Below are positions 1-64,000 of a DNA stretch of 64,000 nt, one piece after another (positions within the stretch are counted from its first letter, which is position 1; every line of letters begins with the position of its first letter). Origin of the DNA: an uncultured Bacteroides sp. (GTDB taxonomy: Bacteria; Bacillota; Clostridia; Christensenellales; CAG-917). The stretch spans positions 41,254 to 105,253 of the forward strand of contig CAZXUW010000002.1 of the NCBI GenBank assembly GCA_964644355.1, given 5' to 3'. The translations under genes were made by a program, and so were the position numbers. The notes beneath the pieces are model-generated. The model was given only the letters and a program-made list of their open reading frames with translations, searched no databases and was not told the origin of the DNA.

Positions 1-156
1 CAAATGCAAATGCCTTTTTAAGCACTTCACGCAAAGTATCCTCACTCATCAAGCCGTGAGAGGGCATCTCTCTTGAGCTTGAAAGCGAATTGTAAAAACA
101 ATATTTGCAACGCAAATTGCAATTGGATGAGGCGGGTTTGAGCATTATGCTTATAT

Positions 157-1101
157 TCATTGCTCCTCTCCTTCCTCTTGCAAATCGCACACCACGTCAT
201 AACCGCAAGTGAGGTTGACAGCATTGCGAATTGCACCCTCTGTGGCTTTGACGACGGCAGATTGAAGCATTGCCAAATTTGCAACAGGCTTTCTTCCGCT
301 TGCCATACAAAACATAGTATCTCCGTCATACATCGTATGCACCGGGCGAATCGCTCTTGCAAGCCCGTTATGCGAAATGCTCGCAAGCAAATTTGCCTCG
401 ACTTTTGTGAGTTTTGCATCCGTCAAAATACAGCCTATCGTGGTGTTTGTACCAAGCAAAAGCTTGGAAATATCACCCTCTGCAAGTATTTTTTCCGTGT
501 CTACAAACGCTCCGTTTTTGCCCTTGGCTCCTGCCAAAATCTTGCCGTTTTCATCAACGACGTCACCCATCGCATTGACTGCAACCACTGCCGTGACGTT
601 GACGCCCAGCACCTTAATCGTGTATGCTCCTATACCGCTCTTGCAGGCATTTTTCACACCTCTAATCTTCCCGACAGTAGCACCTCTACCGGCACCGACA
701 TTGCCAAAAGATGGGGTTTTATCCGCATTTTTGCACGCATAAAGTCCGTATTCTGCAGTTGGATAATGATATTCTTTTTGATTGAGATCATACAAAACCG
801 CACTTGAAACAATGGGCACCACCTTGCCCATACTCTTGTATCCAACGCCCTTTTCTTTGAGGTATTCCATAACACCGCAAGAGGCACCAAGTCCATATGC
901 AGAACCGCCCGAAAGCACCACTGCATTTATCTTGGGCATCATTTTTTCATTGTGCAAAAGATCCGTCTCACGAGTGCCGGGAGCACCGCCTCTGCAGTCC
1001 ACTCCGCCAACCGCACCGTGCTCGGCAAGGATGACGCTTACGCCTGTATACTCGTCCTCATAATGTCCTATCTTAAAACCGTATGGTATTGAAATTTGCA
1101 T
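157..1101 (-). CDS. P1-family (DmpA/S58-type) aminopeptidase
   Basis: ORF 157..1137. Motifs GFKIGHYEDEYTGVSVIL, GGAPGTRETDLL and LSGGSAYGL are typical of DmpA/S58 Ntn-hydrolase peptidases. Start moved to ATG 1101, which has GAGGGTG 8 nt upstream; the ORF-track start has no RBS. Confidence 0.8.
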   Translation of the reverse strand: MQISIPYGFKIGHYEDEYTGVSVILAEHGAVGGVDCRGGAPGTRETDLLHNEKMMPKINAVVLSGGSAYGLGASCGVMEYLKEKGVGYKSMGKVVPIVSSAVLYDLNQKEYHYPTAEYGLYACKNADKTPSFGNVGAGRGATVGKIRGVKNACKSGIGAYTIKVLGVNVTAVVAVNAMGDVVDENGKILAGAKGKNGAFVDTEKILAEGDISKLLLGTNTTIGCILTDAKLTKVEANLLASISHNGLARAIRPVHTMYDGDTMFCMASGRKPVANLAMLQSAVVKATEGAIRNAVNLTCGYDVVCDLQEEGEEQ

Positions 1102-1127
1102 TGTGCCACACCCTCTAATATTGTTGA

Positions 1128-2051
1128 TTATTCGCATAAATCGTCTATGCTCGTTTGGTGATATATGATGAATTTGTCAAAGAAATCGGCAATATCCTTT
1201 TGTGCCTTTTCTTGACAACAGTCATAATAGACCTCGTGCCTTGCTCCCTCATACAAGTGCATCTCCACCATAATGCCATTCTGCTCATACATCTTGGCAA
1301 GGCGTTTGACACCTCTGCCGTTTTGCCCGACCATATCGTCCGTACCCGAGAATATGCCGATTGCGGTTGTGGGATTGAGTTTTGCTTGAGCCTTCTTGCT
1401 ATACAGCTTTGACACCTCACTCATCATATAAAAGTCAAAACCGATGGACATATTTTGATGTGCAAGCGGATCGGCTAGCACCTTTTCTCTCTCCTCTCTT
1501 ACGCTGTTCACCCACTGATATTTTCCGCTATCACCCTTGAAAGAGATGTTGTCACTTATTGTATTGACAAACTTCGGTCTCCAATTTCTTGCAAGCAAGA
1601 ATATCGGTGCGAGTGCAACTTTGCCGAGGTTGAACAGATCACGCATATGCCCTGATCCTAGCAATGCAATTGCTTTGATGTCGGTGCCCTGCTGTGCGAT
1701 TGCCTGTGCCAAAAAACTGCCATAGCTGTGTCCAAGCAAAAAAATCGGCAAATCATATTTTTCCTTGAGCCAATCTCTGAAAAACAACTCATCACTCAAA
1801 GTTTTCTTGAAAATATTGCCGGGATGATTGCCTCTTGTCTCGTCCGTTTCAGTGAGTCCGTGTGCACGGTGGTCGTCGGCAAAAACGATATATCCTCTTG
1901 AATTGAGATAGCGTGCAAAGCGGTCATATCGTCCTGCATACTCACTCATTCCGTGCAGAAGCTGAATGACGCCCTTTGCATCCTGAACATCATCCCACAA
2001 TCTGCAATAAATCTCTACGCCGTCAAAGCTTTTCAGTCTAAACTCTCTCAT
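1128..2051 (-). CDS. alpha/beta hydrolase (lysophospholipase / monoacylglycerol-lipase-like)
   Basis: 307-aa ORF with HGMSEYAGRY (oxyanion region), a GHSYGS nucleophile elbow (GxSxG) and a C-terminal GARHE His motif. Confidence 0.8.
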   Translation of the reverse strand: MREFRLKSFDGVEIYCRLWDDVQDAKGVIQLLHGMSEYAGRYDRFARYLNSRGYIVFADDHRAHGLTETDETRGNHPGNIFKKTLSDELFFRDWLKEKYDLPIFLLGHSYGSFLAQAIAQQGTDIKAIALLGSGHMRDLFNLGKVALAPIFLLARNWRPKFVNTISDNISFKGDSGKYQWVNSVREEREKVLADPLAHQNMSIGFDFYMMSEVSKLYSKKAQAKLNPTTAIGIFSGTDDMVGQNGRGVKRLAKMYEQNGIMVEMHLYEGARHEVYYDCCQEKAQKDIADFFDKFIIYHQTSIDDLCE

Positions 2052-2230
2052 TGTGTTCCTCTCAAGTGCGAAGCGGATGCTTCATCAAAAAATATTATAT
2101 ACGCAAACTGCTTATTTTTCAATACCCTATACAATAGTTTTTTGTATAAAATAACGCATTTATTTGCACAAACGCCCCTTAAATACAACTTCACATCACA
2201 ATAAAGTGCCGATTGAAGCCAAAAAACCAT

Positions 2231-2258
2231 TTACATATGCCAAAAGCAATGTTACAAT
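2231..2258 (+). promoter_or_regulatory. putative thiN promoter (TTACAT -35-like, extended -10 TGtTACAAT)
   Basis: TGTTACAAT at 2250-2258 ends 6 nt before the thiN ATG. There is no Shine-Dalgarno in between. Confidence 0.35.
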
Positions 2259-2264
2259 ACTTGT

Positions 2265-2867
2265 ATGAAAGTTGCTATTATTTTGAATTGCGGAACGCCC
2301 ATCAAACGCAAAATCAAGGGCGATAAAATTGTATGCTGTGACGGCGGTTATGCCGTGTGTCCCGTTGAGCCTGACGTCATTTTGGGTGACTTCGACTCTC
2401 TTGAAAAGCCAACGGATATTGCAATCCCCATCGTCGAGCACGACACCCACAAGGACGCAAGCGACGGCGAGCTTGCCGTATACTACGCAAAGGAAGTGCT
2501 TGGTGCAGACGAGATTGTGTTGTATGGCGTTACGGGCGGTCGCATAGATCACATGCTTTGCAATCTTGCTATCATGCGACTTGCAAAGACGCTAGGAATG
2601 AAGGTCAAAGCGGAGGACGACGGGATTGACATATACTTTGCCGACGGTGACTTGGACGTGCAAACGCAAAAGGGTGAGATTATCTCCATTCTCCCCTACG
2701 GCGAAAACGCACTTGTCACAAACTCTCAAAATCTCGAATACCCCCTTGACAATCTCCTTCTCAAAACCTCAGATTCAAGAGGATTGAGCAACGTATCTTT
2801 GGGCGGAAAAGTACACATATCAGTGGCACTCGGCTCTGTATTTTTGTTCCGTCACATAAAATTTTGA
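2265..2867 (+). CDS. thiN: thiamine diphosphokinase
   Basis: 200 aa with GDFDS, KDASDGELA and GGRIDH motifs and the C-terminal thiamine-binding beta domain pattern of TPK. Confidence 0.85.
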   Translation: MKVAIILNCGTPIKRKIKGDKIVCCDGGYAVCPVEPDVILGDFDSLEKPTDIAIPIVEHDTHKDASDGELAVYYAKEVLGADEIVLYGVTGGRIDHMLCNLAIMRLAKTLGMKVKAEDDGIDIYFADGDLDVQTQKGEIISILPYGENALVTNSQNLEYPLDNLLLKTSDSRGLSNVSLGGKVHISVALGSVFLFRHIKF

Positions 2868-2970
2868 AAATTTATAAAAATTTTTCCAAAAATACCCAAT
2901 AAAAACGATGTTGCGTTTGTATATATTATGAAAAACAAAAATAATTCATCGTTTTTTACCTTTCTAAATC

Positions 2971-2996
2971 AAAAGCCTCGGTCATCCGAGGCTTTT
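2971..2996. terminator. bidirectional intrinsic terminator between convergent thiN and thiT
   Basis: AAAAGCCTCGG-tcat-CCGAGGCTTTT hairpin flanked by A and T runs. Confidence 0.65.
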
Positions 2997-3016
2997 AATT
3001 TTGCTTTGATTGCTAT

Positions 3017-3790
3017 TTATTTTTCACTTTCGTCATCCTCACTGTTTTGCTGATTTTGGATGATTTGCAAATCTATCTCGTCAAGGTCGTCCTCTTGCGA
3101 ATACTCTTGCTCAATACCACTTGCTTTTTCAATGTTTGAAGACTTTTGCATCGCATTTCTAAAGCTTTTTGAGGCAAAGAGCATACCTCCGCAAGCAAGG
3201 GCAATTGCCATATCCACAAGCGTAAAGGCGTTGTACGCAAAGCTGTATGCGGTGACGGTGGCGTATGAATTTAGGTCAGCATAGCTTGCAAAGGCAAACA
3301 CTCCCGTGCATACGTGGCATAGATAACGCAAGATGACCGAGGTCACTCCGCCCAGCATAAAGGCAAGCACCTTTTTGTTTTTGAAAACACCCTTTTCCAC
3401 AAATATACCGCTCACGCCTATAAGTCCAAAAGCGAGCGGATAGTCCAGCAAAAACTGCATTGGATGGATTATGTACGGATCTTGAAGTGCTTGGAGAATG
3501 CCATAAATCACGCAAACCACAACTCCACGCCTTGTACCGAACATACAGCAATAAATCATGAGTGGCAACAGGCTTGCAAAAGTTACCGAACCGCCCTGCG
3601 GAAGTCTAAATATGCGAGCATATGAAAGTGCAAAAGATAGAGCTATTGAGATTGCACCGTACACGATAGTTTTTGTGTTGTCAAAGTGTTTTTTGTTGCC
3701 AAGGATAAAAAATGCGACAAGAAGTACACTTGCGATCACCCCCGACACGATCAATCCGATGAGATTTATCGACATGTCTTCGTTTCCCAT
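3017..3790 (-). CDS. thiT: thiamine transporter ThiT (ECF S-component type)
   Basis: 257-aa polytopic membrane protein sitting directly behind a TPP riboswitch. AGGAGG lies 8 nt upstream of the ATG. It has an acidic C-terminal tail. Confidence 0.75.
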   Translation of the reverse strand: MGNEDMSINLIGLIVSGVIASVLLVAFFILGNKKHFDNTKTIVYGAISIALSFALSYARIFRLPQGGSVTFASLLPLMIYCCMFGTRRGVVVCVIYGILQALQDPYIIHPMQFLLDYPLAFGLIGVSGIFVEKGVFKNKKVLAFMLGGVTSVILRYLCHVCTGVFAFASYADLNSYATVTAYSFAYNAFTLVDMAIALACGGMLFASKSFRNAMQKSSNIEKASGIEQEYSQEDDLDEIDLQIIQNQQNSEDDESEK

Positions 3791-3796
3791 AAAAAA

Positions 3797-3945
3797 AGCC
3801 TCCTGTGCCTAGGAGAACTTGAAAAGGGATTATGCACAACAACTGCAACGAACACACACGCTACGTTGCAAAATTTTGCTTCCTTACGCGAGGATTATCT
3901 CACAAGTTAAAGGGTATCATCTCAGCTTCACAGCACCCCTAGCAT
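3797..3945 (-). promoter_or_regulatory. TPP (THI-box) riboswitch with an SD-sequestering expression platform
   Basis: The minus strand reads GCUAGGGGUGC..GCUGAGA..ACCCUUUAAC..GAGAUAAUCCUCGCGUAAGGAA (aptamer about 3879-3943). Downstream, CUCCU-aggcac-AGGAG pairs with the thiT SD. Confidence 0.8.
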
Positions 3946-4078
3946 CTTTATTGTACACGCCATCGTTTACGCTGTCAACGACTTTTTTGATTTTGCGACA
4001 AAGTGTTGATTTTGCTTTTGCTTGACTTAATATGCAATTAGTATTATATTTTTGTTATCAACCAAGGAGAGATAATAT

Positions 4079-4738
4079 ATGAAATTCAAAAAGCCTGAAC
4101 TTAAGCTCCTCAAAGAGTTTAAGGCGTTTATCACCAAAGGCAACGTTGTCGATCTTGCCGTTGGTATGATTGTCGGTGCAGCATTCACTGCAATCGTAAC
4201 CGCACTTGTGAACAACATCTTCAAACCGCTCATCGGTGCAATCCCAATGGGTGACATCGAAGGTCTCATCACAATGCTCGTGGCAAAAAATGCCGACGGT
4301 TTGACGCTTGCACAGTGCCAAGCTCAAGGCGTGGAATTTGTGACTGACCTCACAAAATCCGTATATATCGACTGGGGTGCATTCTTGATGGCTATCATCA
4401 ACTTCTTTATCACCGCACTTGTGCTGTTTGCACTCGTAAAACTCATCAATATGGTGCGCGGCGGATTTACAGGGCTCAAGAGAGACACGCAATTCCTCGC
4501 ATCTCTCACCGATGAAGAAAAAGCAACCATCAAAGGCAGGACCGCAACAAAGAAAGAGTTGCGTGCAATCAAAGCCACTCGTGATGCAAAGCAAGCCGAA
4601 GAAGAAGCAAAAGCTCTTGCAATCGCAGAGGCAAACAGACCGGAAACCGCAGAGGAATTGCTCAGCCAAATCCGTGATTTGCTCAAAGCACAACAAGCCG
4701 ACAAGGCTCAAGCATTGCTTGAGGACAACAAGGACTAA
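4079..4738 (+). CDS. mscL: large-conductance mechanosensitive channel, long form
   Basis: N-terminus KEFKAFITKGNVVDLAVGMIVGAAFTAIV is the canonical MscL TM1. At 219 aa it has a longer loop and a Lys/Glu/Ala-rich C-terminal tail. RBS is AAGGAG. Confidence 0.9.
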   Translation: MKFKKPELKLLKEFKAFITKGNVVDLAVGMIVGAAFTAIVTALVNNIFKPLIGAIPMGDIEGLITMLVAKNADGLTLAQCQAQGVEFVTDLTKSVYIDWGAFLMAIINFFITALVLFALVKLINMVRGGFTGLKRDTQFLASLTDEEKATIKGRTATKKELRAIKATRDAKQAEEEAKALAIAEANRPETAEELLSQIRDLLKAQQADKAQALLEDNKD

Positions 4739-4757
4739 ACTTGATTTATCACTCAAA

Positions 4758-4786
4758 ATCCACCGACGTGCTCGGTGGATTTTTTT
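4758..4786 (+). terminator. intrinsic terminator of mscL
   Basis: ATCCACCGA-cgtgc-TCGGTGGAT (9-bp stem) followed by TTTTTT. Confidence 0.85.
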
Positions 4787-4845
4787 GTGCGGCAAAAGTT
4801 TTTGCAAGAGTCAACATATCTAGCTTTGAGTGCAAAAAGTGGATA

Positions 4846-4874
4846 TTGCAACCAAACAAATTATGATATATAAT
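4846..4874 (+). promoter_or_regulatory. putative sigma-A promoter of the DUF4062-like gene
   Basis: TTGCAA, a 17-nt spacer, then TATAAT. This implies a ~130-nt leader before ATG 5013. Confidence 0.5.
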
Positions 4875-5012
4875 TGATATGGAATAATATTTTCTCAAAA
4901 CAAAAAAATGCTGTAAAATATACATAGAATTCCCAAAACGAGCATTGACTCCACGTTGATTCGACGTATGTGGCATTGTATACTTTTATTGTAAAAACCA
5001 AACGGAGGAAAA

Positions 5013-8000
5013 ATGAAAAAAACTCTTACATCTTTTAGACATGCCACAGCTTTTATATCCTCAACTTTTGCAGATATGAAGGAGGAGCGAAATTTGATGA
5101 CCTACAACGTTCTGCCCCGCATAAAAAAATGGGCGTTTGATAGAGGCATCATTTTTGACGTTGTCGATTTGAGATGGGGCATAAACGACGAGCAAGCGAA
5201 CGACTTGCACCACACAATAAAACTCTGCCTAAAAAACGTGAAGGACTCCGATCCTATTTTTATTTGCTTCCTTGGCGAAAGATACGGTTGGATCCCTCCC
5301 TTTGAGGATTTCAATCAAAGCATGTTTGACAAAAACATCGACCGCTACAAAAACCTCTCCGCAACCGAGCTTGAAATCGTTGAGGCACTTGAGGGCGCCA
5401 TACTTGGCTCAACACCAAAATCATGCATGTTTTTGATGCGTGAAAGTCTGTCACTTAAGGACGTTCCCGATGATATAAGGCAAGTGTATAAAGATGATGC
5501 GAACTCCCATCGTCTGCAAAGTTTGAAGAACTCCATAAAGGAGAGGGATGGGATTTTTTCACAGGACTATTCGGCAAAATTCAACCACAAAAACGACGAG
5601 TATTATCTTGATGATTTTGTGTCAAACGGCACGCCTCTTGAGGACGTCATATTTGAAAATTTGACAAAGCTCTTGACTGAAAAATATGACGTGAGCGATG
5701 AGGACGTCACCTTCTTTGACGACGTACTTACACGTCAGCGTTTCCATCAAAAAGAGCTTATGCGGTACCCTATGGATACACGCCATCAAAGCACGCTCAA
5801 CGAGTTTTTGGACACGACTTTGGACTTTTCCATAACGCCGATAGGCACACCTCACAACAGTGCGATTTTCAGCCAAATTTCGCATTTCATAGAGGCTCAA
5901 AAGCAAGTGAAAAATCAAGACGTAATTTACAGATTTTGGGGTTTAAGTATGCAAATCAACAGCGTAAACGACCTAATCTGCTCACTTGCATATGAATTTA
6001 GCAATGACAAACAACACTTGAATCACCCCATAGAATCTTTGCTTTATTTGAAAAATCATCTTGAAAACGCAACAAGAAAAACACTGCTAGTGATAGCCGG
6101 CATACCTTACAAAATCATGCCCGATTTACGCAATATCGTCTTGGGACTTAAGTGGACAAAGATGCTTGTGTTTTATGATACGGGAGATTTTACACCCGTC
6201 GAATTGAGCATTGACAACGATGACATTTCCTTTAGAAAGCTTGCAAAATTTATGTTTGAGAAAAAGGCAAAATTCCTGACCGAAGCACAGCTAGACAAGG
6301 TGTTGCAGGCAGCCCAAAGAGATTATTCAACACTCAAAATAATCGCTGATTATCTATGCAATTTTGCTCAATACGAGACGCTTGATAGCTTGATAGATTC
6401 CCTTGCAAATCTTGACGTTTCAAACATAGCAAAGTTGTATATAGCAAGTCTTTGCAAGGTGCAAAACGCTCACGTGCTAAATGGCATTATGGGTGACGTT
6501 ATTGAGATTTTGTGCAACTCTCCGCTCCCCCTTTCACAGCAAGATATTGTGGATAGCATTTGCCTTGAAAGAGGTGTGGTCAATCCCTCAAAAATTTCAC
6601 AAATCGACAAGGAAGTTGCATTCTCATTGCGTTTTGCGTCAAGCCTAATTGACGAGTACAATTCTCGCTTCAAAATAAACGACGAGATTGTAAAGACGCT
6701 TGTTATGTTTGATGAGGACACGACGCAAGAAGCGCCCTATTGCTTTATCCCCAAAGAGAGCAATCTCATACTGTCATTGAGGCAAGTGTATATCAATAGA
6801 CTCAAGGACAAAAATGCGCCGTTCAATGAATGTGACGCACACAATCTGCTTGAAATAATCAAGGATTATTCGGACGGGGATCTCAAGCAGGATTTTACCA
6901 TAAGCGTTCTATATGACACAAAAACGTTCTACAAGCTTGCAAAAGCACTTGGCAAAAATCACCTTGTGGATCTATTCAAAACTTTCACAATGCAGACGCT
7001 GGGTATGGACGTTGACTCCTACTTTGTTGGAGAGATGAACCGCATCTGGCACAACGAAAACGACTCTTTGGACTTTGCAAACGCAATTATGCAAGAGAAG
7101 ATTTTTTCCACCGCAAAAACACTACACTCCGACAATATATTTATGCAATACTACCTTGCCGTGCAGAAAATCAATGCGGACTCGCTTGAGAGTGCAGAGC
7201 ATTTTGAAAAGGCTCTAGCACTTGCGCTGTCGGTCGATGGCGGATGCCACAAGATTGCACTCCCAGCCTCTTTGGACGTCTCAAAAGGCAACTGCTGTGC
7301 GTATACTATATTTGATCCATACGCAAAATCATACGCAAACTTTTACGGCGTTTGCACGGACGGTTTTTTGATTATCCTAAACGTGTGGACGGGTGAAATG
7401 GTGACTGCCTTTGCCCTCCCGCGTGACCTTGGCAATATCGCATGCGTTTTCTATCAAGAACACACCATTCACATCGTATATGAAAAAGGGGTTATTTGCT
7501 TTGTCAATCTATGGTCAAAGCAGATGAATATGTATAGAATTTTGCCGGAAAACATAGACGTAAACACCTTTGAAAACTACTATTCAAACGGTTGCCAAGT
7601 GGCTGTTGCAGACAATAGACGCATTGTTTTATTTGATGGTGCAAGAGTTTCAAACGACATAACGTTTGCTCCAAACATGAGCGTGCTCTCGGCATACGGA
7701 CTCAACGCAAACAAGGGCAAATTCACAAAAGTGTGCATAATCGCAAAGGATGAAAATGACAATCATTTCCTCTATAGCGTGGATATGCAAGCGCATAAAA
7801 TCATAGATCAAAGCTATTTCCCAAGCAAGCAAGTTGAATCAAGCGTGCAAGATGAAAATGCAAACGACCTCTATATTCACTTTTCAGACGGCACGTCCTG
7901 TGTTGCGATGTTTGATGAGAATGGCAATTTTGACGTATATAATACGCCCGACAGGTGCATGTACAGCCTAAAAGACGTTTACAAAATCACGCAAGACGGT

Positions 8001-8129
8001 GACGATATCAAATATAACGGCAAGCAAATTGCAAGCAACAAAGGTGTGAAATGCTGTTTTTCATCACGTAGCTTGATTGCCGTCCTGACAAGTGACAACA
8101 CTCTCTACTGCATCGACAACGGCTATTGA
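5013..8129 (+). CDS. DUF4062-like N-terminal domain / degenerate STAND-like helical core / beta-propeller-like C-terminus
   Basis: 1038-aa ORF with GGAGG RBS. N-terminal motifs are FISSTFADMKEERN, VDLRWGI, FLGERYGWIPP and SATELEIVEAL. There is no GK[ST] P-loop. The C-terminal ~280 aa shows about 7 strand-block repeats. Confidence 0.8.
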   Translation: MKKTLTSFRHATAFISSTFADMKEERNLMTYNVLPRIKKWAFDRGIIFDVVDLRWGINDEQANDLHHTIKLCLKNVKDSDPIFICFLGERYGWIPPFEDFNQSMFDKNIDRYKNLSATELEIVEALEGAILGSTPKSCMFLMRESLSLKDVPDDIRQVYKDDANSHRLQSLKNSIKERDGIFSQDYSAKFNHKNDEYYLDDFVSNGTPLEDVIFENLTKLLTEKYDVSDEDVTFFDDVLTRQRFHQKELMRYPMDTRHQSTLNEFLDTTLDFSITPIGTPHNSAIFSQISHFIEAQKQVKNQDVIYRFWGLSMQINSVNDLICSLAYEFSNDKQHLNHPIESLLYLKNHLENATRKTLLVIAGIPYKIMPDLRNIVLGLKWTKMLVFYDTGDFTPVELSIDNDDISFRKLAKFMFEKKAKFLTEAQLDKVLQAAQRDYSTLKIIADYLCNFAQYETLDSLIDSLANLDVSNIAKLYIASLCKVQNAHVLNGIMGDVIEILCNSPLPLSQQDIVDSICLERGVVNPSKISQIDKEVAFSLRFASSLIDEYNSRFKINDEIVKTLVMFDEDTTQEAPYCFIPKESNLILSLRQVYINRLKDKNAPFNECDAHNLLEIIKDYSDGDLKQDFTISVLYDTKTFYKLAKALGKNHLVDLFKTFTMQTLGMDVDSYFVGEMNRIWHNENDSLDFANAIMQEKIFSTAKTLHSDNIFMQYYLAVQKINADSLESAEHFEKALALALSVDGGCHKIALPASLDVSKGNCCAYTIFDPYAKSYANFYGVCTDGFLIILNVWTGEMVTAFALPRDLGNIACVFYQEHTIHIVYEKGVICFVNLWSKQMNMYRILPENIDVNTFENYYSNGCQVAVADNRRIVLFDGARVSNDITFAPNMSVLSAYGLNANKGKFTKVCIIAKDENDNHFLYSVDMQAHKIIDQSYFPSKQVESSVQDENANDLYIHFSDGTSCVAMFDENGNFDVYNTPDRCMYSLKDVYKITQDGDDIKYNGKQIASNKGVKCCFSSRSLIAVLTSDNTLYCIDNGY

Positions 8130-8160
8130 TAAGCATATATAACAATCAAAAAGCATTTTT

Positions 8161-8187
8161 AGGCAATCGCAAAAAAAGCGGTTGCCT
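8161..8187 (+). terminator. stem-loop downstream of the DUF4062-like gene (no U tract)
   Basis: AGGCAATCGC-aaaaaaa-GCGGTTGCCT, a 10-bp stem with one G-U pair. It lacks a T run on either strand, so terminator function is uncertain. Confidence 0.35.
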
Positions 8188-8205
8188 TAAAAAATCATTA
8201 GATTA

Positions 8206-8214
8206 TGCTATAAT
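8206..8214 (+). promoter_or_regulatory. extended -10 element (TGCTATAAT) for the antiporter gene
   Basis: TGnTATAAT consensus match. Its position argues against the ORF-track start at 8218. Confidence 0.45.
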
Positions 8215-8298
8215 CTAATGAACACTATTGACTTTGCATTAAAAACATGTTACTCTTGTATCGATTTTTACATCAATTTCTATAGAGAGGAAATATAT

Positions 8299-9417
8299 AT
8301 GTTCATTTCAACACTATCTATGATGGAAGGTCACAGCATGGCTGGCTACATCATCCTGCTTGCACTTGGCATTTTGCTTGTCATCAAAGGCGGAGATTGG
8401 TTTGTTGATGCCGCAAGCTGGATTGCGGAAGTGTCCGGCATCCCATCCTTTATCATCGGTGCAACCATCGTGAGCGTTGCAACCACTCTGCCCGAAATTT
8501 TGGTGTCTAGCATATCCGCAGCACAAGGGCAAGCGAGCATGGCAATCGGCAATGCAGTGGGATCTGTCAACTGCAACATCGCTCTGATTATGGCAACTTC
8601 CATTGTGTTTACCGCACCAATCTTCAACCGCAAGAATTACGCAGTGAAAATGTGCATACTTCTTGGCACAATCGCACTTTTGTGGGGCTTGAGCTCAAAC
8701 GGAGAATTTACTTGGTGGAACGCAGTTTTGGTGCTTGCAATGTTTGTCATCTTCCTTGTTGAAAACATCTTGAGTGCAAAAAAGCATGCCAACCTTCTTG
8801 AAGCCGAGCAAGCAAACATTGTTAAGGAGCAAAAGGAGTACGGCAACGGCATTCTCCGCTACTTCTTTGACAAGAAAGAGGCTCAAAAAATCGTGCTTAA
8901 AAAAACAGGTATGGTGATTGAACGCAAAGATATTGCCAAAAACATCATTCTCTTTGTTGTCGGTGCAGGTGCAATCTTCTGCGGAGCACAGCTTATGAGT
9001 GACAACGGTGCTGAATTTGCTCGTGCACTCAATGTGCCGGAAGGCATCATTGGCGTCACGATTTTGGCAGTGGGCACATCCCTTCCGGAATTTGTGACGG
9101 CAATCACGGCTATCATCAAGAAAAAATCCGACCTGTCTGTTGGCAACATCATCGGTGCAAACATCATTGACCTTTCTTTGATTTTGCCACTTTGCACGTT
9201 TATCCAATTTGGCAAAACAGGCACATTCCTCCCAGTGGACGCTCAATCACTTACAATTGATATGCCATTCTGCGTTGCCGTATGCGGATTCTCTCTCATC
9301 CCTGCATTTATCATGGGCAAGTTCAAAAAATGGCAAGGAGCAATCATGCTCGCAGGATATGTCACCTACGTTGTGCTTCTTGTTCTCAACACAATCGGCA
9401 CAATCTCAATCTTCTAA
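8299..9417 (+). CDS. CaCA-family cation/Ca2+ antiporter (YrbG-like)
   Basis: Two alpha-repeat signatures (GNAVGSVNCNIAL and GNIIGANIIDLSL) in a roughly 10-TM protein. Start set at ATG 8299 (AGAGAGGAAA upstream); ATG 8338 is an alternative. Confidence 0.85.
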   Translation: MFISTLSMMEGHSMAGYIILLALGILLVIKGGDWFVDAASWIAEVSGIPSFIIGATIVSVATTLPEILVSSISAAQGQASMAIGNAVGSVNCNIALIMATSIVFTAPIFNRKNYAVKMCILLGTIALLWGLSSNGEFTWWNAVLVLAMFVIFLVENILSAKKHANLLEAEQANIVKEQKEYGNGILRYFFDKKEAQKIVLKKTGMVIERKDIAKNIILFVVGAGAIFCGAQLMSDNGAEFARALNVPEGIIGVTILAVGTSLPEFVTAITAIIKKKSDLSVGNIIGANIIDLSLILPLCTFIQFGKTGTFLPVDAQSLTIDMPFCVAVCGFSLIPAFIMGKFKKWQGAIMLAGYVTYVVLLVLNTIGTISIF

Positions 9418-9438
9418 AAACCTATTATAAACATAAAA

Positions 9439-9465
9439 AACGGACTCAAACGAGTTCGTTTTTTT
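9439..9465 (+). terminator. intrinsic terminator of the antiporter gene
   Basis: AACGGACTC-aaac-GAGTTCGTT followed by TTTTT. Confidence 0.75.
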
Positions 9466-9776
9466 ATATCGTTTTTGCAAATAATACCGTTTGCTTCCAC
9501 GCAATTCCGATTGCGGTGACTATGCACATGCTTTGCAATTGCCGTGATTACCATATTCATTTGCTACAAAAAAAGCACCCCAAATCACGTAAAACCCTTA
9601 AAAAACCGCACTGAAAATCCCACGAAATCTACGTGATATAACGTTGAAATCACGCTAATATATCTCAATAAACGTACGATAAAAACGGCGTAAATTTACG
9701 CAAATACAATAATTATCTATCACAAAACAAATATCAAAAGTCTTAAAAAACCATATATAATCCACGCAAAAACCAC

Positions 9777-9808
9777 GCAAAAACGGCACCGAAATCGGTG
9801 CCGTTTTG
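9777..9808 (-). terminator. intrinsic terminator ending the protease-opp-GLUG gene block
   Basis: Perfect 9-bp stem ACGGCACCG-aaat-CGGTGCCGT, with a U run on the minus-strand transcript (and TTTT on plus). Confidence 0.8.
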
Positions 9809-9820
9809 GATTGCTTGAGA

Positions 9821-12800
9821 TTATTCTCTTATCAAGATATAGTCTGATAGGTCAACGGATTCAAGGATGAATGCTTTGTCTCCTGCCTCGTTCACAAACT
9901 CGTTTCTATTGCCTGTTGGCGTGGTGATCACAACTTTGGATGCACTGCGTGCATACGTGCTGTAATTTGTGAAGATGAGATAATCATATCCGCTTCCGTC
10001 CACTCTTTCAAAATAGCCATAGTAACGGACTGACGGTTCTGCATCATCCTCATCGGTTGTGTACAAATTGCTGATTGTGTACATTGCAAGTGCTTCAGGA
10101 TTCTTGCCCGTGCCGTCAAACGTATATACTTGTGAATGACGCTTGTCATTTGTCCAGTTTCCTGTCAAATCGTCAAACTCTGTCATATAGCTGTAGTTCC
10201 ATAGATCATTGTCAAAGTCGTTGTCATAGTTGAACCAGTTGAGGTGTTGAGAGATGACAAACAAGCCATCTTTGATTTGCACAACGTAAAGATCCATGCT
10301 CTCGTTGACTGTCCAGACAAGATACTCGTTGTCAACAAGCGTGAAGCTTGCCGTGAAATTGTCAGACTTGTCGTTGATGACGAGCGGAACAACGCCCTCA
10401 AGCACTTTGTCATAGTTCATTGTGCCGATGACAACGTGATTGTCAAAGGATGTCTCGAGTGCCCATTTGCCAGTGAATTGTGTCTTTTCACCAAGAACGT
10501 GTTGTGTTCCGTTGAGTGTCAAAACGTAATTTCTTGAGCCGACTTCGCCTACGATATTGATTTCACCGACCTTTGTCTCTCCACTGTACACGTCAACACT
10601 TCCGTCGTCGTTGAGCTTGTAGATATAATTTGTCGGCGTGCCATTGAGTGTCGCTGTAAGTGTACCCTCTATAGCACCTCTACCATCAAAATAGAACACG
10701 TTGCCATCCTTGTCGAGGAAGGTCTTTTTGCCAAACTCATCCTTTCTTATAAGCTCAACATCCTTTCCGCTCTCGGAAATCTTGATGACGTTGCGCCCTT
10801 CGTCCATTGAGATGTAGTAGATGTTGCCCTCGTATGTGAAACTGCCATCGAGCGAGAACTCGTCTAGACGATAATTGACCGTTGTGCCGTTTATCGCAAT
10901 CGTACCATTGAGCGACACGTCACCCAAAATCGTATAAACTCCGTAGCCGTTGAAGTCCACTGCGTTGAATGTGCCGTCTGCGCTTATCCATTCACCCTTG
11001 TACTCGTCAACTCTGTACAATCTAACGTTGATCATATCCGAGATTGTCAAGGAGTAAATACTGCCTTGCAACCTTCCACTATTCTCATTGTATGCCACGC
11101 TTCCAAAATACTCGCCTTGATAGAACAACACGATGCTTCCTTCAATCAGCATATCAGGAGCATACGTAAGGTCGTAGATTTCATTGCGGACTCTGCCGTT
11201 GGTGGTGGTCACAAAGCGAATTTGCGCATTGCCGTAGCCGTCTTTGCTGATGCCTTTAAGCTCAATGATAATGCCATTATCGGCTGTCATCCACAAGCCG
11301 TAATTGCCATCAACACCGCCATAGACGTATTGAGAATTGCCTGAAACGATGTTGACAAAGCCATCGTTTATGGAAGCAACCGCACCGTTGTTCAACACAA
11401 GTTTGCCTTGATCGATTGTGTAAGTACCCTCTTGTGAGTCAATAAGCTTGTTGTACATCTCACCGCCCGAGATAACGTATCCGTAGTGAGTGTATTTCCA
11501 GTTGCCAGCACCGTCAAATTCCATATACTTTTGCGACAATGAGGAGATTTCCCATTTGCCGCGATATGCATCGGTCAACGTGACGTTGTTGGAGTCTATC
11601 GTTTCAACGACGCCCTTGTTGACAGAACCGCCAATTTCGCTTCCGTCAACGGAAATGCTGATTGTTTGTCCGCTTATTGTATAAGTAAATTCGGTTGGAA
11701 CACCACTCTCATAAACTCTGCCGTTGCCGTTTGCAAAGAACTCGTAAATGATTGTATCTGCTCCATCTTTATAATAGTAACTGCCAATAATTGTGTTTTC
11801 TGCCTTAAAAACCTTGAGCGGTTTTTCTCTTGAGACAAGCTCGATAACTTCGTTTTGTTCAATATCCGAATAGAGTCCGCCATAGAGGTCGAATCCATAG
11901 GATGCTTTGACAGCTTTGTATTCATAGCTTTGATAATTTGCGATATCTCCTTCGCCATAGTAGCGAGCAAATTTCGCATTGTCAAAGACAACATACTCAC
12001 CGTTGTAAACAAATGAACCCTTGTGTGAACCGAATCTATCGACGCACTCATACGTTCCGTCAACGTTGAGGATAAGTTCAACCGTATCGTTGTTGCTATC
12101 TTCATAATCGGAGTCAGGCAAAACGTAATAGGTGCCTGCAACGTCGTTATTGTTTGCAAAACCGACGTAGAGAGTGATATCTCTCATCGGAATGAATCCG
12201 CAAGATACCGGCACTTTGAGATCCTTGTCGAAGAAGTAGCCGTAAGACACGTAGCCGTCTGTGCTGTATATAACGGACGGAAGACCTTGCAAATTGGACT
12301 CCTCAGAGAAGAAATACACGTTATACCAATAGTTCATAGACTCGTATTGGTCGGCAAATGTTGCAGAATAATTTTTGTTACCGTCAACGTCAGTCCTTCC
12401 GCCAAAGTCGAGAGTTACGGTATATTGATAATGTTGCTCGATTTGGTTATCGTCATCCGTTGTGCTGTTTACACCGTTTACAACAGGATATTTGCCGTCC
12501 TCGAAAATCCAGTCTATTTCATGCCAACCAAGAACGCTCTTGATTGTTGCGGTCTTTGTGAAGTCAAGAGTTTCGCTCTTGCCTCCCTCAACGTAATGGC
12601 AGTTGAACACACCTGCATTCTTTGCACTGTACATGCCGTCTTCTAGCTTCTCAACTCTTGCAACTATCTCACCTGTGTGAGCGTAAGATTCGCCAGCCAC
12701 TGCATATGCAGAGATAGAACCCGTTGCAAAGCTGTCTGCGATGACACTGTCAAGCTGAGCCATACCCACAAGACCGCCTGCATAAGCATGGCAATACGTC

Positions 12801-14029
12801 TCTGTAGATTCAGAAGTGTAGGACATGTGAGATTGTGCGTGAATATCACAAAGTGAATAACATGCCGACATCGAGGTGTAGTTGCTGAGCCAACCAACTA
12901 TTCCGCCCGCGTGGAAAGCACCCGAGATTTTGCCGGATGTATAGCAGTTTGTAAGTGTGGTTGCGATTGTGTCGTCGTCTGAATAGACGTAACCTGCAAT
13001 ACCGCCCGCTGCGTAAGTCGTGCCGTTGCTACAACCAATGTCGATATTGTTTGCCGAGCAGTAGCTGACTTTTGAATAGTATGGATATTGGAAGGAGCGT
13101 TGAAGTCCTATAATACCGCCTGCGTATGAGAAGTAGTTTACGTCACCCATGACGTCAAGCGTGCCGTTGATTGCTTCGCAAAGCACCAAATTCGCACCAA
13201 ATCCTTGACCTACAAAGGAACCACAGGTAACTGTTGTGCCATTGTTTACGGCAGTGATGGTATAATCGGACAATTTCAAATTGAATATCGTTCCGCCTGT
13301 AAAGCCGAGGGTATCGTAATAGTTCGACTGAACAATACCAAACAAACCTACATAATCTTTTCCGTTGGAATTGATTTTGAAGTTTGAAATGGTGTGTCCG
13401 CCACCATTGAGATAACCGCCGAAGAATGCATAATTGTTGTTGCCGTCACCGATTATTTCAAGCTCGTTGCCTCTCAAATCAATGTCGTTTTCAAGCACAT
13501 AGTAGCCAAGAACGCTCATTGTGGAATTTTCAGCACCCGAGTTGATCACTTCAGCCATCTTGATAAGGTCGATAGGCTTTGAAATGATAAACGGGTTATC
13601 GGACGCACCTGTTCCCGTGCTGAGAAGTTGAGATTCCGCCTTTGCTATTCCCTCAATGCTAATAGTCGTATTCTTTGAAACGGTTGTCTCGCAAGAATAG
13701 GTGTACGTCTCCTCGTCATATTCGAGAGTCTTTTCCCTAGTGTTAACTTTTACGATAGGTTCACCCTCATAAAAGACGTCCACTGTAAACTCAAACATGA
13801 CAGACTCGCCCTTATTCACCTTTGTGGGATTTGAAGAAGAATAATGCACGCCGTCCACTTCCTCATAAGTTATTGTGCACTCCTCAACCTCACCGGATGG
13901 ATCACCTGAACCGCCACCGTCAGGGGAGACCGGATCGGTGTCATCTTTAGGATCGCATGCACAAAAGATTATTGACAGCGACAGTATCAATATAAGAGTT
14001 GCTATCACAAAAAATCTGTTCTTTTTCAT
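9821..14029 (-). CDS. large surface protein with GLUG-motif repeats
   Basis: Signal peptide ends in IIFCAC. Repeated GGIIGL, GGIAGY, GGIVGW and GGLVGM blocks are spaced like GLUG motifs, followed by a long beta-rich C-terminus. ATG 14029 has GGAG 6 nt upstream; the ORF-track start is a TTG. Confidence 0.8.
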   Translation of the reverse strand: MKKNRFFVIATLILILSLSIIFCACDPKDDTDPVSPDGGGSGDPSGEVEECTITYEEVDGVHYSSSNPTKVNKGESVMFEFTVDVFYEGEPIVKVNTREKTLEYDEETYTYSCETTVSKNTTISIEGIAKAESQLLSTGTGASDNPFIISKPIDLIKMAEVINSGAENSTMSVLGYYVLENDIDLRGNELEIIGDGNNNYAFFGGYLNGGGHTISNFKINSNGKDYVGLFGIVQSNYYDTLGFTGGTIFNLKLSDYTITAVNNGTTVTCGSFVGQGFGANLVLCEAINGTLDVMGDVNYFSYAGGIIGLQRSFQYPYYSKVSYCSANNIDIGCSNGTTYAAGGIAGYVYSDDDTIATTLTNCYTSGKISGAFHAGGIVGWLSNYTSMSACYSLCDIHAQSHMSYTSESTETYCHAYAGGLVGMAQLDSVIADSFATGSISAYAVAGESYAHTGEIVARVEKLEDGMYSAKNAGVFNCHYVEGGKSETLDFTKTATIKSVLGWHEIDWIFEDGKYPVVNGVNSTTDDDNQIEQHYQYTVTLDFGGRTDVDGNKNYSATFADQYESMNYWYNVYFFSEESNLQGLPSVIYSTDGYVSYGYFFDKDLKVPVSCGFIPMRDITLYVGFANNNDVAGTYYVLPDSDYEDSNNDTVELILNVDGTYECVDRFGSHKGSFVYNGEYVVFDNAKFARYYGEGDIANYQSYEYKAVKASYGFDLYGGLYSDIEQNEVIELVSREKPLKVFKAENTIIGSYYYKDGADTIIYEFFANGNGRVYESGVPTEFTYTISGQTISISVDGSEIGGSVNKGVVETIDSNNVTLTDAYRGKWEISSLSQKYMEFDGAGNWKYTHYGYVISGGEMYNKLIDSQEGTYTIDQGKLVLNNGAVASINDGFVNIVSGNSQYVYGGVDGNYGLWMTADNGIIIELKGISKDGYGNAQIRFVTTTNGRVRNEIYDLTYAPDMLIEGSIVLFYQGEYFGSVAYNENSGRLQGSIYSLTISDMINVRLYRVDEYKGEWISADGTFNAVDFNGYGVYTILGDVSLNGTIAINGTTVNYRLDEFSLDGSFTYEGNIYYISMDEGRNVIKISESGKDVELIRKDEFGKKTFLDKDGNVFYFDGRGAIEGTLTATLNGTPTNYIYKLNDDGSVDVYSGETKVGEINIVGEVGSRNYVLTLNGTQHVLGEKTQFTGKWALETSFDNHVVIGTMNYDKVLEGVVPLVINDKSDNFTASFTLVDNEYLVWTVNESMDLYVVQIKDGLFVISQHLNWFNYDNDFDNDLWNYSYMTEFDDLTGNWTNDKRHSQVYTFDGTGKNPEALAMYTISNLYTTDEDDAEPSVRYYGYFERVDGSGYDYLIFTNYSTYARSASKVVITTPTGNRNEFVNEAGDKAFILESVDLSDYILIRE

Positions 14030-14048
14030 AACGTTCTCCAAATAATAT

Positions 14049-14303
14049 TCAATGTAGCCACACGTATGCTATAGCAAAAACCAACACAAAAACCAACAGC
14101 ACCACCACGACAAACGGCAAGAGTGCTTTGATTGCACCTTTCATCACCGCACGGCGTTCTCCTCTGGTCAATTTGATATGTTCTTGCTTTGACGATTGAC
14201 TCTTTTTCTTTGACGGATTGTACCATTTGAACCCATCAATATTCATATCGGCAATCGTAGTTTCGGTGTCTAATTCAACCTTTTCTTTTTTTTCTTTTGC
14301 CAT
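14049..14303 (-). CDS. small single-pass membrane protein
   Basis: 84 aa, MAKEKKEK...LLPFVVVVLLVFVLVFAIAYVWLH. Its ATG shares one base with the oppF stop (TAATG), suggesting translational coupling. Confidence 0.55.
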   Translation of the reverse strand: MAKEKKEKVELDTETTIADMNIDGFKWYNPSKKKSQSSKQEHIKLTRGERRAVMKGAIKALLPFVVVVLLVFVLVFAIAYVWLH

Positions 14304-15520
14304 TATTTTGTTTCTTGCTCTTGTTGCTCGCAATTTTCCTTGCTACGCTCGATTTGCTCATTGAAACGTGCATTCATTTCCTCTGTGTTATAGAGGTGGC
14401 AGGAACAGAAATGTCCCTCCTCAACTTCTCTATATTCAGGTTCGATGTGCTTGCACACCTCCATACAGCTTCCGCAACGTGTGTGGAATCTACATCCCGA
14501 AGGCGGATTGACCGGAGACGGGATGTCACCCTCAAGAATGATTCGCTTCATCTTGACGTGCGGATCAGGAACGGGAACTGCGGAAAACAGTGCTTTTGTA
14601 TAAGGATGCAGAGTATTTTTGAATATCTTATCCTTTGATGCAAATTCCACCATTTTGCCAAGGTACATAACTCCAATATCGTCCGAAATGTGTTTTACAA
14701 CGGAAATATCGTGAGTGATGAACAAGTATGAAAGCCCCAATTGGTCTTGCAAGTCCTTGAGCATATTGATGACCTGTGCTTGAATGGACACGTCAAGTGC
14801 ACTCACAGGCTCGTCGCACACAACAAAATCAGGCTTGAGAGCAAGTGCTCTTGCGATACAAATTCTTTGACGCTGACCGCCTGAAAACTCGTGAGGATAA
14901 CGCTCGTAATAATGCGGTTGCAATCCGCACATCTTCATGACTGAAAGCACGTATTCACGATAGTGAGCCTTGTCCACGATGCCGTGCTCGAGAGCCGCCT
15001 CGCCGATAATCTCGCCCACTCTCATTCTCGGAGAAAGGCTTGCGTACGGATCTTGGAATATCATCTGCATTTGAGGACGATATTTTTCAAAATCTCTATT
15101 GCTGATTTTGGATACGTCCTTGCCCTTGAAATAAATATCTCCGCCTGTTATGTCGTAAAGGCGCAAAAGCGTTCTGCCCATAGTTGTTTTACCGCAACCG
15201 GACTCACCCACAATGCCGAGGGTTTTGCCCTTTTCAAGCGTAAAGGAAACGCCGTCCACCGCTCTTAGGAACTTGGTTGGCTTTCCAAAGAAGTTCTTTT
15301 CGGCAACAAAGTACTTTTTCAAGTCTTTGACAACAAGAAGCGGAGCTTCTTGCTCATCGACGTTTTCTAATTGCTCATTTTGACTTTCGGCAACTTCTTG
15401 CGGAGCACCGCACTCGATTGTGCTATCGACGGCATCTTGTTGATTTTCGTTCAAATCAACTTCGTCGGCAATGGTTTGAGCATTTGTGTCTGTCATATTA
15501 ATTTCACGTTTATCTGCCAT
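14303..15520 (-). CDS. oppF: oligopeptide ABC transporter ATP-binding protein OppF with an acidic N-terminal extension
   Basis: Walker [10 protein letters not shown], signature FSGGQRQR, Walker B VVCDEP, and a C-terminal oligopeptide-type Cys motif. Start ATG 15520 with AGGAGAGGG. Confidence 0.9.
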
Positions 15521-15533
15521 TATCCCTCTCCTC

Positions 15534-16799
15534 TTAGCCTTCGTACAGGTAGCAAGCAACCTTGTGAGTGTCTGTTACGCTGACAAGTTCGGGATATGCA
15601 CCTGCACACTTCTTCATGCACTTTTCACAGCGGTCACGGAAGTAGCAATAATCGGGCATATCAACGGGATTTGGAACAAATCCGGGGATGCAATAAAGCT
15701 CTTTGCCCTCGTCGTCGTTGACGGTAGGTTTGCTCTTTTGCAGACCTTTTGTATACGGATGAAGCGGACGATCGAATATATCCTCCGTCGTGCCCATCTC
15801 GATGATTTTGCCAGCGTACATAACCACCACATAATCCGCCATTTCCGCAACAACGCCAAGATCGTGCGTGATGAGCAAAATGCTGCTGTCGTTATGCTCT
15901 TTGATATCTCTAAGCAAATCCAAAATTTGAGCTTGAATGGTGACGTCCAAAGCCGTTGTAGGCTCGTCTGCGACGATAAGTTTAGGATTGCAGATGAGTG
16001 CCATTGCAATCATAACTCTCTGTCTCATACCGCCTGAAAGCTCGTGCGGATACTTTTTGTACACGCCTTCTGCATCGGCAATACCGACACGCTCAAGCAT
16101 TTGGATGCTTCTCTCTTTGATTTTGTTTTTCGGCAAATCTGCAATGTGAAGTTTTGACACTTCATCAAGCTGATTGCCCACTGTAAAGACGGGATTGAGC
16201 GAAGTCATCGGCTCTTGGAATATCATAGCGATTTCTCTGCCTCTTATGGTACGCATTGCGTCTGTGGGCATTTTTGCTATGTCGTAAACTTTCTCCTCCA
16301 TCTCAAAGAGAGTTCCGCCGATTTCGTTTTTCGCTTTGATTGGCTTGCCTTTTTCGTCAAGTTTGACGCTTCCGTCCTCATTGAGCTCATACACGGGAAT
16401 TTTCTTTCCGCTAGCGTCACGCTTAAATGCGTTTGTGCGGAAGCGGATAGAGCCTTCAACAATCTGACCTGACGGACCTTGCACAAGTTGCATAAGTGAA
16501 AGTGACGTGACACTCTTTCCGCAACCGGACTCGCCCACGACGCCAACAGTGCTTCCCATAGGCACCGAGAAGGTGACGCCGTTGACGGATTTGACCGTGC
16601 CTGCATCCGTAAAGAAATATGTTTTCAACCCGTCAAATTCCACGAGGCTGTTGGGATCTTTCATCTCTGTGACGTAGTCTTTTTCGTGGATTTTGCGTTT
16701 TTTCTGCTTTTCATAGTATTGAATTTTCGCACGGTTTTCTTTCGCTATTCTGCGAGAATCCTTTGCGGAAATGTAATGAGAATTGTTATTCTTTGCCAT
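15534..16799 (-). CDS. oppD: oligopeptide ABC transporter ATP-binding protein OppD with a basic N-terminal extension and an internal insertion
   Basis: GESGCGKSV, LSGGMRQR and IVADEPTTALD motifs. A ~50-aa insertion sits between Walker A and the Q-loop. Confidence 0.9.
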   Translation of the reverse strand: MAKNNNSHYISAKDSRRIAKENRAKIQYYEKQKKRKIHEKDYVTEMKDPNSLVEFDGLKTYFFTDAGTVKSVNGVTFSVPMGSTVGVVGESGCGKSVTSLSLMQLVQGPSGQIVEGSIRFRTNAFKRDASGKKIPVYELNEDGSVKLDEKGKPIKAKNEIGGTLFEMEEKVYDIAKMPTDAMRTIRGREIAMIFQEPMTSLNPVFTVGNQLDEVSKLHIADLPKNKIKERSIQMLERVGIADAEGVYKKYPHELSGGMRQRVMIAMALICNPKLIVADEPTTALDVTIQAQILDLLRDIKEHNDSSILLITHDLGVVAEMADYVVVMYAGKIIEMGTTEDIFDRPLHPYTKGLQKSKPTVNDDEGKELYCIPGFVPNPVDMPDYCYFRDRCEKCMKKCAGAYPELVSVTDTHKVACYLYEG

Positions 16800-16802
16800 A
16801 TC

Positions 16803-17966
16803 TTACCTCTTCGCCTTAGGATCGAATGCGTCACGCAAGCCGTCACCGACAAAGTTGAACGCAAGAATTGCAAGCGTTATGCACACACCTGCCGGCACCC
16901 AGAAGTTGGGATAGTTATAAAGATAATCACTCTTTGATGCATATTGAATCATACCACCCCAAGTTGCGCTGTTGAGCGGTGCACCAAGTCCCAAGAAGCC
17001 GAGCGTGGCCTCTGTGAGGATGATGCTACCCAAACCGAGCGTCATTGAAACAATGAGCTGTGGCAACACGTTTGGAATGAGATGGTTGAATATCTTTCTC
17101 TTGGTTGAAAGACCCGTGCACTTTGCAGCAAGCATAAACTCTTGCTCTCTCAAGGAGAGGATCTGACCTCTGACTATACGAGCGGTGCCTGCCCAACCCA
17201 TAAGAGTCAAGATGCCCATCATATAGTACAATCTTTCAATGCCGTCAACGCCCAAAGACTCGAACATTGCGGACAAAATAAGCATGATCGGCAGTTGCGG
17301 AATGCAGTAGATGATATCAACAATACGCATGATGAGGTTGTCCACCCATTTGCCGAAATAGCCTGCCAAACCGCCCAAAATGACGCCGATAAGCGTTTCT
17401 AGCAATACAACAACAAAGCCTATTGTGAGCGAAACACGTCCGCCGTACATAAGTCTTGTGAATAGATCTTGACCATGCTCGTCTGTGCCGAGCCAGTGAT
17501 CAGCGGTCATATCGCTCTTGGTGTTGTCCGAACGTGGCAAAGACGTGATGTAATAGCAAACGTATTCCTCACCGTCAACAACATAAGTGATTGCCGTTTC
17601 AACAACGCTTGGACTTCCTTGACTCTCGTCTTTCGTATCCTCTTCATATGGAGAGAACACAGGACCTAGGAAGGAGAAAATGAACAGTATAACAAGTATC
17701 ACAAGTCCGATAACCGAAAGTTTTGAGCGGAAGAAACGCTTGAGCACCGTCATGCCCGGAGATAACACCTTGACACGATCATTGAGGTTTTCACCGTGCA
17801 ACTCGTCGTATGATTCTTCCTTTGCAAGCTCTGAGCCTGTGTTTTCAAGCTCGCTCTCGATTGCGGTTGCATCGTTTTCCATATCTTGCACATCGGACGG
17901 TTGAGTTTGAAGCTTATATTCGTCTTGAGGCAAATCTTGACGATTTTTCTTGAAATTGAACATCAT
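16803..17966 (-). CDS. oppC: oligopeptide ABC transporter permease OppC
   Basis: BPD-transporter permease core with an EAA-like loop and a ~70-aa acidic N-terminal extension. ATG 17966 has AAGGAGG 6 nt upstream. Confidence 0.9.
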   Translation of the reverse strand: MMFNFKKNRQDLPQDEYKLQTQPSDVQDMENDATAIESELENTGSELAKEESYDELHGENLNDRVKVLSPGMTVLKRFFRSKLSVIGLVILVILFIFSFLGPVFSPYEEDTKDESQGSPSVVETAITYVVDGEEYVCYYITSLPRSDNTKSDMTADHWLGTDEHGQDLFTRLMYGGRVSLTIGFVVVLLETLIGVILGGLAGYFGKWVDNLIMRIVDIIYCIPQLPIMLILSAMFESLGVDGIERLYYMMGILTLMGWAGTARIVRGQILSLREQEFMLAAKCTGLSTKRKIFNHLIPNVLPQLIVSMTLGLGSIILTEATLGFLGLGAPLNSATWGGMIQYASKSDYLYNYPNFWVPAGVCITLAILAFNFVGDGLRDAFDPKAKR

Positions 17967-17976
17967 ACTCCCCTCC

Positions 17977-19074
17977 TTAGTCACCGAGTTTGACTCGTGG
18001 ATCGACCACGGCGTACATGACGTCGGTCAACAATATACCGATGATAGTCAACATTGCTATGAACATGTTGTATGCCATGATGAACGGAACGTCACCCGCT
18101 TGCAACGCTTGATATGCGATGTTGCCTATGCCCGGCAAGTCGAAAATTTGTTCTGTGATCATTGCTCCGCCAAAGAGTCCCGGCAAAATACCTGCAAGTG
18201 TTGTGACAAGCGGAATGAGCGTGTTGCGGAAAACGTGTTTGTAAATAACGGAGTTTTCAGATGCACCCTTCGCTCTTGCCGTGCGGATATAGTCTGCATT
18301 GAGCACTTCCAAAGTGTTGGTTCGTGTATATCTCATGAGTGAACCAACCGAGAGAATTGTAAGCACCGCAACGGGAAGCACCAAGTGCCATGCCTGATCC
18401 AACAAGGTGGGCAACGTACCGTTTGGACTTTCAAGACCGCTTACGGGGAACCAACGCAAGTCAACCGCAAACCACTTGATAAGCAAACTTCCAAAGAAGA
18501 ATGAGGGGAATGAAATGCCTATCATGGTGAGAATTGTGGTGATATAGTCAAGTTTGCCGTATTGATGGTATGCACTCTGTATGCCCAAGGGTATTGCAAT
18601 GATAAGTTGCAAAACGAGGGATATGAGTGACACAAGGAAGGAAACTCCCATATTGTCCAAAATGACTTCCTCAACCGGTCTTTGATATTTGAATGAAGTG
18701 CCCATATCGCCCTTCATAAAGTTGCCAATCCAATTGATATAACCTGCGACAACGCTTCTTATTGCAACGGATGCACTTGAAAATTGTCTTGGTGTACCGT
18801 CATTGTTAAGCTCGATTTCGCCATCTCTGAACACGTTGTTCCAAAGATCGCTATAACCTCTCTCTTGTGCCTTGTCTATATCCTCCAAATTGTATCGGAT
18901 ATAAAACTCTCTCAATTCTTCATCACTGACTTCACCCGTTTGCCCCTTTGAAGCATAGTATTTTTGTTCAACAAAGCTTACAGGCATAACACGAACTAGC
19001 GTGTACAATATGATTGACACACAAAAGAGGATTAGAATCGCAAGTAATAATCTTTTAATTATGTATTTTACCAT
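17977..19074 (-). CDS. oppB: oligopeptide ABC transporter permease OppB
   Basis: MVKYIIKRLL N-terminus and a DppB/OppB-type permease core, with a large extracytoplasmic insertion after TM1. Confidence 0.9.
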   Translation of the reverse strand: MVKYIIKRLLLAILILFCVSIILYTLVRVMPVSFVEQKYYASKGQTGEVSDEELREFYIRYNLEDIDKAQERGYSDLWNNVFRDGEIELNNDGTPRQFSSASVAIRSVVAGYINWIGNFMKGDMGTSFKYQRPVEEVILDNMGVSFLVSLISLVLQLIIAIPLGIQSAYHQYGKLDYITTILTMIGISFPSFFFGSLLIKWFAVDLRWFPVSGLESPNGTLPTLLDQAWHLVLPVAVLTILSVGSLMRYTRTNTLEVLNADYIRTARAKGASENSVIYKHVFRNTLIPLVTTLAGILPGLFGGAMITEQIFDLPGIGNIAYQALQAGDVPFIMAYNMFIAMLTIIGILLTDVMYAVVDPRVKLGD

Positions 19075-19115
19075 TTGTTAATCCTTTGAATGGAATTGCT
19101 TTCTTTTCGTGCCAT

Positions 19116-19143
19116 TCCCGACCGAATAAAAATGCGGTCGGGA
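19116..19143 (-). promoter_or_regulatory. intra-operon stem-loop between oppA and oppB
   Basis: Perfect 9-bp stem TCCCGACCG...CGGTCGGGA in the 115-nt oppA-oppB spacer, with no U tract on the sense strand. This is consistent with an mRNA-stabilising or attenuating hairpin. Confidence 0.5.
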
Positions 19144-19189
19144 AAGGCTTTTTTTGTTAGATTTTATATAGATTTCTCAATTGAGTTTA

Positions 19190-21805
19190 TCAATTGTAAT
19201 CAACTTCCCAAATTCTGTCTGAAGGACTTGAATATTTGAGATCGTCACTCAAGTTGAGTGTGGAAGAATTGATGAGGTCCTTGTTGTAGACCACAAGATC
19301 CTTTCTTTGGTAGGTTGGGAATTCAACTGCAAGGTCCATGATCAAATCAAGTGCATCAGCATAGATACCTGCTCTCTCGTCCTTGCTGTTTGTCTCTCTA
19401 CCTTTATCGATAAGATCAGAAAGCTCATCGATAATAATTTTCTCTTTATCATACGTACCACTGCTGTCGTTGAGGATACCGTCATAGTTCCAGTTCTTGA
19501 CGTTGGTCGTCTTGCTGTCCTTGTGATAGATTTGATACATATCCGGATCGATTGTTGATGACCATGCAGCTGCCCACACTTCAAGTCCGCCCGTAGAGAG
19601 CTTCTTGAGAGCTTGAACGTCCGTGCCAACCGTGATTTCAAATCCATGTGCTTCAAGGAGTTTTTCAGCAGATAAGAACATTGAGTATGCCGGGTGATCG
19701 GTTGTATCGCCTGCGATTGTGAACTTAAACTTGAGTTTCTTGCCATTCTTCACGTAGATGCCGTCACTACCCTTTGTATAACCGGCACTTTCAACAAGCT
19801 TTTCAATCTCCAATCCTGTTGCATCATAATCATAGTACGGTCTGCAGTTGGTAGGATATGCCCAAGAGAGTTTGCTCATTGGTCTATAGATGGTTTCAGC
19901 CATTGTTCCGCCATAGTACGTTCCAATGATAGACTCTGTGTTGAATGCCATCATAATGGCTTGTCTAACTTCTTGATCAGGCACGTATTTGGGGTTGATA
20001 CCAACGTAGCCGTAACCGCTTGTCTTGTACTCGATTGAGCCGAGAGTGCTCTCTTGTGCAATTTTCTCTTTGTTTTGCGGAGTTGCCGACGGTGTACCAT
20101 AGTCAATAGCACCCGTGATCAAGTTGTTAATGATATTGTTTTCGCTCATTTCAATGTACGTGAGTCTTCTGATCTTGGCATTGCAGATGCCCTTGCCAAG
20201 TGTTTCAAAATAGTCATTACGTTCAAAGTAAACTTGCTTGTTGCTCCAGAAGTCTTTTGCCACAACTTTTGATGGATCCGCACTTGCGTTGCCGTCTTTG
20301 TTGCTTGCTCTATATGCACCTGCACCAACAGGGAGTGCGTTCTTTGCAGGAGAGTTGAGCACCTTGTCAAAGAAGTCCTTGTCACGAGCCTTCACGCCAT
20401 ACGGATAATCCGTCTTGTTTGCAATTGTTTCTGTATCAGAATAATAGTGCATCGGTGCAACTGCAAATGCAAAGCTCCAGATAGCCTTGGGGTCAATGCC
20501 GTTGATGGTGATTGAAAGCACGTCGTGCTCCTCTGTGAGTTGAATCTTGTTCACGCCGTTGAAAGATGTGACTTTCTTGGTTGTGATACCGCTGATGCTC
20601 TTAACACTGCCTGTTTGATCCGCATAGTGTTTTGATTGCTCCTCAAGCGTCCATTCCTCTGCAATGTTTGTACCTGTGCTTGTACCTTGCAAAATGTTTG
20701 CAATATTGCTTGCTATTGCATCGTCACCGGCATTTGATTCATACACGTAGTTGATTGCTGTATCCTTCTTGATGAGTTCAACTGCATCTTCTCTGCTACA
20801 ATTGTTTTCACTCATGTATTGTGCAATCAAGTCTTCATTTGTGCAAGCTTCATATATCGGTGCAGCATAACTTGAAACATGTTCCGTATCAGGATAGTAG
20901 TTACCGTCAATCTCGATATCGAGTTCCGTCACGTACTTTCCGTTTATTTTAAGAGGGATTTCCTTTTGATGCTCATTCAATACGTAAACGTAATCAAACA
21001 TGCCCTCAATCAAATAGAATGATTGCCAATCTTCTGTGAAGTTGTATTCTTTATAATCAGATTCAATCGTACCTTGGTTTGTTGTCCAATCCGTATTGAT
21101 ATCTTTTTTATATCTTTCTTGAACGGCTTTGATGTCATTCTTCATTTCATCGGTGAGTTCTTCGTCTTTGATTTCACCTTCGTTCCATTGAATGAGATTT
21201 TCAATTCTTTGCAATGCCTTATTACGGAACGTTGCTTCACCGATTGTTGCATTGTCGCTGAGGGTGATGTCATTGTAACGATATGCCTTCAAGCCTTGAA
21301 TATCAACAGAATAAATTGTGGAAGAACCGCTGTACATTGGATCGAGATAAACGTAGAGGTTGAAAAGCACGTCATCGATCGTGAGTGGTTGTCCGTCACT
21401 GAACTTGATGCCGTTTTTGATGACAAACTCATACGTTGTATGATCTGTATCCTTACCGCCGTTCACCACTTCACCGTTTGCATTGTATGAGGTGATGCTG
21501 TAGTCCAAAGCGACTGTAGGCACGTTTTCACCACATTCGATTTCACCTTCATTGCTCGTTGACAACATACCAACTTGTGTGAAGTGTGCAATTGTCGAGT
21601 CTGTAGCACTGGTTGTGAAGAACGGGTTAAACGTTCCGTCCAATGCACTTATAGAAAACGTGATGGGGCGTTCTTCAGAATTATATTTTTTCTCACCGGG
21701 AGTCACGTCTCCGTCATCGTTACATGCAAACAACGCAAGGCAAGTAGACATAACCACTGCCAATGCGATAACCATGCATATAACCTTTTTCATGTTATTC
21801 TTCAT
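19190..21805 (-). CDS. oppA: family-5 (OppA-like) substrate-binding lipoprotein, enlarged to 871 aa
   Basis: Lipobox LFAC. SBP_bac_5-like segments are spread over a protein about 330 aa longer than typical OppA. It lies directly upstream of oppBCDF. AGGAGG is 9 nt before ATG 21805. Confidence 0.8.
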   Translation of the reverse strand: MKNNMKKVICMVIALAVVMSTCLALFACNDDGDVTPGEKKYNSEERPITFSISALDGTFNPFFTTSATDSTIAHFTQVGMLSTSNEGEIECGENVPTVALDYSITSYNANGEVVNGGKDTDHTTYEFVIKNGIKFSDGQPLTIDDVLFNLYVYLDPMYSGSSTIYSVDIQGLKAYRYNDITLSDNATIGEATFRNKALQRIENLIQWNEGEIKDEELTDEMKNDIKAVQERYKKDINTDWTTNQGTIESDYKEYNFTEDWQSFYLIEGMFDYVYVLNEHQKEIPLKINGKYVTELDIEIDGNYYPDTEHVSSYAAPIYEACTNEDLIAQYMSENNCSREDAVELIKKDTAINYVYESNAGDDAIASNIANILQGTSTGTNIAEEWTLEEQSKHYADQTGSVKSISGITTKKVTSFNGVNKIQLTEEHDVLSITINGIDPKAIWSFAFAVAPMHYYSDTETIANKTDYPYGVKARDKDFFDKVLNSPAKNALPVGAGAYRASNKDGNASADPSKVVAKDFWSNKQVYFERNDYFETLGKGICNAKIRRLTYIEMSENNIINNLITGAIDYGTPSATPQNKEKIAQESTLGSIEYKTSGYGYVGINPKYVPDQEVRQAIMMAFNTESIIGTYYGGTMAETIYRPMSKLSWAYPTNCRPYYDYDATGLEIEKLVESAGYTKGSDGIYVKNGKKLKFKFTIAGDTTDHPAYSMFLSAEKLLEAHGFEITVGTDVQALKKLSTGGLEVWAAAWSSTIDPDMYQIYHKDSKTTNVKNWNYDGILNDSSGTYDKEKIIIDELSDLIDKGRETNSKDERAGIYADALDLIMDLAVEFPTYQRKDLVVYNKDLINSSTLNLSDDLKYSSPSDRIWEVDYN

Positions 21806-21836
21806 TATGTTAAACCTCCTAGGGGTTAAGTTTTTC

Positions 21837-23126
21837 TTATTCAATTACGTTTAGAGTCGGTGCCAAAACAACTTCTATGTCTGCATTTTCACCGCCTACG
21901 TACAATGGGCATTGCGTTTTGTCGTCGGGCACATTTTTCCAAGAAGAATTGTTACTTCTCAAATTGACCTTCATTGCTCCGCCATCGACGACAACGTTTG
22001 TGATTGTCGAGTCATTTGCAATATCGTTTGCAAGGAAATGTGCTGTCAACTTAGCGTTCCTGTTTGCAACAAGGTTTACCCTAAAATCTTTCAATGTGAT
22101 ATTTTCAATCACTGCACCGCTTGCAATTTCACCAAATATTGAAACGCTGTTGTTTTTAATTCCGCCAGCCTCGAAAGTGAAACCGCTCACAGTGAAGCCG
22201 TTGCCCTTTATCATGCCCGAGAATGTTGTATCCATGAGGAGCGTTATCACTTTATCGCTTCCGTCAATATTGTTCTTGATGTAGTATTTGCCGTTGTTGT
22301 TTTGCTTTCTAAAGATGCCCGCAAAATCATCCACCGTCTCAACAACCGTCCATTCGGATGGCAAATACTTTGCATAAACGACAATATCTTCATCTCCACC
22401 TGTTCTGTAAATCGGCCACTCAACGGGAGTTGTGCACTCTGCATCTGAGTAGTATCCAACAAATGAATAATTATTTGCCTTTCCGCTAAGAGGATCACTA
22501 CTACGTTCGCTTACGTATTCATAGATGCCAAAATCTTCCGATTTGATGACGTATTTTGCCTCATGTTCAGTGGGGTCTTCATCGTCTGCAAGCTCTTTGT
22601 ATGCAAGCTTTGTGATTGATGTATCATCCAGCGTGTACACAAGCTTATTATCAATGAGACTCTCGCTTGCAAGCACGTATTTGATACTTTGATTCTTCAC
22701 CCATTTTGCATAAAGCTCTATCGCATCACCGGCCTTTGCCACGTATGCGGAAAAGTCGAATGCATCACCAAGCTCCACAAGGTTGGTACGCTCATTATAC
22801 TTCAATGAGCCGTCCTCGTTCTTTTGCGGATAATACCAGCCCTGAAGCGTATAGTTCTCTCTCACCACGGAAAAGGTGCCGTCTTTCTTTTCGCCAATGC
22901 CAACGTTGAACGCCTTGTCTCCGTCCTTATAGTAGACGTCGGCAGAAAGCAACGCATTGTTGTCATTGACAAATCCACCGTTTGCATGGTAGGTTATCTT
23001 GGCACTCAAGCCATATTGGTTGAGCTTATCCTCGAGCGTGTCGTTGAGCTGACAAGCAGTCAATATCGACGCTAGGATAACAAGCATAACCACCAACAAA
23101 CATATTTTTCTCGCTTTGGAATTCAT
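21837..23126 (-). CDS. lipoprotein with Listeria-Bacteroides (InlB B-type) repeats and a beta-helix-like C-terminus
   Basis: Lipobox LTAC. ITYHANGG...YTLQGWYY and YSFVGYYSD patterns match the repeat family. Confidence 0.7.
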   Translation of the reverse strand: MNSKARKICLLVVMLVILASILTACQLNDTLEDKLNQYGLSAKITYHANGGFVNDNNALLSADVYYKDGDKAFNVGIGEKKDGTFSVVRENYTLQGWYYPQKNEDGSLKYNERTNLVELGDAFDFSAYVAKAGDAIELYAKWVKNQSIKYVLASESLIDNKLVYTLDDTSITKLAYKELADDEDPTEHEAKYVIKSEDFGIYEYVSERSSDPLSGKANNYSFVGYYSDAECTTPVEWPIYRTGGDEDIVVYAKYLPSEWTVVETVDDFAGIFRKQNNNGKYYIKNNIDGSDKVITLLMDTTFSGMIKGNGFTVSGFTFEAGGIKNNSVSIFGEIASGAVIENITLKDFRVNLVANRNAKLTAHFLANDIANDSTITNVVVDGGAMKVNLRSNNSSWKNVPDDKTQCPLYVGGENADIEVVLAPTLNVIE

Positions 23127-23174
23127 GATTATTTATCTCCATCCTCTACGTTCTTCGTATTTTTAGACCGATTG

Positions 23175-26100
23175 TTATTCACAATCCGCATCATTATCGC
23201 TATCTTGCTTTTTTGAACCAAGCTTATTCTGCTTTTTGAGCACCAATAGGACTGCCACAACAATGATTGCAACGCCCACGATAGGCACAACAACGTACAC
23301 TGCGATCATTGCGTCTGCGGATGAGTCACCATTGTTTGTATCGTTGGAGTCAATCTCACCGCTATTTCCACCGCTTGATTGATTGCCATCGTTTCCGCCT
23401 TCGCCCTCGATTGACGAGCTTTCGCTGACGTAAATTCTAACAATAAACTCAATGCCCATTTCGGTATCTTCAAAGCTTACCGTTTGCATGTAAGATTGGA
23501 GCGGACCATCTGTCAAAAGCTTCAAGTTTGCGCTGTCCACAACGTCTGTTGAGCCGTCTGTGTATATGCGGTTGACAACAATGCCGGTTGGATCGAACGT
23601 CTCGCCTGCAATGTATTCTTTCTTGTAGCTTCCGTCCACTGCAAGGTGCTGTTTGATGTCAACTTTGATGCCGTATGACTTCTTGATTGCACGCATCGTA
23701 AGCTCGGTCTTGTTGAGCTTTTCAACAAGTGTATCGTCAATAAACTTGAGTTGCTCTGCATCTTTGATGTTGCCGTAAAGACGTCTTGCCTCTTGCACGA
23801 TATTCGAGAAGTTTTCAACGTCTTTCTTATAAGATGTTGTATCGCCGGCTTCCGCCTTTGTTTGCCACTCTTTGAGCAAAGCATCCGTGTATGCCTCAAA
23901 CATCTCCATTTGAGCAAGGAAGCTTGTCGTTGTCTCGTCTTTGACCGTTTGAGTCTTGTTGACGGTGCCAAAATATCTTGAATACACGTAGTTGTTGTAA
24001 CCAACGCCGTTGATCGGATGATAGATTGTCAACGGGCTTGTTTGACCGACAAGCGTGGTGAAATACACAAACAACTCATTGAAGTTTGAATAATAATATG
24101 CATTGATTGACGGCTCTGCCATGTAGTTGCCGTATTCTCCTGCAATTTCTTCAACTTCGACTTTGTATACGGTTTCAAGTGTTGGAGCGTTCAAAGAATT
24201 GAATGTATATTCCGTGATTCCGCTCTCATAGAATGCACTGTCACCGATGTTGTTCAACGAGTACGGCATCACAACGTGTGTCACACCAAGCTCGTCATCA
24301 GCCTTGTCGTTGCCTATGCCCGCAAATGCGTATGCGTCTACTCTTACTGTATTATCAATAATTGTATATACCTTATTATCAATAACTTTGGTTGCCGGAT
24401 AAAGGATAAGCTCATAACCGCCGTTTGCCACGTTTCTGTAAAGCACTCCGTCGTTCACAAAGAACACATTGTTGCCCTCTGCAATGGTGATACTCTCAAG
24501 CTTTGAGGTATATGCAAATGCGCCATAGCCGAGCAAATTGAGTGAGAGAGGCAATTCAATGGTCGTGATGTCAGAGCCATAGAATGCCATAATGCCGATT
24601 TCTTCAACAACCGAAAGATTGATGGATTTGATGCCACCCTTCTCGTTTGCAAGCATAAAGGCTCCGTCACCGATTGAAATTGCCGATGACAAATCTATGT
24701 CTCCAAGTGCGTTGCAGTTGTAGAATGCATAACCTGCAATCTCCTCAATCGTGGACAAGTCGATTGTCTTGAGCTTGCCACAATTCATAAACGCATACTC
24801 GCCGATTTGCTTTACTCCGCCCAAAACAACCTCTTCGAGGTTGGAGCAACCGGAGAAGCAGAATTCGTCAATCTCTTTGATGCCACTGCCAAGCACAACT
24901 TTCTTCAATTTGCCAAGTCCCATAAAGGTGTATTGACCAATTGTTGTTGCCTTATCACCGAACACAACGGTGGAAACTGCAGATTTTGCAAACACGGCGT
25001 CACCGACTTCCTTAACTGCAGGAAGTGTGATGGAATCAAGAGCCGTTGTGTTCATAAACACGTAATCACCAAGCGTGCTCAAGCTGTCCGTAAACGTGAT
25101 AGATGCAAGCTGGATGCAATCGGAGAATGCATAGTCGCCTACGCTTTCAACACCGCTCAAATCAATGCTTGAGAGCGAAGTCTTTGCAAATGCGTAATCT
25201 CCAATGCTCTTGACGGAAGTCGGAAGTGTGATTGCAATCAAGTTGGTGTAGCTGAACGTATCTTTCTTTATTTCAGTGATGCTGTTACCTTGAATTTCGA
25301 TTTTGGCAAGCTTAGATTGCTTGAAAGCACCAACTCCGATATTTGTCACCGTTTCCGGTATAACGATAGACGTTACGCTTGAATTTGCAAACGCATAGTC
25401 ATATATGCTCGTCACCGTTTCGGGTATTGTTACAGATGTAACGGAAGCATCCAAAACTGCAAGGAGCGTTGTCTTATCTTTGTTGTAAAGCACTCCGCCC
25501 TCGATAACGTATTGCGACTCGTCGCTCAACTTCACGTTCAAGCCCGAGAGCAATCCGCTTGCAAACACGATTTGTTCATAATCGAAGGATGCAGGGAGAG
25601 TTATGCTTGTAAGTGACGTTGCACCTGCAAAGATGTCAACACCGATTTCAGTCAAACCGTTTGGAAGTTTGATTGTGGTGAGTTTAGTCTTTTCAAATGC
25701 CTTGTCGCCGATCTTTATAACGTTGCAATCGTCCGCAAAAGTGATCTTGCTCAAACCGCTGTTGCTGAATGCTCTCTCCTCAATGACGAAGTTTTCACCG
25801 CTTACGCCGTTTATCGTCACGCTATTGAGATTCTTACAATTGCTGAAGGCATATGCACCGATAACAGAGTTGTTCAAGGTCACATTCTTCAAAGACTTGC
25901 AACCCTCAAACATATTATCACCGATTGCGGTAAATTGCCCCGTCAACACTTCATTGATGGAAGTACAATTCTTGAACACACCATAGCCTGCAACTTGCAT
26001 ACCGGTGAGGTCGATGCTTGTGAGTGACGTGCAGCCCTCAAATGCGGTCTCGTATGCAGAACCGATTGCCTTCATATTCTTGATTTTGCTAAGAGATGAG

Positions 26101-29100
26101 CAATTCTTGAATGAATTGACAGCAACCGTGATAACCTTGACGTTTGTCAAATCAAGCAATTCAAGCGAACTACAGCCCTCAAATGCGGAACGATAGACAA
26201 GTTTCAAGTCCGCATCGGGGATTTCTTCTTGCACTTTGCTCACAAGATACACTCTCTCAAGAGCAGAGCAGTTTCTGAAAGCACCCTCGTAGATGTTGAT
26301 TACGGTCTTTGGAATGATGACTTCTTCCATTGTGGAATTGTCTTTGAATGCATCCTCACCGATATACATAATCATTTCATCATCGGGGATGTCAACACTC
26401 TTATCTTTACCTCTATAATGCGTGAGCGTATAGCCGGACACGACAAACGGATCGAGAACGTTGATTCTGATAGTTGCTCTAAAGCTTGAATCCGTGCCGT
26501 CCTCTCTAAGCAAAATAGCCTCGACGCTTGCCTTGCCCTTCTTGATGAGGTCAAGTTTTCCGTTTTGATCAACGGACACGATTGAGGAGTTGGTGGACTC
26601 CCATCTAAGCTTGACTTTGCTTTGCGGATAATACCACGGATCTGTTTTTACGCTAAGCGTAATATCCTGATCGGGATAGAGTGAAACGTTGTCGCTTGCA
26701 GACAATCTATCATCGTTGTTGACAATTGTCTTGAAGGAAATGGACGGCAAATCCAACTTTCTTTCAACGTCGCTCACGTTCACTTTGATCTTCTTATATT
26801 CACCGTTGCCGGATTTAACCTGAATGTTTGTGCTACCCTTGGACAAACCGACGATTTCACCGTTCTTGACGTCTGCGATATTCTTGTTTTCGGAATCCCA
26901 AGTGAAGTTTGAGATATTTGCATCTCCGCTATACACCAATGACACTTTGTGTGTTTGATAGATGTCGAGATTGATTTCGCTCTCGCCTTCTGCAAGCTCA
27001 AACGTATCCGGAGTTGCGTTTCCTTCTGCCTTTTTCAAGTCGATGCGGTAAACGGAATGGTTCAACGCATAGTCGTCAAATTGCACGTAAAGGTTATCGC
27101 CGTACTGCTCGTAAATATTCGTTATTTCAATAGATATTGTATTTGTACTGTTCTTCACAAAGTTATAGAACGGCACAACGTAATCCGTGACTTGCTTAAG
27201 CTCGTTTGCATTGCTGTCAAAGTAGCAAAGCAATGCCGCTTGTGCATAGTGGTTGTCGTATACATCCATATCGAGATATATACGTTGCTTTTGTTTATTG
27301 TCCTCTTTGTAGTCTTGATATCTAACTCTAACTTCCCTAAGAGATGGAGCCTCATAGTCACAGTAGAACGTGAAAGAGTACGTATCGTCGGGCGTTGTTC
27401 TGTTATCATCGCCGAAGTCGCAATAGAATTCAAAATCCATGCGATATTTTCCGTTTGAAACCATGTTGTATTCAAGCGGATCGATTTCAAACTTCAAATA
27501 GCCCGGAACGGTATTTCCGCCGCCGGAATATGCCTTATTTACACGATAAGCAGTGTTTTCATAAAGCACTTCACCTGTTGCCTCGTCCACTAGGCAGTAA
27601 TCCACCTTTCTTGCACCACGCATAAGTCCAAGGTAAAGACCTCTGAATTGATAAGTTGCCAAATAGTTTTCAACATTATCTTCACCATAGAATTGGTCGA
27701 AGCAAGAAATTGCGTTGTGCTCCATGGTTGTATACACTCTGTCGGCATTCTCGTCTTGCAAGTATGCAAAAGAGCCCATCGGCATGGAGAAACGATCGTT
27801 GTAGTATTTTGTATATGGTTGAGTTGCCCAGCTACTTGCTTGAGGCTTATCCTCGTCGTCGATAGAGGAATCTGCCAATGCCTCGTCAATGTAGTAAGCA
27901 TCGTTGATATGCACTTTTTCGTACTTACCCTCGTCATTTATTTGATAAGTGTAGTCCAAAATAGGAACTTTTGCCCAATCGCCATAGAAGCCGAGGAATG
28001 GCAGATTGAGGTTGCATTGTCCGCTTGTTTTGCTGACAAGATTGACAAAGCCCTCAACGTACATACCGTTTCTGAAACTATCGTCGATATATTTCTTTTC
28101 CGCATCGGAAAGCGTAAATCTAACCGTGATTTCTGCATCTGCACCGCTCTCAACCGTGAGGATATTTTCGCTTATGTTTGCACCCACACCGCTCACACTG
28201 AAAATCGGCTTCACGTCATCGAGAATATATGCTTGCTCTGCAACGGCAAGTTTGTTGCTTGCAATTCTTTCCGTCATGAAAATTGGATTGAATTCAAATG
28301 ACAAACTGCTCTCACCGAAGTTCTTGATTTTGAAAGTGACATCATAAGTACCAGTTTTATTTGGATCGTCACCAAGGTTCGCTTTTGGACGATAGTCGAT
28401 AGAAGCATCGGTGGTATAAAGATACGCATTTGTCGAGATAGCGTTTGCAAGACTTCCCAAGCCTGCACCCTGCTTTCTCGGAGAATACGGAAGGGTGTCA
28501 CGATCCATGACGATGGTTGCCGTGCTCATGACAAGCTGATTGATGCGTTGTGTAAGTTCCGTCTGTGACAATTCTTCACGAGCTTTGAGATAGCCTCTAA
28601 CGATGGACACGACACCTGCCATGTTCGGAGATGCCATACTTGTACCGCTCTGCTCGCCATAGCCACCGGGAACTGCAGAGGTGATTTCTCCGCCGTGTGC
28701 AGTGATTTCCGGCTTAAGCTTCAAGTCAGGAGTGACACCCCAAGAGGAGAACTCGCTCATAAACGGACCTGCAGACAAGCTCTTGTCAACGACAATCTTG
28801 CCCGTTCTGCTGTGTTGAGACGCATAAGTCGCAAGCACTTCACCGACTTCCATATTTATACAGCATGACGGAATTGGATCTTCCACTTCACCAAGTGCCA
28901 TTCTCACGACACCTGAAACGTTGTTGTAAACGATGATGCCGATTGCACCCGCTTTCTTTGCATTTTCAACCTTCTCTTTGAAGGTGATACCGCCACGCTT
29001 GACAAGTGCGATATTGCCTTTGACCTTATTCTTTACGCCGGAGTTGTTGAAGTCCGTAACTCTGCCCGTGCCGGGAATGGATACGTAGGTAAATTCTGCT

Positions 29101-30647
29101 CTTGTTTCGTCCTGGCCAACTTTCTTCAAGATTTCTTCGGCAAAGTCATAGTATTTGTTGTATTGGTCACTTGACTCCTCATAGTAAACAGCAGTTTCGC
29201 CGTTTGCAATCATGTACGGAGAATTTTGACCGCTGATACTTGCAACGGAAAGTGCCGCAGCAAATACAGACGGAGAACCGACTGTACCGGAGTCCGGGTT
29301 GGAAGCAAGGTTTGTACCAAACGTTCCGCCGTAAGCCGCACTGTAGTCGTTGCTTGCTGCACAAACAAGGCTGATGCCTGCTTCCATAACGTTGTTGTAA
29401 ACTCTGTTGAGCATCTCACCTTCTTCATCACCGTCGTCCGTGGTTGAGAATCCGCAAGAGGTACCCAAACTCATGTTGATGACGTCAACGCCAAGAAGAA
29501 TACAATCTTCAAGAGCAGCCAAGATGTCCTCTGTTTCTGCACCGCCCAAATCGGAGTCGTCAAGGTCATCAGTGAAAACCTTGCAGATCACAAGCTGTGC
29601 TTGAGGAGCAACACCCACAAACGGCTCGTCAACTTTCTTGCCGTTTTTGTCGGTATAGCCATCAGGATCATAACCTGCGACAATACCTGCGACGTGCGTG
29701 CCGTGGTTGGAGTATGACGGATAAACGTCCGTGTCGTTATCTGAATAGTCGTAAGCGAAAGGAACTTTTTTGCTGATATACAAATCGTTGACGGAAATTT
29801 GCTTGCCGTTCAAAGCAGATTTTTCTTCAGCCATCATATTTCCGCTTGCAAGAGCGTTTGCGATAGTGCTTCTGTCAAAGACTGCCTCATCAAGAGAATA
29901 GACACTCTCGTGTTCTTCATCCCAAACGAATGCGTTGTGTGTGTAATCGAGACCTGTGTCGATGATTGCAACAACAGAGCCTGCACCCTTGTAGTCAACT
30001 TCCGAAGAATCATAAACACCCGTCTTGTAAACGCTTGTCTTGTTTGTGACAGCCATTGCGTTTTTGAGTGCTTCGTCCATTTCTTCAGAACTTGCAGAGG
30101 CATAGGAACCCATATCCACCGTTTCCGGCTTCAAATACGTTTCTGACAAAGATACGCTCTTTACGCCTGCAATACCCTTGATTGCAGAAACGTAAGCAGT
30201 GTTCACCTCGATTGCCACGGCGTTGTCAACAATCGTGTATCTGTTTTTGAGAGTGTACGCAATGCCGAGTCTGTCAAGTTGTTGCAAGAACATATCTTGT
30301 TTTTCTTTGAGAACGGATGCCTTCTTCTTGCCAACCGCAGAGTTTGCATAGTCGGACACGTTTTGTCCGCATGCCTCGTCAACAAGGTTGTTGCCATCAA
30401 GACTTACAATCACAGTGTGTTGCTTGTAAGAAGTTGTCGCCGTGCTCTCCATAACGGAAGAAGCAAGGTTCTCAAGGGCAATAGAAGAAAGATCCGTTTC
30501 ACCGGTAACGTCAGTAAAAGAGATTTGATTTGCCGATGCAACCGCCTTTGATGCGGATGTCGAGCTATCATAAATCGCCACTATGGACGAAACGCACAGT
30601 ATGAATATCAGTGTGTAACTTATGGCTTTCCTAATACCGAATTTCAA
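23175..30647 (-). CDS. giant S8 subtilisin-family cell-envelope protease with PA domain, Big_2-like domains, BspA-type LRRs and a C-terminal TM anchor
   Basis: Catalytic triad contexts VAIIDTGLDYTH, HGTHVAGIV and GTSMASPNMAG. PA insert is GNIALVKRGGITF..AGAIGIIVYNN. About 1000 aa of ~23-aa LRR_5-like repeats follow. The C-terminus is Gly/Ser/Asn-rich plus a TM helix. Start reassigned to TTG 30647, 6 nt after AAGGAGG. Confidence 0.9.
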   Translation of the reverse strand: MKFGIRKAISYTLIFILCVSSIVAIYDSSTSASKAVASANQISFTDVTGETDLSSIALENLASSVMESTATTSYKQHTVIVSLDGNNLVDEACGQNVSDYANSAVGKKKASVLKEKQDMFLQQLDRLGIAYTLKNRYTIVDNAVAIEVNTAYVSAIKGIAGVKSVSLSETYLKPETVDMGSYASASSEEMDEALKNAMAVTNKTSVYKTGVYDSSEVDYKGAGSVVAIIDTGLDYTHNAFVWDEEHESVYSLDEAVFDRSTIANALASGNMMAEEKSALNGKQISVNDLYISKKVPFAYDYSDNDTDVYPSYSNHGTHVAGIVAGYDPDGYTDKNGKKVDEPFVGVAPQAQLVICKVFTDDLDDSDLGGAETEDILAALEDCILLGVDVINMSLGTSCGFSTTDDGDEEGEMLNRVYNNVMEAGISLVCAASNDYSAAYGGTFGTNLASNPDSGTVGSPSVFAAALSVASISGQNSPYMIANGETAVYYEESSDQYNKYYDFAEEILKKVGQDETRAEFTYVSIPGTGRVTDFNNSGVKNKVKGNIALVKRGGITFKEKVENAKKAGAIGIIVYNNVSGVVRMALGEVEDPIPSCCINMEVGEVLATYASQHSRTGKIVVDKSLSAGPFMSEFSSWGVTPDLKLKPEITAHGGEITSAVPGGYGEQSGTSMASPNMAGVVSIVRGYLKAREELSQTELTQRINQLVMSTATIVMDRDTLPYSPRKQGAGLGSLANAISTNAYLYTTDASIDYRPKANLGDDPNKTGTYDVTFKIKNFGESSLSFEFNPIFMTERIASNKLAVAEQAYILDDVKPIFSVSGVGANISENILTVESGADAEITVRFTLSDAEKKYIDDSFRNGMYVEGFVNLVSKTSGQCNLNLPFLGFYGDWAKVPILDYTYQINDEGKYEKVHINDAYYIDEALADSSIDDEDKPQASSWATQPYTKYYNDRFSMPMGSFAYLQDENADRVYTTMEHNAISCFDQFYGEDNVENYLATYQFRGLYLGLMRGARKVDYCLVDEATGEVLYENTAYRVNKAYSGGGNTVPGYLKFEIDPLEYNMVSNGKYRMDFEFYCDFGDDNRTTPDDTYSFTFYCDYEAPSLREVRVRYQDYKEDNKQKQRIYLDMDVYDNHYAQAALLCYFDSNANELKQVTDYVVPFYNFVKNSTNTISIEITNIYEQYGDNLYVQFDDYALNHSVYRIDLKKAEGNATPDTFELAEGESEINLDIYQTHKVSLVYSGDANISNFTWDSENKNIADVKNGEIVGLSKGSTNIQVKSGNGEYKKIKVNVSDVERKLDLPSISFKTIVNNDDRLSASDNVSLYPDQDITLSVKTDPWYYPQSKVKLRWESTNSSIVSVDQNGKLDLIKKGKASVEAILLREDGTDSSFRATIRINVLDPFVVSGYTLTHYRGKDKSVDIPDDEMIMYIGEDAFKDNSTMEEVIIPKTVINIYEGAFRNCSALERVYLVSKVQEEIPDADLKLVYRSAFEGCSSLELLDLTNVKVITVAVNSFKNCSSLSKIKNMKAIGSAYETAFEGCTSLTSIDLTGMQVAGYGVFKNCTSINEVLTGQFTAIGDNMFEGCKSLKNVTLNNSVIGAYAFSNCKNLNSVTINGVSGENFVIEERAFSNSGLSKITFADDCNVIKIGDKAFEKTKLTTIKLPNGLTEIGVDIFAGATSLTSITLPASFDYEQIVFASGLLSGLNVKLSDESQYVIEGGVLYNKDKTTLLAVLDASVTSVTIPETVTSIYDYAFANSSVTSIVIPETVTNIGVGAFKQSKLAKIEIQGNSITEIKKDTFSYTNLIAITLPTSVKSIGDYAFAKTSLSSIDLSGVESVGDYAFSDCIQLASITFTDSLSTLGDYVFMNTTALDSITLPAVKEVGDAVFAKSAVSTVVFGDKATTIGQYTFMGLGKLKKVVLGSGIKEIDEFCFSGCSNLEEVVLGGVKQIGEYAFMNCGKLKTIDLSTIEEIAGYAFYNCNALGDIDLSSAISIGDGAFMLANEKGGIKSINLSVVEEIGIMAFYGSDITTIELPLSLNLLGYGAFAYTSKLESITIAEGNNVFFVNDGVLYRNVANGGYELILYPATKVIDNKVYTIIDNTVRVDAYAFAGIGNDKADDELGVTHVVMPYSLNNIGDSAFYESGITEYTFNSLNAPTLETVYKVEVEEIAGEYGNYMAEPSINAYYYSNFNELFVYFTTLVGQTSPLTIYHPINGVGYNNYVYSRYFGTVNKTQTVKDETTTSFLAQMEMFEAYTDALLKEWQTKAEAGDTTSYKKDVENFSNIVQEARRLYGNIKDAEQLKFIDDTLVEKLNKTELTMRAIKKSYGIKVDIKQHLAVDGSYKKEYIAGETFDPTGIVVNRIYTDGSTDVVDSANLKLLTDGPLQSYMQTVSFEDTEMGIEFIVRIYVSESSSIEGEGGNDGNQSSGGNSGEIDSNDTNNGDSSADAMIAVYVVVPIVGVAIIVVAVLLVLKKQNKLGSKKQDSDNDADCE

Positions 30648-30660
30648 TTCTAACCTCCTT

Positions 30661-30683
30661 CGACAAATCCACCCGATTTGTCG
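30661..30683 (-). promoter_or_regulatory. 5-prime UTR hairpin abutting the protease SD
   Basis: CGACAAATC-caccc-GATTTGTCG, a perfect 9-bp stem ending next to the AAGGAGG. Confidence 0.4.
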
Positions 30684-31071
30684 AACGTTTTGCTGTTGTC
30701 TATTTTTTTTGCTGAGTGAGAGTTTCACGCTCACGCACGCTCTCGCACGCATAATATGCGACTATATCATTTAGAATGCATTTTACCATGAAAAAAAATG
30801 CATGTCAAATTTATATGCACACATTTTACTTTTTAATGTTATTTTATATATAATTAAAAACGCATAAATGCATAAATATTCATTTTTTATACTTTCTATA
30901 CAATTGTTTGAAAAAACGCTTTTGAGAAAATAAAAATCCAAAATTCAAAGTCTTGTGACTTCTCTTTCCGGATTTTGAAATTGCATATATTTTTCTATTG
31001 TTTTTGACTATATTTTTTCAGCGAAAAAACGGCAATTTTTCACCGCTTTTTAATCACTTTTTCACCGCATT

Positions 31072-32367
31072 TCAATTGCAGTTTTTGATCATCAATCTGA
31101 TGATTTCCTCATCCGTTTCTCTCATGCCGTTGCGGGCAATATCACCGATATTTTCTATAGTGTTTTCAACGTTCTTTTCAAGTATTCCGTCACCGCTTTG
31201 GAATCTCTTTCCGTTGCGGCTCATCTCCATGCCCACAAGCCCTGCCTCGACGGCGGATGCTATCTTTGCCGCACAGCTTGACTTTGCTCCGTCACATATT
31301 ATGCCGGAGTCTATTGCAAGCACGTTGGAAATGGTCTGGGCAATCTGCTCTGAATCACCTCCATAGAGATAACATATGCCGGCGCCGGCTCCGCAACCTG
31401 CAGACACTGCTCCGCAATAGGCGGACAATCTGCCTATTCCGCTCTTTAGGTGTATCGTGATCAAGTCGGACAGAGCAACCGCTCTTATCGTCTTTTCTCT
31501 ATCCGCACCAAGATGCTCCGCATACACCACCACGGGCAGAGATGCCACCATACCTTGATTTCCGCTTCCGGACACAATCACAACAGGGAGATTGCAACCG
31601 TTCATTCTCGCATCCGAGCCACCTGCCGCAAGTGCCTTTGCCCTTGTGTGCACGTCGTTTCCAAAAGATGACAACAACACTTTGCCCACGGACGCACCGT
31701 AGTCGTTTTTGAGCCCTTCTTTGCCTATTGCAACATTGTATTCAATCTGTTTTCCGACCGTCTTTTCGAGGTCTTTTACGTCAACGTTTTGTATAAATTC
31801 AACGATATTTTTCACAGAAAGCGTACTTCTGTCGGCACATTCCGTTTGATTGCGGTATACGTCAAACTCCTTGCACTCACCAACGCTGTCAAACAAAATC
31901 TCTCCGTTGTGCTCCACTCTCACAACGTTTGTGTGATAGCCCACAATTCTTGCAAAAGCCTCGTCGTTTTGTGAGAAAAGCCTTATTGCAATATCAAAAA
32001 TTTCGCCTGATTTCGACTTCTCGATCTTAAACTCGCACTCGCGCAAAAACTTCTCTATTTCGACAATATCTGCGTCTTTTATCTCTGCCAAAACTTCAAG
32101 TTTCTTTTCTGCCTTTCCGGCAACAATACCTGCAGACACCGCAGATGCAATGCCTCTCAATCCTCCGGTGTTTGGCACGACAACGCTCTTGACGTTTTTC
32201 AAGATGTTTCCGCTGACGGATATTTCCGCCCTTTGTGGCACGCCCTTCAAAACGTCTCTTGCCAATGCGGAGGCATATGCCACGGCAATAGGCTCCGTAC
32301 ACCCCATTGCAGGGAGCAATTCTTCTTCAAGTATTTTGAGATAATTTTGACAAATAGACTTTTCCAT
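31072..32367 (-). CDS. UPF0597 / serine-dehydratase-alpha-like protein (L-cysteine desulfidase family)
   Basis: N-terminal LPAMGCTEPIAVAYA motif and Gly-rich SGSGNQG / GAVSAGCGAG segments typical of the YhaM/CdsB-like family. ATG 32367 chosen; the ORF-track start is a TTG without an RBS. Confidence 0.75.
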   Translation of the reverse strand: MEKSICQNYLKILEEELLPAMGCTEPIAVAYASALARDVLKGVPQRAEISVSGNILKNVKSVVVPNTGGLRGIASAVSAGIVAGKAEKKLEVLAEIKDADIVEIEKFLRECEFKIEKSKSGEIFDIAIRLFSQNDEAFARIVGYHTNVVRVEHNGEILFDSVGECKEFDVYRNQTECADRSTLSVKNIVEFIQNVDVKDLEKTVGKQIEYNVAIGKEGLKNDYGASVGKVLLSSFGNDVHTRAKALAAGGSDARMNGCNLPVVIVSGSGNQGMVASLPVVVYAEHLGADREKTIRAVALSDLITIHLKSGIGRLSAYCGAVSAGCGAGAGICYLYGGDSEQIAQTISNVLAIDSGIICDGAKSSCAAKIASAVEAGLVGMEMSRNGKRFQSGDGILEKNVENTIENIGDIARNGMRETDEEIIRLMIKNCN

Positions 32368-32473
32368 TGACACTTCTCTTATGTTTTTTTGCAAGTGCTT
32401 CGACCGCAAGCATCGATCATTTTATCATTTTATCCGCCAGCTTGTCAATAGATAGCCGTTAAAAGCAAAACAC

Positions 32474-32502
32474 TTGACGACAAATATACTTTGATATATA
32501 AT
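32474..32502 (+). promoter_or_regulatory. near-consensus sigma-A promoter of the redox trio
   Basis: TTGACG, a 17-nt spacer, then TATAAT. Confidence 0.6.
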
Positions 32503-32574
32503 TTAGCTTAGTACGGCGTGCAGGCGAGCATACGCACATACGTTCACGTACCATATTATATTGGGAGACAGCAC

Positions 32575-33417
32575 ATGAGTGAAAAACAACGGAAAATTCT
32601 TCGTTTGGTGTACGGCATCATATTGAGCGTTTTGACAATAGCGTCGGGCGTTCTTCTTATCGTGCAATCTCAGCGAGTTTATCACTCTCCCGGCGGATAT
32701 TCTCGTGAAATAGTGGGTGAATATCTCTCTCAAATTGCCCCCGTACTTTACGTTTGGATAGCATTTGTGGCAATTGGAGCAATCCTTTGGCAAATCTTCC
32801 CTATCCAACCTCAAAAATTGCGTGCAACGATATATCAGACAAACACTCTCAAGAAGTTGCAACGCCGTTTCCCTGGCTTGGAAAGTGAGAAATTACGCCG
32901 TGCAAGAATAATCAAAACAGTGGTGTTTTGCGCAACGATAGCATTTATAATCTTGGCTATCGTCATGGTGGGCATCGTCGTGCTTGACAGTGACAATTAC
33001 CGTCCTGCGGGAAACGGCTTTGATCCCATGCAAGATATGCTCGATATGCTCCCTCACTTCTTGCCGTGGGTTGCATCGGCGTTTGTGTTGCTTATTTGCG
33101 TGACAATCTATTTCGAGCTTTCGGCAAAACGTGAAGTTCAAGAGATGAAACGTCTCATCGCAGAGGCAAAAAACAATGCGAATGCATCACCTATAAACAC
33201 ACAAAATGACAAAGTTTCCCTTTGGGAAAAGATATATAGCAAAATACCCGATGTTCTCAAAACACAGCGTTTCAAGAAGTATTCACTGCTTGCAACAAGG
33301 ATCTCCCTTGCCGTGCTTGCGGTTGCGTTGTTTGTTGTGGGCATCATCAACGGCGGTCTTGCCGCAGTGCTTGAAAAAGCCGTCAATATTTGCAGAGAAT
33401 GTATAGGATTGGGTTGA
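32575..33417 (+). CDS. polytopic membrane protein ending in a CxxC motif
   Basis: About 5 TM helices. The C-terminus ...AVLEKAVNICRECIGLG carries CREC 5 residues from the end. GGGAGA RBS. The stop is 4 nt before the next ATG. Confidence 0.7.
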   Translation: MSEKQRKILRLVYGIILSVLTIASGVLLIVQSQRVYHSPGGYSREIVGEYLSQIAPVLYVWIAFVAIGAILWQIFPIQPQKLRATIYQTNTLKKLQRRFPGLESEKLRRARIIKTVVFCATIAFIILAIVMVGIVVLDSDNYRPAGNGFDPMQDMLDMLPHFLPWVASAFVLLICVTIYFELSAKREVQEMKRLIAEAKNNANASPINTQNDKVSLWEKIYSKIPDVLKTQRFKKYSLLATRISLAVLAVALFVVGIINGGLAAVLEKAVNICRECIGLG

Positions 33418-33421
33418 TAAT

Positions 33422-34435
33422 ATGAAATCTGTTGAAATGAAAGAAAACTTCAAAAAATACACCTCCTCTGCATGGCAGTGGCTCAAAAACCATGCCCCCA
33501 GCAAGCGTAGAATCATTCAAGTCTACGCCATGCTCTTGTACAACTGCAATTTCAAGGGCTTCAAGACGGGCAAAATCTACACCGGTGGCACCAAAGCAAT
33601 GTGCGTACCCGGTCTCAACTGCTACTCCTGCCCCGGTGCGATTGGAGCGTGCCCTCTCGGCTCCCTCCAAAACGCTTTGACGGAGTCAAATCACAGACTT
33701 CCAGCCTACATATTCGGCATCCTCATCATGTTTGGGCTTCTATTGGGACGCACGATATGCGGATGGCTCTGCCCTATGGGACTCATCCAAGAGTGGCTAC
33801 ACAAAATCAAGACGCCAAAAATCCAAAAAAGCAAAGTTACAAGGGTTCTTTCCTACCTCAAGTATTTCATTCTTGCCGTGTTTGTCATCATAATCCCCTT
33901 GATGTACACGACGGGCGTTCCCGCATTCTGCAAGTACATTTGCCCAAACGGCACTTTGCTTGGCGGTATTATGCTTTTGATCAACCCAAACAACGCAGAT
34001 CAATTTGCCTCAATAGGTCCTTATTTCACTTGGAAATTCCTTGTGCTTATGATCATTATCGTGGCAAGCGTGTTCATATACCGCTTCTTCTGTCGTTTTC
34101 TCTGCCCTCTCGGTGCGATATACGGCTTTTTCTCAAAGGTCGCGTTGCTTGGCATCAAACTGGACAAGACCAAGTGTACGGACTGCGGATTGTGCATTTC
34201 AGTGTGTCAAATGGACATCAAACACGTCGGTGATCACGAGTGCATACAGTGCGGAGCTTGCGTGAGCGTATGCCCTGCAAAGGCAATCAGCTGGAAAGGT
34301 TCCAACCTCATTTTGAGAGGCAATGACATAGAAACACCTGTTGCGCCGACAAAAATCGACCTTATCGCAATGGCAAACAATGCAAATCTCAGCCGTAAAA
34401 GCGGTGAAAATACCGACAAGGAGCAAGAGCAATGA
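33422..34435 (+). CDS. integral-membrane 4Fe-4S ferredoxin-type protein (NapH/YccM-like)
   Basis: Motifs NCYSCPGAIGACPLG, CGWLCPMG, CRFLCPLG, CTDCGLCISVCQ and CIQCGACVSVCP, interleaved with TM helices. Confidence 0.85.
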   Translation: MKSVEMKENFKKYTSSAWQWLKNHAPSKRRIIQVYAMLLYNCNFKGFKTGKIYTGGTKAMCVPGLNCYSCPGAIGACPLGSLQNALTESNHRLPAYIFGILIMFGLLLGRTICGWLCPMGLIQEWLHKIKTPKIQKSKVTRVLSYLKYFILAVFVIIIPLMYTTGVPAFCKYICPNGTLLGGIMLLINPNNADQFASIGPYFTWKFLVLMIIIVASVFIYRFFCRFLCPLGAIYGFFSKVALLGIKLDKTKCTDCGLCISVCQMDIKHVGDHECIQCGACVSVCPAKAISWKGSNLILRGNDIETPVAPTKIDLIAMANNANLSRKSGENTDKEQEQ

Positions 34436-35004
34436 ACAGAGCTGAATTGATAAAAATTGCAACGATAGCCGGCTGTTGTGCACTTGCCCTCATACTTGTT
34501 ATTGCCATTGTTTACGTCAATTTCATCTACAAAGAAGTGGCGGTTGAGGGATACAAAATAGGCGAAAAATGCCCTGATTTTGAGCTTTCTGCATACAAAA
34601 CGGCAGGCAATCCCAACGGCGAAACATTCTCATCTGCCAACGCAAAAGGCAAGGTGCTTGTCATCAACTTCTGGTATATAAACTGTGGCGGTTGCGTGGC
34701 GGAACTTCCCCACTTCAACGAAGTGCAACAAGAGTATAGCGAGGACGTCGAAATCATAGTTGTGCATGCACACAATATCGACACTCGCCTTGACAAACAA
34801 GAGAACATCGAAAGGCTTGGATTTGGTGATTATGTGCTCAATTTTGTGCAAGACACCGAAGAGTTGAACTTGTACAAAAAGCTTGGCGGTGACGGCAACT
34901 TCCCAATAACCATTGTGCTTGACAAACAGGGTGTTATCCAATCCGTAAACATCGGCTCGATGAGCAAAGAAAAGCTTGTGGAAGAAGTGGAAAAATATCT
35001 GTAA
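34432..35004 (+). CDS. membrane-anchored TlpA/ResA-like thioredoxin-fold protein
   Basis: N-terminal TM anchor, then VLVINFWYINCGGCVAELP (CxxC in a thioredoxin context). ATGA overlap with the upstream gene. Confidence 0.85.
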   Translation: MNRAELIKIATIAGCCALALILVIAIVYVNFIYKEVAVEGYKIGEKCPDFELSAYKTAGNPNGETFSSANAKGKVLVINFWYINCGGCVAELPHFNEVQQEYSEDVEIIVVHAHNIDTRLDKQENIERLGFGDYVLNFVQDTEELNLYKKLGGDGNFPITIVLDKQGVIQSVNIGSMSKEKLVEEVEKYL

Positions 35005-35180
35005 ATACTGGGCAAAACCGCAGTTGAAACTCCTTTGCTAGCAAGCAAAAAAGACGCACAAAACGACATCGTTTTGTCAGCTACTTTGCGGATATCAAAG
35101 CTCCCCCTACACTCTTGCAAAAAGTGCAGAAAAGGCACAAAACGTCCCAAATCTTAACAAAAACAATACATTGAATACAA

Positions 35181-35214
35181 AAAGCACACCATCAAACGAT
35201 AGTGTGCTTTTTTA
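35181..35214. terminator. bidirectional intrinsic terminator
   Basis: AAAGCACAC...GTGTGCTTT stem with flanking A run and T run, between convergent genes. Confidence 0.75.
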
Positions 35215-35227
35215 TGTTGTTTTGAGC

Positions 35228-35638
35228 TTATTTTGTCACTTCCAAGATGTAATCTTTTTGATCAACGCTTGTATAATGTTCTCCATTAAAAGCAAGAGTT
35301 CCTCCTGTTTCGCTTAGCAAATGGATTTCATACACACCGGCAGATACAGATGGCATGCCGTCTTCAGTGAATACAACAACACCGTATTCATCGGTCGTTA
35401 CGGGCATTCTGCAATCGGTCACGTTGCCATCCTCATCAATCGAACAAAGTTGCACTTGCACTTGAAGAGCAGCATGGCCGTCAGAACCTACAACAAAAAA
35501 CTTGTAGGTGTAATCTTCATTTTCGCCTGGATTTGTGTCGTTATTTGAATCGTCTCCGCAAGCAACCAACAAGCCTACGCAAGCAATAAGTGTTATCACA
35601 ACTGCAACAGCAGTCAAAGTTTTAAGAAATTTGTTCAT
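35228..35638 (-). CDS. small lipoprotein with a prealbumin/CarboxypepD_reg-like beta-sandwich
   Basis: Lipobox LVAC, GGAGG RBS at ATG 35638. It shares the pattern Y.v.V....G.p..gV.VqL......TdedG.a with N-terminal modules of the next gene. Confidence 0.7.
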   Translation of the reverse strand: MNKFLKTLTAVAVVITLIACVGLLVACGDDSNNDTNPGENEDYTYKFFVVGSDGHAALQVQVQLCSIDEDGNVTDCRMPVTTDEYGVVVFTEDGMPSVSAGVYEIHLLSETGGTLAFNGEHYTSVDQKDYILEVTK

Positions 35639-35841
35639 ACAGAACCTCCATATATTCATCGCAAAACATCTTAACACACGTTTTCGAGAAAATCAATTAA
35701 AATATTAACAAATTAATTTTTATGCATAAATATTTAATTTTTATACATTTTTGAATAAAGATGAGTGCAGAGCCCTACCGCAATTATTCATTATTACCCC
35801 ACCCCACTCAATCTGCCACAGGTGAATATAACACGAGGCAT

Positions 35842-35884
35842 AAGAAAGAGCCTCCCGACGGACAGTGTGTCCGTGCGGAAGGCC
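35842..35884 (-). terminator. probable terminator or attenuator after the thioredoxin-lipoprotein gene
   Basis: Imperfect GC-rich hairpin CCTTCCGCACGGACA/TGTCCGTCGGGAGG followed by CUCUUUCUU on the minus transcript. Confidence 0.5.
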
Positions 35885-35908
35885 CTGATCATAATTGCTA
35901 TTTGTGCA

Positions 35909-38900
35909 TTATTTGGATGTTTTTGCCGGATATTCACCCAAATGCTCGTGATAGAACGCAAATCCAAGCCATGACTCGTCGGAAGCGTGATCTATCTTTG
36001 CAAGTGCCTTCTTGAGGATGCTGACAAGTTTTGCATCAGCCTTGACCATACCCCAAGTTATGTCGTTTTCGGCATCCTTCTGTTCTGCTTCTTCGCAAAG
36101 AGCAAGGATATAGTCAGTGTAATCTTCATCGCCCATGCTTGTGAGATCAAAGAAGCTTGAAGAAGATCCCTCAAACGTGTAAGCACCTTTTGCAAGCTCT
36201 TTGAGAGTTGCATTGAAGAGCGCATTATCTTCTGAGAGTGAAATCCAAATATATGAATTTTCGCCCGTATCCATCTTGCCGTCAATTGCTTGATGATAAT
36301 ATCCATCCTCACCCAACTGAGCAGTAAGTCTTGAATCGAACTTGCTGATGATATACGTGAGCTGACCGTTTTCGTCATAGATCGGATCACCCTTGCTGTC
36401 TGCAAGATAGGTGTATGTGCCGTCCGTCACAGTTGTGAAATGATCATAAGACTCACCGAGATAGTCGATGTAGAAGTCAAGCTCACCCCATGAACCCGGC
36501 AAATCGAATGCGACGCCGATGTAGTAGGTCTCACCCTTTTCAAAGGTCACGTATTGTTTGAAGTTGCCAATAGCATCTTCGCTCTTGATCATCGCACCGT
36601 TGTGTGTGATGTGGACGTAACCGCCCTGCTGGCTTGCATATTCCTTCGGGATGATGGAGTACACTTTGTAAGCACCGGTCTTGTCCGGGGTATACTTGTA
36701 GATGAATCCTCTTGGAACGAGTGTCTTGTCAACAACAACGTGGTTGGGTTGATTTCCGCCGACAGCCTCATAAGCTTCCTTGTTGCTTATGCCTTGCAAA
36801 ATGTTGGCAAGAGGCTTGCCGTTATAGTTGTCCATGTAGTAGCAAAGCTCAAGCCAAGCATCCTCGTGATAATACTTTGTGAGGAAATCTCCTTGCACCT
36901 TGTTCATTGAGAATGCTTCAACCATGATGTCAAGCACGATTGCCAATCTTTCGTCAACGTAGCAGTAGTTTGGCAAATCGGAGTTCTTTGCCATCCAAGC
37001 GTAGCCCTTGTGATATTCAACGTAGCTGTCTGCAGGCGGATTTGACATACCGTCCGTGACGAATGCAAGCTGTGCTTGAATGCCGACAAGCTCGAAATAA
37101 CCGCTTTCTGCAAGAGCAGACACAGATTCAGGGCTGTAGTGCGTTGAAGCTGCGAGGTTTGCAAGCAAGTACGGACCGTCTTCACTGCCGACGTGGTAGT
37201 AGCCGTCTTTCTTGTTCAAAACAACGTCAACAAAGCTTGAATACCTCTCCACGCCATCAACCTCTTTGAAGTTCCAAGAAGCAGGTCTTAGGACGTTCAC
37301 GTCACCTTGCAATTCAGACTTGGTGACTGTGCGTACGTTCTTGATTGCGACCAATTCATCGCCGTGGAGGTAAACACCGTCACTTGCATCCTTGACGTAG
37401 TAAATTGAGAGCGTATGGTTTTTTTGCGAATCGGCAGGATCGATGGATGAGGACAATGGCGTATACAAATACTTTGTCTTCCAACCGCCGGACACTCTTT
37501 CGAGATCGCACATCCAGTCGCCGTCGATATACACGCTTGCGATATCCGCATTGCCGATATCCTCGGTGTTCATAAAGTAGTCGAACGTGAGGAATTCACC
37601 CTCATTCAACTTGAACTCATAGTTCAAAGTTGCCGTTGTGTTGTTGTGTCTTTCAATATTGCTTGCATAAAGGATGTCGTCGTCGCCATCTGTACCGAGG
37701 ATCCACGGCCACACTTTGCCGTCACCGATTTCGGAATAAGTACCGCCAAGCACCGGGCTGATCTTATTCACAATATCTTCGGATGCAGGCATATTGACGT
37801 CCGGTGCATCTGGTTCGTCAATAGGGATTTCGTCATTTGAAGGATCGTACGCAACTTGCACGTAGTCCTCTGCCGTGTAGCGAGCAAACTCTTGTCTAAA
37901 GAGAGCCTCTGTGCCACCGCCAAAGATAAAGTTGCTTATCTTGCCATAGCGGTCAACAAATATTGAAAGTGGGATACTGCCACCGTTGGAATAATTCGAG
38001 AAACGTCCATAGAGGCTGTTTTGATCGGTGGACATATCAAACGTCAAAGATGGGCTGTAGTCTGCCTTAAAGTTGATTACAGCTTGATTGGTGTCGCTTG
38101 TAGAGATAGCAATGATCGCCATATCTTCTTGATAACGCTCATATGCCGTTTGCATATCATCAAACTCCTCTTTGCACGGATTACACCAAGTTGCCCAGAA
38201 GTTGATCATGACAAATTTCTTTTGTTTGAGCACTTCAGAGAGCGTGAACGTCTTTCCGTCGGAGGTTGTCAGGGTGAAATCGTAAATGATGTCATCCATC
38301 ACGTAGCGGTATGTGTCGGGCATCTTGTCCTTTATCGGCTCTGATTTGACAGTAACGCTGACTTGACCTGCGGTTGCACTCGTCTTTTGGTCGGGATTGA
38401 CAACGCTGTAGCCGTTGGGGAGACCGACAACCTCGATTGCGTATTCGCCAAGAGTTGCAACCTTGATTGAAGCAATACCATTCTCGCCTGTGACTTTTGA
38501 GGAGATAATTTCCTCGCCATCCTTGAGAGAAACGGTGATGTTCTTCATGGGCATACCGCCCTCGCTCACAACGCAGATGTCATATTTGTTTGATTGCGAA
38601 GTGGATGAGATAACAACGGTCTTGGACGTTTCGTTTTTAGCAATGAAATCATCGTCCTCATAGATGTAGCCTTGAGGAACGTGGTTGATCACGATGAAAT
38701 ACTCCAAACCCTTGCTTGTTGGAAGAACAGCAACGCCGTCCGAACCTGTGGTCGCACCACAGAAAGGAGCCTCGTCGTCGTCAACGAGGAAAAGTTGCAC
38801 CTCAACTCCCAAAACAGGTGTGCGGTCGGGATAAAGAACCGTAACCTTGTAATCGACGTCAACTATACCGTCATCCTCTGCAGGTATTGTGACAACGCTT

Positions 38901-39007
38901 GGGATAAAGTTTCCGTCCTCATCGGTTTTGTCACAAGCGATCAAGCTCATGCACAAACACGCAACGAGAAGCAAAAGCAATAAAACAGTAATTTTATTTC
39001 TTCTCAT
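35909..39007 (-). CDS. large lipoprotein: beta-sandwich modules + TlpA-like thioredoxin domain + ~620-aa domain of unknown function
   Basis: Lipobox LIAC. FVMINFWATWCNPCKEEF is a classic WCxxC thioredoxin motif. AAGGAG RBS at ATG 39007; the ORF-track start lies in the AT-rich promoter. Confidence 0.8.
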   Translation of the reverse strand: MRRNKITVLLLLLLVACLCMSLIACDKTDEDGNFIPSVVTIPAEDDGIVDVDYKVTVLYPDRTPVLGVEVQLFLVDDDEAPFCGATTGSDGVAVLPTSKGLEYFIVINHVPQGYIYEDDDFIAKNETSKTVVISSTSQSNKYDICVVSEGGMPMKNITVSLKDGEEIISSKVTGENGIASIKVATLGEYAIEVVGLPNGYSVVNPDQKTSATAGQVSVTVKSEPIKDKMPDTYRYVMDDIIYDFTLTTSDGKTFTLSEVLKQKKFVMINFWATWCNPCKEEFDDMQTAYERYQEDMAIIAISTSDTNQAVINFKADYSPSLTFDMSTDQNSLYGRFSNYSNGGSIPLSIFVDRYGKISNFIFGGGTEALFRQEFARYTAEDYVQVAYDPSNDEIPIDEPDAPDVNMPASEDIVNKISPVLGGTYSEIGDGKVWPWILGTDGDDDILYASNIERHNNTTATLNYEFKLNEGEFLTFDYFMNTEDIGNADIASVYIDGDWMCDLERVSGGWKTKYLYTPLSSSIDPADSQKNHTLSIYYVKDASDGVYLHGDELVAIKNVRTVTKSELQGDVNVLRPASWNFKEVDGVERYSSFVDVVLNKKDGYYHVGSEDGPYLLANLAASTHYSPESVSALAESGYFELVGIQAQLAFVTDGMSNPPADSYVEYHKGYAWMAKNSDLPNYCYVDERLAIVLDIMVEAFSMNKVQGDFLTKYYHEDAWLELCYYMDNYNGKPLANILQGISNKEAYEAVGGNQPNHVVVDKTLVPRGFIYKYTPDKTGAYKVYSIIPKEYASQQGGYVHITHNGAMIKSEDAIGNFKQYVTFEKGETYYIGVAFDLPGSWGELDFYIDYLGESYDHFTTVTDGTYTYLADSKGDPIYDENGQLTYIISKFDSRLTAQLGEDGYYHQAIDGKMDTGENSYIWISLSEDNALFNATLKELAKGAYTFEGSSSSFFDLTSMGDEDYTDYILALCEEAEQKDAENDITWGMVKADAKLVSILKKALAKIDHASDESWLGFAFYHEHLGEYPAKTSK

Positions 39008-39125
39008 AAGAGAACTCCTTGAATGAATTAAAATACATAGATATGTATTATAATTGTGCAATAAAATGTATAATAATGCAAGCAATTTTTCAAAAATAAA
39101 TAAAATATTAAAATATATTAATATA

Positions 39126-39148
39126 ATATTAGGCAAAATTAGGCAAAA
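39126..39148. repeat. tandem 10-mer ATTAGGCAAA x2.3
   Basis: Direct read: attaggcaaa attaggcaaa att, about 120-140 nt upstream of ATG 39007. Confidence 0.6.
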
Positions 39149-39172
39149 TTCACAATGGAATACGTATGAACA

Positions 39173-39200
39173 CCTTAAAGAATGATGTCATTCTTTAAGG
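39173..39200. promoter_or_regulatory. 28-bp palindrome with perfect 13-bp arms
   Basis: CCTTAAAGAATGA-tg-TCATTCTTTAAGG, with no adjacent U tract. It looks like an operator or a structured element. Confidence 0.4.
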
Positions 39201-39212
39201 CAATTATTCATT

Positions 39213-39242
39213 AAAAAACGCCGTAACATTACGGCATTTTTT
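39213..39242 (-). terminator. intrinsic terminator of yitT (bidirectional shape)
   Basis: GCCGTA-acat-TACGGC flanked by AAAAAA and TTTTTTT. Confidence 0.7.
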
Positions 39243-40265
39243 TCAATCGTTGTCCGCTCTAAAGCCCTTGCCCATGACGGAGGACACTTTTGCGATGTTG
39301 ATAAACGCTTCCGGATCGATGGTTGTCAAAAACTTCTTGAAATCGGCAGTGCGACGTTTGTGGACGATGCATATGATGATGGACTTATCATCCAGCGTAT
39401 AACCGCCCTTTGCCTCGATGAGCGTGGCGCCCCTATCCATACGGTTGATGATGGCATCTCTAAGCTCCTCGCCCTTGTTGGTGATAATCTCAAATCTAAC
39501 CGCCCCTTTGCTACCGCTGAGGATGGAGTCACTCACCTTGGATGCGACAAACTCAAGGATGATTGAATACACGATAGCCTCAAGCTTGTGATATACAAAG
39601 AAAGAGCAAGCAATGATGATTGAATTGATCGTAAAGATGATCCAAGGCACGCTGACGTGCAGTTTCTTTTTCTGCAGAATTACGCTGATGATGTCCGTAC
39701 CGCCAGTGCAACCGCCAAAACGCAAGCACATGGCAAGACCTACGCCCATAATGGCACCTGCCACAAAAGCGGACAGGAGCTGTTGAGCATCACCGCTGAA
39801 CAGTGGTTTTGAAATTTCAATAAGCCCTATCAAAGCGGAAAACAGCGTTTGTCCGCCGATAAACAAAAAGGTGTACAGCGTAAATCTCCAGCCGAGGATA
39901 ATCACCGCCAAAATGAGAAGTGGAATGTTGATGGCAAACATAAGATAGCTTGCCGTCCAGCCCGTGACTTGCTCTATCATGAGTGCAATGCCCCAAATAC
40001 CGCCCGTGATAAAGCCGTTGTCTGCAACAAACAGCTCAACACCCACAACGTACAGCAAGGCACTCAACAGCACAAAAAAGCATCTTGGCAGTTCGTTTTT
40101 TGCAAAAAGTTTGCCGTGTTTTTTCAAGTTCTGCTTGGATAACTTCTCTTTGAAGCAAGCTTTTTTGTCCGTGCTCTCGTCAAGCACAGCTTGCTCGCAC
40201 TGCGACTTGTCATCCACACACTCATCATTGACCACGTCTTTGACGTCAATAGGCTCTTGGCACAT
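39243..40265 (-). CDS. YitT-family membrane protein (with DUF2179-like C-terminal domain)
   Basis: Polytopic core with GGTGGTD-like motif (GGCTGGTDIISV) and a C-terminal soluble domain. Start at ATG 40265 (AGAGGTGG RBS), because a TGTATAAT -10 element sits directly over the ORF-track start. Confidence 0.8.
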   Translation of the reverse strand: MCQEPIDVKDVVNDECVDDKSQCEQAVLDESTDKKACFKEKLSKQNLKKHGKLFAKNELPRCFFVLLSALLYVVGVELFVADNGFITGGIWGIALMIEQVTGWTASYLMFAINIPLLILAVIILGWRFTLYTFLFIGGQTLFSALIGLIEISKPLFSGDAQQLLSAFVAGAIMGVGLAMCLRFGGCTGGTDIISVILQKKKLHVSVPWIIFTINSIIIACSFFVYHKLEAIVYSIILEFVASKVSDSILSGSKGAVRFEIITNKGEELRDAIINRMDRGATLIEAKGGYTLDDKSIIICIVHKRRTADFKKFLTTIDPEAFINIAKVSSVMGKGFRADND

Positions 40266-40297
40266 TTCGTCCACCTCTTTGGTATTCATATCTATGC

Positions 40298-40305
40298 ATT
40301 ATACA
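40298..40305 (-). promoter_or_regulatory. extended -10 element (TGTATAAT) for yitT
   Basis: Reverse complement of ATTATACA at 40298-40305. Confidence 0.45.
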
Positions 40306-40342
40306 CTTTTTTTTTGACGACCGCAATAAAACGCACGCACAT

Positions 40343-40374
40343 AAAAAATCACGGAGACCGTTTGGTCTCCGTGA
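40343..40374 (-). terminator. intrinsic terminator of the Cys/His-repeat lipoprotein gene
   Basis: TCACGGAGACC-gttt-GGTCTCCGTGA (11-bp stem) followed by UUUUUU on the minus transcript. Confidence 0.85.
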
Positions 40375-40407
40375 AAAACGCTTTATAGCATTTGATTTGA
40401 TTGTTGA

Positions 40408-43368
40408 TTATGCCTCTGCTTGGGCAATAGTAATGATGTATGTATCATCTTTCGTATCATTTGTGCTAAAATAGAATGTTTTTGATTCGCCCGCAGCCAG
40501 AGTAAAATGATACGGCGTATATAGATCAGCTGCAAATTCTAACTCAGCATTAGAACCGATATAAGCATTTTCATCTGCAGTTGACAGAACATAGCTTCCA
40601 CCAGCTTCTGATGTAAATGTCATTGCAACACCTTCTGCTGTAGCAGAGACCTCATTGTCTCCCAAATCAAGACTTGCTGTTGTGCCAGTACTATCTTTGG
40701 TAAATATTGCCGTGACTCCTTCCATATCTACCAACAATGTATCGTCTTCCGCATTGTATGTCAAGGTCGCAATACCAACAATAGTAATCTGCATACCGTT
40801 AATTTCGATATCCTCACCTGTCAATGAAGTTTCATCAACGCTTATAGAATCAGCCGTGATTGTTATAGTCATTAGCCGTGGCTCATCTTCATCGATATCA
40901 AACTCACCACTCCAAGTGCCATAGAATACTTCAGGAATGCTTCCGGATGCTTCGCCACTAGGATCTGTTGTGAGGAGTGATTGAGTTGTCAAATGTCCAG
41001 ATTCATATGTTCCGAATTTCCAAGTGTCACCATCTTTGTATATAGTATATCTCAAGACCATGCCTTGGAAATTATAGTGTGTTACGTCACCGGAATCATC
41101 GATTGCATAACCAATGCATTCAGCACCGTCCATTGAAAGGCTGTTTGCTGAAATGACAATTTTTGTTCCATCTTCGATGTACCATGTGCCGATCAAATCT
41201 GTTGGGAATGCAAATGTTGAACCACCTTCGTCACCCTCGTCACCGCCTTCCGTACCGGAGCCTTCACCACCGGTTGTATCGGGTGTTAACGAAAACGTCA
41301 ATGTATAATCGCCATTGTTACCCTCTGCGTAATACTCAACGATAATGAGCCATGTTTCGCCTTTTGCAATCGTATTCTCGTCATCCGGATATGACCAGCT
41401 TGTGCCATAAGCATCAGTAAATGGTGCCATGCAAGTTACCAAGCTGTAAGCACCCTCGGTTTCAGATGAAATTGCAACATCGAGTGTTCCGTTTTCGGAA
41501 GCAGTCCATGTGTAATAACGAGTTCCGTTTGCATCTGTAGAAACAGTGAGTGTGTTGCCATCGATCGGAGCAGGACTTGTCATTGCATAACCAAGATAAG
41601 ATTCACCATCAACTTTGTCCATAAGTTTGACACCGTATTGAGTTTCATCATCATACATTTCCGGTATATAGATATAGTACACAGTGTCTTTCTCAATGCT
41701 TACAATTGTATACTTACCAGCACACATCAAACCTTCTTCATCATCAAGGCCTTCAAAAATCATGCAATAAGGATAGTCTTCAAGAAGCATATCAATCTCT
41801 TCATCATATTCACAAGAGAGAGCTGTGTTGAAGAATACCAATTCTTCATCTTCAGTTGCTGTGTACTTGAGCCACAACTCATCTTTACCTTCGTAAAGTT
41901 TGTTTTTCTCAATTTCGATTGCACTAGTTTGTGATTCGCCCGGCAAATAATCGATCTTGAATGAAACGTTGCCGTCTGTTGCTGTTGCCTTGTACAAAAC
42001 CGTGCTTATATCACCCTCGCCCAATGCTTGTTTGCCTGCACTGAGTGCGGTAACCGTGTTGTTGATAATAAGATTATAATCATCATCAACTGCCGTGTAG
42101 TAAATACGCTCCAAAGTTGTTGTTGCGCCAATGGTTATATCAACTTGTGTAGGAAGATTGTAGATAATATCGTAGTCAGGTGCCAAGTAGTAGTATACGC
42201 ACTTGCCATCTTCCACAGTTGTTTTAGCTTCACTGCCAAGTGGGCAATATTTCACCGTGATAGGTTCCATTTTGCAATAGTGGTGCACATCATCACCATC
42301 GTTTGTGCAAGCAAATGCACCTTCAACGTCTTTGCTCGGTGTAGGTGTTATTTCATCACCCCACATCTCATCTATAGGAAGCACAAATCTCATTGAGTGC
42401 GTATGGCTCTCAAGTTCTTCACCGCAGTCTTCTATGTCGCATACAAAGTCACCGTTGTGGTCTACGTGTGCACAATGTTTTGCGCAATCCTCTATGTCAC
42501 AGATACCATCACTGTCATCATCGATGCAAATGAAGTGTCCACCGCAAATTTCGCAATAGCCTGGATTCCAATAATCTTCTTCGTGATCTGCATAGCTTGT
42601 TGCATCTGCAGCATCGTCTTTGGGGCAAGCCTTCCAGTGTTCAGTGTCATTCCATGCCCACTCTGTGTATGAGTGCACGTGCATGTCTTTTCCGCAATCA
42701 TCGCAAAGCTCATCATTATCAGTATCTGCGTGAGGTGCGGTTGAACTTGTCAAAATTGCACCACAAGAACACTTTTGCCAGTGATTGTCGGCATCTTTAT
42801 CCCAAAGGTTGTATGCATGCTTGTGCATCTTGTCATATCCACAAGTGTCACAAACGCCATCATATGCAGGATCACTGTGTGCTGCTTTTGTGCTATCGTC
42901 TTTTGCGTGATCAGTTGCACACTCTTTCCAGTGGTCTGTGTCATCAAAAGCCCAACTGTCATAGCTGTGTACGTGTGAATCATATTCGCAAACGTCGCAC
43001 TTCTCGTCGTTGTTTGCGTCTACGTGTGCTGCAAGTTCGCTCTTGTCACCGCATGAGCACTCTTTCCAGTGGTTGTCCTTGTCGGACTTCCATGCTGTGC
43101 CGTAGCTGTGAACGTGCAAATCATATCCACAAACGTCGCAAAGCTCGTCATCGCCTTGTTCATTCACGTGTGCTGCTTCTTCGCTCTTGTCACCACATGC
43201 GCACTCCTTCCAATGGTTGTCCTTGTCAGACTTCCAATTTTCAGAATAGCTGTGTGTATGGCTTGGATTGCTTGGGACAAGGTCACATGCAACCAAAACA
43301 CCAATGCAAAGAACGAATACCAAAACTGCCACCAATGTCAATGTAAGTTTCTTCGTCGACTTTTTCAT
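40408..43368 (-). CDS. lipoprotein with five tandem Cys/His modules and a large beta-rich C-terminal region
   Basis: Lipobox LVAC, AAGGAG RBS. Repeats follow the form HxHSY..W..D.DNHWKEC.CG.....AH.D...D..CD.CGYD. Confidence 0.85.
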   Translation of the reverse strand: MKKSTKKLTLTLVAVLVFVLCIGVLVACDLVPSNPSHTHSYSENWKSDKDNHWKECACGDKSEEAAHVNEQGDDELCDVCGYDLHVHSYGTAWKSDKDNHWKECSCGDKSELAAHVDANNDEKCDVCEYDSHVHSYDSWAFDDTDHWKECATDHAKDDSTKAAHSDPAYDGVCDTCGYDKMHKHAYNLWDKDADNHWQKCSCGAILTSSTAPHADTDNDELCDDCGKDMHVHSYTEWAWNDTEHWKACPKDDAADATSYADHEEDYWNPGYCEICGGHFICIDDDSDGICDIEDCAKHCAHVDHNGDFVCDIEDCGEELESHTHSMRFVLPIDEMWGDEITPTPSKDVEGAFACTNDGDDVHHYCKMEPITVKYCPLGSEAKTTVEDGKCVYYYLAPDYDIIYNLPTQVDITIGATTTLERIYYTAVDDDYNLIINNTVTALSAGKQALGEGDISTVLYKATATDGNVSFKIDYLPGESQTSAIEIEKNKLYEGKDELWLKYTATEDEELVFFNTALSCEYDEEIDMLLEDYPYCMIFEGLDDEEGLMCAGKYTIVSIEKDTVYYIYIPEMYDDETQYGVKLMDKVDGESYLGYAMTSPAPIDGNTLTVSTDANGTRYYTWTASENGTLDVAISSETEGAYSLVTCMAPFTDAYGTSWSYPDDENTIAKGETWLIIVEYYAEGNNGDYTLTFSLTPDTTGGEGSGTEGGDEGDEGGSTFAFPTDLIGTWYIEDGTKIVISANSLSMDGAECIGYAIDDSGDVTHYNFQGMVLRYTIYKDGDTWKFGTYESGHLTTQSLLTTDPSGEASGSIPEVFYGTWSGEFDIDEDEPRLMTITITADSISVDETSLTGEDIEINGMQITIVGIATLTYNAEDDTLLVDMEGVTAIFTKDSTGTTASLDLGDNEVSATAEGVAMTFTSEAGGSYVLSTADENAYIGSNAELEFAADLYTPYHFTLAAGESKTFYFSTNDTKDDTYIITIAQAEA
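42394..43260 (-). repeat. tandem ~141-150-bp coding repeats (5 Cys/His modules plus a CDIEDC duplication)
   Basis: Modules at aa 37-84, 85-131, 132-181, 182-229 and 230-279. The first two are near-identical at the DNA level. Confidence 0.8.
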
Positions 43369-43785
43369 TGTTATATCTCCTTTTTTTTGTCAAAATTGTG
43401 GTGTTTATCACCTAATATGCATAATGATACACCATGTTTTTCGATTTGTATAGTTTTTTTTTCAAATTTTAATAAAATTTTTATAATTTTTTTTATTTTT
43501 CACCTCGAAATTCCCCGTTTTTACACTGTGATTTTTCCCACATACCCCCACTGTTTAGTGGAGTTTTCTGCCATTTTTATCCGCAAATTTTGCCTTGTCC
43601 GTTTTTTATGCTTTATGCACTAAATGTATATTTATGCAATGTTGATACATTTATTTTTATGCGAATCGTGTGTTTTTTGTTACTCCACCCCACACTGCCA
43701 TTGCAAGGAACGACGTGACAGTGCGTTGAGAATATGCGATTGTTGCCATTGTCATGGTGCCGACCAACACACAAGCCTCTTTGAT

Positions 43786-43824
43786 AAAAAAAAGCGAACA
43801 TCCATTTCAACGTCCGCTTTTTTA
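43786..43824 (-). terminator. intrinsic terminator ending the MoxR-VWA-lipoprotein operon
   Basis: GCGGAC...GUUCGC stem followed by 8 U on the minus transcript, 27 nt after stop 43852. Confidence 0.7.
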
Positions 43825-43851
43825 TTATAATATTAAGTTATTACACGTCTA

Positions 43852-46119
43852 TCATACAATAGATTCATCAATGGAACCGTCCACAGGTTCATCCACTTTC
43901 TCATACATGATTGCCTTTTCTCTGCCTCCACCAAATCCGGTTGGATTGGACAAGACAAGCTTGTATGCCTCATTGATGTTGATGAGCACGTCAAGATTTG
44001 CACCGTCCGAATGCTCGCACATGATTGCACCATACCCCCAGTTGTAGTACACAAGCAACACTTCCGTGCCCTTGTTGGTGGTGACGGTGGCATATATCTT
44101 GCCCTCCGTATCAGGCTCTGCAAATGAGACCGTTGCCGTGAATTTCTTGAATTTTGCCGTGTATTCACCGCTCATCAGGTTGTTCACGTTGGGAGCAGAC
44201 TCAACAGTGACAATGACTCTTGCCACAACTGTGCTCATAAGCTTTGAGCGCATCTCGACGACGTACTCGCCCGCTTGCGTTGCGACAAAGCTGACAGTTT
44301 CGCCATCCTCTGATTGCGTGAGTGTTGCACCACCCTCCGGTCCGCTTGCAATTTGCGGAGTGTAGCTAGGATCAACGTATGCCAAATATTCGCTTGAAAT
44401 GACGGCTCTCATCAGCAAAGATTGCTTGACGTATACTGTTGTTGACAGCTTTTTGTCCTCGGATTGTCTCCAAGAATAGCCGGCATCATTGTATTCATAC
44501 ACGCATGGATACAAGGTCTCCGGCGATGAATATTCCGCATACAACGTCACAACTCTTTCAGTTTTGCTCCTTGACCTAAACACAAGTTTGATTTCACCGG
44601 CAAGACGTGATCTTATCGTCACTCTGTTGCTTCCGTTAATCCACACAGGATCGTTTGTGTCCGAACTTGTGAGCAAAATCTCCCTGTTGCCGTCAATGCG
44701 GTATATCGATATCGGATCCGTATCCAAATTTGCCGTTGCAGGCAAAATATTTCCGATTTCAAGCACGATGTTGTTGCTGTATCCACCCGTCTTGAAGCTT
44801 GGAGTGGTGTTTTCATCATACTCCTCACCAACGACCTTGCCCCTGTACTTAACGTCAAAAGACGATATCATAAAGGCTTCCTCGGTGTAGTTGTGCTCCG
44901 GCTCGTCGGGATAATTCTCCACCAAATCTTGCTTGTACTCGATGACTTCGTTGTACAATGGGTTTCCGCAATTTCCATACAGATATGCAATGCTACTGTT
45001 GGTGTTGGGATCGGCATACAAACCAAATTGATCGGCACTCTGCCCCTTTCCGCTCGGATCTCTCGTGTATGAGTTGACGTACATCACGATGTATTTGATC
45101 GCACCGCCCTCTGTCAGCATAAATCTGCACTCCACGTCGTTGTAGTATTGCGGAGCATAATAATAGCTGAACTTGAACCAATACACGCCTTCACCGCTTG
45201 CATTGATGACGTTTCCGCTTGTATCCTTAACGGCACTCACGGTTTTGCCCGATTTGAAGTCCCTTTGAGTGGATCTTTTGCCCCACAAATAGGCGTTGTA
45301 AAGCAAGCCTTCCGCACCGTAAAATTCCTTGTCAGAACGTGACAATTCATAGAAATAGCCACCCATTTGAAGTTCGGTTGCGGAAAAACGTATGATGTCG
45401 TTCACCGCATATTCGTCCTTCAAAACACCAAAATAATCGCCACTTGACGTCTTTGATATCCAAGTCTCTCTACGCTTGCCGGTGTCGTTGATGTGCAAAT
45501 AATCATTGCCGTATTCATAGGTGAACGCACCGTATGTGTGTTCTTCCTTGCCGGGATTGTAGCCGATGTCGATAAGCCCACTGCCTTGTCTTATCAAATG
45601 CTTGTTCGAGGAGCCGATATACACCGCATCCTCAACAGAATCGAGATCAAACTCCTTTTTGGGCACTTCGATCGTAAAGGCTATCTCGCCATATTCGCTC
45701 TCGAGCACGGCGGACAATCTGCCCTCCGACACGACTGTTGCCTCTTGGTATACTTCGTATTCTTTGTAGCCTGTGCCGTCTGCCGTGAGCCTTGGCAAAA
45801 CAACCGATTGCGTGTGAGTGGAATCTTCCTTGCACACTCTTGTTGCTTCGCCCCTGCCGTTACGCTCATACGTCGGAACGACGGTGACTTCCCATATTCC
45901 CCACACGTGGTTTTCAGGAACTATGGCAACAGGCTCCTCTGCAACCTCACCGCAATCCACACAAGCACCTCTTTGCATGCCCTCGTGCGTGCAGGTCGGC
46001 TCCTTGATAACCTTCCACCTCAGCACTTGATGCGTGTGTCCGCATGCGCTCAATAGCATTGCTCCGACAAGGAGAATGAGAATTGCTATGCCAAAAATCA
46101 ATAATCTATTTCTTTTCAT
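43852..46119 (-). CDS. lipoprotein with N-terminal CxxC/His modules, function unknown
   Basis: Lipobox LSAC. CGHTHQ..EPTCTHEG..GACVDCG and a second degenerate copy. GGAGGG RBS lies directly after the upstream stop. Confidence 0.8.
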   Translation of the reverse strand: MKRNRLLIFGIAILILLVGAMLLSACGHTHQVLRWKVIKEPTCTHEGMQRGACVDCGEVAEEPVAIVPENHVWGIWEVTVVPTYERNGRGEATRVCKEDSTHTQSVVLPRLTADGTGYKEYEVYQEATVVSEGRLSAVLESEYGEIAFTIEVPKKEFDLDSVEDAVYIGSSNKHLIRQGSGLIDIGYNPGKEEHTYGAFTYEYGNDYLHINDTGKRRETWISKTSSGDYFGVLKDEYAVNDIIRFSATELQMGGYFYELSRSDKEFYGAEGLLYNAYLWGKRSTQRDFKSGKTVSAVKDTSGNVINASGEGVYWFKFSYYYAPQYYNDVECRFMLTEGGAIKYIVMYVNSYTRDPSGKGQSADQFGLYADPNTNSSIAYLYGNCGNPLYNEVIEYKQDLVENYPDEPEHNYTEEAFMISSFDVKYRGKVVGEEYDENTTPSFKTGGYSNNIVLEIGNILPATANLDTDPISIYRIDGNREILLTSSDTNDPVWINGSNRVTIRSRLAGEIKLVFRSRSKTERVVTLYAEYSSPETLYPCVYEYNDAGYSWRQSEDKKLSTTVYVKQSLLMRAVISSEYLAYVDPSYTPQIASGPEGGATLTQSEDGETVSFVATQAGEYVVEMRSKLMSTVVARVIVTVESAPNVNNLMSGEYTAKFKKFTATVSFAEPDTEGKIYATVTTNKGTEVLLVYYNWGYGAIMCEHSDGANLDVLININEAYKLVLSNPTGFGGGREKAIMYEKVDEPVDGSIDESIV

Positions 46120-46132
46120 TCTTCATCCCTCC

Positions 46133-47608
46133 TCATATAAACACACCGCAGTCAAACAGCCACTGATTTGTCTCGGATGACATGAAATACGCCTCTGCTC
46201 CGCCTTCACCGTCTCTAAAGAGCGATTGCCAAATGCTGTACCTTTGCAAAAGCAGTTTAAGCTCCGCTGTGACAGGATAGCATCCGTCTTTCACGGCTTT
46301 TGTGGCATAGGTTGTTATAAACTCGTCATAATAATAGAAACAAACGTTGTTATTTTCATCCCTGCCCTCGATTTTTCTATTCTTGAGCAACGGATTTGAA
46401 AATCCCTTACCATCTTCTTCTTCAAACACAAAGGCACCATCTATTTTTGCATACAATATCTTCTTGTTGCCGTTTGAATCGATGACGTAATAATAGTCGT
46501 TGGCTTTCCTTTCTTCAGGCGTTTGAGCACCATCTCCGGCATAGAACACCTTGCTTCCGTCAAGAATTGTGTTGTTTCCGTCAAAATTGCCATACCACCT
46601 GAACGAGCCGGCAATATCGCTATATGCGACATCTGCTATTGCATCGAAATCGTGGGTGACTTCCACCCTTTGCGTATTGTTTGCAGAGCCGTTGGTAAGC
46701 TCTCCGTCTCTGTCGAGAATAAAGTCTACGTACAGCGGGAACACGCCCTTGTCAAGCGTTTCTGCATACAGACGGAAATGATACACGTTGCCAACGGATT
46801 TGAGAGCAACTTCCCAACGGAAATTCTTGGTGAACGTGTTGGATTCACCACCATCGTTCACCGTCTGTGACGGAAACTCCGTAACGAATGCAAACGTGCC
46901 GTTGTGCTGATCGAGTATAGGATTGAGCTTGTTTTGAGTGATGTCTATCATCGACTCAAATGAATAATTGCCCGTGAGTGTCGGTTTGTAAGTAAACCAC
47001 AAGCCGTTTTCAAAGTTGTCTGCCGTGAGCACCGCTCTATATGCACCCGTGGAAGAGAGCAAGAATGAGTGATATCTGTCAAGCCCTGTTGCAGTGGATG
47101 CGTTGTCCGGTTCAAGCAATTCAAACAACTTGATTGTGATGTCTTTTGAATCGGAGTTTGCAAAATAGATGTTCGGGTTGTAGGTGTAACCCTCCGGAGT
47201 TGCGGACAAAGTGACTCTATAGTCACCGTCAAGTCCGCTGACGGATGCAACGCCGTCTTTGTCGAAATATGCGGAATAGAAAGCTCCGTTGATGCTTTCG
47301 ATATCCGTCCAAATGACTTGAATCCCTGCAATGTATGCATACGGAATCTTCTCGCTAAATCTAACGGTGTACACGTCCTCGTCAACGGTTACGTCTCCGC
47401 CTTGACCACCGCCTTGGTTTCCGTCACCATGGTTTGTGCCACTTTGGCTTCCGCCTTGACCGCTTCCACTCTGATTTCCGCCTTGACCGCTTCCACCCAT
47501 TGTGGAATCGACTGCAGGCTTATAATTGCACGCAACCAACGTCACGGCAAAGACAAGAATCATTGCCACAACCAAAAATCTTTTCAATTTTGAGTATGCA
47601 ATTTTCAT
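46133..47608 (-). CDS. lipoprotein with a Gly/Gln/Ser-rich linker and beta-sandwich module, function unknown
   Basis: Lipobox LVAC. Its ATG is 1 nt after the stop of the upstream VWA gene. Confidence 0.8.
   Translation of the reverse strand: MKIAYSKLKRFLVVAMILVFAVTLVACNYKPAVDSTMGGSGQGGNQSGSGQGGSQSGTNHGDGNQGGGQGGDVTVDEDVYTVRFSEKIPYAYIAGIQVIWTDIESINGAFYSAYFDKDGVASVSGLDGDYRVTLSATPEGYTYNPNIYFANSDSKDITIKLFELLEPDNASTATGLDRYHSFLLSSTGAYRAVLTADNFENGLWFTYKPTLTGNYSFESMIDITQNKLNPILDQHNGTFAFVTEFPSQTVNDGGESNTFTKNFRWEVALKSVGNVYHFRLYAETLDKGVFPLYVDFILDRDGELTNGSANNTQRVEVTHDFDAIADVAYSDIAGSFRWYGNFDGNNTILDGSKVFYAGDGAQTPEERKANDYYYVIDSNGNKKILYAKIDGAFVFEEEDGKGFSNPLLKNRKIEGRDENNNVCFYYYDEFITTYATKAVKDGCYPVTAELKLLLQRYSIWQSLFRDGEGGAEAYFMSSETNQWLFDCGVFI
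47449..47496 (-). repeat. 27-nt-period direct repeat encoding the GSGQGG linker
   Basis: TTCCGCCTTGACCGCTTCCAC occurs at 47449-47469 and 47476-47496. Confidence 0.7.
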
Positions 47609-47609
47609 T

Positions 47610-50309
47610 TTATTTCTTTCCTTTGCCAAACAGGCTTTTGATATCCTCCCATTTGAGCTTGCGAACAATGATATCAATGACGAACATTGCAACCGCAATC
47701 GAGAGGAGAACAAGCGTCATATTGACCACATAGCTTGCGACCATATCTTCGTCGTTGACTATTCTTATGACGTCGTCGCCATCCATAACAGTGCCTTCCG
47801 AGCCTATCATCTTGTGAAGAACTGCGATGTCATAGACAGCAAAGCTGTCATAATCCACCAAATATGGCACGTAGTATGAATAATTTGCCGTATAAGTCTG
47901 CAATCCCAAGGATTGATATTCTATCTCTGCCTCGTATTTGCCGACACCTTCAGTTGCAAAACTATACTTGTAGCAATACGTTGCAAATTTCAAATCGCTT
48001 TGGATCACAACTTTTTCATCACTTCCGTTTTGACCGGGCATAGTGAGCGTGATTTTTGCTTTTGTATCCGCACTCACCTTTGCGGGAGTGACGGTTATCG
48101 TGATATATCCGTTGTCCTCAACGGTTTCGAGCACAAAGGGATAATTTGCCTTTTTGCTAGGGATGTTGGTTGAAAGAACGTTTGCAAGGAAGGGTTCTCT
48201 AAGTCGCAAATTTTCCCACTCTGAAGTCTGCGAAACAGTGGACACAAATGAGGACACCTTGCCGTTGCCATAGTTCCAATAGCTGTAAAGAGGAATGTGT
48301 TTTTCCTCATGCAACAATTCAAGAGCCGTGGTTGCACCCGCCTTTGCCTTGCTGTAAATAAAGCCAGTCACGTAGTCTGTCGATACAAATTCCACACCTT
48401 TCAACACTGCATCGGATGAGCGTGAAACGGACACAAACGCAGGTTCGTCAAACACGACGTCCGTGATGTCGTCCAAAAAACCCTCGCCAAACACGACGTT
48501 TTCAAGCATTTCAAGCGAATTTGCATAGAAATACGTTCCGCTTGTGAGATTTGCAATCTTTTCAAGACGAGCTTTTGCCCTTTGTGAATCAAGAGAGGTT
48601 TCATTGTCTCTGCCCACGTCTATGACGGACACAGGGATATGATCTCTGCTGAAGTCCTCCAAAATATTTGTGACCTTTTGATCTTCAGAGATGGCTCCCG
48701 AACCGACGTTTTCAAATGTTCTGCCGTCGCTTATGAGCATAATTTGCTTTTCACTGAAGGACAAGGAGCTGATTTTGTTGTACGCTTCTTGCAAGCCAAA
48801 GCTGATAATTGTGCCGTGCTGTGTTTCTATGGCGTCTATTTTGTCGCATATCTCTTGACGAGAAGAATTGATTTCGTCATCGAATATAGGCGTTGGTGAA
48901 CAAACGGTATAATAGTTGCCGTTGAAGGTGACAATGCAAGCCCAATCCCCCTCTTTGAGGTTGGAAACAAGCTGTTTGCTTGCACTTTTTGCTATAGCGA
49001 TGCGTGAACCGTGACCACCAAAAGCCATACTTGATGATGCGTCGATGACAATCGTATAAAGCTTTGGCGTGCCGTCATCGTTGCCGAATTTGACAGGAAG
49101 CATATTTGCAAGAGTGTCAAGCTCGTCAGAGTCGTGAGTAAACACGTTGCCGTACGTCACAAGGCTCTTACCAAAGGATGAAACCACCGTGTTGAGGTTG
49201 GAGAGGAACAAAACGTAATTGTTTGCTTGCGTCAAATTGACGTTGCTTATGACGATCTCGTCATAACAGCACAGCTCCTCAACCGTAAGCGGAAGCTCGT
49301 CTTTGACTCCAAACACGCTCACTGTAGCTTTGTCGGAGTAATTTGATTTTATTCTTTCAATATCCTCTTGATCTGTTGCAATCAACAAAACATTGACGGC
49401 ATCAGACACCTTTTGCGAGAATTTGATGTTGTTGTTTAGATTGTTCTCGTCCTTCTCTGCATCGACGACAACCTCGTATTCATAATCGCCTTTTACGCTT
49501 GTATCGAGGTTAAAAGTGATCTCGTTGTTGCCCTTTGAGAGAGTGGAACTCTTGTCCTCAAGCTTCAAACTGCCTCTATACAATGACACGGTTGCTCTTG
49601 TTTGAACGTTGCTGCGCACGGTGACAACAACGGATTCTTGCTTGCCACAATACGTATTTTGCGTGGCAACGGCGGAAAGCATTTGCACCTCTTGTGCATC
49701 TTGAGCAAGGTTGTTGTCGATATAGACGGCATCCACCATAATACCCTCTGCCCTCAACGTATCCACAGATCTCTTGAGTGCGTTGGAGTCGGACACGTGC
49801 GTCTGCTTGCCGTCCGTCATGACCACAACTCTCTTGATAACACCGTCTCTAAACAAAGTGCTTGCATAGTCAAACGCACCCTCAATGTCCGTTTCACTTG
49901 CGTCCAACAAGTCAAAATCAGCGGATTTCACGCTCTTCAAAGACTTGCCCAAAGGCACCAAAAGTTGCTGTTCTTTTGCAAAGCAAACAACGCCGAGTCT
50001 TGAATTTTTCGGCAAATTGGCTTGCAATTCTTCAATATAATTGTCTATCGTGTCCAAATTTCTGTCCGCCGAATAGGACACGTCTGCAAGCACGTAGACG
50101 TCCGTTTCAGTGACAGTCGTCTCTACTGTTGTGCCTGCAAGAGCAAAAACTATGCATATTCCCATCAACAAATGCAACACCGCAGACAGAATATTGTGCA
50201 TGTTTGCATTGTCTTTTTTGACAGCCAAAAAGAAGGGTATTGCCAGCAATACCATGACGGGAATCATGATTAACAACAAATAAGCGTTATCGAAGTTGAT
50301 ACTGCTCAT
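47610..50309 (-). CDS. double-VWA membrane protein with BatA-like N-terminal TM domain and a C-terminal TM anchor
   Basis: Two VWA-like cores (VLADVSYSAD ... VMTDGKQT, and VIDASSSM ... LISDGRTFE). Starts at 50309 or 50333 are both possible. Confidence 0.8.
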   Translation of the reverse strand: MSSINFDNAYLLLIMIPVMVLLAIPFFLAVKKDNANMHNILSAVLHLLMGICIVFALAGTTVETTVTETDVYVLADVSYSADRNLDTIDNYIEELQANLPKNSRLGVVCFAKEQQLLVPLGKSLKSVKSADFDLLDASETDIEGAFDYASTLFRDGVIKRVVVMTDGKQTHVSDSNALKRSVDTLRAEGIMVDAVYIDNNLAQDAQEVQMLSAVATQNTYCGKQESVVVTVRSNVQTRATVSLYRGSLKLEDKSSTLSKGNNEITFNLDTSVKGDYEYEVVVDAEKDENNLNNNIKFSQKVSDAVNVLLIATDQEDIERIKSNYSDKATVSVFGVKDELPLTVEELCCYDEIVISNVNLTQANNYVLFLSNLNTVVSSFGKSLVTYGNVFTHDSDELDTLANMLPVKFGNDDGTPKLYTIVIDASSSMAFGGHGSRIAIAKSASKQLVSNLKEGDWACIVTFNGNYYTVCSPTPIFDDEINSSRQEICDKIDAIETQHGTIISFGLQEAYNKISSLSFSEKQIMLISDGRTFENVGSGAISEDQKVTNILEDFSRDHIPVSVIDVGRDNETSLDSQRAKARLEKIANLTSGTYFYANSLEMLENVVFGEGFLDDITDVVFDEPAFVSVSRSSDAVLKGVEFVSTDYVTGFIYSKAKAGATTALELLHEEKHIPLYSYWNYGNGKVSSFVSTVSQTSEWENLRLREPFLANVLSTNIPSKKANYPFVLETVEDNGYITITVTPAKVSADTKAKITLTMPGQNGSDEKVVIQSDLKFATYCYKYSFATEGVGKYEAEIEYQSLGLQTYTANYSYYVPYLVDYDSFAVYDIAVLHKMIGSEGTVMDGDDVIRIVNDEDMVASYVVNMTLVLLSIAVAMFVIDIIVRKLKWEDIKSLFGKGKK

Positions 50310-52215
50310 AACAATACACCATCCAATCCGCAATGAAAATCACGGCAAGAATAATAAACAAAGCAAGCAAGTCGTCATAAATTCCGTCCCTGCCGGCATT
50401 CACTGCATCTCCAACTATGGAGAAGCTATCAGCTTGTGCTATCGTCACACTTTCAGAGTACGGCATCTCGGAGTAAAAATGCAACGTGCGTTCAGAGGTG
50501 CTGTTTCCACTGCCCGTACGCACTTTCAAAGTGTACAAACCAACCTCTGCAAGAGTATAACTGCACTCCGCAGACTCCGTTGACAAATATTCCTCCTCAC
50601 CCGACGGCGTGACAATCATAAGGCTTTGAGTGCCTGAAATCACGTTGATATTGACGATGTCACCGCAGAAATAGTTTGCCTCGTCGATAACTTGCGGGAA
50701 GGTATAATTCAGCAAGTTTTCAAACAGTTGCAAACAATTGAAGGTCAACGGCATATCCGAGTGGTTGAGGCTGAACGCAAACACAACCTCTCTATTGCCA
50801 TAGCCGTTGCTTCCTGCAAACACCGCAGGATTGCCCTCACAAGTAAGCACGGTCAAAAAGTCCGCACTTTGGCTGTATCTGGAATATTTGGATATATACA
50901 TCTCCACAGAGGTATCGATCCCCTTGAGGAGTTTTTTCGTTTCCGATTTTGAAGAAGTGCTGTATCCGAGGATTTTGGTTGAATACTCTCCCGAATCCGT
51001 CTGATAAGCAAATCCCGAGTTGTTCACCGTTGTCGGCGAGAAGAACCACACCGCACCGCTTGTTGGCATTTGTTGAGGCGTGAAGCTGTCAAAGATATAC
51101 AAGCCGTAGTTCAAACCGTTGGTTGCGACGGCATCATAGCTATCTGTTGCCATCACGTCGATCTGCCTGTGTCCCAATGCGTTGAACATGGACTTCAAAA
51201 AGAATGGCGAATCACTCACGATGAGCGTGTTGAAAGACGTGTCTTGCTTGATGTTGTACAGCACGATTTCGTTGTCGGTGCTTATGGCATCGGCATTGTC
51301 AATGACCACTCTTATCGACTGATAATTGCTCACCGACGCACATTGAACGCTAAATTCACTGCCACCGTCATTAACAATCTTTGCAAGCTCGTCCGCATTC
51401 AGGGACACGTTCACCTTGTCCGCCACCTTCGCAACGGATATAGTGGTCTGCCCTGTCGGGGTACTTGCACCGTCAACGTACACGGATATCGTCAAATTTC
51501 CGTCTCCGCCGTATGCGATAACCTTGCCTTTGACAAGCAATCCAGAGCTTTGAATTTCACTCTCTGCGCTCACAATCGCATAATTGACTTCGCTTGCGGA
51601 CACGTTGACTATTTCCACGTTGTCGGAAGATGCATATTCGCTATCCGTCAAAAAATAAATTTTTGACGAGGGTGTTTCATCAAAATACTCTTGTGCATTT
51701 TCAAGAGAGGTATCAAAGTCCGCCTGTGCTCCCGAAATTTCAACTTCACTCAAAAGTTTCAACGCCTGATCTTTGTCGGTAACATTGCGATAAATCACAG
51801 CAGACGTCTCGCCTGCACAAATGAGTGTGTAAGTGCTTCCCTTTTGAGACTGGGTGATGATGCCCTCAACATTGCTCTTGGCTCTGTCAAAGCGAGATAC
51901 GCCCTCTGTTTGGGCGGTCATACTGCCGGACGCATCCAAAATGAAACAATAGTCGTTTGCTTTTCCCGGCAAGATAATCGTCGGATGTGCAATGGCAAGA
52001 GATATGAGAACAACCATCAAAATCTGCAAAAGCAGGCTTATCCATTTTTGCAGTTTGTTGATGGGATTTCTACGCTTGAGAAATTTCTCGCTGAGCGTCC
52101 AAATATACGTGGACGTGACAGTCTGCTCCGTATACTTGTTCTTGATGATGTAAATGATTATTAGGATGGGAACGCCGATAAGTCCCAACAATCCAAGCGG
52201 ATATAGCAAGCTCAT
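50287..52215 (-). CDS. BatA-like VWA membrane protein
   Basis: N-terminus LYPLGLLGLIGVPILIIIYIIK (BatA-type double-TM domain), MIDAS-like FILDASGSM, and a C-terminal TM. ATGA overlap with DUF58. Confidence 0.85.
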   Translation of the reverse strand: MSLLYPLGLLGLIGVPILIIIYIIKNKYTEQTVTSTYIWTLSEKFLKRRNPINKLQKWISLLLQILMVVLISLAIAHPTIILPGKANDYCFILDASGSMTAQTEGVSRFDRAKSNVEGIITQSQKGSTYTLICAGETSAVIYRNVTDKDQALKLLSEVEISGAQADFDTSLENAQEYFDETPSSKIYFLTDSEYASSDNVEIVNVSASEVNYAIVSAESEIQSSGLLVKGKVIAYGGDGNLTISVYVDGASTPTGQTTISVAKVADKVNVSLNADELAKIVNDGGSEFSVQCASVSNYQSIRVVIDNADAISTDNEIVLYNIKQDTSFNTLIVSDSPFFLKSMFNALGHRQIDVMATDSYDAVATNGLNYGLYIFDSFTPQQMPTSGAVWFFSPTTVNNSGFAYQTDSGEYSTKILGYSTSSKSETKKLLKGIDTSVEMYISKYSRYSQSADFLTVLTCEGNPAVFAGSNGYGNREVVFAFSLNHSDMPLTFNCLQLFENLLNYTFPQVIDEANYFCGDIVNINVISGTQSLMIVTPSGEEEYLSTESAECSYTLAEVGLYTLKVRTGSGNSTSERTLHFYSEMPYSESVTIAQADSFSIVGDAVNAGRDGIYDDLLALFIILAVIFIADWMVYCYEQYQLR

Positions 52216-53096
52216 TTCAGCACCCCCATGTTTGTAAGCGATTCAAAGAATATTTTGCCTATCGAATCTTCGTCGGACACCATCAAATAGTCCGCTCCGC
52301 GTGCCAAGCAGAAATCCCTGATTCTGTCCTGAACGTACTCCAACGCTCTCTTATAGGCATTTATAATATCTCTATTTATATTTTTACGATAATACTTATT
52401 CAAATCTTCAGAGTCAAAGAGGTGCATTTTGCCTCTAACTTTCGGATTCAATTCTTCTTGCGAAAGCACTTGAACACAGAGCACGTCTCTCTTTTTTGAG
52501 ATCATGTGATCTATTGCAAGTTCATAATCATTGTCCGTCAAAAAGTCTGAAACAACCACGGACATACCGTTGCCGTATCCCACCTTTGTCGGCAAAATCG
52601 CCTCGCTCAAACTGCTGTCTCCGTCAAACTCTATATCATTCAATTTGCCAATCGAATTGAGATAGGACTCCTTGCCGGAGATGTTTGCAACAACTTCCTC
52701 AACGCTATTGCCCCTCACCGCATAGATTGACACCTTGTCCATTGCAATGATGGACAAATATGCAATCACCGCCGTCATCCTCAACGCCTGCTCCGCCTTG
52801 TGAGCTTTGCCAAAATCCATAGATCTACTTGCGTCGATATAGATGACTGTGTGCAGTCTGCGTTCGTCAAGATATTGCTTTGTGTAAAGTTTATCGAAGC
52901 GTGCAAAAGCGTTCCAATCAATCTTGGAAATATCATCACCGGGCATATATTCTCTAAAATCGGCAAATTCACAAGAGGATCCAAAAGATTTGCTCTTGTG
53001 ATTGCCGCCGAACATGCCGGCTACGTTATTTTTTACAAGCAACTCAAGAAGTTCAACCTCTTTGAGAAACTCGTCTGTTATTGCCAATTTGCTCAT
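52212..53096 (-). CDS. DUF58-family protein (VWA-like, MoxR-associated)
   Basis: REYMPGDDISKIDWNAFARFDKLYTKQY and VIYIDASRSM are hallmark DUF58 segments. Confidence 0.85.
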   Translation of the reverse strand: MSKLAITDEFLKEVELLELLVKNNVAGMFGGNHKSKSFGSSCEFADFREYMPGDDISKIDWNAFARFDKLYTKQYLDERRLHTVIYIDASRSMDFGKAHKAEQALRMTAVIAYLSIIAMDKVSIYAVRGNSVEEVVANISGKESYLNSIGKLNDIEFDGDSSLSEAILPTKVGYGNGMSVVVSDFLTDNDYELAIDHMISKKRDVLCVQVLSQEELNPKVRGKMHLFDSEDLNKYYRKNINRDIINAYKRALEYVQDRIRDFCLARGADYLMVSDEDSIGKIFFESLTNMGVLK

Positions 53097-53190
53097 AAAA
53101 CGCTTCTAAATCTTACACTATCTGCACTTTTGCAGATTGTTTCATTGCTATGCAATGACTTTGCCGCAACGTATCTCTTTATACCTTTGA

Positions 53191-54180
53191 TTATTTGCAG
53201 AGTTTTTTGTTTTCTTCGATGAGACAATCGATAATGTCGTCCACTGAAAGCTTCTCGTTGATTGCGGTGTAGTTGACTTTGATTCTGTGTCTCAACACCG
53301 GATGCGCAAGCGTGTCGATGTCTTGATAGGACACGTTGTAGTTGCCATCCATCAATGCCTTGACCTTTGCACAAGTGATAAGTGCCTGTGCGGCTCTTGG
53401 GGATGCACCGTATTTCAAATACTTCTTTGCAACGGATGATGCAGACGATACTTCGGGGTGAGAATTTGCAACGAGGCTCACAGCATAATGGAGCACGTCG
53501 TCAATGACAGGCATTTGCTTTGCAATCTCTCTCATCTCAAGCACCGTAGCACCGTCAACAACGGCATTTGCAGTTTCATCCATGGTTATCTGCGTCATAT
53601 TGACGATGTCTTTAAGTTCGTCAACAGAGGGGAATTCCATGATGAGTTTGAGCATAAAGCGGTCCATCTGTGCTTCAGGAAGCGGATAAGTACCGTCTTG
53701 CTCGATCGGGTTTTCCGTTGCAAGCACGAAAAACGGCTCGCTAAGCTGATAAGTCTTTTTTGCCACGGTTATCTTGTGCTCTTGCATAACCTCAAGCATA
53801 GCAGACTGCGTCTTTGGCGTTGCACGGTTGATTTCATCGGCGAGCACCAAGTTTGCAAAAATCGGTCCTTTTTGGAATACGGAATTGAGCTTGCCATTCT
53901 CATCCTTTTCAATGATATTCGTACCCGTTACGTCAGACGGCATAAGGTCGGGCGTAAACTGAATTCTGGAAAACGGAAGTCCGAGTGTCTTTCCAAGTGA
54001 ACGCACAAGACGTGTCTTGCCAACGCCCGGGACACCTTCAAGCAACACGTTACCGCCTGCTATAATGGCAATAATAACGTTGTCAATAATTTCGTCTTGA
54101 CCGACAACGTCTTTGTGAAGTTCGTCTCTAATTTTGTTTATTACAAGGCTAAATTCCTTTATTCTTGCTTCGTTTTCCAT
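53191..54180 (-). CDS. MoxR-family AAA+ ATPase
   Basis: Walker A GVPGVGKT, Walker B LADEINRA, and PEAQMDRF sensor region. Length is 329 aa. Confidence 0.9.
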   Translation of the reverse strand: MENEARIKEFSLVINKIRDELHKDVVGQDEIIDNVIIAIIAGGNVLLEGVPGVGKTRLVRSLGKTLGLPFSRIQFTPDLMPSDVTGTNIIEKDENGKLNSVFQKGPIFANLVLADEINRATPKTQSAMLEVMQEHKITVAKKTYQLSEPFFVLATENPIEQDGTYPLPEAQMDRFMLKLIMEFPSVDELKDIVNMTQITMDETANAVVDGATVLEMREIAKQMPVIDDVLHYAVSLVANSHPEVSSASSVAKKYLKYGASPRAAQALITCAKVKALMDGNYNVSYQDIDTLAHPVLRHRIKVNYTAINEKLSVDDIIDCLIEENKKLCK

Positions 54181-54227
54181 ATAATATCTCCATGGTGTTT
54201 ATTTTTGATGTTTGTTTATATCAGACG

Positions 54228-55748
54228 TCAGTCCCCTTCGTTTTCCGATGCACTGCCGTCAAGAATGTTGATGTATTCAAGGATATAAGCTTCCATTTCT
54301 TTGCTTAAACCCGATTGTTTATCGTTGATACGCTCATACAATTTTGCAACGTAATCATTCCAAACCTCGCCATAAGGCACGTGTTCTGCAGAGTTTGGAT
54401 CATACACGGCATCGTTTCCGCCGTACACGACGTCACCGTCACCTGCACCGCCACCGCTCGACGATCCGTCCCCCGGACCGATATCACCGCCGGAAATACC
54501 CGGCAAATCCAACTCGTCTTGCGTAAGCGTCACACTGAATATGTCTGCAAGCCTATTGAATATATAGTCGTCCATTATGCGATTGTACACTTGCTCGACA
54601 AGCACTTTGGATGCGGATGAAATAAAGGTAGAACAGGAGTCCGACACGATAGATTTCATATAATCTACAAACAAGCCGTACTCCTCGACAACCGGTGTCA
54701 GTCTTGTGGAAAAATCTGCCAATGCCAAATACAATTCGTCCTCGGCAAGTGCCTCGATAGGTGCACCGTCCTCCACCATGCTCTCATTGAACGGATTGAG
54801 GAATGCCTCCACTGCATTTTTGATTTCCGCATCCGCCGTCAAATTTTTCACCTTTGCAATGAATGAATTTGTAAACACGGAAAGTTGAGCACGTATTCTT
54901 TCTTCGGATGCCTGACTGCACGCCTTGACCACCGACATTGAGTTGATCTCGACGTCATTGCTCTGTTTGTATGAGTCACACGCCGATACCAATGCCCTTG
55001 TGAAATCGGCAAGTCCCGTATATGCATTCAACCTGAGTGCTATGTCACGATAGGTGTTGGCAAGAACAACTGCCTTGTCAATTGCCTTTGCACAATTACG
55101 CACAGACTCTCTCATCTCTGCATTTGTCTTTGCATTGGTCAACTGATCCTTGAGAAGCTCCAGTGCAGTGACACTCGGGATCATAACCTCGTCTTTAAGA
55201 TCTGAAGACTTAACCTCTGAAATGAGCTGTTCAAGAACCTTCAAATCCCAATCACTCAACGTAAAATCATCGGGAACAGTAGGAGCAACAAACTTTGACG
55301 GCAGCAAAATACCCGTCAAGAAGATGGATAATCCAAGCACTGCAACAAGGATATATTGCCATATCTTTGCAAAAGAAAGTTTTTTCTTGGGAAGATTTTT
55401 CAGTCTGTTCTCTGCATCCTCTCTCTGTATCTTGAGCATATCCCCTTCTTGCTCTGAAAACTCAACCATAGTTTGAACTTTTTCATTCAAGCCATATTCA
55501 AAGTCAAGCAATCTTGAGAGTGACTTGTTTGTGTGACGTGTCAACAAAAATGTGATGCCAAAAGCTATCGCAAATCCGCCCAAAGCTATGATAACATAAT
55601 AGTAGGACGCCATCCACACAGCACCAAGCTTTATGCCCAGCATAACGGCACCTACACAGAAAAGTGCAGAAAAAACACCTGCGATAATACTCTTGATTAT
55701 CGCAAGCAAAAGGTATTTCTTTTTCAACTTTTTGAAGGTTTCCGTCAT
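54228..55748 (-). CDS. membrane protein (3 TM, helical ectodomain, Gly/Asp-rich C-terminal segment), first gene of the MoxR operon
   Basis: 506-aa ORF 47 nt upstream of moxR. I recognised no family. Confidence 0.65.
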   Translation of the reverse strand: MTETFKKLKKKYLLLAIIKSIIAGVFSALFCVGAVMLGIKLGAVWMASYYYVIIALGGFAIAFGITFLLTRHTNKSLSRLLDFEYGLNEKVQTMVEFSEQEGDMLKIQREDAENRLKNLPKKKLSFAKIWQYILVAVLGLSIFLTGILLPSKFVAPTVPDDFTLSDWDLKVLEQLISEVKSSDLKDEVMIPSVTALELLKDQLTNAKTNAEMRESVRNCAKAIDKAVVLANTYRDIALRLNAYTGLADFTRALVSACDSYKQSNDVEINSMSVVKACSQASEERIRAQLSVFTNSFIAKVKNLTADAEIKNAVEAFLNPFNESMVEDGAPIEALAEDELYLALADFSTRLTPVVEEYGLFVDYMKSIVSDSCSTFISSASKVLVEQVYNRIMDDYIFNRLADIFSVTLTQDELDLPGISGGDIGPGDGSSSGGGAGDGDVVYGGNDAVYDPNSAEHVPYGEVWNDYVAKLYERINDKQSGLSKEMEAYILEYINILDGSASENEGD

Positions 55749-55782
55749 AGCTTCTCGTCTGCAAACCTATTTATGCCGGGAT

Positions 55783-55808
55783 TTTATGCCATATTTTTGG
55801 CATAAAAC
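55783..55808. promoter_or_regulatory. perfect 9-bp inverted repeat TTTTATGCC-n8-GGCATAAAA
   Basis: Read directly; lies 35-60 nt upstream of ATG 55748. Confidence 0.45.
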
Positions 55809-55985
55809 GCATAAAATATGTATATCCATTGTATATTTATGCAAATAATTTTATCACAAGACTGTCAATAAGTCAATTAAAACATTCTTAAAATAATAAG
55901 ATGAAAATTCAATGCATATTTTTTTTGCAAAATCTTGCCAAACGCTTGCCAAAGTCCGCAAATTATTGTAATATGTCTATGCTTT

Positions 55986-56062
55986 GGAGGCATAGCCCAG
56001 TTGGTTAGAGCGCTACGTTGACATCGTAGAGGTCATAAGTTCGAGTCTTATTGTCTCCACCA
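55986..56062 (+). tRNA. tRNA-Val (anticodon GAC) with encoded CCA
   Basis: Cloverleaf folded by hand: acceptor GGAGGCA/TGTCTCC, anticodon stem CTACG/CGTAG with loop TTGACAT, T arm ATAAG-TTCGAGT-CTTAT. There is one C-A mismatch in the D stem. Confidence 0.9.
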
Positions 56063-56067
56063 CTACA

Positions 56068-56117
56068 AACCTAAAACGAACTCCTTTTTTATGAGAGAAA
56101 ACGTTTTAGGTTTTTTA
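56068..56117 (+). terminator. terminator-like hairpin after the tRNA
   Basis: AACCTAAAACG...CGTTTTAGGTT followed by TTTTTT. The loop is large (23 nt). Confidence 0.55.
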
Positions 56118-56187
56118 TTTTGCTTTGGAAAATGTAATTGTGTTTGTAGTCTTATCCGTATATCGCAATATAACGCTGACGCATTTT

Positions 56188-56295
56188 GATATCATCACCG
56201 AACAATGTGAGGTGCATATCATCAGCCCTTGGCGCTGCATATCATCACGCATAAGCGTGTATAACCGCAACTTGATGATATACGCCACTCTGCGT
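56188..56295. repeat. array of ATATCATCA boxes, each running into a short GC hairpin
   Basis: Three direct copies (56189, 56216, 56239) and one inverted copy (56273-56281). The associated hairpins are CACC/GGTG, CAGC/GCTG, CACGC/GCGTG and ACGC/GCGT. Confidence 0.55.
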
Positions 56296-56332
56296 CGGTG
56301 ATTGCGGATTGAGAATTTCAGTCATTTCATCT

Positions 56333-56368
56333 AAAAACCGCCGAGCGAAACTATTTGGCTCAGCGGTT
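56333..56368 (-). terminator. intrinsic terminator of the nitroreductase operon
   Basis: CCGCCGAGC...GCTCAGCGG stem (one mismatch) followed by UUUUU on the minus transcript. Confidence 0.7.
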
Positions 56369-56386
56369 GTGTTTTAATTGCGATAA

Positions 56387-56920
56387 TTATTTGACGTAGA
56401 TGGTTGCAATGCGATTTTCGGGAATCTCTCGAATTTCGTACTTGCCGTCGAACTTTCCGAGCGCAATCGCACAACAAGGCGTAAATCCGTCCGACACGCC
56501 AAGTTCTTTGGCAAGGTCTTTGTTACCGCCAAGAGCCGCTACCGCACCCCAAATATGGCAAGCGCCAACGCCGAGTTCGGTTGCTGTTAGTGCCATATTT
56601 TGGACGAGCGTTGCTGTATTTGAATAATTTACGTTATTTAACGTTGCTCCGTTTGCCATGGAAGACACCAAAATCACCGTTGGTGCACCATAAAACGGGT
56701 GCATATCAGGATTGCCGACCATATCTGCCATTGCTTTTTCCCATTTGCCGAGCAATGCTTGATTTGTAATCACGGAAAGGGAAAGAGTGTCATACATGGC
56801 ACGCCCCACGGGTGAAGCGTACGCCGACTTCAAAATCTCTTTCAACTGCGTTTCGCTGATGCTTTCGCCATTAAAATTTCGAATCGTTCTTCTACTGTAA
56901 ATCGCTTCTAAAGTATTCAT
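56387..56920 (-). CDS. nitroreductase-family protein
   Basis: N-terminus EAIYSRRTIRNF, with overall length and pattern of NADH/FMN nitroreductases. AAGGAG RBS at ATG 56920. Confidence 0.85.
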   Translation of the reverse strand: MNTLEAIYSRRTIRNFNGESISETQLKEILKSAYASPVGRAMYDTLSLSVITNQALLGKWEKAMADMVGNPDMHPFYGAPTVILVSSMANGATLNNVNYSNTATLVQNMALTATELGVGACHIWGAVAALGGNKDLAKELGVSDGFTPCCAIALGKFDGKYEIREIPENRIATIYVK

Positions 56921-56936
56921 TTTTTTGTTCTCCTTA

Positions 56937-57890
56937 TTATAGAATCTTTGCAACTCCTCCGCTAAAACGGAAATTCCGCATAGATCTCCCTTTTATTTTT
57001 TCCGCAGAGATAATATTTTCCAATTGTGTGATTTCTTCTTCCGTCAACTCAAAGCGTAGCGCATCAATTGCACTTTGCAAATGTTGCGGATTCGTCGTTC
57101 CGATCAAGCTTTGCACATGATCGTATTTTGAAAGAGACCACAAAAGTGCAAGTTGCGACAAAGAACACCCTTTTTGATCGGCAATTTCTTTCACTTTTTT
57201 AATCACCGAAAGATTGTGTTCTCGATTTTCTATCGAAAGCAATCCCATTGCCATACGTGGATTTTTTGCCCCGTCTGTCAAAATATCGTCCGTGAGCAAA
57301 CCGTGCCCCACTGTTCCGAACGCAAGCACTTTCACGCCCAGCTCTTTTGCCGTCGCAATCAATTCGTCCTCAATGCCTCTTTCTATAAGCGAATATTCCA
57401 TTTCAACCGTGTGAATAGGATGCACCTTGCATGCACGACGAAGAGTTTCAGCATCCACCATGGAAAGACCAATATGTTTTACATAGCCGGCTTTTACCTC
57501 GTCCGCAATTGCCCCAACGACGTCTTCAACAGGAATTTCCGTGTCCATTCTTGCCGGTTGATATAAATCGACGTAATCAAGCCCTAAACGACGCAAAGAA
57601 TATGTCAAATGTCCTTTTACGTTGAACGGATTGACGTCTAAACCATAAATTCCGCCTTGCGGTGACGGCAACACACCGAATTTCACTGAAAGAAAATAGT
57701 CGTCTCTATTGACGCTCTTTAACGCTTGTCCCACTATCATTTCACTTTCGCCCGCATTATAAAACTCGCCCGTATTCAAAAGCGTAACACCGCTATCCAA
57801 CGCATAACGAATAGTTTTTAACGAATTTTCCGGATTGCGATAACAAGACATTCCCATGCAACCAAGCCCCAAACGATCAAGTTGTTTCAT
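56937..57890 (-). CDS. aldo/keto reductase
   Basis: LGLGCMGMS, AGESE, YVDLYQ and GLS motifs of AKR family members. GAGGAG RBS. Confidence 0.9.
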   Translation of the reverse strand: MKQLDRLGLGCMGMSCYRNPENSLKTIRYALDSGVTLLNTGEFYNAGESEMIVGQALKSVNRDDYFLSVKFGVLPSPQGGIYGLDVNPFNVKGHLTYSLRRLGLDYVDLYQPARMDTEIPVEDVVGAIADEVKAGYVKHIGLSMVDAETLRRACKVHPIHTVEMEYSLIERGIEDELIATAKELGVKVLAFGTVGHGLLTDDILTDGAKNPRMAMGLLSIENREHNLSVIKKVKEIADQKGCSLSQLALLWSLSKYDHVQSLIGTTNPQHLQSAIDALRFELTEEEITQLENIISAEKIKGRSMRNFRFSGGVAKIL

Positions 57891-57910
57891 ATTATTTTCT
57901 CCTCTTTGCG

Positions 57911-58321
57911 TTATTTTTTATCGACAGAAATCAGTTCGCTGAATTTCATAACTACGCCGTAACGATTGCTTATAACCAAATAATTTGCACGCACGGTTAC
58001 GTGATCGCCTACGCTCACTTTTTCATAGTGATCTTCCGTTGGAAAAATCACAAGTGCGTATGTTTGCCCGTTTACGCTGTCTGAAAGTTCTATCGACGGT
58101 TTATTGTGAACATCCGGTCCAACATTTTTAGCAACTCCCGTCACCTCAAAGCGTTTATCCATATACCTTTCGTAAAAGTGATTTGCATCCGCACGATATT
58201 CGTCGCAAAGCGTTTTCACCTCAAAAGGTGTGATTTGTTCTAAAAGTGGCATTGCCGTTGTTTCTATTATGTGTGTTTTTTCATCCGACGGATGTTTAGG
58301 ATAAAACGTGAGTGTTTCCAT
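57911..58321 (-). CDS. hypothetical protein, possibly OB-fold (tRNA_anti-like)
   Basis: 136 aa from ATG 58321 (GGAGAG RBS). The segment FEVTGVAKNVG...VTVRANYLV resembles OB-fold lipoprotein-like domains. This assignment is weak. Confidence 0.55.
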   Translation of the reverse strand: METLTFYPKHPSDEKTHIIETTAMPLLEQITPFEVKTLCDEYRADANHFYERYMDKRFEVTGVAKNVGPDVHNKPSIELSDSVNGQTYALVIFPTEDHYEKVSVGDHVTVRANYLVISNRYGVVMKFSELISVDKK

Positions 58322-58572
58322 ACTATTCTCTCCTTTGCGATCGCAAAATAAAATGCGAAATCTTTGCAGATATATGCACCACAATATCCCAAAGCTATTC
58401 TTCATAATTATAATAGTTTACCCCCGATGACTTGTCAAACAAAAGATAAATCCCATTAAATTGTTTCTTGTTGAAAGTAGACACAGCATATCAAACATCT
58501 CGATGTTTTGCAAGAGCGTCATCAATTGCAGACGCGATGTCGGCACGCCTATACCATGCAAGGGTTATCATT

Positions 58573-58601
58573 AAAAAAGCTCCCCATCGGGAGCATTTTT
58601 T
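58573..58601 (-). terminator. intrinsic terminator after the acyl carrier protein gene
   Basis: GCTCCC-catc-GGGAGC flanked by A and T runs. Confidence 0.8.
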
Positions 58602-58613
58602 ATTTTGCTATTG

Positions 58614-58841
58614 TCAAATTCTGCTTTCAATGTATTTTGCCACGTCACCAAGCGTTCTCAATTTGTCGATATCCTCATCATCGACCACAACGCCCCATTC
58701 GTCCTCAACAGACATAACAAGATCGACAATGTCAAGGCTATCGAGCTTGAGATCATTCATAATATCGGTATTCTCGTCAAAAGAACTTGCGTCCTTTCCC
58801 AAAACGTCTTTGATAATTTCTTTGATTTTATCCAGCACCAT
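58614..58841 (-). CDS. acyl carrier protein (stand-alone)
   Basis: 75 aa with the LDSLDIVDLV phosphopantetheine attachment motif. AAGGAGG RBS. Confidence 0.85.
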   Translation of the reverse strand: MVLDKIKEIIKDVLGKDASSFDENTDIMNDLKLDSLDIVDLVMSVEDEWGVVVDDEDIDKLRTLGDVAKYIESRI

Positions 58842-58957
58842 ATTGCCTCCTTATTTGCAAAAACATATGCCAAACGGCATCTTATTTCTTGTACATTATA
58901 TCACACTATCCCACACATTTCAAGTACCTGTAGTGCTTGGCTTTGATTGACGTGCAA

Positions 58958-59455
58958 TCAACCTTCCTCAACGGCTTTTGGATCTATCTCATACGCTCTT
59001 ATGCTTTGCTCGGGAGCACATACGCATGCGTGAAAATCGCCGAAAACCGGGAAATGTTCAAAATGAGCATCGTCGGGGATCTCGCATCTCAACTGTTTAA
59101 GACCACATCCAACGTACTTGAGATAGCTCTCTCTTTGCGTCCACTGCTCAAAGAATTCCTCGCTATCCTCCGCCTCGATAAAGTCGAACTTTGCAAAATC
59201 AATATCCCTGATTTTTTCAATATCCACTCCGATAGGAGTGTGTGAAATGCCCAGCATAACCACTCCGTGCGAATGGGATAAATTGAAAAAGACGTCCTCG
59301 CAATCGAAACAAGGCTTCTGCCCCTCACTGCGGATGATTGCCACTTCAACGGGCAAATCCGTGCCGAATTGCGACATTATATCACGATAATGCCCATAGC
59401 AAAACTTCACAAATTTATCGCTGTCAACCTCTCCTCTAGCAAAGAAAAGAATCAT
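58958..59455 (-). CDS. Sfp-type 4-phosphopantetheinyl transferase (short form)
   Basis: Motifs GQKPCF, FNLSHSHG, IGVDIE and WTQRESYLKYVG. Its ATG shares one base with the hom stop (TAATG). Confidence 0.75.
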   Translation of the reverse strand: MILFFARGEVDSDKFVKFCYGHYRDIMSQFGTDLPVEVAIIRSEGQKPCFDCEDVFFNLSHSHGVVMLGISHTPIGVDIEKIRDIDFAKFDFIEAEDSEEFFEQWTQRESYLKYVGCGLKQLRCEIPDDAHFEHFPVFGDFHACVCAPEQSIRAYEIDPKAVEEG

Positions 59456-60723
59456 TATTCCTCCACTCTGATGAGGGCAACGGCGGATGCCAATCCCTTA
59501 TTCTCAACGTCTGCAATCAGCGCCTTGACAACACTCTCTTTGGTCTTGTTTGTCATCACCACTGCATACGCACTGCCCTCAACGCTCTTGTCAATGCAGT
59601 TGTCGATATTCACGCTGCTACTCTCAAAAATATCGCAAATTTTGCTAGTATTTTGATTGTTTTCAAGGGCAAATCTCACGTAATATCCACACTCGAAATC
59701 ATCTGCAAACTGCACGTTTTCAGCATTATTTTCACACTCGAAAGCAAATCTTCTATGGCTGTTTGCAAGCCCTGCATACACGATGTCGCTCACAATCGCG
59801 CTTGCGGTCGGAAACGCACCTGCACCCCTTCCGTACAACATGATATCATCCACGTTGTCACCATGGATATACAATGCGTTAAACGGACCGCTTACTGAAG
59901 CGAGCGGATGCTTTGAATTGATCAAAGTAGGATGCACTCTTGCCTCGATTTTGCCGTCCGCAAAACTTGACACGGCAAGCAATTTGATTGCATATCCAAG
60001 TGATTTTGCAATGTCTATATCCACAATATCCAAAGAGGAAATTCCCTCTCTGTAAATATTTTCGATAGGCACTCTAACCTTGTATGCCAAAGAAGACAAA
60101 ATGCTGTTTTTGTACGTAGCGTCAAACCCGTCTACGTCGGCTGTCGGATTTGCCTCTGCATAGCCAAGTTCCTGCGCTTGCTTAAGACAAGAAGCATAGT
60201 CCAATCCTTCCTCGCTCATGCGTGACAAGATATAATTTGTCGTGCCGTTGACAATGCCCTTTAGCGAAGTGATCGAGTTGGCTTGCATAGCTTCCGTAAG
60301 CGTTCTTATGACAGGCACACCGCCCACGCAACTTGCCTCAAAATATATGCCGGCACCCGTTTTTTGAGCCACTTCCTCAAGCTCGCTCCAACTCTTTGCC
60401 AACATCTCCTTGTTTGCAGTAACGACACTTTTTCCATGCAAAAGTGACAGTTTAAGGAAGCTTTTTGCCGGTTCGACACCGCCAAAGAATTCTGCAACCA
60501 CTTGAATATTCTCGTCTTGAACAATCTCGTCAATACCGCTTGCGATCAAGCTGTGATCAACGCCAAGCTCATCGCATCTTGCAATATTTCTCTCAAGCAC
60601 TTTGACAACTTCGATGTCAAGCCCTTCATTCTTTTTTATCATCTCACGCTTGTCTTTGAGAATGGAATAAACTCCACCGCCGACAACGCCAAGCCCTAAA
60701 AGTGCAACTCCGATTTTTTTCAT
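59455..60723 (-). CDS. hom: homoserine dehydrogenase
   Basis: N-terminal Rossmann motif GLGVVGGGV, a catalytic-domain pattern, and a C-terminal ACT-like domain. GTGGAG RBS at ATG 60723. Confidence 0.9.
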   Translation of the reverse strand: MKKIGVALLGLGVVGGGVYSILKDKREMIKKNEGLDIEVVKVLERNIARCDELGVDHSLIASGIDEIVQDENIQVVAEFFGGVEPAKSFLKLSLLHGKSVVTANKEMLAKSWSELEEVAQKTGAGIYFEASCVGGVPVIRTLTEAMQANSITSLKGIVNGTTNYILSRMSEEGLDYASCLKQAQELGYAEANPTADVDGFDATYKNSILSSLAYKVRVPIENIYREGISSLDIVDIDIAKSLGYAIKLLAVSSFADGKIEARVHPTLINSKHPLASVSGPFNALYIHGDNVDDIMLYGRGAGAFPTASAIVSDIVYAGLANSHRRFAFECENNAENVQFADDFECGYYVRFALENNQNTSKICDIFESSSVNIDNCIDKSVEGSAYAVVMTNKTKESVVKALIADVENKGLASAVALIRVEE

Positions 60724-60779
60724 ATATACTCCACTATCGCAACGTATTTTGCGACACAATTTCATTTGTTTTGTTGTTG

Positions 60780-61556
60780 TTATTTTGCCACGCTTCTATC
60801 GTAAATTATTTTCAATCCCTTCAGTGCAAGAGCACGATCTTTTATGTCGATTATGTCAGGTTCTACACTGTCCACCAACTCGCACAAGCCACCTGTGGCA
60901 ATCACCTTTGCACCCTTCATTTCATCAAGCTCTTTGTACTTTGACACCATATATTTCACAAGCCCCGTATAGCCGTAAACTATACCGCTTTGCATGCAAC
61001 TTTTGGTGCTTTTGCCGATAATATTCTCGGGTTTTTCAAGCTCTATTCTTGGGAGTTTTGCAGCGGTTGAAACAAGTGATTCCGTTGCCGTCTTTATGCC
61101 CGGAGCGATTGCGCCACCAAGATATCTGCCGTCCTTTGTGACAAGATTGAAGGTGGTTGCAGTGCCAAAATCCACCACGATTGCAGGCCCACCGTACAGA
61201 TGATATGCAGAGCAAACGTCCACAATCCTATCCGAGCCGAGTTGAGATGGATGTTCATAGCAAATTTCAATCCCCGTATTCGTCTTGTGGGACAAAACGA
61301 GCGGAGCTTTGCCAAGATAATATTTGCACATATGCTCAAAGGTATAATTGAGAGCAGGTGCGACGGATGACATCACGCAAGCGTCGATATCTTTGAAGCT
61401 CATACCTCTCTGCTCCAAAAGACTGCCCAACGTCATGCCGTACTCATCAGAAGTGCGAGCAACGTTTGTGCTTATACGCCACGATGCGACAAGTTCGTCA
61501 TTGTCAAAAATGCCGTATTTGACGTTTGTGTTGCCAATATCCAATACTAAAATCAT
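60780..61556 (-). CDS. coaX: type III pantothenate kinase
   Basis: ILVLDIGNTN, VVDFGTATT and ATGG motifs. ATG 61556 has GGAG upstream; the ORF-track start is a GTG. Confidence 0.9.
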   Translation of the reverse strand: MILVLDIGNTNVKYGIFDNDELVASWRISTNVARTSDEYGMTLGSLLEQRGMSFKDIDACVMSSVAPALNYTFEHMCKYYLGKAPLVLSHKTNTGIEICYEHPSQLGSDRIVDVCSAYHLYGGPAIVVDFGTATTFNLVTKDGRYLGGAIAPGIKTATESLVSTAAKLPRIELEKPENIIGKSTKSCMQSGIVYGYTGLVKYMVSKYKELDEMKGAKVIATGGLCELVDSVEPDIIDIKDRALALKGLKIIYDRSVAK

Positions 61557-61639
61557 ACTCACTCCATAAGCATAACAGAATTATATTTTACTGGGAAAAC
61601 ATTGTATCAAAAGTGCGAGACTTTTTCAATAGTTTGCGT

Positions 61640-64000
61640 TTATTCTTTTGATTTGATGATGTTGACGGGTTTGATTGACATCACGCCGACAAATGGTGCT
61701 ATTGCCGACACAAGCGTAACGCCTGCGATAATTCCTATGCCCGACCACATCACGCTCTTGTCAAAGCTCAACAGCGTTATGGAAGTTATGGAGGCGTTGT
61801 TGACGTATTCCACAATGCTGTCCATCAGCACGTCGTTTGCAGTGGGCATACCAAAGTAGAATAAAAATCCAAAAAGTACGCATATGACAAATCCCAGTGC
61901 AATGACTTGGATGAGGAATATCCCCGCAACGTTTCTCGTCCTTGCGCCCATTGCCTTCATAACGCCTATTTCATAGCTTCTTGAGCGGATATTGCCAAAG
62001 GAATAGGATGCCATAAGCAAAACCATAACGCCACACAATGCCGTTGCGATCAGTGAGAAAATATCGCGGAAAATAAGCACTATTTTGGTTATGGAATTGA
62101 TGGTTTTGAAATACTCCGTTGCAACGTACATATCCATCTCCTCGCCAAGATTGTATATCGCACTCGCACTTGTCGGCTCGTCAAAATACAGCTCGGACGT
62201 GAAGAAATTGCACTTGGTCGCTTCTTGAGCAACCTCTCTATCAAAGAATGACAGTGACATACCGTCTCCCAAAGCGGTGACTTTGAAAGTGCGAGTATAC
62301 ACAATCTCACTCTCTCCCCTTACAAACAAATTGACGGTGACAATATTGTCGTTGTTTTGAAATTCTGCATCTTCCATCGACGATACGGTTGTGCCGAAAA
62401 TGCTGTTGTACAAATCGACACCCATCGCACACTCGTTCTTTCTCCCTTCGTCCGTATCGCAAATAGCATGCATGCTATTGGTATGCTGATACACCTCTCC
62501 CTTGGTTGTGACAAAAGCAACTTTGTTCATTTTGGCAAGTCGGCAGATGGCGGAATTTGCAAAAGTTTCCACGATATTCTCGTTGAAACTGTAAGCCACA
62601 TTGAGATAGGTGTTTGCATACTCAACAAACTCGCCCGCCTCCTCTTTGCTTATCTTTTCGCGCTTTTTCATTTTCTCAAGATAGTCGGCATATTTCTCTT
62701 TGTAGCCCGTTTCCACAACAGCACATACTCTGCCACGCAAGTTGAGTTCCTTTCCGACAAAATCCCCATATGTATAATCACGCTCATTGTGTTTGTTGAA
62801 ATATGAAAGGCTGTCGGCAATATAATCGGTGATGATAAACCCTTCGGGATAATTGTTGGCATAAAGATCGCCATACACCGTAAGAGAGCCGTCAACGCCG
62901 AATATCTTTGTGAGATACTCCTCATCGCAAATAAGCACACCGGTCGTCTCTTTGCAATAGAACATATTGTATATTTCACTTGATGGATTTGTGCCCGACT
63001 CCGTTGCAAAATTGGACTCGGAACACGGTATGGAAAACGGAATTTTTCTATACACTTTTCCGTCGTGCAAAGCAGACAATTGATCCATCTCATCTTGAGA
63101 AATTTTCACAATATTTTGCGTATTGAGCGTGTCAAGAAGTTCGTCCTTTACACCCTTCTTCATCACAAGCACTTGACTGTCCGACTTCTGCATTGCCTCG
63201 TCCATTGTCGCATTGCTGTCAAAACGCACAAAAGTTCTGCTCAAAGCAAAGATCAAGACAACCGCAGTTATCATAATTGCCATGAGAGCGCCGGAAATCA
63301 ACTTCTTCTTGAAAAAGTGCCTAGATATACCCAACGTACGTTTAATGCTCAATTTTGAATGCTTAAAGTCCGCATTCTGCTCATTGTCGGCAATATTTTC
63401 CGTCTTTCCAAAAGCCGTATCTCTTTGCACGATAAGGGCGTTTCCCGTTGAGGCAACATCGTTGAGCAAACTCATTTGTTCATCCGTCATTCTCACTCCG
63501 TCGGGAATATAAACGGTGTTTCCGTCAATCTCGAAAGTGTTTTCACCTCTATCGTGTCTTGAAATATCTTGCAAGATTCTGCCGTCTGCAAGCTCGATTA
63601 TTCTGTCGGCATACTTCTCGGCATCACTAAGATTGTGAGACACTATCACAACCAAAATATCCTTTGAAAGCTTCTTCAAAAGTTCAAGTGCTTGAACTGC
63701 GGTTTTGCTGTCCAAATTGCCCGTCGGCTCGTCTGCGAGTATAAGCTTTGGAGATTTCACAAGTGCTCTTGCAATCGCAACTCTTTGGCGTTGACCACCG
63801 CTCAGTTGAGAGGGCTTTCTGTGTGCAAATTCTTTGAGTTCAACCTTTTCAAGGATGTCTGCAACCTTGCCATCGACGTTGTGCTCTCCTTGCAAGTCAA
63901 GTGCAAGTCTAACGTTGTTTTCAACGCTCAACTCATCAATAAGGCAAAAATCTTGAAAGACAAAACCCAAATAGCTGTTTCTGTAATCATCAAAATCACT
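61640..64000 (-). CDS. MacB-type ABC transporter, fused ATPase + FtsX-like permease (5-prime end outside the window)
   Basis: LSGGQRQRVAIARAL and ILADEPTGNLD motifs, followed by a large extracytoplasmic domain and a C-terminal FtsX-type 4-TM bundle. The reading frame stays open to position 64000. Confidence 0.85.
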   Translation of the reverse strand, partial: SDFDDYRNSYLGFVFQDFCLIDELSVENNVRLALDLQGEHNVDGKVADILEKVELKEFAHRKPSQLSGGQRQRVAIARALVKSPKLILADEPTGNLDSKTAVQALELLKKLSKDILVVIVSHNLSDAEKYADRIIELADGRILQDISRHDRGENTFEIDGNTVYIPDGVRMTDEQMSLLNDVASTGNALIVQRDTAFGKTENIADNEQNADFKHSKLSIKRTLGISRHFFKKKLISGALMAIMITAVVLIFALSRTFVRFDSNATMDEAMQKSDSQVLVMKKGVKDELLDTLNTQNIVKISQDEMDQLSALHDGKVYRKIPFSIPCSESNFATESGTNPSSEIYNMFYCKETTGVLICDEEYLTKIFGVDGSLTVYGDLYANNYPEGFIITDYIADSLSYFNKHNERDYTYGDFVGKELNLRGRVCAVVETGYKEKYADYLEKMKKREKISKEEAGEFVEYANTYLNVAYSFNENIVETFANSAICRLAKMNKVAFVTTKGEVYQHTNSMHAICDTDEGRKNECAMGVDLYNSIFGTTVSSMEDAEFQNNDNIVTVNLFVRGESEIVYTRTFKVTALGDGMSLSFFDREVAQEATKCNFFTSELYFDEPTSASAIYNLGEEMDMYVATEYFKTINSITKIVLIFRDIFSLIATALCGVMVLLMASYSFGNIRSRSYEIGVMKAMGARTRNVAGIFLIQVIALGFVICVLFGFLFYFGMPTANDVLMDSIVEYVNNASITSITLLSFDKSVMWSGIGIIAGVTLVSAIAPFVGVMSIKPVNIIKSKE

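Follow-up and report, generated by a model that had tools for sequence, protein, structure and literature searches.

A single gene in the 64,000-nucleotide stretch of DNA analysed here (the window) probably encodes an NLR-like abortive-infection sensor, in which an NADase effector of the NIR type would be joined to a presumed sensor domain on one polypeptide. This is the reading that we favour from the combined analyses. An immune sensor made from a single gene was also the original prediction, and much of it holds: the N-terminal domain is homologous to NADase effectors, the predicted fold resembles Apaf-1, and the gene is an accessory insertion. It does not, however, lie in a defence island. 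The N-terminal domain belongs to the family DUF4062, since renamed NIR and shown to be a TIR-like effector with NADase activity, both in anti-phage systems and in human TEP1 (10.64898/2026.05.01.722283; 10.64898/2026.06.25.731849; 10.64898/2026.09.04.749371).

The open reading frame begins with ATG, has a GGAGG motif at 5004-5008, and belongs to a family of about 30 full-length homologues of 1020-1057 aa. A three-part layout had been proposed by eye, and it is real. In the AlphaFold2 model (pLDDT 86.4, pTM 0.80), the chain opens with an alpha/beta head (aa 8-226), continues with an NBD-like alpha/beta domain (aa 270-400) and a region of helices and winged helix (aa 401-742), and closes with 28 beta-strands that form seven four-stranded blades (aa 746-1035). 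A Foldseek search with the whole chain ranks full-length Apaf-1 (3j2t_A; 890 columns aligned at E=1.9e-20) and Dark first, with E=1.9e-20 to 2.5e-15 for the two proteins, and WD40 propellers after them. The region aa 401-742 is aligned by hhalign with the helical and winged-helix (HD/WH) region associated with NACHT, and by Foldseek with full-length Apaf-1 and Dark. The coordinates of all features are collected in the table.

Features of the gene and its borders, in positions of the window
Feature	Position	Strand	Basis
mscL intrinsic terminator, upstream boundary of the inserted gene	4755..4790	+	RNA fold and U-run
Sigma-70-type promoter TTGCAA-17-TATAAT	4846..4874	+	scan, 10/12 positions
Complete gene, NIR / pseudo-NACHT / beta-propeller protein, 1038 aa	5013..8129	+	ORF list, translation
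NIR (DUF4062) TIR-like NADase effector domain, aa 8-226 (activity predicted)	5034..5690	+	Pfam, phmmer, model
E121 codon, predicted catalytic Glu, second Glu of SATELEI	5373..5375	+	alignment to TEP1 E1008
NACHT-derived NBD fold, pseudo-NTPase, aa 270-400	5820..6212	+	hhalign, model
Degenerate Walker A position, G278-T-P-H-N-S-A284-I285 for G-x-S-G-x-G-K-S/T	5844..5867	+	MAFFT and hhalign columns
Degenerate Walker B position, L358-L-V-I-A362-G-I-P for hhhhD[GA]L	6084..6107	+	alignment columns
Helical, winged-helix and Apaf-1-like helical domains, aa 401-742	6213..7238	+	model secondary structure, hhalign, Foldseek
Seven-bladed WD40-like beta-propeller, presumed sensor, aa 746-1035	7248..8117	+	model, Foldseek
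Hairpin 27 nt past the stop codon, possible terminator	8156..8193	+	-17.4 kcal/mol, z=-6.3

The gene had been described as monocistronic in appearance, and we agree: it has its own conserved promoter, the mscL terminator upstream and a hairpin downstream. The promoter block GTGGATATTGCAAC...TATATAAT is also found upstream of three orthologues (L082, L086, and L087). The hairpin of the mscL terminator (4755-4783, -16.5 kcal/mol, z=-3.6) is followed by a U-run and is conserved in occupied loci. Of the three orthologous loci, only that of L087 shares the downstream hairpin, which has no U-tail. The impression that the gene is richer in AT than its neighbours proved marginal: the window as a whole has a GC content of 0.439 and the flanking genes 0.44-0.476, compared with 0.418 for the gene, and the GC3 of the gene, 0.486, is within the span of 0.38-0.56 seen in the host.

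The gene is an accessory one with the population genetics of conflict-type genes. Its insertion, specific to the lineage, separates mscL from a Na/Ca antiporter gene, and in relatives with an empty site mscL directly adjoins the antiporter gene. Where orthologues are present, they share 62-68% identity compared with 85-93% for the flanking genes, a divergence about three times faster than that of the flanks. The dS of the gene is above that of the flanks in comparison with L082 and L086 and below it in comparison with L087; because of this incongruence, alleles appear to have been exchanged. An allele with a 1-bp frameshift is present in several assemblies of one lineage. Against the same three orthologues, dN/dS is 0.13-0.15 for the whole gene, lowest in the NIR domain (0.05-0.08), 0.14-0.25 in the pseudo-NBD, where it indicates purifying selection, and 0.10-0.20 in the propeller. 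Gene-wide positive selection, sought by dN/dS with the propeller included, was not detected.

The surroundings are those of housekeeping genes (ThiT, TPK, MscL, and the Na/Ca exchanger). As had been supposed, the gene has no partners: no neighbour is conserved across five different homologue contexts, and these show no conserved metabolic partner. Nor are the five neighbourhoods enriched in defence genes, being mostly housekeeping in character. Among the large ORFs of the window there is no PADLOC match, which leaves the gene outside any defence island, and the protein itself has no match in PADLOC-DB v2.0.0, a library older than the NIR papers, beyond a chance-level one to AbiEi (E=0.085). 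The family is tiny (16 matches among 1.84 billion representatives), and its members come only from a narrow set of Clostridia-type contigs of the gut or rumen; none of them was found on phages or plasmids. When the protein body without NIR is used as the query, it returns only NIR-bearing relatives and fragments. The modular swapping that is a hallmark of defence NLRs is thus absent, as the body was never seen with a different effector.

These observations also bear on a different view of the gene, in which it encodes a lineage-specific, regulated NADase or signalling protein with no immune role. The propeller would then sense an endogenous cue, such as stress or the state of the envelope or metabolism, and the NIR domain would tune NAD(P)+, in the manner of the STAND regulators MalT and AfsR, and with the unexplained animal roles of TEP1 and NWD1 in mind. 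The housekeeping surroundings with no known defence genes, the purifying selection on every domain, and the restriction to gut or rumen contigs are all in its favour. Retention at one chromosomal locus in several species, across species-level divergence, would fit a lineage-specific housekeeping role as well. Nonetheless, we regard this as improbable. In relatives the same syntenic block lacks the gene, and another lineage has it in frameshifted form, so that it is dispensable; its rapid divergence and incongruent dS, the lack of a conserved metabolic partner, and the fact that the bacterial NIR proteins tested so far are all anti-phage speak against it too.

Much has recently been learned about NIR domains. 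The original prediction knew of no characterised defence system built on this domain, a statement that was superseded in 2026 by Swarozyc, Evangelion, Avs2-NIR, Vulcan, and Vesta. Hydrolysis of NAD+ by NIR and an abortive mode of defence are reported for Swarozyc (10.64898/2026.05.01.722283), for Evangelion (10.64898/2026.06.25.731849), and for PsAvs2, Vulcan, and Vesta (10.64898/2026.09.04.749371), and NIR-NLR-like proteins have already been noted as a class in the 2026 bioRxiv preprints. The equivalents of the catalytic Glu in characterised NIR domains are TEP1 E1008, KpSwz E97, and PsAvs2 E108. Full-length human NWD1, NWD2, and NPHP3 show no NADase activity in vitro, so a conserved Glu is no guarantee of activity.

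The match of the head to this family is significant. The N-terminal motifs quoted in the original prediction are all present (FISSTFADMKEERN at aa 14-27, VDLRWGI at 51-57, FLGERYGWIPP at 86-96, and SATELEIVEAL at 116-126), and Pfam PF13271 matches aa 14-121 (E=3.6e-12, 46.7 bits against a cutoff of 24.7) as well as all 22 aligned family members. A phmmer search against PDB aligns aa 8-187 with the NIR domain of human TEP1 (11gz_A, E=1.2e-19; 2.4e-29 with the family profile). Modelled by itself, the domain reaches pLDDT 90.8 with a beta-alpha-beta-alpha order, and the model places a short helix within the BB loop and a beta-hairpin (aa 182-204) ahead of the last helix, both of which are described for TEP1. 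Foldseek matches of this NIR-only model to PDB are weak: nothing reaches E<=1e-3, the best relevant match is the CMP N-glycosidase MilB (E=0.01, prob 0.82), the TEP1 chain 11gz is not among the hits, and no TIR chains appear in the top 50. It is therefore the sequence homology with the solved domain of TEP1 that points to a TIR-like, or nucleoside-2-deoxyribosyltransferase-like, alpha/beta fold.

NIR is also the most conserved part of the protein, with a mean identity of 67.5% compared with 33-38% elsewhere. In the phmmer alignment to 11gz_A (chain offset 893; register checked by R908, R954, and R976), E121 falls on TEP1 E1008. Across 36 diverse NIR domains E121 is invariant, whereas E119 is not. 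R90 corresponds to TEP1 R976 and does not vary among the 22 aligned members of the family; at the position of TEP1 R908 stands Ala20. The alignment thus shows homology of the head to an NADase effector proven by experiment, and we infer that the head is itself an NADase.

TIR domains of Thoeris and of plants produce signalling nucleotides, and NIR is TIR-like; the domain could thus make cyclic or isomeric ADP-ribose, with an unlinked effector to execute the response. We think this very unlikely, given that characterised NIR domains yielded only ADP-ribose and nicotinamide and that no conserved neighbouring effector gene was seen in any context.

Behind the head lies a core with homology to NACHT but without the NTPase motifs. 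Among the Pfam families that the original prediction named, DUF4062 was matched as described above, whereas NACHT, NB-ARC, and WD40 (PF00400) gave no match to the 1038-aa protein, and neither did AAA_16 or any NCBIfam model. NPHP3_N is matched weakly (E=0.0012) by 2 of the 22 family members. In profile comparison, the family without NIR aligns by hhalign with 78 NBDs of NIR-NACHT proteins (probability 98.3%, E=2.5e-14, 295 columns), and basal family members are matched by a NACHT profile in hmmsearch (1e-13 to 1e-9). In the model, the order of strands and helices in aa 270-400 is consistent with a P-loop fold, and the Walker A position falls in the loop that links strand 273-279 to helix 286-297. 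A STAND-like scaffold had been proposed, and it is borne out in its Apaf-1-like fold and NACHT homology, but not in its NTPase motifs, which have lost the Lys/Ser of Walker A and the Asp of Walker B.

No Lys is found anywhere in aa 270-299. Among 30 relatives checked, 26 lack the Walker A Lys, which is kept only in a short sister group (P0026/27/30/31). The main clade (P0001-P0021) has lost the Walker B Asp, whereas the basal members P0023-25 and P0028-29 keep it, as does the sister group. Judged by its sequence, the STAND module is not a working NTPase. Across the family the loss of the Walker motifs looks stepwise, and the steps appear to be preserved in living relatives, from GK[ST] and Asp intact (the sister group), through Lys lost with Asp kept, to both lost.

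Least probable of all is that the gene is a decaying relic on its way to becoming a pseudogene, its protein no longer activatable after the loss of the NTPase motifs: the degenerate Walker A, Walker B, and sensor-1 region, the circulating frameshifted allele, and the very small family would agree with this, but full-length ORFs persist in about 30 clusters with identity down to 25%, the dN/dS values given above are low both overall and in the pseudo-NBD, the promoter is conserved, the predicted catalytic residues are invariant, the motif loss is common to the whole main clade and hence old, and KpAvs8 functions despite degenerate motifs.

The C-terminal region had been read as about seven blocks of strands, which corresponds to the seven four-stranded blades of the AlphaFold2 model. 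Its 28 strands are modelled with pLDDT of about 90, and Foldseek aligns it with WD40 domains such as 1gxr_A and 6qtu_A at TMt 0.5-0.58 (0.57 for 1gxr_A). Other family members have weak Pfam matches to miscellaneous propeller models. Among distant members the propeller is the most divergent region, with a mean identity of 33%.

For the abortive-infection sensor that we favour, we infer the trigger, oligomerisation, and defence phenotype from this architecture. At rest, the protein would be monomeric and, as in Apaf-1, autoinhibited by its propeller and helical domains. The inhibition would be lifted when the propeller binds a protein or ligand that derives from the phage or is induced by infection, and the NACHT-derived core would then oligomerise, bringing the N-terminal NIR domains together. 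Given the loss of the Walker A Lys/Ser and Walker B Asp, oligomerisation would probably be driven by the ligand alone, with no switch based on NTP binding or hydrolysis. NAD+ depletion would follow, and the infected cell would halt growth before phage release. Alternatively, the loss of the Walker motifs might mean that the scaffold no longer oligomerises.

A bolder proposal is that the whole family consists of NLR/STAND receptors that have dispensed with the nucleotide switch, in which a pseudo-NTPase oligomerised purely by ligand fires a TEP1-type NADase. We offer this tentatively, and consider it rather unlikely. If true, the NBD of an NLR can serve as an assembly platform alone, and the family offers, in bacteria, a minimal model of the NIR-NACHT-WD40 proteins of animals (TEP1, NWD1, and NWD2).

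If the protein is active, the anti-phage repertoire of NIR/DUF4062 gains a propeller sensor mounted on a Walker-less, NACHT-derived scaffold, and with it a small bacterial equivalent of the human proteins TEP1, NWD1, and NWD2. It would also permit a clean test of whether an NLR-type scaffold can turn on an effector without nucleotide binding or hydrolysis, which has so far been hinted at only for KpAvs8. It is worth remembering that such genes can stand alone amid housekeeping genes, outside defence islands, where they are missed by defence-finder models of the 2023 era.

Among known systems, Swarozyc, Evangelion (Eva01), and Vulcan resemble this gene in being solitary and in combining a NIR head with a C-terminal region needed for sensing, and they themselves act by NAD+ depletion and abortive infection; they carry short helical AUX regions or HEAT repeats, however, with neither a STAND module nor a propeller. 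The combination of NIR, NACHT-derived core, and propeller sets the protein apart from Swarozyc, Evangelion, Vulcan, and Vesta, in which NIR is joined directly to a short AUX or HEAT region or is paired with an alkaline phosphatase; no phosphatase partner is present here. Plasmid matches at E<=1e-3 include no Staphylococcus plasmids and hence no Eva01 homologue. KpAvs8 (PD-lambda-4 family, Nature 2026, PMC13581612) is a working anti-phage STAND protein with degenerate Walker A/B motifs, “suggesting a lack of ATPase activity,” yet it belongs to another STAND clade, has another effector and a TPR-like sensor of capsid protein, and shows no detectable relationship to the family described here.

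Apaf-1 and Dark share an effector-recruiting head, the NBD-HD-WHD-HD2 order, and a propeller that autoinhibits until ligand binds. Apaf-1 differs in its CARD head, its two propellers, and its need for (d)ATP binding and exchange, and identity is about 11-12%. The animal proteins TEP1, NWD1, and NWD2 (Osinski et al., 10.64898/2026.05.01.722283) likewise run from NIR through a NACHT-type NBD and a helical domain to a WD40-like propeller, whereas the present protein is bacterial and much shorter, has a single propeller and degenerate NTPase motifs, and lacks the TROVE and vWA domains.

NIR-Avs2 and the bacterial NIR-NLR-like proteins (Le Mouellic et al., 10.64898/2026.09.04.749371) likewise place a NIR head, a STAND core, and a C-terminal repeat sensor in one polypeptide. 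The effector-STAND-sensor logic of Avs2 applies here, NIR-Avs2 has the conserved catalytic Glu, and the expected outcome, NAD+ depletion and abortive infection, would be the same. The sensor of PsAvs2 is a TPR-type terminase sensor rather than a seven-bladed beta-propeller, and the present protein differs from Avs2 further in having lost the Walker A Lys/Ser and Walker B Asp and in matching no PADLOC Avs model. The candidate sensor is thus most likely a variant of a theme first characterised in 2026, and not a new one.

The original prediction placed a solitary 1038-aa protein at this point of the window, and the reading frame agrees with it exactly; a GGAGG motif precedes the start codon. AlphaFold2, run with 22 family members, gave a confident model of the protein (pLDDT 86.4, pTM 0.80), which divides the chain into the domains listed in the table. 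Among PDB structures, its best Foldseek match was full-length Apaf-1 (3j2t_A, E=1.9e-20, 890 columns; also 3sfz), with Drosophila Dark also among the best matches and many WD40 propellers thereafter. The proposed three-part layout is therefore correct, with a predicted Apaf-1/Dark-like whole chain ending in a WD40-type propeller.

Features of the gene, its protein and its surroundings (window coordinates unless stated otherwise)
Feature	Position	Strand	Basis or remark
ThiT thiamine transporter gene, 3' of TPP riboswitch	3017-3790	-	
TPP riboswitch RF00059	3864-3950	-	52.7 bits, just below gathering score 54.3; E=2e-8
MscL homologue	4079-4738	+	unusually long, 219 aa
mscL terminator hairpin	4755-4783	+	RNA folding vs shuffled controls
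Promoter TTGCAA-17-TATAAT	4846-4874	+	scan; kept upstream of orthologues
5' leader between conserved -10 box and start codon	4875-5012	+	comparison with L087, L082, L086
Second promoter-like site TTGATT-17-TATACT, in extra leader	4956-4984	+	sequence
GGAGG motif ahead of ATG start	5004-5008	+	sequence
ORF of NIR / pseudo-NACHT / propeller protein	5013-8129	+	ATG start, 1038 aa
Downstream hairpin	8156-8193	+	RNA folding vs shuffled controls
Very large ORF, 1406 aa	9821-14041	-	GLUG and DUF5640 matches
Very large ORF, 2525 aa	23175-30752	-	
Alpha/beta head	aa 8-226		AlphaFold2 model
Alpha/beta NBD-like domain	aa 270-400		AlphaFold2 model
Helical and winged-helix domains	aa 401-742		AlphaFold2 model
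Propeller, 28 beta-strands in seven four-stranded blades	aa 746-1035		AlphaFold2 model
Frameshifted allele	L087 4967-8082 (Logan SRR17704083)		92% DNA identity, same mscL / Na-Ca-exchanger locus

All four motifs quoted for the N-terminus are present (aa 14-27, 51-57, 86-96, and 116-126), and the assignment to DUF4062, since renamed NIR (Le Mouellic et al., 10.64898/2026.09.04.749371), is upheld by a Pfam PF13271 match at aa 14-121 that lies well past the curated cutoff (E=3.6e-12). Osinski et al. describe this domain as a TIR-like NADase yielding ADP-ribose and nicotinamide, and report that human TEP1 is an NADase needing E1008 (10.64898/2026.05.01.722283). The TEP1 domain sequence (PDB 11gz_A) matches aa 8-187 of our protein (E=1.2e-19), and it was the sole match when PDB sequences were searched with the family profile (E=2.4e-29). 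With the TEP1 numbering fixed by R908, R954, and R976, the arginines named by Osinski et al. (chain offset 893), E1008 is the second Glu of TEMEV and aligns with E121 of SATELEI, while R976 aligns with R90. Across 36 diverse NIR domains E121 is invariant and E119 is not; E119 was therefore rejected as the catalytic residue. On these sequence grounds, the HMM match together with the catalytic Glu, the protein is a member of the NIR family.

The NIR head is also the best-conserved region (mean identity 67.5% vs 33-38% elsewhere) and has the lowest dN/dS, 0.05-0.08. In a NIR-only model (pLDDT 90.8), the BB loop contains a short helix and the last helix is preceded by a beta-hairpin; both features are described as TEP1-type (10.64898/2026.05.01.722283). 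The assignment of the fold rests on sequence homology, because Foldseek with this model gave weak generic Rossmann/flavodoxin-type and MilB matches, none at E<=1e-3; the best relevant one was the MilB CMP N-glycosidase (E=0.01), and the TEP1 entry was not among them.

The middle of the protein requires a more careful label. Pfam NACHT, NB-ARC, and WD40 models match neither the protein nor its 21 aligned relatives, and STAND membership is therefore shown by fold and by profile-profile comparison. Apart from DUF4062, the one expected family that was recovered, Pfam, PADLOC, and NCBIfam gave nothing significant, with chance-level matches only from the latter two. More distant database matches are NIR-NACHT-TPR/WD40 proteins, aligned over roughly half of our protein. 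With NIR removed, a profile built from 78 NIR-associated NACHT modules recovers basal members of the family (1e-13 to 1e-9), and hhalign pairs the family's middle region with these modules at 98.3% probability (E=2.5e-14, 295 columns). In MAFFT and hhalign alike, the Walker A sequence G-E-S-G-S-G-K-S falls on G278-T-P-H-N-S-A284-I285, exactly in the modelled loop that joins strand 273-279 to helix 286-297; Walker B (hhhhD) falls on L358-L-V-I-A362, and the sensor-1 region is likewise unlike the NACHT consensus. Structurally and evolutionarily the middle is a NACHT-clade derivative. Since both defining Walker motifs are missing, the label "pseudo-NTPase STAND" suits it better than NACHT NTPase.

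Among 30 relatives the decay of these motifs looks stepwise. Four short sister proteins (P0026, P0027, P0030, and P0031) have GNGKT and IIDGI[ND]E intact; in the basal members with a propeller (P0023-25, P0028-29) the Lys is gone and the Asp remains; and the main clade, P0001-P0021, which includes our protein, has lost both. The sister proteins (746-768 aa) have a helical C-terminal region and no propeller, and share 27-45% identity across 19-54% of the query. With a P-loop that is active by sequence, they offer a useful comparator. Purifying selection persists in the pseudo-NBD (dN/dS 0.14-0.25), so the domain is a scaffold that is being maintained rather than debris. A precedent is KpAvs8, an Avs that senses capsid and is functional although its Walker A/B motifs are degenerate (PMC13581612).

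The family itself is small and sparsely distributed. With aa 230-1038 as query, phmmer recovered 16 proteins from 1.84 billion representatives, all from the family or its fragments, and effector swapping on the scaffold was accordingly rejected. The 185,579 species-representative genomes hold a single full-length member (50% identity), in a Christensenellaceae MAG. By tblastn, plasmids gave only two distant NIR-domain matches and no family member, and phages gave nothing; neither set thus suggests that the family is carried by mobile elements.

Three related lineages carry an orthologue at this very position, flanked by mscL and the Na/Ca exchanger gene. Relatives at a somewhat greater distance share the S58-S33-TPK-ThiT-MscL synteny but have no gene between mscL and the exchanger gene, which identifies our gene as a lineage-specific insertion. 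Its product is 62-68% identical between orthologues, compared with 85-93% for the flanking genes. Synonymous divergence disagrees with the flanks in both directions, dS being 1.5-2.0 vs 0.6-0.9 against L082 and L086 and 0.30 vs 0.63-0.76 against L087, although values above 1 are near saturation and can be trusted for the direction of the difference only. This incongruence points to allele exchange at the locus. The allele of the L087 lineage has lost 1 bp at nt 977 and is broken into ORFs of 335 and 693 aa; both fragments recur on contigs of several assemblies, including ones 350 kb and 87 kb long, in what looks like a circulating, pseudogenised allele. Gene-wide positive selection in the propeller was rejected (dN/dS 0.10-0.20). 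The suggestion that the gene is more AT-rich than its neighbors proved a weak cue: GC is 0.418 vs 0.439 for the window, merely 2 points lower, with typical GC3, and a recent foreign origin by base composition was rejected.

The regulatory surroundings are largely as first described. The gene has its own near-consensus promoter, conserved even where orthologous proteins share only 62-68% identity, and the mscL terminator and downstream hairpin are both far more stable than shuffled controls. The distance from the -10 box to the start codon is ~138 nt here and in L087 vs ~30 nt in L082 and L086. Over window 2800-9900, Rfam matched only the thiT TPP riboswitch, and so the long leader contains no known RNA element. 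Just 5' of the exchanger promoter lies a perfect palindrome with 11-bp arms (8196-8220, CATTAGATTAT-GCT-ATAATCTAATG; -9.5 kcal/mol, z=-6.7), kept in all four gene-carrying loci (window, L082, L086, and L087) despite divergent surrounding sequence and missing at L093 and L094, where the site is empty. Its possible roles are those of an operator or a weak terminator; alternatively, it may mark the 3' edge of the inserted segment.

No neighbor is conserved across homologue contexts. Enrichment for defence islands was not found: more distant members sit in unrelated, mostly housekeeping contexts, with occasional AAA_14/DUF4143, ATPase_2/DUF234, EndoU toxin, Fic, and ISL3 genes. Large ORFs of the 64-kb window gave no defence match with PADLOC, and a defence island at the locus was rejected. 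An ABC-ATPase/FtsX fusion protein (61640-63970, minus strand) matches the PADLOC model mad3 (E=1.2e-23), a match that seems to reflect features common to ABC-ATPases and not a defence system. In NIR-less relatives an AIPR gene (abortive infection phage resistance, PF10592) lies ~1.5 kb 3' of the exchanger gene (L094 9686-11524 and L096 9686-11536; absent in L095), and this neighborhood may be a variable spot accepting defence genes. The Pfam match of MscL spans aa 10-168 over just 97 model positions, indicating a ~60-aa insertion plus a C-terminal extension; its length is conserved in relatives. The two very large ORFs are probably cell-surface proteins; at the near-identical locus L081, oligopeptide ABC transporter genes follow the GLUG gene, corresponding to window ORFs between these two.

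Taken together, we consider a single-gene, NLR-like abortive-infection sensor the best-supported reading, and a reasonably probable one. By analogy with characterised NIR systems and with Apaf-1/Avs logic, the propeller would sense a ligand that comes from the phage or is induced by infection, after which the NACHT-derived core would oligomerise, probably without a nucleotide switch, and clustering would switch on the NIR NADase (E121), depleting NAD+. Homologies, predicted fold, motif states, selection pattern, and accessory status are established directly, and the homologies, fold, and accessory status speak for the immune sensor originally proposed. The main points against it are that the scaffold has never been seen with another effector, that there is no defence-island context, that gene-wide positive selection was not detected, and that full-length NWD1, NWD2, and NPHP3 were inactive in vitro despite conserved residues (10.64898/2026.05.01.722283). 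A regulated NADase with a non-immune role is unlikely. A TIR-like enzyme producing a signal for an unlinked effector is improbable, and a decaying relic slightly more so: both Walker motifs are gone, but purifying selection maintains the domain that held them.

It is important to compare this protein with what is already known. The view that no characterised defence system is built on this domain has been overtaken by the 2026 preprints, in which DUF4062/NIR is a characterised effector; as an anti-phage NADase, NLR-like proteins included, the theme is already published. Our protein is not Swarozyc, a portal-activated defence system (Osinski et al., 10.64898/2026.05.01.722283), nor Evangelion, a plasmid-borne single-gene family (Ibarra-Chavez et al., 10.64898/2026.06.25.731849), nor Vulcan or Vesta, because their architecture differs. 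It shares the layout of the animal proteins TEP1 and NWD1, and would work in the same way as NIR-tipped Avs/NLR proteins. What is new here is the specific family, which combines a propeller, the presumed sensor, with an NBD that is anciently inactivated yet conserved.
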